Source of the DNA: Cetorhinus maximus
Taxonomy: Eukaryota
Direction of reading: 5' to 3'
DNA: 64,000 bases
NCBI RefSeq assembly: GCF_964194155.1
Contig: NC_135886.1
Span: 73,842,001-73,906,000 of the forward strand
Under the pieces are notes generated by a model, which did not search any database, had not been told where the DNA came from, and saw only the letters and a list, made by a program, of their open reading frames with translations. Below, in pieces: positions 1 to 64,000 of the stretch; the stretch's first letter is position 1; each line of letters starts with the position of its first letter. The position numbers were made by a program, and so were the translations under genes.

Positions 1-615
1 AACCTCATCTTCCGATTAGGCATTTTACAGCCTTTTGGACTTAACATTGAGTTCATCAACTTGAGACCATGAACTCTCTCCTCCATCTTCACCCTTTTTT
101 TCAAAATGTATTTTTAATTTTATCTCCTTATTTTTATTTATTTTTATTAATTTATTAGTTGTTTTATCCCCATTTCTATCCCCTTTTTATCCCACTTTCT
201 ATCCTTTTCCCCACCACCACCCCTTCCCCCCACCCTAGCCTCAAAGGACCATCTGTTACTTGTTCCATGTTCTTTCACAGAGTGCTTACCTTTGTTCTGC
301 TATGATCACATTCTGATTTCTTACCTTTGTACCACTATTAGCACCTTTTTAGCCCTTACCACTACCATTAATGATCCCTTTGTCTTTTTGTTCATGACAT
401 CTTTGTCAATCTCTCCTTTGCCCCCACCTATCACTGGTCTTCTATCCAGCTTCACCTGCTGCACCTCCTTAAACAGTATAAATTTCATCACATTTCTACT
501 TCCCTTTAGCTCTAAAGAAGGGTCATACAGACTCAAAACGTTAACTCTGTTTGTCTCTCCACAGTTGCTGTCAGACCTGGTGAGTTTTTCCAGCATTTTC
601 TGTTTTTGTTTCAGA
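1..615 (+). mobile_element. Penelope-like element 3' fragment (end of GIY-YIG ORF, 3' UTR/pLTR, degenerate hammerhead)
   Basis: 1-72 translates LIFRLGILQPFGLNIEFINLRP*, paralogous to the end of the GIY-YIG ORF at 6514-6583; 500-615 matches the tail at 6918-7025. Confidence 0.8.
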
Positions 616-857
616 AAATCCTATAGTTGCCATTAATAAGTAATATTATTATATTAATGTAGTATATATATATTATTTATATATATATATATGTAGAGAT
701 AATTAAATAATATCCATTTAAGTCATATCATTTGGAACTGTTTTCCTCTCCCTCTACTTTATGTAACACATGCCTCCCTTCCCCTTCCCTTGTTGGGTTG
801 CTGTCCCTTTAAATGTGTAACTTTTCATTCCCACCATAGTCTCGCCCCTCTCTCCCC

Positions 858-1003
858 ATTGGTCCGACGCGTTCCATTTTGAAAAAGGCTCCTCCCTTAG
901 CAACTGCGAATTAGCAACGCATCCTGGCGGCGTGCTGATTGGTCAGCCCCTGACAGCCTGGAGCCAATAGTGGAGAGCTGGTGCCCATGCCGCACATTTC
1001 AAA
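858..1003 (+). promoter_or_regulatory. CCNB3 promoter with CCAAT boxes and CHR elements
   Basis: ATTGG 858-862 and 938-942, CCAAT 964-968, CHR TTTGAA 878-883 and inverted TTCAAA 998-1003, TTAGCAAC twice (897-904, 911-918), local CpG enrichment upstream of the first coding exon. Confidence 0.65.
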
Positions 1004-1585
1004 AAAAGGTTAGTGAGCTTGAAGCTGTGTGTGTATGTGAGCTGGGAGCCTGGCGCTTGGATACTGTCACTGATAAGTTGTCTTCACCCTGGGTACAGCA
1101 CATTGTAAAGCCGCGCTGTTCTATCGTTATAGGAGGCTTCGCCCTGAAGTCTCTGGATTCAAGCGCCCTGTTGTTCCAACCTTGTGTTTTCAATCAGTGT
1201 CGCTTCCACGAAGTTCGAGATTCAGCAGAGGTTTGTGAATCGTTTTAACCCCTTTCGTTCTGTTTGGCTCCATTAGCAATGATGCATTTGTTGCAAATCT
1301 CTAACTGCATGTGGATGTGCTCTGTCCCCCCCCCCATTTCCACTTTGAGCACTTGGGGAGGGCGAATCAGTGAATCTCAACAGGAGAGAGGGACACACCT
1401 GGACATCTGCCAAATGAGTGTCGCTTTGTTTTCTTTTGTGCTTCGGCAAATAGCGCTTCCGATCTTCTGCTCCAAATAATCAATGTGTTTACCTTTCTGT
1501 TTCCCATTAGTGCCTCTGATCCGGGTTCTTCCCTCCCCCTTCTTTCCCCTGTTCCCCTTCTCCTCTGTAAAGGCTTGTCCAAGAA

Positions 1586-1657
1586 ATGCCGCAAGCCTCA
1601 GAAAATAAAATCCTTCAACATGGATTATTCGGAAAGGAGCCTTCTATAATAGAGACG
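1586..1657 (+). CDS. CCNB3: cyclin B3 first coding exon (MPQASENK...SIIET)
   Basis: Long pyrimidine tract with AG at 1571-1572, ATG at 1586, donor ACG|gtaagg, phase 0 joins the D-box exon. Confidence 0.7.
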
Positions 1658-4600
1658 GTAAGGACAGAGACCTACTTGTAAAGGTAGAAGTGAAACCATT
1701 TGTGTGAATGGCAACGTTAGATTAATGTAGAATTGTTAAACAGAAGTTTAAAAACCTTCAGAAATATTTTCCAGATTGATGCAGTGGTTTAATATTGGTG
1801 TAAATTCTAATGGGACGTGGTGCATTGGATATATGTTTATGGTAATTAAGCAAGGAAATCCAAATGGAAAGATTCGGTGTAATATTGTTGCAGTCATCAT
1901 AATGTGATACAAAACGCACATCAATTTATTACACTTAACTATTGTCTTTTGGAGATGTTTTCGGTAGGGGGAATGTGGGTTTTAAACGGAAGGAAATCAG
2001 TCATGTCGGATATGTTTACATTTGAAAGTCTGCACTTGATTTGATGACCTAACTGAATTTTGGGTAACAAAAATAGAATGCTGCAAATGCTGGAAATATG
2101 AAATAAAAACAGGAAACGCTGGAAAAGCTCAGGAGGCCAGGCAGCAATCACAGGGAACCAAAATTAACGTTTCAGATTGGTTGTTCTAATGAACTGTCAT
2201 CGACCTGAAACGTTAACTTTGTTTCTCTTTCAGCCGATGCTGAAATGTTGAATATTTCCAGCATTTCCTGTTTATTTTGAATCTTGGAAATCTCAGTATG
2301 AACCTGAGGAAACGGGTTGCTGTGGACTGCGTGAATGTCAATGCAACGCCGTATATTTAAAGTAGCAATGCTTTCAAACACTTAATCTAGGTTGTCCTGT
2401 ATCTAAAAGTGAGACTTGAATGTATGAGATATCAATTGCATCTCGACTACTATACTTCAGAGTTGACATTGAGTTAGAGATAGTTATGAAAGTTTTTGAT
2501 TATTAACTGCTGATCATTGTAAAATCTACAATAAATGCCTGAAGTATTTTAATGCCTTTAATTGCTGTAGCACAACAGCTGTTGCACAGCCCAAACACCT
2601 GTTTCCATGCATAATTGGTTCCAAATATGATGTCTATTTACAAGATTATATCCTTATTTTAAATGCAGACCTTATTGACTTTTGCTGAACTATCAAAGCT
2701 GGTGCATTTAATGCAATCACATTATTTTTCAAATTCTAGATGTTTATATTTTTCTTCCTCAAATTGATGGAATATACCTGGGCACTAGAGTCATGCAGCA
2801 AAAAAACCTGCAGGACTGTGCTACCTTAATATGTTTAATAATACTGATAACATGGAGATGTTTTCCCTCTTGGTATTGTTAAATTACTGTCTTCCAGGCA
2901 TCGGCGTTAGTCTTTCATGTTTCCAACATGTTGGAAAAAATTACTTTTTATAAATTCCCAAGAAAAGAAGAAAATGTTATCCAAGATTGCAGCGCATCGT
3001 GGCTTTTACTGTGGCCATTGCCTTCCGTGCTGCTTTACGGGACATGAGACATTATGCTGTTGTGTTTAATATATTGACACCTCTGACTGCACCAGGAATG
3101 ACTGACTTCACTGTAAGGACTGTTTAGTAAATTGGATCAGCTGGCACAGCCTGCACTTGTAGTCTTTGCACAGATTTATGGAACCTTACTGTGCTGCACT
3201 GAAGAAGTGAGAATAGGTTGCAAATATTGTTCTTGAGGGTAAGTTTGATGCTGACCAATATAGAGAAATAAACAACAAAACCGTTATGACCTCCACAATA
3301 TGCTTGCATTTAGATTGAGTCACTGTCAGAACTATGCTCCAGTATTCTTCAACATGAACAATCTACTCTCGAAGGTGTCAATGTTGATATTGACCTTCTG
3401 GACAAAAGGCATTTGGCATTATTGTTAGGCCCTTAATTTTAAGTGCAAGGAGGTTGCTATTAATTATTTTACAAAACACCTACTTCTATCTTTTTGATGA
3501 TTACAGGGTTTTAGAATGTCTTTAACACCATGGTTCTGAAGGGGAAACCTAGTTCAACTGGAGCTTAGCATTTGTTATTAGTCCTCTACAGGCCATTTCA
3601 ACTTGGTTTTGGGAAAGGACCTGGTCCCCCTGAGGAGTATTTTAAAGTCTAATTCAGTTTTAGCCTTGCAATCCTGTGATCACAAACAAGTCCTTCACAA
3701 ATTAATGTACCCTCTTCTTGAACCATGTAGTTTGTGATCTAAAATCTGTAATGTAAGATTATCTTGAGTTTGTCTTCATTAGTTTCTTGCAGCAGCTATC
3801 AAACAACCCTTTGGGTATAGGGTATTCATTTAATTTTAGATTCCTACCCAAGGCTGTTACTTGTATTTGTTGGGTTACTCATGAATACTATTAGTGGAAG
3901 TCTAGATTCATGTTGTTTACTCGCCCTCTCTGCCACAGAGGTGACGGGGTTGTTGGGGAGGGAATTTTTAAAAAATTTGAATGTGATAACATGAGAAACC
4001 CATCAGTACTAAAGCTCCTTTATCCAGCGCAGTGTGTCTCTTGGGATTTCAGTTTTAATGACCAATGCTGTAGTTTCAAATACATAATTCCTCCTTTATC
4101 TCCATTCAGGATGATGGTCTTCATATCAAACGTTCTCCTTCTTCACCCCAAGGTGGTCCCAAGAAGAGATCAGCTTTTGAAGATCTCACAAATGTAAGTT
4201 CTGTGACTGGTTTCTTATATACAAGTAAGACTATTCCTCTGTCAAAAACAAATGGGTTCTGTACCATTTTAGTTTTTTAAAGTTTGGATTATGGATATTT
4301 CTGTTTTATTAATATCTTTTTCCTTGCCCCACTTCAATTCTAATAGGCTAAGCAAGGTCAGGATCCAGTCTCAAAGAAAAAAGGTGGGAAGCTGGTGGGT
4401 AAGAAAACTCAGAAAAGTACTGTCGGACAAGAAACATCCAAAAACAATGAGAATAATATCAAAAGGTGACCACCCTACTCCTGATTGTTCAATGTCATGA
4501 GTATCTGAGCATATATCAATGTTTTCATTTATATAGAACTATGAAAATTCTTAAAAATATTTTGCCCAATAAGTTGCTTCATAATTCCAGTGACTGAGGC

Positions 4601-7600
4601 AAATGTGGTAGGAACATCCCTCAAACAAAAATGAGATATAGGAGTAGTTATTTTGTTTCTTGTTGGTGATTGAGGGAAGAATATTCAGCTGGGAGAATTT
4701 CGTGCTCCTCTCTGATGCCAGGTGTTCCCTTAATTGTTACACCATAACAGTCAGTTGGGAACTTTCTTTAATATCTTACCTTAAACACATCCCCCTGCAA
4801 CGTATTGTCAGATTACATTATGAACTGACATCTTGCTGAAGTTTAAATCTGCAGTCTTCTGATCTGGAGGTGAGTGTTACCAAGCTAAATTATAAGCAAC
4901 TTTATTTTGTTTCCATCCCTTGGGCCTTCCATAACTCCTATAATATGTTTTGACTGAGTGATGGCTGTTTCCTAGCTTCTCCTAACATGCTCTGAAATGG
5001 AGTGGCTGACATGTGACTAATGATGGCCCAGGGGAAGTGCTTTGCATCTGCATATTACCCTCCAAAGGTTGGACAGCCTCCAATATGTCCCTGAACCAAC
5101 CTGTAAATTGTGTTGGTATAATAAAACAATGCAGTCACTGACTTCTGTAAGACTGAAAAAATGCAATACTCTTCGCTCTCCATGATTTACAAAGGAGTCT
5201 GAGGCATTTTCTCAAATGGATTTATCACTTGTATCATTATTGTTTACAACAACTTGTATTTGTATGGTGCCTTTTAATGTAATAAAATTCCCCAAGACAC
5301 TTCAAAGGAGCATTGAAGAACAAAGTATGGCACCAAACCACAAAAGGAGATATTAGCTCAGTTGACCAAAAGATTGGCTAAAGAGGTAGGTTTCAAAGAG
5401 TGTCTTAAAGGAGGATACCACAGTCTGCACCTGTGACTTCAACACTGTTTAATTGCATCCTATGGTTATAGATCTCAAATGTCAAAAAAACATAATTATA
5501 ATAATGGACAGTGGGACACTATCTTTCTTGCATTTTTTGTATCTAATTTCACATGCATAGTACCCATCTTTAACATAACTATATACCTCACATTTGGCAT
5601 TAGCATTTTCCTGTGGTGTTGGTATTGGTGTTCGTCTGTGCTCTTATTGGTTTGGAGTCCTCTAAATTTTGTTTATTGTCCATTTGATATGCATACATTA
5701 ATGCATTTGGCCTGTGTGAACATTTATCTTTTCCTGCAATGTATATATCATTCCCCTGTAAATTGCATCAATTCTTATTCATTTGCACTGCATGAAATTT
5801 GATAACTAAGAATAGCATACAAAATTATCCTGTTTTATTGATTATTCAGTTGGGTAACTGGCAAATTTTGTCTCCCAGCCGTGTAAAATGTGTTATAGTT
5901 TATTTTTATTATTGTGATTGAATCAGTGATTAATGGGGGAGGGGTGGGTAGACTTATCAGGATTCTGCTGGAATTGAGGTCTTGCAAGAAATTGTTCTTG
6001 GATGCCTTTAAGGTATTGAAATCGTCTTCAGGAATGCTCCTGAACTGACTGACCTTTAATTATCAACCAGACAATGAATGTTGCCAAATGGAGTAAAAGA
6101 ATCCCTTCCTCCTTTCCCATTTCTCCCTTCAGTACAGGACCCAAAGCTTCCCAGGAGCAACAGGATAATACAGTAGAGCAAAAGAAGCCTAAGCTGCCTG
6201 TGCCACCTGTGGAAAAAGCAGCTGATGTAGATAATTCAACAGACATAAAGGTAAGGAAGCAGCATTTCACTTGCATTTCCCCTAACTTAGTCTACTGCAT
6301 TCGTCGCTCCCAATGCGGTCTCCTCTACATTGGAGAGACCAAACGCAAACTGGGTGACCGCTTTGCAGAACACCTGCGGTCTGTCCACAAGAAAGACCCA
6401 AACCTCCCTGTCGCTTGCCATTTTAACACTCCACCCTGTTCTCTTGCCCACATGTCTGTCCTTGGCTTGCTGCATTGTTCCAGCGAAGCCCAACGCAAAC
6501 TGGAGGAACAGCACCTCACCTTCCGACTAGGCACTTTACAGCCTTCCGGGCTGAATATTGAATTCAACAACTTTAGATCTTAAACTCCCCCTTTTTTTTC
6601 AATAATTTATATAGATTCCTCTTTTCCCACCTATTTCCATTATTTTTAAATCTACAACGAATACTTTGTTAGTCTTTCCACCCCACCCCCACTAGAGCTG
6701 TACCTTGAGTATCCTGCCATCCATTCTTAATTAACACTTTTCTTAGATAATATCACCACCTTCAACACCTCTTTGATCCTTTTGTCTGTGACATCTTTTG
6801 ATTATCTGCTCCTATCACTGCTTGCTTATCCCCACCACCACCCCACCCTCAACTTCTCTCTCCCCCCGCCCCCCACCTTAGACCAGCTTATATTTCACCT
6901 CTCTCCTAACTATACTTCAGTTCTGCCGAAGGGTCATGAGGACTCGAAACGTCAACTGTTTTCTTCTCCACCGATGCTGCCAGACCTGCTGAGTTTTTCC
7001 AGGTAATTCTGTTTTTGTTTTGGATTTCCAGCATCCGCAGTAGCTTTTAGCTTTTTGTTTTTAAAGGTAAGGAAGCTTGGAATCTGAGTCCACTGCTACA
7101 TCTCAAAGTACTTTCTACTTAAAAATTAATTCATTATGTTGTGACTGCCCACATGGCCAGCACAACAATTATTCTGTACCAGCATCTTCTCTCAAATGAA
7201 GAATTGATAAGGCAACAATTGTAATTGAGAAAATATTGGAATTTTAAACATGACCAAGCTGGCATTGTGCATTTTTCTTTCGACATTGGATTCCTTTACG
7301 TATACTCATTAGGGTGTTGAAATTACTGTGGCAGATGCAAATGGGAGCATATGTGAATTAACTTAAAGAAAATGCTATGCACTACTTAACCCACCACCCA
7401 GTGATGTTAACAGAGAAATCCACTGGACACCAAGTTACCTGAAGCCCTAGTAGCAAAGTTGCTTTTCATTGTGTGTTTCACAATGCAGCTATATGGTTGA
7501 GAATGAGCATATAAATGCCTATAGTTTAATCTTGAGATGCTGCTTGGCTCTTGAGTTCATCTGAACCTCTTGAATAAAATTATTAATCATTTTCAGCTAA

Positions 7601-10600
7601 CCCTAATTCTTGCATACTGCCACTCAAGTGAACTGTTTGAATTCAATATTTTACTTTAAAAATGATATACCATTGAATTGCAGAATAGTTCAAGTTTCTT
7701 TCACTGAAAGTGAATGTGCCCATTCTGTTAACCTAATGAAAGGAAGTGCACTGTCAGAAGTGTGTCTGCAATGCCAACAACCGGTGTTGTTGAGACTTTA
7801 AACTCTTTTTGGGTACCATGTTATACTTTGCGCTTTGACTCAAGGAAAATTCTGATTGGCAAAGATGAGCTTTCTTGGATGAGTGCAACTCCAATAACAC
7901 TTGAAGCCGGACACCATTCAGGACAAAACAGCCTGTTTGGCACTCCATCCACCATCTTTAAACATTAATTTCCTCCACCACCGTTGCATAATGGTGGCGG
8001 TGTGTACCATATACAAGATGTAGCAGAAACTTGTCAACCCTCCTTAGACAGCTTTCAAACCTGTGACCTAGAAGGACAAGGGCAACTAGGGATGGGCAAT
8101 AAATGCTAGCAGAGCCCACACCCTGTAAATGAATATTTTTTAAAAAACAATGGGAACACCATCACCTGCAAGTGTCCCTCCAAGCCACATACCATTCTGA
8201 CTCGGGACTATATTACTGTTCCTTCACTGTCACAAAAACCTGGAACTCCCTCCCTAACAGCACACTGTGAGTGTACCTACACCCTGTGGACCTCAGCAGG
8301 TTAAGAAGGCAGCTCACCATCACCTTCTCAAAGGCAATTAGGGATGGGTAACAAATGCTGGCCTAACCAGTGAAGCCCACATCCCATGAAAGAATGAAAA
8401 TTGCTGGGTTTTCAGGCAGTAGTCCCTCTTTTCCACTGCATGCCAAAAATTCAAAATGGTCCATAGCCAATTTGGAGAAAGTTTGTGGTTGTGGGATTTT
8501 TTTTTCCGATCATTTTTCACAAAGTGAATTTAGAAGAAAAAACACTATCCTTGAAAAGAATTCTAAAGCAAAATATGTGCATTCTAAATTTTTTTAAAAG
8601 GCACTGAGATGAAAGATGCTTGACAGGGTTGTCCGATGTGGTACCTCTGTGTTATGAACATGGAGATTAAAAATAGACACAAGCAACTGGGTAAATTTGG
8701 CCAACAGCTTTGCCAAGTCCTGAGGAGAATGCAGCAGGGTAGTTATTTTATTTGAAGTCCAGCAAGGTGACCAACTGATTAGGGAAGTGTATTGTTGAGT
8801 CAGTTTGCTATCTATCAAATTAGCAGATACCCTCATGTAACTATTTTGTAACAAACCAGCCCTAGATTCATCAGATTCCCTGCACTCTTTGGCAACTGTT
8901 GTGGGATACTCCTTGCTAGGTAATGAGTACTGGCTTCTCTATAATATTCTGATAGAGTCGAACTGAAACTTATAAAAGTGTAAGAACAGAATTGTAATAA
9001 ATATCACTGCGATTTGTAAAAGGAGAACAATTAATTAGAAATTCTATGGCTTGTAGTTGTCCGTCTATGATGAAGTTGACGAAGAGAATTTGAATGACCC
9101 ATTCCTGAATGCAATCTATGCATATGATATATTCAGCTACATGAAGGAGAGGGAGGTAAGCAATCTATTACTTTTGGAACCTTCCTGCTTGCTTCCAAAG
9201 AGCAGCATTGATCATGTATGTTTTGAAACAAGATTGTTGGGATTGCTGGATTTTGCAGGTGGTCTGTGTTTAATTCTCCACACTTTTATCACCCCTCACT
9301 TTTATACCCAGTGCACTGCATTTGCAATCTAACATTGAAGAGCTATTTTGAATCCAGGTGTAAATGGTAAAAGCATTCTACAGAAGCTCACAAATGCACT
9401 GATGCCACTCGCAGGTTTGTTATCTTGCAAATGAATTTTCTTCATAGAATAGATAATTGCTTTGTTTTTGACCTTCAAAAACAGTTGGATTAATATCTGG
9501 CTTGTAATGAAATTGTAGAGCTAATGTAAGTTTTCAGACTGGACAGTGACTGTTTCTGTGATAGAAAAATTGTAATCCTGAATATAGAAAATGTGAGAAT
9601 TAATTGATACTCTGTTACTTTGATTATTTCGCAGCACTTTATCTTGGCCATTTAGATGGATTCCATTGTACAATTCATTCCATCACAGACTGTTTGTTTG
9701 GTTAAGTGGGGGGGCTTGAGGGGCCAAATGGTCTTAACTTTGTACTTTTGTGTGTATTCAGCTGCAAATACAACTCAAGTGCAAAATCCATTTTTTGTAT
9801 TGATAACTGAGTTGAAAGGTAGAAACTGGGAACAATTGGAAGCTAAAATTTTCTGATGTGCTTATGTAGGTTTTGTCTGGGCTTTGACTGTTGGATTTGT
9901 AACAAATTAATGTTTAGATACATCCTGATCCACTCCATAACCATGTGATTCTTGGGTCTGACAGGAGAAATTTGTTCTGAAAGGCTATATGCAAAAGCAG
10001 CCTGACCTGAACATCGAGATGAGGGCAATCTTGGTAGACTGGATGGTCGAGGTACAAGTAAGTGCAGTATTCACCTTGAGCTTTGAACTGCTTTTTTTTA
10101 TCAGTTGGTTGCTTTGAAATACGTTGGCTTGTTTTCATTTTTGGTTCTATCCTCCACCCAAGTGGATATTGTACTATGTGCTATTCATGGCCAAGAGGGC
10201 TGCCAGATTTGTAACCATAACTTCTCAAGACTATGTGCAGTGGAGTATTGAGGGAAATCTGAGTGACTCCAGTTCTTTATCTTTCTCTCTTCTTTCCCCA
10301 AGTCTTCTGCCTCTTTCCTATCCCCTCACCAACATCCCAACTTCATCAGCTTGGAGGTGTGAATTGTTTCTCCTCCCTTTTAGAGCTTTCCTTGTGGAAG
10401 GACTGAGGTTGGAAGTTCAGTATGTTGTGGAAGGACTGAGGTTCAGGTGCTCTGACAGCTTTTTCTTTGGATTGATTTAATTTGGATACTTCATAAGGGT
10501 GAATCCAAAGGATTAAATTGATGGTAGAAATTGTACTATTAGCTTTTTTCGTGAAACATGATAAACTCAGCATTTTCATTGTGTGGTGCCTGGAAGTACA

Positions 10601-13600
10601 TTCAAGATGCCAATATTTTAGGGTTTCAGACAAATTTAGCTGAGCTTAGAAACCAAAAATCAAATGGTTTATTGTAATATGAGCATTCAGATTATTTAGG
10701 AACCTACTGATGGGCAAATGTATTTTTGTAATGTACTAGCTGCAAAGTGAGTAATTTCCATGTTTTTATTTTGACCTGAGGTTTTAGTCATCTGCCAATC
10801 TCTATAGATTTCCCTCACTAACTGCAGTTAGTCTCAAGATGTGCCTATTCAAAATTTTCTTTTGTGGCATTAAAAGGAGAAGACATTCGGCATGTTTGAG
10901 TAGATCATTCAGCCCTTCAAACCTGCTATGCCACTTAATAAGACTATCACAAGCCCTCTGTAACCTCCTCAAGCTCTACAACCCTCTGATTTAAGTGTTC
11001 CTCTTGTGCATCTGGGAATGATTTCAATCATTCCACAGGCCCTAAGTTCTGGAATTACCATTACTTCCCTAAAACACTCTTCCTTAAAGCCTGCACCTTA
11101 GAACAGATGATCAAAAGCTTAGTCTAATATCTCTGTGGCTTGCTGTTAGATTTTGTTCGATAACATTCCTGTGAAGCATCTTGGGACTTTTCTCCGTGTT
11201 AAAAGGTGCTATATAACTGCAAGTTGTTGTAGTATTTTCTATTTATAAAAGCCAATGTTCCATTAGCCTTGTACCTGATGACTAATTTTTTAGTGGACCC
11301 CTACCTCTCTTAGGACCCCCTGCTGTTCCTAGCTTTTCACAAGGCTGGGTGTGACCCTGTTGTGATTAATTTCATCTAATGTTTACAATCCTATAGAAAT
11401 TCATTGACCTAAATTTATTTTTATTTTCAAAAGGAAAATTTTGAGCTGAATCATGAGACTCTGTACCTGGCAGTGAAGCTAGTGGACCATTACCTGGCAA
11501 TGACGGAGTGTATGAGAGAAACACTGCAACTTCTGGGCTCTACTGCAATCCTCATTGCTGCAAAATTTGATGTAAGCAATTTTACCAGTCTTTATGAATC
11601 TAATTCTTTGGCCTCCTTCCTTCCACTCTCCATAAACTTGAGCTTATCCAAAATACTGCTGCCCGTATCCTAACTTGCACCAAGTCCTGTTCACCCATCA
11701 CCATATCATGGCCAGATTCCTCCTTATCTCAATACCTTTCTCCAGCCCTACAACTCACTGAAATGCTGCATTCCTCCAACATTGGCTCTTAAACATTCCT
11801 CACTTTATTTACCTCACCTTTGGTACCTGTATCTTCAACTGTCTAGGCCTTATGTATTTCAATTCCCTCCCTAGATCTCTCTTGCTTCCTTTTTAAGATG
11901 CATCTTAAAACCTCATGTCTCTTTATTTGACTCACCAGTCAATTTTTCTCGATTATGCTCCTATGAATCATCTTATGATGTTAACAGTGCTAAATAAATG
12001 TTTGTTTATGCTTTAATAGAACAGTCTTTGGGAACGAAGGAGAGATGGCATGTGCTATCACTGAGGGATATGGTATGTGGCACAATGAGCAGAGACACTT
12101 GTTTTTGTTCTGTGCAGTTTGCTAACCTCTGGTATGGCATCAGAATGAAAACCAACCTCATTAAGTTAACTTCCTTATGCTAAAAGGATAGCAACTGTCA
12201 TTAAATCTGTTAAAACGGCAACAGAGTGCCAGGCATTAAGCTGTACGATTCCCCTTCTCTCCCATCCACACGTTCATGCCAAAAAAGTCATTTCCTGATC
12301 TTGGCTGCAATGTCAAGTTGCACTTCGGGCTACTGTAATGCACCATTTTGTGAGTAGTTTAGGATGCTGTAGGGAAAGGTACGTTGACCAATAAAGGGTA
12401 ACCATTTAAATCCTTATCTACTGCACCATAGATATGCAGTCTGTGCTGCTGGGAAGTGACTATTGTTGGGAAGGGGACTTGGTGCCTTCAGTGTGGATTG
12501 GGTTGAATACACATTTACCATTTTTTAGGAGCGGTGCCCTCCATGCGTGGATGATTTCTTGTACATCTGTGATGATGCATACCAAAGGGAGGAACTGCTT
12601 TCAATGGAGGTGAACATTCTCCGATCCCTTAAGTTTGACATCAATATTCCTGTGGCTTATCGATTCTTGAGAAGATATGCAAAGGTTAGTCACCTTTTTC
12701 TAATGTGTTATCTATTATTGGAACTAGAACTTTTGATGTCACTTGCCTGAGTGTACTAGTGGGTGAACATGCTCAATTGACCTCAAGCATACAATTTGTT
12801 TTTACTTTGTTTTTCTCCTCCATTTCCTGAAGGCACTTCTGTTTCTGGCATACAGTTGTATTGGTACCATGCCCAAATGGGTAGTCTTTTTTTTTTCTAT
12901 TTGCTCAGTAGTTAATCACCTGAGATCATAAGAATATCAATGGTGGGGAGCCATCTGGTTCTGCTGGGGCTGAAAGATGATGCAGGTTGTTGGAGCAGTG
13001 CAGAGAGTTTTTCTCATGCTTTTTTAAAAATTCATTCACGGGATGTGGGCTTTGCTGGCTGGACCAGCACTTATTGCCCATCACTAGTTGCCCTTGAGAA
13101 GGTAGTGGTGAGCTGCCACCTTGAACCGCTGCAGTCCATTTGGTGTAAGTACACCCACAGTGCTGTTAGGGAGGGAGTTCCAGGATTTTGACCCAGCGAC
13201 AGTGAAGGAACGGTGATATATTTCCAAGTCAGGATAGTGAGTGACTTGGAAGGGAACGTCCAGGTGGTGGTGTTCCCATCTATCTGCTGCCCTTATCCAT
13301 CAGGATGGTAGTGGTCGTGGGTTTGGAAGGTGCAGTCGAAGGAGCCTTGGTGAATTCCTGCAGTGCATCTTGTAGATGGTACATACTGCTGCTACTGTGT
13401 GTCGATGGTGGAGGGACAATGTTTGTGGATATGGTGCCAGTCAAGCAGGCTGCTTTTTGTTCTGGACAGTGTCAAGCTTCTTGTGTTGTGGGAGCTTCCC
13501 TCATCCAGACAAGTGGAGAGTATTCCATCACACTCCTGACTTGTGCCTTGTAGATAGTGAACAGGCTTTGGGGAGTCAGGAGGTGAGTTACTCGTCGCAG

Positions 13601-16600
13601 GATTCCTAGCCTCTGACCTGCTCTTGTAGCCACAGTATTTATATGGCTAGTCCACTTCAGTTTCTAGTCAATGGTAATCCCCAGGATGCTGTGCCCAATC
13701 TAAAGTGAGTTTTACTGGGCTGCTGTTTTTTCGCAGAATATTGAAAGCACCATAACCTTCACCATTGATCAATACAAAGCTACAAAGCCTGCTATTTGGG
13801 CTATATTTTAAAGGGTCTTGAAGGACAAAAATTATATAAAAATGGGAAAGCATTTTCAACTGTTCAACTGAAACACTGACTTTTGAGAACCATCTCTGTG
13901 TTGATTTACCGAAATAGTCTCTAGTTGACACATCTAAGATTGTAAAGGGTTGCTTGGAGAGTAATGCACTGTCGCATATCACATTCATTATGGGGGGGGA
14001 AATGGGTTGAAGGACTGAGTGTCAATGGATAGTTAACTCGCTGGTGTATCAGTTTTTTTTGAACAGTACAGTTCATGAACCCTTTTCTGCAGTGGTTGGA
14101 AATGTCAGTTTATTTTTCAGTGTTCTGCTAGACTAATCTGCCTGTATTTTCTCAAACTGAATAATGTTTACAGTGTGCTAGAGCCAACCTTGAGACACTG
14201 ACGCTTGCCCGATACATCTGTGAGTTGACCCTTCAGGAGTATGAGTTTATCTGGGAGAGTGCTTCCAAACTCGCGGCATCCTGCCTGCTACTGGCCTTCA
14301 AGATGAAGGAGCTTGGAGGATGGGTGAGTGCTAATTGTCAATTTTCATATTGCACCCTTTTTTCCTTTTGATTCTTTCACAGGATGAGGGCATTGCTGGC
14401 TAGGCCATTATTTATTTCCCATCCTAATTGTCCTTAAAGTTGGTGATGAGCTGCTGCCTTGAACCACTGCAGTCCATGTGCTGGAGGTACACCCATAATG
14501 CTGTTATGGAGAGAGTTCCAGGATTTTGATCCAGTGATAGTGAAGGAACGGTGCTCTATTTCCAAGTCTATATGGTGTGTGGCTTGGAGGGGAACTTGCA
14601 GGTAGTCGTGCTCCAATGCTGTCCTTGTCCTTCTAGATGGCAGAGGTTGTGGGTTTGGAAGGTGCTGTCAAAGGAGCTTTGAGTTGCTGCAGATGATCTT
14701 GCAGATAGTATGTACTGATGCCACTGTACGTCAGTGGTGGAGGGAGTGAATGATTAAGGTGGTGGATGGGGTGCCAATGAAGCAGGCTGTTTTGTCTGGA
14801 TGGTCAGGTCCTCCAAGTATTGTTAGAGTTGTACTCATTCAGGCAAATGGGGAGTATTCCAGCACACTCCTGACTTTTGCCTTTGTAGATGGTGTACAGG
14901 CTTTGGGCAGTCGGGTCGTAAGTTACTTACTTCAGAAATCCAAACCTCTGATCTGTTTTTGTAGCCACAGTATTTATATGACTGGTCCAGTTAAGTTTCT
15001 GGTCAATAGTAGTCTCCTGGATGTTGATAGTGGGGGATTCTGTGATGATAATGCTATTGAATATCAAGAGGAGATGATTAGATTCTATCTTGTTGGAGGT
15101 GGTCACTGTCTGGCAGTTGTGTGGCAAGAATATAGCTTGCCACTTATCAGCTCAAGTCTGAATGTTATTGAGGTTTTGCTGCATATGGACACAGCTCGTC
15201 AGTATGTGAGGAATTGTGAATGGTACTGAACATTGTGCAAACATCCCCACTTCTGACCTTATGTTGAAGGTTATTGAAGCAGCTGAAGATGGTTGGGCAT
15301 AGGACACTACCCTGGGGGACTCCCTGCAGTGGTGTCTGGGACAGAGATCATTGGGCTCCAAAAACCACAACCATCTTCCTTTTATACTAGTTATGACTCC
15401 AACCAGTGGAGAGATTTTACTCCCGATTCTCATTGATTTTTTGGGACTTATTGATGCCACACTTGGCCAAATGCTGTCTTAATGTCGAGGGCAGTTGCTC
15501 TCACTTCACCACCTCCTGGAGTTCAGCTCTTTTGTCCATATTTAAACCATGGCTGTAATGAGGTCAGGGGCTGAATGACCCTGGCAGAACCCAAACTGAG
15601 TGTCAGTGAGCAGGTTAGTGTTTTATATGTGCTGTTCAATAGCACTAACGAGAATCCCTTCCATCACTTTGATTACGAGCAGACTGATGGGGTGGTAATT
15701 GGCTCAGTTGGATTTGACTACATGGTTCTGATACATTTCCTGCTTCTTGACCTCCATTGTTAATGCTCTGAGTCAACTGTTGGGGCATTGGGGTTGGTAG
15801 TCCAATAGATTCTACTTTCCCAAAAGAGAAGGGAGGAAAAAATGGGAAGAGATATCGTCAACTGCTCTGTACTTCCCACGTGGGGGGGATGGGGCAAAGG
15901 GAGATGAATTGAATTGTGCTTCTAGTGGTTATTAGTATTATGTATTAGTACTCCAATGTGCTTCACCACTGTACGCCCTCCTTGCAGTTTAAGTAATCAG
16001 GAAATGCTATTTTGAGAACCGGATAAGCTCATGAATTCATTTTGTTTCACCAGACCTACAGCAGTATTAAACCACAGTAAAATCGGGAATAGAGTTCATT
16101 ACGCCCTCTTGTGTTTCAGACTCCAACTCTGGAACATTACACTGGATACCAGGTCACTGATCTATACTCGCTGACGAGGAGACTGAACCTTTTACTCTAC
16201 AGTAAGCCAGATGAAAAGCTGAAGGCTGTGCGGTACAAGTATGCTCACAAGTAAGAATTTAACTGTGGCTAGCAACATTTCATTACACTGTTTAAGACAA
16301 TCTGAGGAAATGGTACATCTTGCCTAGTTAGTCATGGTCTGAGAACATGGCATGAAAACCCCAGGGGGGAAAAAAGGCTGCGTGAATTCTGATCTAATTT
16401 TATAGAAACCAGTGTGAGCTATTCAGCCCCTCAAGCCTGTTCCACCATCCACTTGGATATGGTTGATCTGTTCCCCAATGCCATTTTCCTCCATTGATTG
16501 GTATCCCTTGATCCATTTACTTATCAAGAATCTATTGCCCTTACTCTTGAAATTTCAGTTAAGCTAACATCCATATGCTTTAGCAGAGAATTCGATTTCC

Positions 16601-17672
16601 ATCACCATTCGCTTCCTGATTTCACTCCTGAATGCTAATTTTAACATTGTATCCCTTAGTCTGAATTCCACCACCAGAGGAAATAGTTTCTTTGAATTTA
16701 CTTAATTTTAAAACTTAAATTAAATAACCCCTCCATCTTCTCTAGTCAAGGGAAGGTGAGCCAAGTTTATAAAAGCTGACCTCTATTTAACCCATTAACC
16801 CCCAGCATCATTCTGGTGAATCTGTGCTGCACTGCTTTATTCTTTCATGGGATGAGAGTGTTGCTGGCAAGGCCAGTGTTTGTTGCTCATCCCTAATTTC
16901 CCTTGAGCTGGTCGTATAACATCAATATTCTTCCTGAGCTGCTGTAGTGCTCAGACTGAATACAGTACTCCAAACAGGGTCTGAGCAAGGCTCTGTACAA
17001 CTGAAACACAACTTCCTCACTTTTGAATTGCAGTCCCATTGTAATACAGGCCAACATGCCATAAGCCGCCTTGATTTTTTTTTTTTGCACCTGTCCACTA
17101 GCTTTGTGGTTTCTGTATATGGGCACCTAAATCTCTTTTCCTCCTTCATGGCTCCTAGTTTCTCATCATTTAGAAAAGAAGCTTTGTCTTTATTTATGCT
17201 TATTTATCACTGATTTAAAGAACAACCACTTGGTTGAAACATCAGATGTCTTTGTATTGATCCATATCTGTCACAGAATAAAGATGGTTGCTGGAATTTT
17301 CTGGCCACTCCCACTGGCAGGACCTTCTGGTCCAGCCAAAGTCAATGGACATTTGAATGGATTGCCGCATCCACTGCAGGGGAACCCACCATAGCTGGGC
17401 TTGAAAATTCCAGCCAGTGATTTTTGGCCCTGGTTAGGGTGTGAGCTTGAGACCTGTGTAGAAGGAACAGGTGGGAGTCTAAACTATAACAAAATCTTTG
17501 ATTTGAAGGTGCTTCTGATTCAGTTCCTTATTCTCTGTATTCTTACATTTTATACATCTATTTGTCCTTAAGGGTTTTGTCTTTAATTGCTTTTAGGGTA
17601 TTCTTTGAAGTAGCAAAAATTCCACCCATGGATGTTCTGAAGCTAGAAGAACAGCTGAAGTTGGACACTTAA
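1586..17672 (+). CDS. CCNB3: G2/mitotic-specific cyclin B3, spliced CDS join(1586-1657,4110-4193,4347-4465,6133-6250,9057-9155,9965-10057,11434-11571,12529-12684,14174-14323,16120-16250,17597-17672), 411 aa
   Basis: B3-type D-box RSAFEDLTN, cyclin box [29 protein letters not shown], C-terminal YAHKVFFEVAK; all introns GT-AG; phases consistent; 1236 nt open frame. Confidence 0.93.
2070..2290. mobile_element. Inverted pair of Penelope-like tail fragments
   Basis: 2070-2170 is the reverse complement of the PLE tail; 2185-2290 is the same tail in forward orientation. Confidence 0.6.
4110..4193 (+). CDS. CCNB3: cyclin B3 exon with destruction box
   Basis: ttcag|GAT...AAT|gtaagt; DDGLHIKRSPSSPQGGPKKRSAFEDLTN. 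Confidence 0.93.
4347..4465 (+). CDS. CCNB3: cyclin B3 Lys-rich N-terminal exon
   Basis: aatag|GCT...AAAAG|gtgacc; open frame, phase 0 to 2. Confidence 0.8.
6133..6250 (+). CDS. CCNB3: cyclin B3 exon
   Basis: Strong pyrimidine tract, cttcag|T...AAG|gtaagg; phase 2 to 0; (S)TGPKASQE...NSTDIK. Confidence 0.82.
6261..7061 (+). mobile_element. 5'-truncated Penelope-like element with GIY-YIG endonuclease domain, flanked by a 15-bp TSD
   Basis: Translates ...NLVYCIRRSQCGLLYIGETKRKLGDRFAEH...LEEQHLTFRLGTLQPSGLN; TAAAGGTAAGGAAGC at 6246-6260 and 7062-7076. Confidence 0.9.
6918..6958 (+). ncRNA. Minimal type I hammerhead ribozyme motif (core variant CUGCCGA)
   Basis: CAGTT-CTGCCGA-A-GGGTC-ATGAG-GACTC-GAAAC-GTC-AACTG: stem I CAGTT/AACTG, stem II GGGTC/GACTC, GAAA, GUC triplet. 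Confidence 0.7.
7870..8397 (+). mobile_element. CR1/L2-clade LINE 3' fragment
   Basis: Similar to 61432-62125, sharing the tail agggatggg(c/t)aa(t/c)aaatgctggcc...cccacatcccatgaa. Confidence 0.75.
9057..9155 (+). CDS. CCNB3: cyclin B3 exon
   Basis: tgtag|TTG...GAG|gtaagc; LSVYDEVDEENLNDPFLNAIYAYDIFSYMKERE. Confidence 0.9.
9965..10057 (+). CDS. CCNB3: cyclin B3 exon (start of cyclin box, MRAIL)
   Basis: gacag|GAG...CAA|gtaagt; [31 protein letters not shown]. Confidence 0.95.
10970..11230 (+). mobile_element. L2-like LINE/SINE 3' tail fragment
   Basis: Ends gtgaagcatcttgggac...ggtgctatataactgcaagttgttgt; related copies at about 5245-5415(-), 11640-12010(+), 39230-39365(+). Confidence 0.55.
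11434..11571 (+). CDS. CCNB3: cyclin B3 exon
   Basis: aaaag|GAA...GAT|gtaagc; [21 protein letters not shown]...AAKFD. Confidence 0.95.
12529..12684 (+). CDS. CCNB3: cyclin B3 exon
   Basis: tttag|GAG...AAG|gttagt; ERCPPCVDDFLYICDDAY...YRFLRRYAK. Confidence 0.95.
13022..13688 (-). mobile_element. CR1/L2-clade LINE 3' fragment
   Basis: Reverse complement of the family at 61432-62125. Confidence 0.8.
14174..14323 (+). CDS. CCNB3: cyclin B3 exon
   Basis: tacag|TGT...TGG|gtgagt; CARANLETLTLARYICELTLQEY...LGGW. Confidence 0.95.
14360..15715 (-). mobile_element. CR1/L2-clade LINE fragment with decayed RT coding sequence
   Basis: Minus-strand ORF remnants (TIDQKLNWTSHINTVATK; IRSEVGMFA) and the shared 3' tail at 14360-14460. 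Confidence 0.8.
16120..16250 (+). CDS. CCNB3: cyclin B3 exon
   Basis: ttcag|ACT...CACAA|gtaaga; TPTLEHYTGYQ...LKAVRYKYAH. Confidence 0.93.
16420..17175 (-). mobile_element. CR1 LINE fragment(s)
   Basis: Minus ORF 16893-17126 KAAYGMLACI...QLYRALLRPCLEYCIQ is CR1 RT C-terminal-like. Confidence 0.7.
17288..17416. mobile_element. Short MITE-like element
   Basis: Perfect 12-bp inverted repeats GCTGGAATTTTC (17290-17301) and GAAAATTCCAGC (17403-17414). Confidence 0.6.
17597..17672 (+). CDS. CCNB3: cyclin B3 last coding exon
   Basis: tttag|G GTA TTC TTT GAA...ACT TAA; (K)VFFEVAKIPPMDVLKLEEQLKLDT*. Confidence 0.92.
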
Positions 17673-18037
17673 TCTAAAGTCCTGAGAGTTGGAGGAAGTA
17701 GTGTTGCATCATCCACGCTCATTAAGCTGATCTTGTATATAGTGTGTAAATACTTGCAGCAGTTGCTTAATATTTCTTTACTGTATCTCTGCTAAGCAGA
17801 AATGATTGTAATTAATCATGGTCACTTATAATGCAGCAAATATTGAAAGTATCTGAATACCAAAATACAAAACTGATAGGAGATTGGAAGAGGCCATTGC
17901 AGACCAAAACACCAAGATAAATAGTGTTTTTTAATGTCTCAAACTTTGATTGCAGTGCAAGAGACAGCTATAGCTACTGGCCTCTTAAAGATATGGCACA
18001 GCTTGCTTTTTTTTTCTGTCTCAAGAATGGAAATGGC

Positions 18038-19087
18038 AATAAATAACCACTAAATACATCATACAGACACTTTGATTTCTTGAAAAAAAAATTATTTAAA
18101 AAAGTAGCAATTCCTAATTTTGTAGATTAAATATGGGAAAAAGTGTTAAAAGATTAATTGTCTGGTTGAAATAATTAAGATATTGGGAGTCCTGTTCTTA
18201 ATCGCACATGACATTCTGTTGTTTATCTACCATTTTGAACAGTGATTAAAGTTCATTTCCTTCCCTGCCCCATTCCTTATTTTTCAAAAATAGAATTTGT
18301 TGCAGGCTGAGACAAGAAAGGAGAAGAGGCAAGAGCAGCTAGGCAATTTGCTCCTGGGTACTTGTCGAGCTGCAACCAAGTACTGGAGAGTGACACAAGC
18401 TAATTTGGTCTAACTTTTAATTCCTCTTATCTTTCCCCTGCAGTTGAAGAAGTGGCTTCATTGCTGCTTGATCCAACCCATCAATTCCACCTTGCTGTGG
18501 AAATAGATACAGGAGAAAATGTGTCCTGCCAATTTACGGTCCTGTGTGCACTCATGCGTGAGTACATGCAACCAAACTATTTAAAAATAAATGCCCAATA
18601 TTTGTTACATTCTTCCTTCACCTATATTAAGAACATTAATACATTTGCTCAGAAGAAGCAACATTCATTAGTCTTGTGCCCCTACTGTTCTTGGTAAATT
18701 ATTGAAGTTTTGTACATTTAAGTATAAACAAAAGGCTGGTGTTCCAGGGACCATTATTGATGCAGATCAACATTTCTAAGTGCAAAATATTTCAATGTTT
18801 CTGTTAGTTGTACCTTTTTGCGTCGTTGTACCTTTTGTGGTGTTTGACTTGTTAATATATGTATTTGAAACTATTTAAAGTGTGCTTTGGAAGCTCATTT
18901 TTGTATGTTCTGTATTTAAGTGTTTTTAAGAAATGGCTCTTATGTAAAAAATGTTTGTATGTATATAAATATATATATGTTTTGGATATCCCTGATCCAT
19001 GCTTTCAGCATCTCTTGTTTAATAAGAACCCTATTTCCATGCTTGTAAGTATGCCTAAATTGCATTTATTTTATTAAATAGATTAAA
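18038..19087 (+). terminator. CCNB3 candidate polyadenylation signals
   Basis: AATAAA 18038-18043; ATTAAA 19073-19078 and 19082-19087 after a U/UGUA-rich 3' UTR and before a GT-rich tract. Confidence 0.5.
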
Positions 19088-20018
19088 TGTATTTACAAAT
19101 GTGGTCTGTGTAGTTTTAAATAGTGATAGAAATGGAAAAATTTTAATGATTGCCAGTCACATTAATCAAAAATGGGCTGCTTGTTCACAAAATATTTGCA
19201 ATAATCCTAGTAGTTTTTTAACCGAATACTAAAATAGATATTTTGCCCAGTGGGTTTGATCTTTGTTCGGGACATTTAATGTTAATTGAACAAGTTTGGA
19301 CTTTCGACACCAATGTTGTCATCTAGCACTGTCCGATCAGAAACTGAGATTTTGAATAAAAACAGATTTCGAGTAAAACACCCTCAATTTTTGCACCAAA
19401 AATGTCTAGCATTTTCCCTTGGTAAATACATTTTGCATCAAATGCTGATTTATGTTAAGAGCTGTCATCTAATGGGTGCTGAGTTCAGACTGACCCAAAC
19501 TTACATTATATGAAGCATAATATCACTGGCTTGGCCTTAAATCATGGTCTATAGACCAATGAAGTTGGAGCTTTGAGCAGAGTGAATCAATGGTTGAAGA
19601 CAAGGGTCAATGTATTGTATTGACTTATGTTCAAGGTCTAAAACTATGCAAGACTCTTAAGATGATTTTCCATCAACTTCAAGACCAAATGCAGAATAGT
19701 CTAGGTGATGTTTAATTTAGATGGGGATTCATGTTCTGTTATTGAAATGACATATCAGGATAGATTTTGCCAGTAGTTGGCAGCATGTGATTAATCACTT
19801 AGTCCCCATGATAGCAAGTCCAGCACTTGCTGCCTTCATTTTACAATTGCTCCATGAACTTAGTTTGAAATTTTGCCAAACATGGCTTTTCTACAGCAAC
19901 ACTCAGTGATTGAAAAGCTAAATGAGGAAGCAGTATGTCTGTGGATGTGTTGTGGGTCACATTAAGAATTCATGTGGGGGACTGATGCCTTTTGGACAGA
20001 TCATTGACTTGTTCAATC

Positions 20019-20295
20019 AGTCAGGATGGTGAGTGGCTTGGAGGGGAACACCGCCACCTGGAAGTTCCCGTCCAAGCCGCACACCATCCCGACTTGGAAA
20101 TATATCGCTGTTCCTTCACTGTCACTGGGTCAAAATCCTGGAACTCCCTCCCTAATAGCACTGTGTGTACCTACACCACATGGACTGCAGTGGTTGGGAA
20201 GGCAGCTCACCAACACCTCTAGTGCAATTAGGAATGAGTAATAAATGCTGCCTTAGCCAGCAATACCAACATCTGATGAATGAATTAAAAAAAAA
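20019..20295 (+). mobile_element. LINE 3' tail copy with fold-back 5' end
   Basis: Same tail family as 61880-62125; 20019-20049 is an inverted copy of 20064-20094. Confidence 0.7.
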
Positions 20296-20299
20296 ATAT

Positions 20300-22560
20300 A
20301 TGCCTAGCACCAAAACATTGCAAGAACCAAAGATCCAAGAGGAAGAAGAATTCCAAAAGCAGCTCATAACCAATCCAGAAAATCTTCGAACACCCAACAA
20401 TGGGATCAAAAGTCACCTGTGCTAGACTCACATACCCAGAACATAGGACTCAAGCATTGTCGGCACAATGATTGGCTTGACGAAAATGATAAATGACACA
20501 AATATGCAATCCCTGGAAGAAAAATGAGCAATCTTTGTTGGCTGGCAGAACAACCCAAGGTTACAAGTCAAGTGAGCAGCATTCTAACAACTCAAGGCTG
20601 ACACCCAAAGACAAATCTGGAAGATAAAGGACATGTGGAAAGAGAAAGCTCGAGAGACAGTACGCTGACCATCATGACATGCAAAGCTTTTTTGAAGCTA
20701 TCAGTGCCATCTGTAGGCCAAGGTCAAATGGACAAAATGTGTTTCTTAAGGATGACAATGCCATCTGCCCATGCTGGAAAGAACAACTTCTCAACTGTGA
20801 ATTCACAGTGGCAGCTGATACTCTCCAGGCTATACCCCAGTGCCCTATGGTAGAATCCACAGATGAACCACCAGGAGATGCAACAAGCAATCAAACAGAT
20901 GAAAAAAAAACCTGCGGCCCCAGTGGTATTCCAGTGGTCTTCAAAGCTGGTGGGCTTTTGCTCATATCAAGATTCCAAGTACTCGTCCTACGGATTTGGG
21001 AGGAAAAATAACTCCAACCCACCCCTACCCCTCATCTTCAGAAATGCAACAATTATAACTAACTTCAAGAAGGGAGAGAAGTCATGCTGTGGAAACTACT
21101 GAGGTATTTCCCTGCTGTACATAACGGAAAATGCTGACACACGTTCTCTTGAATCGCCTACTTTATGTGGCTGAGGAAACCGTCCCAGAGGCAGTGGCTT
21201 TAGACATTCCAGAGGAACCTCTGACATGCTTTGTTGCCAGACAAATCCAAGAAAAATGTCACGAACACACCAGGAACTCTTCTTTGCATTCATCGACCTG
21301 ACCAAAGTATTTGACTCAGTAAATCGCAAGGTTCTGTGGACCGTGTTCCAGAGGTTTGGATGTCCAAGAAACTTCATCACAATCCTGTAATTGCTTCATG
21401 ATGATATGACTGCAACTGTTTTGAGTGAGAGATCTGAAACAGACACCTTCAAAATCCTGATAGGTGTCAAGTGAGGCTGTTTACCTCATCAAAGATCAAC
21501 TTCCCTCTGATGTGACTATTAAATACCACCTAGATGGAAAACTCTTGGTCTCAGTTACCTCCATGCCAAAACTAAATTGGCCACCGGAGCCGGATACGAT
21601 CTACAATTTGCAGGTGCCTGCAGTGCCATTGCCCAGATTTGCAAGTAACTCTTGATCTCTTCAATTCTACATTCAAGAGACTTGGCCTGTCCTTGAATGT
21701 TGCCAAAACAAAACTCGTACATCAACGCAGACCTGGTCAGTCAAATATTTCACCTCCCCCACATGTTGAAGGGGAGACTCTGCAAAATATTGAACATTCC
21801 CCATAGCTTTGCAGCCATCTCTCAAAAGGAGATCCAACACTGGATCAGCGGTGCCAGCCTTCTACAAACTGTGGCAGTCTTTATTGTCAAACATTCACCA
21901 CCATAAGTCAAAAAAAGTCCTGGTGTACAGAGCAGTTATCATCACCACACTCCTGTACTGCACTGAGCTCTGGACTGTATATCAGAGACACGAGTGCTAG
22001 TGAAATTCCATCAGCAATGCCTCCAACGCATCCTCTGGAGTCAATGGAAGGGCTGTTGAACAAAAACTAGTCCACCTATTAAAGCCAGTTCCGCAAGTAT
22101 TAAGTCAAAACTCCCACAAAATCAACTACGATGGACTGGACACTGTCCAGATGGCCAAAAAGTGTTTCCCCTCCAGGTCCTATTTTCTCAGCTCTCAAAT
22201 GACCAGCATTCTAGAGAGGACAACGAAAATACTTCAAAGACACTCCAAAGCACTCCTTGAAGTGTGGTAGCATTGACATCACTGACTGGGAGGAGCTTGC
22301 TACAAATCATTCAAAACAGCGACAACTGTCCATCAAGCTGCGTCATGCTTTGAGCCCAAACGCTTTGATGATGAGGCAGAGCAGTGGCAGAGAAAGAAAG
22401 AAAAAGTAAATCCTGCACCCCAGATCACACTTCCTCTTGCCCCATTTGCCCAAAGATCTGCGGGTTGAAAATTGGTCTGTTCAGTCACATGAAGCCCCAC
22501 GGCAGAAACTCGCAACACTGAGCAGACATCATCCTTAAATCGAAGGACAGCCATTGATGA
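20300..22560 (+). mobile_element. Decayed RTE-clade (BovB-like) LINE
   Basis: Frame-broken RT remnants FRNATIITNFKKGEKSCCGNY, AFIDLTKVFDSVNRKVLW..FGCP, VYRAVIITTLLYCTELWTVYQRH. Confidence 0.8.
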
Positions 22561-23899
22561 TAGGACCACAGTCGGACATTAAGAATTCAAATAATGGCTA
22601 CTTAGCATTCCAAAGCTACGGAAAGTGCCAATTTATTTGATATTGACTATCTTTCTATTTCTGTCTCCCTGGCCCCAAACTTTTTTTTTCTTGATCTGGC
22701 ACAGGCTGCAGTATTCTATAATCATAAACAAAAGGCAATTTTAAAGAGACAGCTTTTTCCTAAGTGTCACAGTCAACTGAAGCCTTGTTCAACTGAGTTT
22801 TCTTCAAGCACTAGATATGGGCACCCCTGGCAAGGCCAAAATTTGTCACCCATCCTCAATTTCCCTTGAACTGGATGGTTTGCTAGACCACTTAAGAGTC
22901 AACCACATTGCTGTGGGTCTGGAGTCACATGTAGGCCAGATGGGGTAAGGATGGCAGATTTCCTTCCCTAAGGGGCATTAGTGAACCAAGTGTGTTTTAC
23001 GGCAATTGATGATAGTTGTCATGGTCACCATTACTGAGACTAGTTTTCCAGATTTATTAATTGAATTTTAATTCCACCGGCTGCCCTGGTGTGATTTGAA
23101 CCTATATTCCCATAACATGAGCCTGTGGATTACTAGTTCAATGACATTACCACTACATCACCATATTTCCCCTAAAGTCCATTAAACAACATCATTCATT
23201 TGTTTTAGTGCGTTTAACGTAGAAAAACATCATCCTGTGAAGCTTTTTTTTGGGAAAGAAGGTTACCTAGTTGAAGAAGCAAAGATTAGCAGAGGTGATT
23301 GAAATTTTGGTCAGAAGTGGGTTAAGGAAGAAAAATGGAAGGGTTAGCAAGGAAATTCCAGATGGTTACACCTAGATGGTTAAAGGAAAGGATTGAAATT
23401 GGGTGGATGTATGTAGCCATTGTGATGGAGAGAATAATCAACCCCATTAAAAAAAAGTCAACTGGTTATTCATCTTAGATAAAAGCAAAATACTGCAGAT
23501 GCTGGAAATCTGAAATAACAGAAAATGCTGGTAAAACGCAGCAGGACAGCACGAGGTGACAGCGGCCTTTGTGAATGAAACAGCTTTTGTGGAATGGGGT
23601 GCTCTTTTCCCAGCATCCATAATGGGTGAGAGACTGGTCAATCCTTGATTGAATGCTTGTGCAGGTCTCCTAGGGATGGGGAAACTTCCCAACCACTATG
23701 GATACTGAGTAAACAACATCCCATTCAATGAAGATGTTTACTTCACAAAGCATGTTGCTGCCTCGACTGACTGACATGCATGAGCTTGCCATCCTCACAA
23801 GTGAAGGAAAATGCGTGTAAATAGTAAGTCCTCTCCTGTCCCAGGGCTGTGTCCATACATTAAGTTGCTGCTGGCAGCTCCTTTCCCTGCAGCATCTGC

Positions 23900-24975
23900 C
23901 GCATAATAGGCTTGTCAGCAAAGTTGAAGCCCATACAATGAAAGGGTCAGTGGCAGCATAAATACAAAGTTGGCTGTTTAACGGGAAACAAGAGTGTAGT
24001 GGTGAATGGTTCTTTGGACTGTTGGGAAAAAATATAGTAGGTTTCCCCAGAGTTCAGTATTTGGACCACTGCTTTTCTTGATCTATATTAATAACTTAGA
24101 CTTGGACCTGCAGGGCGAACGTCAAAATGTACAGATGACACAAAATTTAGAAGTATTGTGAACTGTGGGAGGATAGTGATAGACTTCAAGAGGCCATAGA
24201 CAGGCTAATGGAATGAGTGGAATCATGGTAGGTAAAAATTTGATGCAGGCAAGTGTGAAGTGATACGTTTTGGCAGGAAGAACAAAGAGAGACAGTATAA
24301 AATATAGGGTACAATTCTAAAGGGGATACTGGATCATAGTGATTATGGGTTATATGTGCACAAATTGCTGAAAGTGGCAGGGCAGGTTGAAAAGGTGGTT
24401 AAAGAGGCATACAGGATCCTGGGCTTTATAAATAGAAGTATAGAGTACAAAATCAAGGAGGTTATGATGACCCTTTATAACATACAGACTCAGCCTGGAG
24501 TATTGTGTCCAATTCCAGGCTCTATAAATTAGGAAGGATGTGAATGTTTTAGAGAGGGTGCAGAAACGATTTACGAAAATGGTTGCAGCAGGGGTGAGCA
24601 ATTTTAGTTACGTGGAAGATTGAAGTTGTTTGCCTTAAAGGTTGAAAGGGGATTTGATGGAGGTATACAAAATCATGTGGGTATGGATAGAGTAGACAAG
24701 AAGAAACTTTTCCCATAGGCCCAAGAATCAAGAACCAGAGATTACAAATTTAAAGTGACTGGCAAAAGAACCAAAGACGACATGAAAAGATTATTTCATC
24801 CAGCGAGTGATTAGGGTCTGGAATGTACTGCCTCTGTGGCATAGGCAGATTCAACTGAGGCTTTCAAACGGGAACTGGATACGTATCGTGGGGTGGGGGG
24901 GGGGGAGGTGGAATACGCAGGGCTATAGGGGAAAGGCTTTCCAGTGGGACTGGCTGGGCTCTTCCTGTGCTGGAA
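23900..24975 (+). mobile_element. CR1 LINE 3' fragment
   Basis: Decayed RT C-terminal sequence (ggagtattgtgtccaattc, gagagggtgcagaaacgatttac) homologous to 41858-42597. Confidence 0.8.
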
Positions 24976-25044
24976 TCATTCTTGATGCAGAAAGATGTCC
25001 TTCAGTTCCAGGAACATCCCCGGTGGGTGAATGAAATTCGAGTT

Positions 25045-25193
25045 CTGATTGGCTGCTGATGAACATGAACATGCGCAACCGAGGGCCAAATGCTGATTGG
25101 GCATTTATAAGCATGCGCAAATGGAATTAACACGCTGATTGGCTTTTGGTGGGCGTGCCTTTCACGGAGTGGGTTGGTCAAAGCACATGCGCA
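25045..25193 (+). promoter_or_regulatory. MARS2 promoter: three CCAAT/NRF1 modules at the edge of a CpG island
   Basis: CTGATTGG at 25045, 25093, 25135; CATGCGCA at 25070, 25112, 25186; CpG-rich 25140-25640. Confidence 0.7.
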
Positions 25194-25243
25194 GAGGCTC
25201 GGGGCTCGGGCCGGTGACGGTTGCTCGGCCCCGGTTTCACGGT

Positions 25244-25568
25244 ATGAGAGGCTCTGTGTGCGGGCGGGCTTTCCGCCTGTTCCGTCAGCTTCCGCCTCTT
25301 GGCGCTCGGTGCCTCTGCTCGTCCCTTGGCAGTGAGCAGGCACTCGGCCGCCGCCGCCTGTCTCCGGGCCGCGCTGCCCCTCGCACGGTCCATGCTCCCT
25401 CCTGCCGCTCCTCGGGCTCTGCGGCCGGCCCCGGCCCCTTCCTCATCACCACCCCCATCTTCTACGTGAACGCGACGCCTCATATCGGCCACCTGTACTC
25501 AGCGGTCCTGGCGGACGCCCTGTACCGCTCCAAGATTTTGCTGGGATATGAAGCCAAGTTTGCAACAG
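25244..25568 (+). CDS. MARS2: MARS2 exon 1 (targeting peptide and HIGH motif)
   Basis: ggtATG at 25244 (another in-frame ATG at 25187); ACAG|gtacgg. Confidence 0.88.
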
Positions 25569-28500
25569 GTACGGGAGAGCAGCAACAGCCAGTTATCCAG
25601 TCAAGAGAGAGCCGGGAGGCTCCTCCTGGTGCGCCTCATATCTCCAGACTATTCAACAGTGGAGTTGGCAGAATTCATTTGGGAGAAGCTGCGCACATGT
25701 TGTGTTCAGTGTTTGCATTGAAAAAAATTCCACATTTTAATTAATGTTCCTGCATAATTTATCGTGTGAAACAGTTTTCCACAAGATTTAGCAATTTAGT
25801 TTGTGTATCAGTAAAAATTCACGGAACACTGAATTGCAGCATGGTCGCCAAATCATACTTTTGTTGTTACTCAATTTAAACAAAATAGAAGGGTACCTTT
25901 TCAACACTGGAAAATTTCATGGCAGTATGTTCCAGCATCACTTCTTTCAAAGATTCCCCCCTTTATTAATTACAGAGATAAGGTTATTTAGCAGCAGATA
26001 GCATATGCTATAGAAGGGACTTTAGAATTTTTTTTAATGGTTGATAATTCATGTAGACCTGGTTGATGTACATCATAATTTTCCAATGTGTTTTTTTGTG
26101 GAGAGAGAAACCAAGTTAACATTTCAGATCAAGAACAGATGGAGAATGAGAGGGCACAGAGTTAATGTAGTTAGTAAAATAAGCAGAACTAATATGAGGA
26201 GAAACTTTTTATGCAGTGAGTAATTAGGGTTTGGAATGCACTGCCTGAGTGCGGTGGAGGCAGGTTCAATCGAAGCATTCAAAAGAGAATTAGACTTATC
26301 TGAGAAGAAAGAACGTGCAGGGTAATGGGGAGAAGGTGGGAGAATGTTACTACGTGAGTTGCTCGTTTGGAGAGCCACTGCAGACACGATGGGCCAAATG
26401 GCCTGTGATGTAACAATTCTGTGAATTCTTGCGACTGTAAAGATTCAAGGCTTGAAGTATTTTAAAGCAGATCGTTGTATATCTGATCATTCCACAAGAT
26501 GGCACTATATGTATTGAGCTCTCTTCCTGATTGAGCATGCCTAGAAACTGCACTAACCTATCACAGTGACTTTGGGCCCTTAAACTTTAATTGTGCAGTT
26601 AAAATGAGGAAATCCAGGAGTCCCTATCAGCAATACCCCACTCCTCCCCAGGCTGTGCTGTTGCAGTCCTTGTCAATTGACGGCACGCTGAAATCACTGC
26701 AATGACATGAACTTGGGGTACTTACCAACTGGTTCTGCACTAAAGACAGCTGAAAGTTAGGACTGATGGTTAGGGCTGATAAGTGAATTTTCAAAATGCA
26801 ATAAATGAAAATCACCAATGAACAATCCATCTGGCCCTGAAAATTAATTTTACCAGCGTGAAGTCTCATTTTACATGTGATTACGTAGGATAGTGCAGAA
26901 ACAGGCCATTTGGCCCAACCAGTCCATGTTGACGTTTATGTTGCACTCAAACCTCCCCCCAATCTTTTGCCACCTAAATCTACCACAGTAACATCCATTC
27001 CCTTCTCCCTCATATGCTTGTCTAGTTTTCTCATAAATTCATCTATACTTTTTGCTTCAACCACTCCCTTTGGTAGCAATTTCCACATGTTTACCACTCT
27101 GCGTGAAGTAGTTTCTTCTGAATTCCCTATTGGATTTCTTGGTGACTATCTTATTTTGATGCTTTCTAGTTACTCTTCCCCACAAGAGGAAACATCCTCT
27201 CTGTATCCACTCTATCAACCTTTCATAATCTTAACCTTTGTTAGTCTAGACCACCCCACAGCCTTTTTTTCCAAGAGTGAAGAATCCCAGCCTCTCAATC
27301 ATTACCTGATGTATATAACTACGCATTTCTGGTGGTAACCTTGTAACCCTCCTGCACCCTCTCTAGTGCCTCTATATCCTTTTTATAATATGGTGACCAG
27401 AACTGCATGCAGTACTCTTCAAGTGTGGTCTAACCAAGGTTCGGTACAGGTTTAGTATAATTTCCCCACTTTTCAATTCTATCCCTCTAGATATAAAATC
27501 TAGTACTCATTTGCTTTTCTTGCAGCCTTGCTAACCTGGAGTGCAACATTTAGTGATTTTATTTGTACTCCGAGATCCCACCGTTCCTCTATCCCACAGA
27601 TTTTTTCGGTTTGCTCTTATCTCTCCCTGTAATTCCATCTGTATTTCTGAATCATTGGGCCAGAACTTATATGGAATGGCAATCACATTTGGGGGGGTGG
27701 TGGGGAGTAGTCTGAGGAGGGTGGGGGTGGAGGGGTTCCTGTGGGGAAGTCAGGAGGGTAGTTGTGAGGTGCCATTGGAGAGTGGGTCAGGAAGGTGGTC
27801 TGGGGAGGAATCAGGGGTGTGCGGGAGTAGTCAGTGGTCCTTGGGTCAGGAGGGTAGTTGAGGGGTGTATGGTGGGACTCCAGTGGGGGTGTAGTCGTGG
27901 GATCCCATGGAGGAGGGAGGGTTTTGGTGGGGGGTGTTGGGGGGGGTCAGGTGGTTGTACTATAGTTTCCAGGAGTTAGAAGTGGTTTTAATTCTTCTAA
28001 CTTTTCCTGGGTAACAATTCCTGTAAGATATTTGGAACCACTCGAAGACTGTGATTTAAATTCGAGTATTGGATGGTTCCCAGTGCAGTGTAATTTCCCA
28101 TCAGATGTTTGAACTTCCCAGGCAATTGACGTGCAATCCTTACATGGGGACTTCTGGGGGGTCTCCCAGTGCATCTTTGGGGTATTTCCCAGGCATGATG
28201 GCCCAGAGAACAGAAGTTATGGGCCATTATTTTGCTTCCCATACATGATTTAAATGTAATTTATGTTTTCTGTTCTGTTGACTTGGACTCTGTAGAGGGC
28301 ACTGTACTGAAACAGAGTCTGGGTTAGCGGAGATTCTGATGACAAGCCTGCAGAAAATCTGTGGGAAATTGTACAGTTGATGACCAGCAAAAGCAATTCC
28401 ATTATCACTGAGGGCTAACTCTGGGCCGCTCTGTGGCCTGATGTTGATAGCTACAGTGTGCACAGTAAATTAAAAAATAGGGCATACCCACCATATATAT

Positions 28501-31034
28501 TTGTCCAACATGTGAATTTGAATATGAGCTACGTGATGAGACTCTTAAATATATTGTCCTGTGGGAGCAATTTACCATTACTATGACAATACAATGTGAA
28601 TATCAGAAAAATGGGAAATATGAAAATATATATATCTTGTTTCCAGTTTTCCAACATCTGCAGTATTTTGCTTTTTGTTTACATGAGAAAGGGTTTGGCC
28701 CATTAAATATTTAAACAGTGCACTATAAAAAGCTGGAAATATTTGTAATGACTGTTGCTGCTGATGTTTTGTGGTAAAGAAATGTGCTTTGCTCTGATGG
28801 AAGGTCCCGACCTGAAACATTAGCTCTGTTTCGCTTTCGACAGATGCTGCCAGGCCTGCTGAGTATTTCCTGCATTTTCTCTTTTTATGTATTAGATGTT
28901 AGGTATTGTTGTATAACAAAGCTGTATAATTTATTTCAGGGACAGATGAGCATGGCCTGAAGATTCAACAAGCTGCTGATGCTGCAGCTGAAGAACCATT
29001 GGAATTTTGTTCTAAAGTGTCTGAGGAATTCAGGACATTATTTCAACAGTCCCTAGTTTCATACACAGATTACATTCGAACCACAGAAGAATGTCACAAA
29101 AGTGCTGTGCAACATTTTTGGTGTGTCTTGCGTGACAAGGGATACCTCTACCAAGGAGCATATGAGGGATGGTATTCCATTCCGGATGAGTCTTTCCTGT
29201 CTGATTCACAGGTTGTGGAAAGAAAGGATGCACATGGGAACATCATTAAAATATCTTTGGAGAGTGGACACAAGGTAAACCTGTGCGTGACACTCTGTAT
29301 GATAGGAACAAGATATTGGATCAGTACACGGGTAGATGTTGATAAAAAGGAGCAGTATGTTTGGCTATTAAGCATGCTGTTCTGTGCAATATCTGTTTTT
29401 TAGTCCATGGAATGTTTCAGCTGCTTTTTTTTTAGTGCCCGTTAAAGCTTGAAAGAAAATGGAACATTTCCTAAGCCTGCTGCAGAATAAACCTTTCCTC
29501 TGCACTGCCCTAACAATGTACCACAATCTGACCTTAAAAGATCACATTTTTGCATTAGTATATTTTAGTTGCCCCACTTGCAATCCTTGTGAGCTCTTCA
29601 AGTGAAAAATCTAGTTTTGTGCCATTGCTGTGTGCCTTGTGGAAGCTTGATAGCGGTTACATTGACTTTTGGGTTCTTCGGTATTTCTCACCTATGCACG
29701 TATATTCTAGACAGTTCACTGAGAGTGTTAACTCAGTGTTTAATCAAAGACATCAAAATCTATTACCTGGGGAAAACTCAGGCAGTATTTGTATTTTGAA
29801 ATGTATGTATTCTAAAATTTATTTCTAATCACAGGTAGAATGGACTAAAGAAGAAAATTACATGTTCAGGCTGTCTGAGTTTAGACCAATGTTGTTAGAA
29901 TGGTTGAAGAAAAATCCACATGCAATATACCCTGAAAAATTCCATCACCTTGTTATCCATTGGCTACAGGAAGAAATTCCAGACTTATCAGTGTCACGAC
30001 AGAGGAACCGTTTGAAGTGGGGTATCCCAGTTCCTGGAGATTCAACACAAACAATTTATGTATGGTTAGATGCCTTAGTTAATTATCTTACTGTAGCAGG
30101 TTATCCAGAGGATCATAATCATTGGTGGTCTAGAGTACTTCACATTGTTGGGAAGGATATTCTTAAGTTCCATGCTATATATTGGCCTGCTTTCCTAATG
30201 GCAGCTGGCCTGCAGTTACCAAAGCAAATCTGTGTACATTCACATTGGACAGTCAATAACCAGAAGATGTCCAAGAGCCTTGGGAATGTTATTGATCCCA
30301 TGGAACGATTTTCTGTGTACACTGCTGATGGCTTCAGATATTTTTTGCTGCGGCAAGGTGTGCCAGAAACAGACAGTGACTATTACGATGATAAAGTGCT
30401 TAAAGTTCTAAATGCAGAGCTTGCCGATGCGTTGGGAGGTCTCCTTAACCGTTGTACAGGCACACGCATGAATCCTGACCAAATCTACTCATCGTTTTCA
30501 AATCACTGTTTTCCTAAGAGGCCCTGCAGGGGCCATTCAGGCAGAGCAATGGCTGAGGATTACAAAATGATCCAATTGGTTGAGCAGCTACCTTTGGATG
30601 TTGAACACTGCTTTGAAAAGTTTCAAATTTATAAAGCTTTAGAAGCCATCAATTTTTGCATTCGGTTAACAAACGGCTTTTTCCAACGGCATGCTCCTTG
30701 GAAGCTTGACCGAAAAAATGCTGAAGATTGCTGTTGGCTGGATACTGTGCTTCATGTTACTTTGGAGTGCTTGCGGGTTTATGGGACCCTTTTGCAGCCA
30801 GTGGTGCCAACAATTGCTAACAAATTGCTTTCACGGTTGGCTGTTGGGCCACAGGAACGAGACTGGAAACATTTGAACTTCTTGGCCAAATACCATAATA
30901 GTATTTGCCTTTTTGAAGGAAGAGAGTTGGGGCCTGATACGGGACTCCTATTTAACAGATTGGAAAGGACAGATAAAACACAGCAAAGCTCAAGGCAGTT
31001 GAAGATGATGAAAATGCAACATATTCTAAAATGA
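25244..31034 (+). CDS. MARS2: Methionine--tRNA ligase, mitochondrial; join(25244-25568,28940-29274,29835-31034), 619 aa
   Basis: Arg-rich presequence, [42 protein letters not shown]; GT-AG introns in phases 1 and 0. Confidence 0.95.
26130..26430 (+). mobile_element. CR1 LINE 3' end
   Basis: ttggaatgcactgcctgagtgcggtggaggcaggttcaatc, homologous to other CR1 ends in the window. Confidence 0.7.
26890..27600 (-). mobile_element. CR1 LINE fragment
   Basis: tggtgaccagaactgcatgcagtactc...gtggtctaacc, the antisense of the CR1 RT C-terminus. Confidence 0.7.
27657..28225. mobile_element. Non-autonomous TIR element with G-rich core
   Basis: Imperfect TIRs GGGCCAGAACTT / AAGTTATGGGCC; internal G-run-rich tract 27690-27960. 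Confidence 0.45.
28940..29274 (+). CDS. MARS2: MARS2 exon 2
   Basis: ttcag|GG ACA GAT GAG CAT GGC...CAC AAG|gtaaac. Confidence 0.95.
29835..31034 (+). CDS. MARS2: MARS2 exon 3 (KMSKS and anticodon-binding domain)
   Basis: cacag|GTA GAA TGG ACT AAA GAA GAA AAT TAC ATG...TGA; covers ORF 29862-31034. Confidence 0.96.
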
Positions 31035-31161
31035 ATTTGAGTTATTTAAGCTCAGCCACATGCAAATAGTGTCCTGAATATATTGCAGACATATTGAGGG
31101 TGGAAGTGACTTTAAGTATTTGTAATGCAAAAATGTTAATATAAGTACTTTGATACCCAAT

Positions 31162-31167
31162 AATAAA
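31162..31167 (+). terminator. MARS2 polyadenylation signal
   Basis: AATAAA about 130 nt after the stop, followed by a GT/T-rich tract. Confidence 0.6.
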
Positions 31168-31207
31168 TGTGTTTTTTCTCCTTTAAACTTATTACACTCT
31201 CAATTTT

Positions 31208-33115
31208 CATAGAATCATAGAATAGAATTTTACTAGCCCAGAAGAAGGTCATTCGGTCTATTGTGTCCATGCTAGCTCTCCGCAATAGCAACTTAGCTCG
31301 TCCCATAGGCCTGCAAATTTTTACCCTTCAGATAATTATCTAATACCCTTTTGAAAGCCATGATGGAATCTGCCTCCACTACATTTTCAGGCAATGCATT
31401 CCAGATTGTAATTACTCCCTGCGTAAAAGGTTTTTCCTAATGTTGCCTTTGGTACTTTTGCCATTCGTTTTAAATTAGTGTCCTCTAGTTTCTGAAGCTT
31501 TGGCGATGAGGACAGTTTTTCTCTATCTACTCTGACCAGACTCCTCATGATTTTGAACACGTCTATCAAATCTCCTCTCAACTTTCTCTAAAGAGAACAA
31601 ACCTAGCTTCTCTGTTCTATCCACATTACTGAAATTCCTCATCGCTGGAATCTATCTCTGTGTGATGCCCAGAATTGGACATAGTACTCTAGTTGAGGTC
31701 AAACCATTGTTTTATAAAGTTCACCATAACCTCCTTGCTTTTGTACTCTATGCCTCTATTCAGAAAGCCCAAGGTCCCATATGACTTATTAATCACTTTC
31801 TCAACCTGACCTGCCACCTTTAATGATTTGTGCACATAAACGCCCAGGTTCCTCTACTGCTGTAGCCATTTTAGAATTATATTATTTAAAATTGCCGCCT
31901 TGTTCTTGCTCCCAAAATCTATCACTTCATAACTTCTCTGCTATGTCTGCCCATTTTACCAGGTTTTATGTCCTGTTAAAGTTTACTTCTGTCGTTTTCA
32001 GTGTTTACAATACTGCCGAGTTTTGTCATCTACAAATTTTCAAATTGTACTCGGCATGCCCAAGTCTAGGTCATTAATTTCATTAAGAAAAGCATTGATC
32101 CTAGTACCCACCCCTGGGGTGCTCTATACTTTCCACCCATCCAAAATGCAGCTATTCCCACTATTTTCTATTTTCTTCCATGAAGCCAATGTCGTATCCG
32201 TGGTGCAACTTTCCCTTTTATTCCATGGGCTTCAACTTTGCTGACCAACCTATTACATAGCACTTTATTAAACATCTTTTGGAAGTCCGTACACACCACA
32301 TCAACTGCATTAACCTGAGCAACCCTCTTTGTTACCTCAAAACTCAAATCAAGTTAGTTGAACATAATTTGCCTTTAACAAATTACTGTTGACTTTCTTT
32401 AATTAATCCCAGTTTGTCCGAGCGGCTATGAATTTTGTCCTGTGAAAGTTTCTAAAAGCTTTCCCACTGGTGAGATTAAACTGACTGGCCTAAAGCTGCC
32501 ATGCTTATCTTTATAACCATTGTTGTACAAGAGTGAAATATTTGCAATTCTCCCATTCTCTGGTGCCACCCCTGCATCTAAGGAGGATTAGAAGATTACG
32601 GCCAGTGCCTCTTCAATTCCCACCCTGAATTCAGTATCCTTAGATATATCTAATCTGCTCCTGGTGGCTTATCAACTTTTTAGCCTTTTTTTTATTCATT
32701 TACAGGATGTGGGCTTCGCTGGCTGGGCCAGCATTTATTGCCCATTCCTAGTTGTCCTTGAGAAGGTGGTGGTGAGCTGCCTTCTTGAACCGCTGCAGTC
32801 CATGTGGTGTAGGTGCACCCACAGTGCTGTTAGGAAGGGAGTTCCAGGATTTGTAATACTATTAATTTTTAGCCCATCCAGTATCTTAACTACCTCCTCT
32901 TTCACTTTTACTTTGGCAGCAATATCTTCCTTGTAAAGACAGGTGCAAAGTATTCATTTAGAATTTCAGCATGCCCTCTGCCTCATGCATACGTCTCCTT
33001 TTTTGGTGCTCCACTCCTCTTACCACCCTTTTACTATCTATATGACTGTAAAAGACTTGAATTCCTTTTTATGTTGTAGCCTCATGCTTCTGCTTGTGTT
33101 CAGTTTCTGTAACTT
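31208..33115 (-). mobile_element. CR1 LINE fragment with a nested LINE tail (32686-32851)
   Basis: Begins with catagaatcatagaa; minus ORF MRGDLIDVFKIMRSLVRVDREKL. Confidence 0.8.
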
Positions 33116-33189
33116 CATCCACAGGCTTGACTGAGCACATAGCATACAGTGAGCAATCGATAAACACACACAGTTGAACACAGCATCAA

Positions 33190-33310
33190 CTGCTGCACAA
33201 CCCCTTGGAGCTTGATCTGCTTAAGCTGACAACATTTCCTGCACAAGTAAATGCCCAGGTCAAGAGAAGCTTCTGGGAGTTGCCACATGGAACAGGATAT
33301 ACACCCATGG
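33190..33310 (-). mobile_element. CR1 ORF1-like zinc-finger fragment
   Basis: Minus-strand peptide CISCSMWQL...YLCRKCCQLKQI. Confidence 0.5.
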
Positions 33311-33498
33311 GACTTCACTGTCGCTGGGTCAAAATCCTGGAACTCTCTCCCTAACAGCACTGTGGGTGTACCTACACCACGGAGACTGCAGCGGTTCTAG
33401 AAGACAGCTCACCACCACCTTCTCGAGGGCAACTAGGGATGTGCAATAAATGCTGTCCTAGCCAGCGACGCCCACATTCCCTGAATGAATTTTAAAAA
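33311..33498 (+). mobile_element. LINE 3' tail copy
   Basis: cttcactgtcgctgggtcaaaatcctggaac...gccagcgacgcccacatt; retains CpGs. Confidence 0.75.
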
Positions 33499-35199
33499 GA
33501 TGTCTTGCCATGCCTCTACTTGTTAAGACTAACAGAAATAAACTTAAGATTTTAATAAATAAAGACTAACTCTCCAATCAGCTGCTTTCCTTGTACTGTC
33601 ATCACTTTCTTCGAGGGAGTTAATAGATTCTAAACCTTTGCCAACATGGCTTTGTGAGGCATATGAAATTGACCTGCATTGACTCATCTTTACAATTTTA
33701 GGAGCTGTATCAATGTCAGTATGGTACAATCCTTTTTATACTGTTTGTGAGACCCTACATTACTTCTACCGAGGTCCTCATAAGTTAATATATAAAGTCA
33801 ATTTTATTTCATTATCCTGGCTTTTAATTTTAAGATAGTTCTTAAATTTGTCTGGGTAAGTTACTGTATTCATTGTTATGGTACATGGACTTGGGTCAGC
33901 CCACCTCTTTTCTACAGAAAAGGACTCATTTTTATTTTTTCGTATCTCTTCAGGCAATACCTAGGGGTTGCAATTCAGACTGAGCCGTTTGATCCTCTTT
34001 ACCTGCTCAAATTGGAAACCGAGGGGATGGTGGGATCAAAGCTGCATTCTCCCTTCCCCTTACTGTGAACATTTGGCCATGGTACTCCCCTAATGTGGTC
34101 TGTATTATCAGAAACTTGCCTTGTCACACTAAATCAGGCGAATCAAAATAAAAATCAAGCAATCATTGTTTACACTGAACCAAATTTTTAATGTACAAGC
34201 TACACTTCAGCACCCTTGAGCAATCCATATAACATGGCAGGTGGTGGAAAATCCACTCTTAGAACTAGAGCTGGTGAGAAATAACTGATCTTCTACCTCA
34301 ACTCCACTTTCCTGCATTGTCCCATATCCCTTAATTACCTTCATCTATTGCAGGATGCAAAACTGAAACTCGTGAACATTACTAATGCAGTTTGGCAAGA
34401 CCAAGAAAATCAGCCCTTCACACAATGGAGGCAATATACTTTCATGCCATTAAGGTGCAGGTGTTACTGTGTTGTAATCATTTGTATTTAAGCAGAAGAT
34501 TTAATCTATTCTTCAAAAAAATTGGAGGGAAAAAGCCCACCTGATCTATGCTATCATTTGAGCCCCGTTTCAGGATTCATTTAGACTGTTTATAATTTTG
34601 CATATTCCAGTCTCATATTCCTATAATTTTTGATCTTCAGGAATCGAGCCCCATTATTTTGAATGCTTTTCTTGACTTCTGCAATAGATGACAGTAGTTC
34701 ATAAATCGATGGCTGGAATTCTGAAGATGCTATTCCCTGAATGCAGAGTAAATTATGATTGTCTTTAATCTATTTTGGTTTCTCACAAATAAAATAAAGA
34801 TCAGCTGAGTATGAAAAGTCATTTTATTTGTGTCGTTTTGGAGAGATTTTTTGTGCCCATGATCAAGCTAAATGGACCAGCACAAATTGTTGTAAGATTA
34901 AAATGGCAAAAGCAAGTTTGAGATAATAAAGGAGGGCGATCATATATCCTGCAGCTTCATGTGGCTTGAATCAATACCTGGTTTAAAAACTAATTGGATT
35001 ATAAAGTGCAACAGAGGAACACATTGGCATGTGCTGCCAGTGATAGAGTATTAGAATCTAACTGCTGTTGAGTTATATGTTACCTCACCAGCCATTATTG
35101 TAATAAATGTTTGCACAGCTAAACCTTCAAAAATTACAATTTACAGGAAGTCTGGGGAAAAGATTAGACATTTTCATAGGAAAACTTTGTTCTGGGCAA

Positions 35200-35440
35200 A
35201 ACAGTTACAGTACATTGTCCTGTTACACTATCACAGACCTTTCCCTTCTCATTTATTTTCCAATCTCTTTCCCTGCCTCTACTTCCTTAAAATCTGTTAC
35301 ATTTCTAACGTTTTTTGGGCTCTGGTGAAAGGTCATTGAACTGAAATATTAACAGTTTCTCTCTGCCTGACCTGCTGAATAATTCGAGAATTTTCTGTTT
35401 TTATTTCAGATTTCCAGCATCCGCAGTATTTTGCTTTTGT
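35200..35440 (+). mobile_element. Penelope-like tail fragment
   Basis: Degenerate hammerhead (ctggtgaaaggtcattgaactgaaat) plus tail tttcagatttccagcatccgcagtattttg. Confidence 0.6.
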
Positions 35441-38400
35441 TATTAAATGACGACTGTCAATTCAACTATATTTATTACAACTCTGCTTCCTCTCAGTCAG
35501 ATTTTAAAACTTGACCTAATTCTCCCAAAGAAATCAGTTGTAGTCAGTTTAAGCAAAAATATTTGAAAAAGTTAACAGTAATAACTGTTGTGTAGGCTCT
35601 TGGTACTCACTTTCAGATTATCTTTCCTTGGACCCTTGCCAACTGAGCTGTGTGGCAACATTACAATACCTTTTACATTCCAAACTTAGATATATACAAA
35701 TATTGGTTACCGGAAAGATATGGTTCATGTTTCAATCTACCTTTCTTTCAAACATAGTATTTATAACATTGAAACAGGCCATTTGGCCCAACTGGTCTGG
35801 CAGGTGTTCAAGCTCCATAGAAGCTCCTCCCACCACATTTCCTGTAACCCTATCAGCATATCTCATTATTCCTTTTACTCTCCTCAAATGTATCGATGTT
35901 ATTCACCTCAGCTGTTCCATGTGGTAATGAGTGCCACATTCTAACCACCCACTGCATAAAGACCTTTGTCCTAAATTCCTTATTGGATTTATTAGTGACC
36001 AGCTTGTATTTAAGAAAATTTTCATTCTCTTTTTGTCTGTACTTTCTGATTCTCCAAGTGTCCTCTTCTGCTTCTCCTTACAGGTTTTCTTTTCTGATTC
36101 TTTCCCTGATGCAATCTTCCCTCAGGAACAGTAATTAGTCTCTTAGATAGCTCAGAACTATCTGAACACCAGAGTAGGAGGATGACATTCAAACCTCTTC
36201 TGCCATTCAAGAAGATGATGGCTGATCTTTATCTTAACTCCATCTACCCATCTAATTCAGCATGTGCTAAACTTTGTTTTCTTAAAGTCATTGGCCAAAC
36301 TGAGCAAAGCTCCAGCTGAGCAGCATAATAATACACGGTGCACAATGTGATATAACAATTCAGCCCTTGGGTTATGTTTTGGGATTCCTGGCTATTTCAT
36401 GCCAGAAGGATCTTGACAAGTTTTGTCAGGTTTACTTCACCAGGCATTAGATTCACAGAGTGACCAAGTGCTGGGTGAGGTTGGGCCACTTTGCAAAATG
36501 TTATCTCTCATCTACCAGTCCATCTTGAAACAATGGGGGTGAACTTTGATTTTCCAGTTGACTATTCACACTTATTATGCTTGGATATCCTATATGTTCC
36601 AGGATTGCAAGAGCAAGCTTCCCGGAATTCTCACCTAAAAATGAAATTGCTTCATTCAGTCTCTAATAAATCTTAAGACAAACCAGGAAATTCTTTTGAG
36701 GAAAATGAAAAGATTTTAAAAGATGAATATTAACAGCTTATTTGTTCTGTAGGTGCTCTTGGGGGACAAGCACTAAATAGGGCAGCTATCTGTACCTGCG
36801 ACTTTCAGAAATGAACAACTTGGATAACAAAAAACATTGTTAGTGGATGACCAACAACAGAACAAAGTAATATCTGATTTGGTCATACTGTTCTCAATCC
36901 TGCCTCCAACCAATTGGACTGATCCTAGCAACTATCACTATCCATCCCGCTTGATCGTGACTCTCCAGTTCCACCATATACCTACTTATGTTCAACGTCT
37001 TCATTCCTGTCATCCTCATGATTTAAATGGTTCTGACAGCTTCAGTCTCATCTTAAAAGTACCAGATTCGCTGATACTAATGAAGATTGATTCCTTATAG
37101 TCCTTCAAAAGATGTTAGGCCCATTTTTGGAAAATCACAGTGGAAAGAAGGTAAGATTTGGGGTAACAGCCAATAGTTTGGAATCTTCTGGGATTTGTCC
37201 AATTGCACTTGAAGGTTTGGAGAGACATTTTTCGCAGGCGTTTCTAAAATCTTTGCCTCTCCCAGGAGGTATGGGGAGAGGAAAAGGAATAGTGGGTGTA
37301 TGGGGTTGGTATACCCAAGTGGGATGAGTATGTATGGACTTAATTACTTTTCTCATTTTGAGTATGTAAAATGACGTAATGTGCAATATTAGTGACAATT
37401 ATGTTTTCTAATGACAGGCTGACACATGGATTGAACATTGAATGTCGGAGTAAAAGGTTGATGGTTAGCATACATGTTTTCTGCATGTAATATGCTTTGA
37501 AATGTCCCTTTGAATGTAATTTAGTGCTTTAGAATTATGTTATATCAAGGTTATGGGTTTCTCATCACCAGTGACACATTACCAATATAGAGAAAGTAGA
37601 ATAAAAATAGAAAATGCTGGAGGCACTCAGCAGATCAAGCAGTATCTGTGGAGAGAGGATAGTAGTTTCAAGTCAATGTCCATTTGTCAGAAGTGGTTCC
37701 ACAGATGCAGCCTGATTCTTAGCGTTTCTGTTTTTATTTCGGGTTTCCATCATATATGCCTTTGTTTTTTGTTATCAGGAAGGTAAACTCAGTGCCTCCA
37801 ATGCATCATATAGGGAACACTGGCACACTACAAAATCACACACAGGGAAAGCAGTCTTGAAGGTTGTGGTTATCTGCGTAAACACTATAGTGGCAACATA
37901 AAAACACTTCAAGGAGCCAGAAGCTCTAAAGGGTGGGAATTATTAAAGTTTAATGACTAAAGACCTGAATGCTGTTTGTGGTACTAATATATCAGTGGCC
38001 TAGAGTGTCATAATTAATTTTTTTTAAACATCCCTGTATCACTCTTTCATGCGGAAGTGACTCTGCAGTAGCTAGGTAAGGATGTTGACCTGTATTTAAA
38101 GCATGAGATCACAGAATGGCTACAGTGCAGAAGGAGCCATTTGGCCTGTCGTGTCTGCGCCAGCTATCTGAATGAGCAATTCAACTAGTGCCATTCTTCA
38201 CCTTCTCCTTGTAACCCTGCACATCCTTCCTTTTCAGATGCACTGTTCCAGAACAGTCCAGACTCAAGTTGCACACAGATGTGGTGTAATAGTTAGGTAC
38301 AGAAACAATTCCATCTAAGGTAGAAGGGAGTTGAGGGCCACGTTCATGTCCTCAGAGAAAAGCCTAATGCTCTTGTTAGTAAATGTGCTGGGAGAAAGTT

Positions 38401-38684
38401 CAAAGGTCAACGTTCTGCCAAGATGACATCTGGATGCTTTCATTCTTGGCAATTTACTTTCAATATTCATGACTCCACAAGCGTTTCTACTTAGTTTGAA
38501 GACAAAAGCAGAGAGATAATCCTCAGTATATGATACCAAACGGCATCCAAGCTACCTTTCATAATCATTTTTTAATTTTTAAAATTTGGTATAGATTCAT
38601 AGCAGCAGTGCAGAATAGTTCTTTGCCTACTATTAACTGCTTCCAGCACTACTTTAGTTCACAGATCCAATTATCATTGTATTT

Positions 38685-38805
38685 AAAAACAGAAATGCTA
38701 AAAATACTCAGCAGGCCAGGCAACATCAGTAGTGAAAGGCCATTGACCTGAAGTGTCACAGATGCTGCCTGGCCTGCTAAGTATTTCACATTTTCAGTCT
38801 TTTTG
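38685..38805. repeat. Fold-back (inverted) Penelope-tail hairpin
   Basis: 38702-38730 and 38758-38786 are reverse complements with 3 mismatches in 29 bp. Confidence 0.75.
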
Positions 38806-39794
38806 GATTTTGTTTGTGTTTTATTTTTGTATTTACATGCCACTTGGTGTAATATTAGGTCTGGTTTGATATCTGCTTTTTCTGCACTGTGAAAACTACT
38901 TTCTGTGTTATTGAGAATTTCTGTCTTGTACGCCACACTGAAGATTTGTGAGCCACAGCACCATTCTGAAGAGGGAGATACCATCAGAAGAACTGCATGT
39001 CATTTTTTTCCATGTTAGGTGCAGTCAATAGAATGATATCCCAAAGCAAATTATGGCTGTTACACAAGTTGTTGGAAGCAATATAACCAGTGCCAAAGAT
39101 TTGAAATGTTATCACTAACATTCTTCACAGTTGCTGCCTGGCCTGATTCTCATTACAGGAATGATAGTTCTTAACAAAGAGAGAAAAATATGAAGTTAAA
39201 GCAACATTTAACTGGCTCTAAGATCCTTCTGAAAACTCATCTCATTGATTATGCTTTTGGCCCCTCCTCTTAATCTCTCCTTTGACTTGGTGTACATTTT
39301 CCTCGTATCTCTGGTGCCTTGGCGAGTTTTGTACATGGCGCTATTTAAATGCTGGCCGTTGTTGATACAAAACCATGCAAACCAGATTTCATTCCTGGTC
39401 TGGGCTCAGTTCTTTAATCTCAGCAGGGACACCATTAGGAATTCAACAAATAACCTTGGAGTCCTGAATGATAAAGCGCGGTGGAAAATCAACCAAAGTT
39501 TGCACTGTTGATTGACACTTGCTGGGACTTGCATCTGTCTAATTTAGGTAAGGACAGCTAACCTATGATACTGATTGTAGTAGAATGAACGACTATAACA
39601 TTCACAGTTTAGACCCACGGATTGAAAAAAAATCTAGTTGGACAACCATAGGAGGATTCCCTTCCTGTGGAACTGCACCAGTCACTGCTTTCATCAGGAA
39701 ATTGCAAGGGAACAAATCAGTTCCAGTTATAACATTTTAGATATTAAAAATATAATTTGCACTGAAGATAAAAAAAAACTAATTTAAAAATGCT

Positions 39795-40020
39795 TGACGC
39801 ATAGAGAGATTTTATATTTAATTAAATGAAGCGGCACATGTAGCTTTAAAGTCCCCTGTCAGTGACGGATACTCTCGGCTATGTTGTGAGCAGTGCTTTG
39901 TCCTGGCGCTAGCGCTCAGCCTCCATCACTGCGTCAATTTCACCTGATCAATTACTGCGTGGCCCCATTAATCAGCACAAAAAAAACAACGCGTGGGGAG
40001 CGAGAGGGAAAAAAAGGAGC
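39795..40020 (+). promoter_or_regulatory. RAB33A proximal promoter region
   Basis: Local CpG enrichment; CRE half-site motifs TGACGCA 39795-39801 and TGCGTCA 39930-39936, 300-500 bp upstream of the ATG. Confidence 0.4.
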
Positions 40021-40293
40021 AGCCTTCTAACATTTCCAGTTTTATCAGCAACCCAATCCTTTCCATTCAAGCTGGAAAAGAATCCAACAAGCTTTGACCT
40101 GCTGGTAACGATGTTGGTTCAGACAATCTCAGCCCCGACACAAATGTTGTGTATTTAATTTTTATGTTAGATCTTTTGACTGGCCAGCTGTGGTTTCATC
40201 GGTGGATAAGGACTCCTTATCCCTTTAAGCGTGAAAAGATCATTTTATGAAGATTTGTTTCACTTTCGCTAATCATACAAAGAGGTTTCCAAT

Positions 40294-40548
40294 ATGGCAA
40301 ATCAACTGGCGGCGAATGGCGAGACCCGGGGGTTCACATCTAAAAAGGTGTCCACGGATTATGAATCATCTTTGGAACTCTCCGTGCAAGCGCGGATATT
40401 TAAAATTATTGTAATCGGCGATTCCAATGTCGGTAAGACATGTCTGACCTTCAGGTTCTGTGGAGGGACGTTTCCCGACAAGACCGAAGCCACCATAGGG
40501 GTAGATTTCCGAGAGAAACCGGTGAATATAGAAGGAGAAACGATCAAG
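40294..40548 (+). CDS. RAB33A: RAB33A exon 1 (P-loop, switch I)
   Basis: aatATGG; ATC AAG|gtaacc; 85 codons. Confidence 0.94.
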
Positions 40549-43500
40549 GTAACCAGCATGATGATAGATGTATTGGCATGATCAACTATATTGTGTTTCC
40601 TTGTGTATGCGGGCGTCTTAATTCTATTACCCTTCCCCATTGGCGAAATATTGACTAGCCCAGTCTGCTTGCTTTCATGAGCATGCCAGTCTTATTAGGA
40701 GTAGATCACTATGTGAGGCAGACCTGCGTTCTAGTGATGTCTTCATTTCAAACCTCCCTATGGGAGAAAGCCTCATATCCAAACTTGCCGATGACACAGA
40801 AATAAGTGAGATTTCAAGCAGTGTAGGGGGAAGCATAAAATTACAAAGCGATATTGATATATTAAGTAAATAGACAAAGCTGAGCAAATGGATTTCAGGG
40901 CAGGCAAATGTTAGATCACCCACTTTGGACCTAAGAGAGAGAGAGAGAGAGAGAGAAGGTTCCTTCTAAATGGTGTAAAGCTAGAAAGAGTGGAGGTCCA
41001 AAGAGACTTGGGGATGCAGATAGATAAATAATTAGACTGTGTAGTGGACAGGTATAGAAAAATAATCAAAAAAGCGATCAGAATGCTAGCCTTTACATCT
41101 GGAAGACTAGAATGCCAGAGGATGGCAGCCATGCTTCAGGCATCCAAGTTCTGGTTAGACCATACCTGTGAGCAGTTCTGGGCACCACAGCTTAGGAATG
41201 GTATATTGACCTTGGAGGGAGTGTAGTGTAGGTTGGTCAGAATGGTTGATCAGAGTCTTCTGAGGAAGAGTCATACAGACTTGAAACGTTAACTCTGTCT
41301 TTCTCTCCACAGATGCTGTCAGACCTGCTGAGTTTTTCCAGCATTTTTTGTTTTTGTTTCAGATTTCCAGCATCTGCAGTATTTTGCCTTTATATTTGAT
41401 CAGAATGGTACCTGGACTCCAAGGGTTAAGTCAGGAGCAGATTGGGTAGACATAGAGAAACTATTTCTGCTGGTAGAGAACTGTAGAACTAGGACATTGT
41501 CTAAAAATCAGAACTAGACCTTTCAGGAATGAAATTAGGAAACACATCTACAAACAAAGGGTGGGAGATCAATTGTTAATTTTAAATCTGAAATTGATAG
41601 ATTTTTGTATTAAGGGATATGTGCTTGAGGGATTAAATGACCTACCCCTGTACCAATGTTCTTGTGCTCCTATATCCACCCCTAATCAGAGTCCTAAATA
41701 TTTACTGGAGGGAAGGTCAGTTTTCCATCGTCTTGCTGACCAGGAGAGGTATGACTTATTTAGTGCACAAAATGCACTAAATATACACTATCATTTTGGT
41801 GAAGTTGATCCAGTTTTTGAACACACTACATTTTCACAAATTTTGATTAGCTTCAGATAAGTGTGAGGTTATCCATTTTGGTTGGAAGAATAAAAAGGAA
41901 ATAAATGGAGAGAAACTTCAGAATGCTTCAGTGCAGAGGGATCTGGGTGTCCTCGTGCATGAATTGCTGAAAGCTAGTATGCAGGTACAGCAGGTAATAA
42001 GGAAGGCAAATGGAATTTTGGCATTTATTGCTAAAGGAATAGAGTATAAAAATAGGGTAGTGTTGTTGCAACTGTACGAGGCATTGGTGAGACTGCACCT
42101 GGAGCACTGTGGTCCCCTTTCTTGAGGAAGGATGTAGTTGCATTGGAGGCAGTTCAGAGGAGGTTCACTAGATTAATTCCAGAGATGCGGGGCTTGTCTT
42201 ATGAGGAGAGATTGAGCAGTTTAGGCCTATACTCGTTAAGAGTTTAGAAGGATGAGAGGAGATATAATTGAGGTATATAAGATGCTAAAGGGGATGGACA
42301 AAGTAGATGTGGAGCAGATGTTTCCTCTTGTCGGGCATTCTAGAATGAGAGGCCATAGTTTTAGGCTAAGGGGTGGTAGACTTAAATCAGAGGTGAGGAG
42401 GAATTACTTTTCTCAAAGGGTCGTGAATCTGTGGAATTCCCTACCTCAGAGTGCAGTGGATGCCGGGACGCTGAATAAATTTAAGGAGGAGATAGACAAA
42501 TTTTTAATTAGTAACGGGTTGAAAGGGTATGGGGAGAGGGCGGGAAATTGGAGTTGAGGCCGAAAAGAGATCAGCCATGATCGCATTGAACAGTGGGGCA
42601 GTTGAGAGTTTCTGCTTCCACCACCAAACCAGGAAGCGAATTCCAAACACCCATCACCCTCTGGGTGAAGAAGTTTTTCCTCTTGTCCCTTCTAATCCTT
42701 CTACCAATCATCCTAAATCTGTGCCCCTGTTAGCGGAAACAGGGCATCCTTGTCTACTCTACCTAGGCCCCTCATAATCTTGTACACCTCAATCAGGTCA
42801 CCCCTCAGCCTCCTCAGTTCCAAGGAAAACAATGCCAGCCTATCCAATTTCTCCTCATGCTGTTATTTTCAAGCCCTGGCAACATTCTTGTAAATCTCCT
42901 CTGTACTCTCTCCAGAGCAATTATGTCCTTCCTGTAATGTGGTGACCAGAACTGAACACAAAATTCCAGCTGTGGTATAACCAGCATTCTATACAGTTCA
43001 ATCATCACATCCCTGCTTTTATATTCAATACCCCGTACAATAAAGGAAAGCATTCTATATGCTTTATTTACCACCTTATCAACCTGGCTGCCACCTTCAG
43101 GGACCTGTGGACATACAGTCCAAAGTCTCCCACTTCCTCTACCCCTCCCAATATCCTCCCATTTATTGTGTATTCCCTTGCTTTGTTTGCCCTCTCCAAA
43201 TGCATTACCTCACACTTATCTGGATGGAATTCCATTTGCACTTTTCTACCCACTCAACCAAATAATTGATATCATTCTAGAGACATAGCTATCCTTTTCA
43301 CTATCAACTACACCACCAACTTCTCCAACCTAACTTTGTAGCTAAAATCCTTCAACCTTGGAACTATTCTGCACTCTGTCAAGGACCCTCACATTCTTCC
43401 TAAACTGTAGTGACCAGAACTGGAAGCAGCTGAGGAACCTCTCTGGGATGTCCAAACCTGCCTTCACCTGCTATATGCTTATATATGCACTTTGATCAAA

Positions 43501-46500
43501 GAGTACTGGATAGCGATCAGGATTGGGAGCTCTGACTGAATTTTCATTCCTTAACTTTGGGACATTGAGGCCAATTGTTGCTCTCTTAGCTGATTTCTGC
43601 CAAGGTAATACTAAGATCACAAATAACAGATCAAATTTGGGACATTTCTGGCCTATCACTGAATGACTGAGGGAGCTCCACTGTGATTTTTATACGAAAT
43701 CAGTGCATACCACCAATTCATGGCACTGCACACTGTCTGGGATATTGGGATATCAATGGACAATCAATCGATTTGTATGACCTGCTTCAGTGGGCCACTA
43801 CAGCCATACTAGTCTGAAAACACCTAATTTTGTCTGATCTTGGAAGCTAAGCAGACTCAGGCCTGGTTAGTACTTGGATGGGAGACTGCCTGGGAATAAC
43901 AGGTGCAGTAGGCTTTATGTTGGTAAGTTTCCTTTGAATTTTGTCTTTGTTTTTGCAGTTTCCCTTTAAGGGGCTGCTTTTACTTTATCTCTGATTTTGT
44001 TAATTTAGTTTAATTGTTTGACTCAAAAGAGTTACAAGGTAATTAGTACAAGGATGATGGATGTGGGTTGGGGGTTAAAGAGGGGAGAAATACTTCCAGA
44101 CCTAATTAAGGGGACAGCTAGTGAAGGTGACATTGTTTATTATTTGTACAAGTATCTTGTTGATAGGTGTAATATTCGACACATCTTTTTTCAGTATGTA
44201 ATGTGCCATAATAGGTGTCTTTGAAACTAATACTGCTGTGGTAGGTGCTCCAGAAAATCTCATGCATCCCTGGTGACTGATAGTAAAGAGATTTAAGAAG
44301 GAATTTGTGCAATTTCTTTCATGGTTCACCTCCTCTTTGCAACCAGACCCTGCTTTTTAGGGAACCCTGTCTCATTTTATGATCTGAGCTTCTATTTTTT
44401 TCAAAAATTTTAATGTATGTAAGTGTTCAGCTGGACCGGAAGAAACTCTAGTGTATGTAGGTGGAGGTGAGAATCGAATTTCTTTGAAGACGTGCCAAAC
44501 TGCTTTTAATGTAAGCATCATCTTTAACCTGCCACACTTCTGTCACATTATTGTTCCCAATACAGAAAATTTGAGATTGCAAGCAGCTCAAGGATTTAAA
44601 ATGGCAGAATATGAGGTCTTTGTATGTACTTGCTATTGTTTAATGTGGAGCTTAAAGTTTTGTCCACCTAGGTATATTGTAGCAATATGTTTCCAAATAG
44701 AATAGCATATATTTGATTGATTGAGAACTGAAGACATTTTGATGGAATTCAGGTGAATTTTTTCAGCAAATGGATAATTGACTTGTAGAATAGACTATTG
44801 GTGGAAGGCCACTCACACTGTGCAAACAATACGTTTCATATAAATGGTGGGAGAATCTTGGCTGCAACGCATTCACTTCTTTTGAGCTTTTTAGCCCACC
44901 ACCCGTTCCTAGGAACATGCAACCCAGAATCTGGGGTCGAGAAACACTCTCGAAAGAGAATTTATGGGGGAATTCCACCACAAGCTTCCAAACACTCTGG
45001 TGCATTGATGGAAGTTACTGTTGCAAATATTACGATCAGTTCCCTTAGGATTCATTAAGTTTTGGCCAGAATATAAATTTTTTTTCCCCAATGCTAAGTG
45101 GTCTTTAACAATGTAGCTAAATGAGACAATGACATAACTCTTTGGTGTGATTACATGCTGTATCATGCAATTCTAGTCACAAACTCTGAACAGATATGAA
45201 GTGCTTCCTGGAGGGTGAACAAAGTGGAAGTCATTGTTGTGCACATCTGAGATTCTGACTGGAATGGTATTGATAAGGAATTGGAACTTGCCAGGTTCCT
45301 TTGTCTGCGAATGGACAGTGTCATGACTGTAGTTGACAATAATAGAGGTTGAACAATAAAACATAACTTCATTGAAATCAATTACGCCTTTTCAGCTTCA
45401 GTAAAATGTCCCTTACTAAAATATGTTAGAATCTTTCAAGCTGTATCCTGTCAAAGTAGTGTGTAGAAAATTTGGATCTTACCTAGAATTAAAAATGAAC
45501 AAGAGAAATTAAGCTTTTTTTCTTAAAAAAAAAAGCTACCAGCAATCCTGAAACAAGAGAAAAGAAAGGCAACTGCCATTGGGGGTTTGATCATGTGATA
45601 TTTGATCACATGACATGCCCACATTCTGCAAAGGCTTTTGATTTGCCTTATAAAAGTGGGTCCCCTGTAGTTAAGTGTCTTACTCCCGAATTCATGCCAG
45701 CAGTTATCACATGAGAAATTCTGAGAACTAAAACATTGCCAGGAGCTGAAGAATGTGCTTCAGGTTTACACCTGTGCACCAAGCTCTACTTTTCTCCAGA
45801 TTCCTAGCAGCACTGACGTAATGACTGTAAGGGCATTTGATTTGAAACATATTATATTGGTAGCCATGTTTGTCTGATTTAATAACACCACTGATCTAAC
45901 AATGAATCAGAGACATTTAAGGGTCAAATAAATTAATTTGCATGCATTTGATCAAACTGTGGTATTGGAATCTGTTGAAAGAAAATGGTCGGATCAGATT
46001 TCATTAAAAAATGCTCAATTTTCAAGGTTTCAAGTGTTATTATTTCCCTTGAGACTCCTGACACTAGGTCAGGAAAGATACACTCCGCTTGCTGCATATC
46101 CAAACTCACTTCCCTTGGTTCACAAGGCTGGTGATGTCAGCCAATGCAGGACAGCACAAGGTGGCAGCACGTTATGTGAAAGAAATGGCTTTTGTCCAAT
46201 TTTTTTCTCCCCACCATCCATAGTGGCAGAGAAACCACTCATCTCAGCAATGCCTAAAATGATGGTCCTGAGAGAACAGTGCCAGACCACCCTCCCCTGC
46301 TCCACCCCAGAAGGCCAACAACATTAACCAGCTGTTGTTTTAATTTCAAACAGAGAACGCCCTTCATTTCGAATGCATTTCTCTGCTTTTAGTCTGGAGA
46401 GTTTTTCCATCAAGCGTGTGTGGGCTGGCAAACTGAATTCTCAAAGAAGCTAAAGATACCTGACGTCCTGTTGTTACTACTTTCAGCTGAGTTTCATAAT

Positions 46501-49500
46501 CCTTACAGATCATATCACTGAATAAAAATATCTATTAACTTTGCATTACATTTATTTTGAAGACATAACCTTGTGATATAACTTGGCATTTTCTATACTA
46601 AGCTACAAAGTGTGTATGATTCAACAGTTTCATTACAAGATCATCATAAAATAATAAAGCATTGGATTTTGAATTAAAAACCTTACATTGTTTAATGGGG
46701 GAAGGAGGTTAAATTCACTTCACAAATCCAAATTAAATTGGCTTTGGAACTTGGCAATTCTAGTGCTGTCAGTAACAACCCCTGCATTGTGGGGAAAAAC
46801 ATTGATTTGCATTTATATAGTACTTTTAGCGAAATGCACAGGAGCATCACTGGACTAAAACTGACGCTGAACACAGTAAAATAAAAACAAGCTGGTCTCC
46901 AGGGAATCCAAGACTCACCAAAAGGAGTGGTTTCTATTGCACTTCTTGAGGCAGCACCAATACTGGTAACAGAAACACTGCTGCTTGACGTGGATTGGTG
47001 TCAGGCAGGAATTGAGGACTGGGCACTGAGGTACATGGTCCAAACCCCACATCAAAGTACTTTTCTCCTGTGTGACTGACAGTAGCACCTGGGAGATTAA
47101 TTCCGAGATAATCTGCGGGGCCTGGCAATCCTAACTGGATGTTTGCTTCAAAAGCAGATAATAGATCTGCCATAGTATTCATATGTAGTGTGGGGCTGTG
47201 CAGTAGAACAGTCAGAGTTGGGCAAGTTCAGGAAATTAGGGAAACTGTGATCATTCCTGAACAGAAATAGGGAAAATATGAAACTTAAACCACGCTGCAT
47301 AATTTGCGCCACATACTGGGCAGATATTTTACTGACTGATATATTGTGTGGGAAACCACCCAACATTACTACGTCAGCCACTCATCAGACACAAAACTCT
47401 TTTGTCTATAAATATAGTGGAAGCTCTTTGTTCTCAAAGTTAGGCTGAATAATATGGTAGCAGTAACTGGATTTTTAAGTAATTAAGGTCCATTTTTTTT
47501 TTAAGGTGAATAAAGCAGTCATCTGTCTCCGTCGGGATTTGCCAATGGAAATCTTGATGTCCGTAGGACCTCTGGCATTTTAACGGCCTACAGCTTGCAC
47601 CCCAGTCAGTAAAACTTATCAAGAAAAGGAGGCCCTCTAAGGCAAATTTAAAACTTTCCTTTGTCAGACCAGAAGGAACAGGAGTGCTTCCTGGGGCCCC
47701 ACAAAGAGAGCCCCAGCTTCTGGCTCCTCACTTATTCTTTCCACCCCACCCCAGTTTCATCCTCCTTAGTGCTGGTGGGAGGCCTGTGAGCCCCCCTCAT
47801 TGTGACCTGCTTGAAGCTGGCCAAGCTACCTTCTGTCGCCAGTTTGGGGCAGAGAGCTGGCAGGTGGGATATAAGTGCAGCTCAGCTGTTAAAATTAGCT
47901 GGCTGAGAAAACTGTCATTTCTTTCTGTTTGGGAGTTAAAATCCACCCTCCTAATTCTGGACAATTACTTCAAATTAAATTGCAGGAGTAAGTAGGACAA
48001 GAGGCCACAAAAATGTACTGAGAAAAGCTCTGCAGGGAACCACAGCTGTGAAACTGCCTTCTCTCATTGTGTCACAGCACTCTGTTCCATCCACTGCACT
48101 GTCCTTGTGGCAGGTTACTTATTCCCATTCATATTCTTATCACAAATGATATGCGTTTAGCAACCAAAATACTGTAATCTCAGGGAAGGGGCTCTACTTT
48201 TGGCTGAGTAGCTAATTCCACTCTCCACTCTGGTGCTGCACCACACAGACCAGAAAGTCTGGTGTTTAATTTTTGTTTCATGATGACTTAGTTAATGCCA
48301 ACTGAAACGGGGAAGCATGCAGTTGGGAGACTATGGAAAGAGAAAAATATCACCTAGGATTCTGAGCGCTGATCACTATCCAATGACCTCTCATAGAGCG
48401 CATGCCTTTGTGGAGATCTGCTTTGGACTTGGCTTTGATGCCCCCTCCTTCCAATAGTTGAACAGCCCAACTATTCCCACCATTCCCACCCCAGCTGAGA
48501 TCACTTTACTCAGTGCAGATCAAGAATTAACCAATTACCTTTCTGATGTGGATATGTCACTGCTATATCAGATGAGGTATTCCATCACCAAGCCCTTGAA
48601 TGAAATCAACTTGCTTATTTCTTACTGAAACATGGTTACATCTTGTTTTAAGCAGAAATTTCAGACTTATCAGCCAATGATTCATTGTTGCAATGGAAAG
48701 GTTTTTATGTCAGAAAGCTCCTTGTCTGAGGAGGTAAGGGGAAAATTGTCCAATAGATCACTCTAGGTTACCTTTTGCAGATGCCAAAAAAGTATTGTGT
48801 GGTGAAAATCCAGAAAAAGAGAAGTAAATGGAAGTGAGCAGGATAACCAAGTGTTAAATAGATCCCCTTCAAACCTGTATGAAGCCATGAGATTCTCTGG
48901 CTAGAGCTCTATTTAACATAGAGATCTATCTACTGTTAAAACAGATTTTTCACCTGCAGGTTGGAGGCAAATTGCTGCACTTCTGGATAATGATTTACAT
49001 TATTGCAAGTTAGAATGGGGAGAGAAAAGATATTTATTAACACGCTGTTGTCCTGGCTCCCTGCTGTACTATCTCCGTGCAGATGAACTGATGCAGCTGC
49101 TTAAGTCAATTGACCCAAAACTCTATTCACAGGATTACTCCTAATGAGAGATTCAATGTTGCAGTTATGAGATCTGTGTTGTACTCTGGACCACCAGGTG
49201 ATATGTATGGAATATGGAAGCACCAGGAACAACGAGATGTTTTGGTTTCTATAGGCTCCTGTAGGGTCCAGAAGAGGGGGTTGCACATGGTGCTAATCAC
49301 CGGGGTCCATGCTCTAGGGGGGTCCCAGGCTTATTGTCGCAGTAGCCTGTCCATCTGGATGGTCAATGTCCAAAGCAGCCAATTGCATACATGGACCATC
49401 CCCATAGACAGGCTACTCGGCCAAAGATTGGTGTTGTTCTGAACAACCACTGACTGAATAGAATGTGCCTGGTTCCCCATCAGTGAGAGATTGGGCCTGG

Positions 49501-62125: not shown

Positions 62126-64000
62126 GCCCCGCGAGGACACTATCAGTGTTTGTTGTCATTACTCTGTGAAACTGACAGCAACTCCCGGTTTCTGCACATG
62201 TGCAGTTAAAGGTGGAAATCCAGGAGTTGCTGTCAGTGATTGCCTGCCTCTCCATCAGTTATGCTGATGGAGTCAATGCAGAGGGAAATCTTAGGACTCA
62301 CTTGAATTGATGTGAAATCAATGCATATTGATAGACTATAAAAACCCTTGCAAAACATATGGTGATGAGGTGGAATTGGATTTTTAATTGTGTACCAAGT
62401 CAACAACCTCATTGGCTCTGAAAAATTAATTCTATATTGTGAAATGTCAAATTTCTCCATGATGGTAAAAAATTCCATGGACTTTAAAAAATGTTTGTTT
62501 ATTATATTTAAACTTCTACCTTATTCCCAAGTTATATTCCAATCTTCATTTTGCTCTCTGTAAAATAATTTTAAAATGAAAGATATCCAATGCTTTTAAC
62601 TTCCTGGTTTGCCGTCTGTGACAATTTTTCAATGTGATTTGATGGTTAGCCAGTTTGATGACATCATTGCTGCTGGACATTGGCGATTTCCTCTGGTTGG
62701 TGCCAGAATGAGATTGATTTTGGGAAAGGTGAAATCCACCCCACAGAGATCGCTAGATTTTTGTGAGCAATTTGCTTCGAGATCAGTGACAAACACAGTC
62801 AATTCATCACTCTCACCTAGATCTGGATCAATACATATTCCCGTCAGAAAATTGTATTATCTGAATTAAATTCAATGTTCAAATTACTGTACTTGGGGAT
62901 TCTAATGATAGCAAATGGATACCCTATCAATCCCATCTGTCAGATGACTTTCAGATTCAATGAAACATCTTTAACATAGAAAATCATTTCAAGATGCTTC
63001 ACAGAACTTAAGGAAAGATGTTTGATGAGTTGAGCCAGATGAAGAAGGGAACTGGGTATTAAGGAGGATCTTGAAGGAGGTTTGCGAGATGGAGAGATGC
63101 TGGCTTGGGGAGGGAATTCCAGAGAATGGAATTTAAGCAATTACCAATAATGAGCAAATGAAAAGTGAATACACAAATGTTCTGAGGTAGAGGAATGGAG
63201 ACAGAGGTGTGCAGAAGGGGTTGTAGAACCGCAGAAAATTTCAGAGATAAAGAGGGGATATGTTGCCAAAGCTTTTTCTCTTGCACTCATCAGGACAAAT
63301 GCAAGAATGTCAAATTTCAAACTGTTGTATGAATTTATACTACAGGAGCAAAGGGTGCTGATTGGTTGGCAAACCAACTCAGTGTATGTTAGATATGAGT
63401 CCATGATTGTGCAGCAAGAGGGGAAAGGTCTTGGATTAATTTAAAAACAAGGATTAGGATATTAAATTGGAGACATTTGGGCGGTAGGAATCATGGTTGC
63501 AACTAATGTGTCCTGTGGGAAATACAAAAAGAGAGAATTTTTCCATTTGGTGTCCTACATAATCTATATTCTGAATGGTTTATGTATCACTGGGAGTAAC
63601 CTCTTTGTAAATTCGATTTGACTTTCTGTCAATAGCAAAATATAAATTCAGTCAGAATCCTTCTAAGCCAAATAGGTAAAAATCTGACATGTTGCAGTAG
63701 GTCAGTGAGAAGAGATGTGACCGATGAATGGACTTGATGTGAGATGATGTGGGCAGCAGAATTAGAGTATTATTCATTTATAGATTTAATGCTCAATAAA
63801 TTCATCTGTTGGTACCAGTCTGACAGAACAGGGCCACATGTTGTTGCCAAGCCCCGGCAATCTGGCTTTTAAAAAAATGAATTTTTATATACAAAAGCAT
63901 AGGCAGCCTTCCATCTTCTGTAGTGAAGGAGACCACATGGTAAAATGCGATATCCCAGTCAGCTAGAGTTCTGATCTGCCCTGGAATTTGTGATATTTAG

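Follow-up and report, generated by a model that had tools for sequence, protein, structure and literature searches.

The insertion of a Penelope-like element (PLE) that starts ten bases inside intron 4 of the cyclin B3 gene (CCNB3) of Cetorhinus maximus duplicated the donor of exon 4 within a 15-bp target-site duplication (TSD), and we consider that the upstream donor probably does nearly all of the splicing, with the copied donor acting as a near-silent pseudo-site. Two exons in the window (the whole stretch of 64,000 nucleotides that was analysed) matched Pfam Cyclin_N, identifying the host gene as a cyclin, and the best database match of this gene was XP_078403179.1, a 411-aa cyclin B3 from Cetorhinus maximus. 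Comparison of XP_078403179.1 with the window by tblastn yielded nine blocks equating to ten exons, with mismatches confined to the block edges. The exons bordering the insertion, the element and the two copies of its target site lie as follows:

6133..6250, plus strand: CCNB3 coding exon 4, 118 nt, placed by tblastn and by acceptor and donor contexts; its spliced translation equals the database record.
6246..6260, plus strand: upstream copy of the TSD, with 5 bases in the exon and 10 in the intron; the final 5 match the element too, and the 15-mer is single at empty sites.
6261..7061, plus strand: 5′-truncated PLE, in the sense orientation relative to CCNB3, with the end of the GIY-YIG frame, a 3′ region or pseudo-LTR and a T-rich tail, delimited by family alignment.
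7062..7076, plus strand: downstream copy of the TSD, carrying the second AAG/GTAAGG at 7066/7067, from sequence identity and site contexts.
9057..9155, plus strand: CCNB3 coding exon 5, placed by tblastn of XP_078403179.1.

The 15-mer TAAAGGTAAGGAAGC is found at 6246-6260 and 7062-7076, 100% identical at a spacing of 816, and these are its only two copies on the plus strand of the window, against ~1.6e-6 copies expected by chance per 2 kb. The direct repeat adjoins the element at both ends, with 801 bp between the repeats, and the authentic exon 4 donor, AAG/GTAAGG at 6250/6251, recurs at 7066/7067, where the T-rich tail of the element precedes the downstream copy and generates an AG/GT acceptor-donor junction. 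These positions had been proposed by an initial annotation and were confirmed in the sequence, as was its identification of the intervening 801 bp as a PLE, from the family alignment and the GIY-YIG end. Both junctions of the element are microhomologous: GAAGC stands just before the start position of the window copy in 23 of 25 longer copies, and TA continues past the 3′ end in 22 of the 24 copies that reach that end. A plausible course of insertion would comprise staggered nicks made 15 bases apart by the GIY-YIG endonuclease, target-primed reverse transcription from the tail of the element, and joining of the 5′ end through a 5-base microhomology.

The initial annotation had suggested a search of other species for an empty allele with a single 15-mer, and such sites were present in two related organisms. 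In run X5 (related organism B), a 1,163-nt contig (record 17) joined 6129-6245 directly to 7062-8106, and in run X13 (related organism C) record 9 joined 5903-6260 to 7087-8106 with 8 letters between. Because each of these empty sites carries one 15-mer only, all 15 bases are target sequence. In organism A, two contigs of run X1 covered the junctions, one the left (5900-6282, depth 75.8) and one the right (7038-7903, depth 70.7), both free of mismatches, next to a depth of 89.5 for a flank contig. No empty-allele joint was present in X1 among the matches listed, and among these matches the depths likely reflect a real, homozygous insertion. In X21, another organism A sample from a capture library, depth was zero over the unique flanks of the insertion site. 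At position 9011, within intron 4, the window reads G, and the X1 contig, X5 and X13 read A, a mismatch that reflects either heterozygosity or an error in the assembly.

The annotation had also envisaged that the duplication might be an artefact of assembly. No one contig spans the whole element among the matches listed, and X1 may be the very sample from which the window was assembled; each junction is nevertheless crossed without mismatch at the depths given above, the window copy of the element has private changes, and the length of the duplication and its microhomology agree with the family, which together make an artefactual insertion or duplication hardly credible. Thus, given the empty site in two relatives and the X1 contigs over both junctions, the duplication is a true TSD and the insertion is lineage-specific.

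The element belongs to an abundant family. A similarity search returned 4,457 candidates, of which 40 were scored, with 47 places listed, and exact matches to the 35-nt tail numbered 9,386 genome-wide, setting the size of the family at at least 9,386 copies. The window copy is 5′-truncated, since the element extends further upstream at 25 of the 29 other loci examined, where the match begins at the first base of the window copy; it also bears a ~35-bp internal deletion in a C-rich tract. A long natural copy (L034) encodes one 889-aa frame with a reverse transcriptase (RT) followed by a C-terminal GIY-YIG domain (Pfam RVT_1, E 2e-5, and GIY-YIG, E 7e-4, both under Pfam’s cut-offs), and the copy in CCNB3 keeps only the GIY-YIG end of this frame. 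Inverted 5′ pieces are present in four of the five long copies, and L056 shows a partial tandem, its tail continuing into the frame of the next unit. The linker CPRRRCNTC is present in 5/6 frames from five long loci, one frame showing a Cys-to-Tyr change. As a zinc-finger linker of the form CX2-5CxxC before the endonuclease is described as absent from Penelope and Poseidon in the available part of PMC8557442, the family would be Neptune-type, an endonuclease-bearing (EN+) PLE, in an assignment made by the linker motif alone. Two older, diverged pieces with a similar PLE tail lie at window 1-620 and about 2070-2280, upstream of CCNB3 intron 1 and within it. At L033, the element forms an almost perfect inverted duplication of 4.75 kb, whose two 2.4-kb arms are 97.9% alike.

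In their general organization, the copies resemble canonical EN+ PLEs of the Neptune type, which, as far as the accessible sections of PMC8557442, PMC4209133 and PMC11167929 describe them, share the single frame with RT and C-terminal GIY-YIG, the CX2-5CxxC linker, partial tandems, inverted 5′ pieces, 5′ truncation and a minimal hammerhead in the pseudo-LTR. The family differs from them in that its hammerhead core mostly has C at position 6, and its placement in the clade is through the linker motif. The copy in CCNB3 has one such motif:

6918..6958, plus strand: candidate minimal type-I hammerhead motif, single copy, from a pattern match, with a palindromic ACGT helix III and C in place of A at core position 6.

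The hammerhead pattern matched 79 times in other loci of the family (L002-L073), and in 68 of the 79 matches core position 6 was C, not A. We also noted a compensatory change in helix II, from T-A to C-G, between subfamilies. Together these hint that the variant may have been kept by selection. The C at position 6 is reported as a natural variant favouring manganese in the text available from PMC7151607, and minimal hammerheads are described in fish PLEs in the corresponding portion of PMC4209133. A search of 6200-7200 against Rfam did not detect the hammerhead and returned two chance matches only, and the monomer fold of the hammerhead region was no more stable than shuffles (z 0.35). Self-cleavage within the intron was rejected as the main effect of the insertion, a single minimal motif having shown no cleavage in the part of PMC4209133 at hand.

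Duplications of comparable length occur elsewhere in the family. We sampled contig C1 by taking its first 30 matches to the tail (L044-L073), of which 7 ran off the locus and 23 were usable, and 13 of these 23 copies with both ends visible were flanked by duplications of 13-16 bp. A control with mismatched pairing gave no duplication of 13-16 bp in 506 comparisons, the longest being 10. Twelve of the 13 copies with 13-16-bp duplications were flagged as 5′-inverted, a flag that the window copy does not carry, and plain truncated copies had duplications of at most 10 bp. The 15 bp found in CCNB3 are therefore within the range of the family, yet long for the plain-truncated subtype to which the window copy belongs. 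Across the whole sample, an inverted 5′ piece was flagged in 18 of the 30 copies, and among those with both ends visible, 12 of the 14 inverted copies had duplications of 13-16 bp as opposed to 1 of 9 others, which suggests that two 5′ joining routes leave duplications of unlike length.

The insertion at the donor is likely due to chance and ordinary for this PLE family. Donor-like AG/GTRAG sites no more than 10 nt behind a tail were seen at 8 places including that in the window, compared to ~11 expected from base composition, and targeting of donors by the family was rejected on this count; assuming 200,000 donors, about three duplications over a true donor would be expected genome-wide. Inspection of five of the seven other donor-like places established no real exon end at any of the five; L039 lies in an RT-like fragment. 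At L042:1248-1367, the motif duplicated by a copy of the family is strongly donor-like and follows an open stretch of 37 codons; a weak search found no homologue of the open frame before the motif.

With respect to age, an alignment of 22 copies, chosen as best matches, showed the window copy to depart from the column majority at 10 of 801 positions, 6 of them private, so that its divergence amounts to 0.75-1.25%. The flanking intron diverges by 4.0% from organism B and 4.2% from organism C, or about 2% per lineage. We infer that the insertion postdates the split from B and C and took place about a third to half of the way back to it. The initial annotation had called the insertion recent, which holds in the relative sense that it is younger than the split; a copy diverged by 0.75-1.25% is not very recent. 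CpGs are retained and the TSD is perfect, as that reading had noted; the 18 CpGs of the window copy are typical of the family (14-19 in 21 other copies), and the perfection of the TSD was rejected as an age marker, given that a 15-mer would survive intact with a probability of 0.74-0.83 at 1.25-2% divergence.

Which of the two identical donors is used was approached from the reference protein, from intron architecture and from published precedents. XP_078403179.1 joins the ...TDIK of exon 4 to the LSVY... of the exon at 9057, which corresponds to use of the upstream donor as predicted by a gene model. The introns flanking exon 4 are both long, at 1,667 nt and 2,806 nt, and exon definition should apply for this reason. 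According to the excerpts of PMC9225289 available to us, minigenes spliced by exon definition used solely the upstream member of a pair of identical donors; natural donor pairs of equal strength show just a 60% preference for the upstream site in the same excerpts. The intron of human F7 carries repeats of an identical donor that are silent, the most upstream one being used, and two other genes, 6-16 and CBS, use downstream duplicated donors, as reported in the accessible part of PMC1557585. Low-level use of many AGGT sites in introns is reported in the available portion of PMC10809524. By analogy with such cases, which are mammalian and involve donors much closer to each other than 816 nt, we expect the upstream donor to do nearly all of the splicing. 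The 118-nt exon 4 would be defined across its own acceptor and the nearest donor, as in mammalian experiments, and the whole element would be removed together with the 2.8-kb intron.

The copied donor is moreover not the best-matching site of its kind within the insertion. A further donor-like site lies in the element:

7000..7010, plus strand: donor-like site of the element, CAG/GTAATT, with its GT at 7003, scoring 9/11 U1 matches and present in 6/7 aligned copies.

On a crude count, out of 11, of matches to a U1-pairing consensus, the site at 7003 scores 9/11 vs 8/11 for the copied CCNB3 donor. By the same count, 14 GT sites between 4470 and 17590 have at least 8/11 matches, just 4 of them real donors; the decoys are thus several, the copied donor among them. 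The possibility that 7003 serves as the donor of a 5′ intron of the element itself was unsupported, the sole acceptors before the ATG of the frame lying 29-48 nt downstream.

Use of the distal donor at 7066 would extend exon 4 by 816 nt, to a 934-nt exon, and translation would continue as follows:

6251..6583, plus strand: predicted extension of the exon 4 frame into the GIY-YIG remnant, ending at a stop after 110 aa, from frame translation and copy comparison.

The stop would fall 483 nt before the 7066 junction, leaving a product without a cyclin box, and a message of this kind would likely be a target of nonsense-mediated decay (NMD), any rare distal product being degraded on account of its premature stop. 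The GIY-YIG remnant has three amino-acid changes, one of them at a conserved cysteine. The window copy alone has Cys-to-Arg at 6305 and Ile-to-Thr at 6519, and the former alters the CxxC that separates the GIY motif from the YIG motif, a cysteine pair which we take to be part of a CCHH finger. The initial annotation had foreseen either a cyclin/GIY-YIG chimera or an NMD-targeted isoform; the frame does run into GIY-YIG and does stop prematurely, but the two are one product and not alternatives.

That annotation further regarded the two donors as competitors and as a ready-made switch, in which the addition of 816 nt to exon 4 and the level of a fusion between the N-terminus of cyclin B3 and GIY-YIG would tune dosage. 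The donors are identical across 15 bases, the frame stays open into GIY-YIG, and intron-defined donor pairs favour the downstream donor in the available part of PMC9225289. Against this stand the long flanking introns, which point to exon definition, and the need for a 934-nt internal exon whose formation would skip the better-matching donor at 7003. The early stop, the absent cyclin box and the conserved cysteine lost from the remnant all speak against a working fusion; the chance of an in-frame read-through is already 1 in 3, and the alternative site is absent in organisms B and C. With the reference protein also representing the upstream donor, the proposed switch is unsupported, and we regard it as highly improbable.

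The upstream donor thus remains the favoured site. The T-rich, sense-strand tail of the element may also supply acceptors, and two routes that were absent from the initial annotation, and that both look weak, would combine them with the copied donor. The first involves this site:

7004..7031, plus strand: acceptor-like site of the element, a pyrimidine tract followed by CAG at 7029-7031, from site contexts; its use is predicted.

Acceptor 7031 and the copied donor would bound a candidate 35-nt exon (7032-7066) containing a stop codon. Such a poison micro-exon, ending at the 7066/7067 donor, would shift the frame, expose the message to NMD and reduce cyclin B3. With 0.75 pyrimidines, a CAG and a distance of 27 nt to the preceding AG, acceptor 7031 is within the range of the ten real CCNB3 acceptors (pyrimidines 0.44-0.94, 16-62 nt to the preceding AG); the donor has the same sequence as a functional one, and a premature stop arose in all six cryptic-exon options tested. 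Yet a 35-nt exon is small for exon definition, three further AGs lie between 7031 and 7066, and the site is missing in the relatives and is not a conserved regulator. We consider it unlikely that a measurable share of transcripts includes this exon.

The second route is recursive splicing, in which a first step from 6250 to 7067 would remove the element and one TSD copy, and the rebuilt donor would then be spliced to 9057. The geometry is exact, the product being the empty allele and a normal protein; pyrimidines amount to 0.81 before the AAG, as before the real AAG acceptor at 11433; and AGGT sites in repeats can be both donor and acceptor, on the evidence of the section of PMC10809524 available. 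The previous AG, on the other hand, is only 14 nt away, below the range of the ten real acceptors (16-62), and the step would be superfluous, the normal intron already taking the element out. In addition, vertebrate recursive splicing begins with an RS-exon defined by a downstream donor, as stated in the accessible text of PMC6224609, and this donor is absent here, 7068-7499 being devoid of any GT with at least 6/11 U1 matches on the crude score. Recursive splicing is very unlikely, about as improbable as the switch. That one insertion built a working dual-use splice site, allowing either precise excision with the donor rebuilt or inclusion of the 35-nt poison exon, is unlikely; if true, this site and the filled and empty alleles in relatives would offer a natural experiment on the birth of a recursive site or poison exon.

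The preferred reading, of an upstream donor in use and a near-silent copy, finds its closest parallel in the pseudo-sites of F7 intron 7, where, in the available part of PMC1557585, an exact repeat of the donor likewise reached the intron via a boundary-spanning duplication and only the most upstream donor is used; CCNB3 is likened to F7 by sequence, and its donor use is predicted. F7 differs in having a 37-bp minisatellite with 5-9 close copies, whereas CCNB3 has one TSD copy, 816 nt away and behind a pyrimidine tract. Dual-specific and recursive sites, as presented in the accessible portions of PMC10809524 and PMC6224609, share with the CCNB3 copy an AG/GT after a pyrimidine tract, its location in a direct repeat and a donor that can be rebuilt, but the CCNB3 copy has no downstream RS-exon donor and its AG-free zone is short. 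Introners and transposon-derived introns, in the text of PMC11282704 available, resemble the present case in that the TSD supplies a splice-site dinucleotide and clean removal is possible; they are mostly DNA transposons that form new introns inside exons, many per family, in contrast to one retroelement copy in an existing intron, from a family that shows no splice-site bias. The insertions described in the accessible parts of two case reports (PMC12277486 and PMC13500218) involve no duplicated donor, and a literature search outside subscription journals and supplements found no published report of the CCNB3 insertion or of a donor covered by the duplication of a PLE.

Taken together, the insertion is probably an ordinary, tolerated one and not a dosage switch. 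Its significance is most likely minor, this being one of thousands of copies; it provides a clean presence/absence marker for the lineage and a naturally occurring example of a long-range donor pseudo-site. Should use of the distal donor prove true, the insertion would show a cell-cycle gene gaining a recursive site or a poison exon in a single, dated step, which could be compared with relatives lacking the insert.
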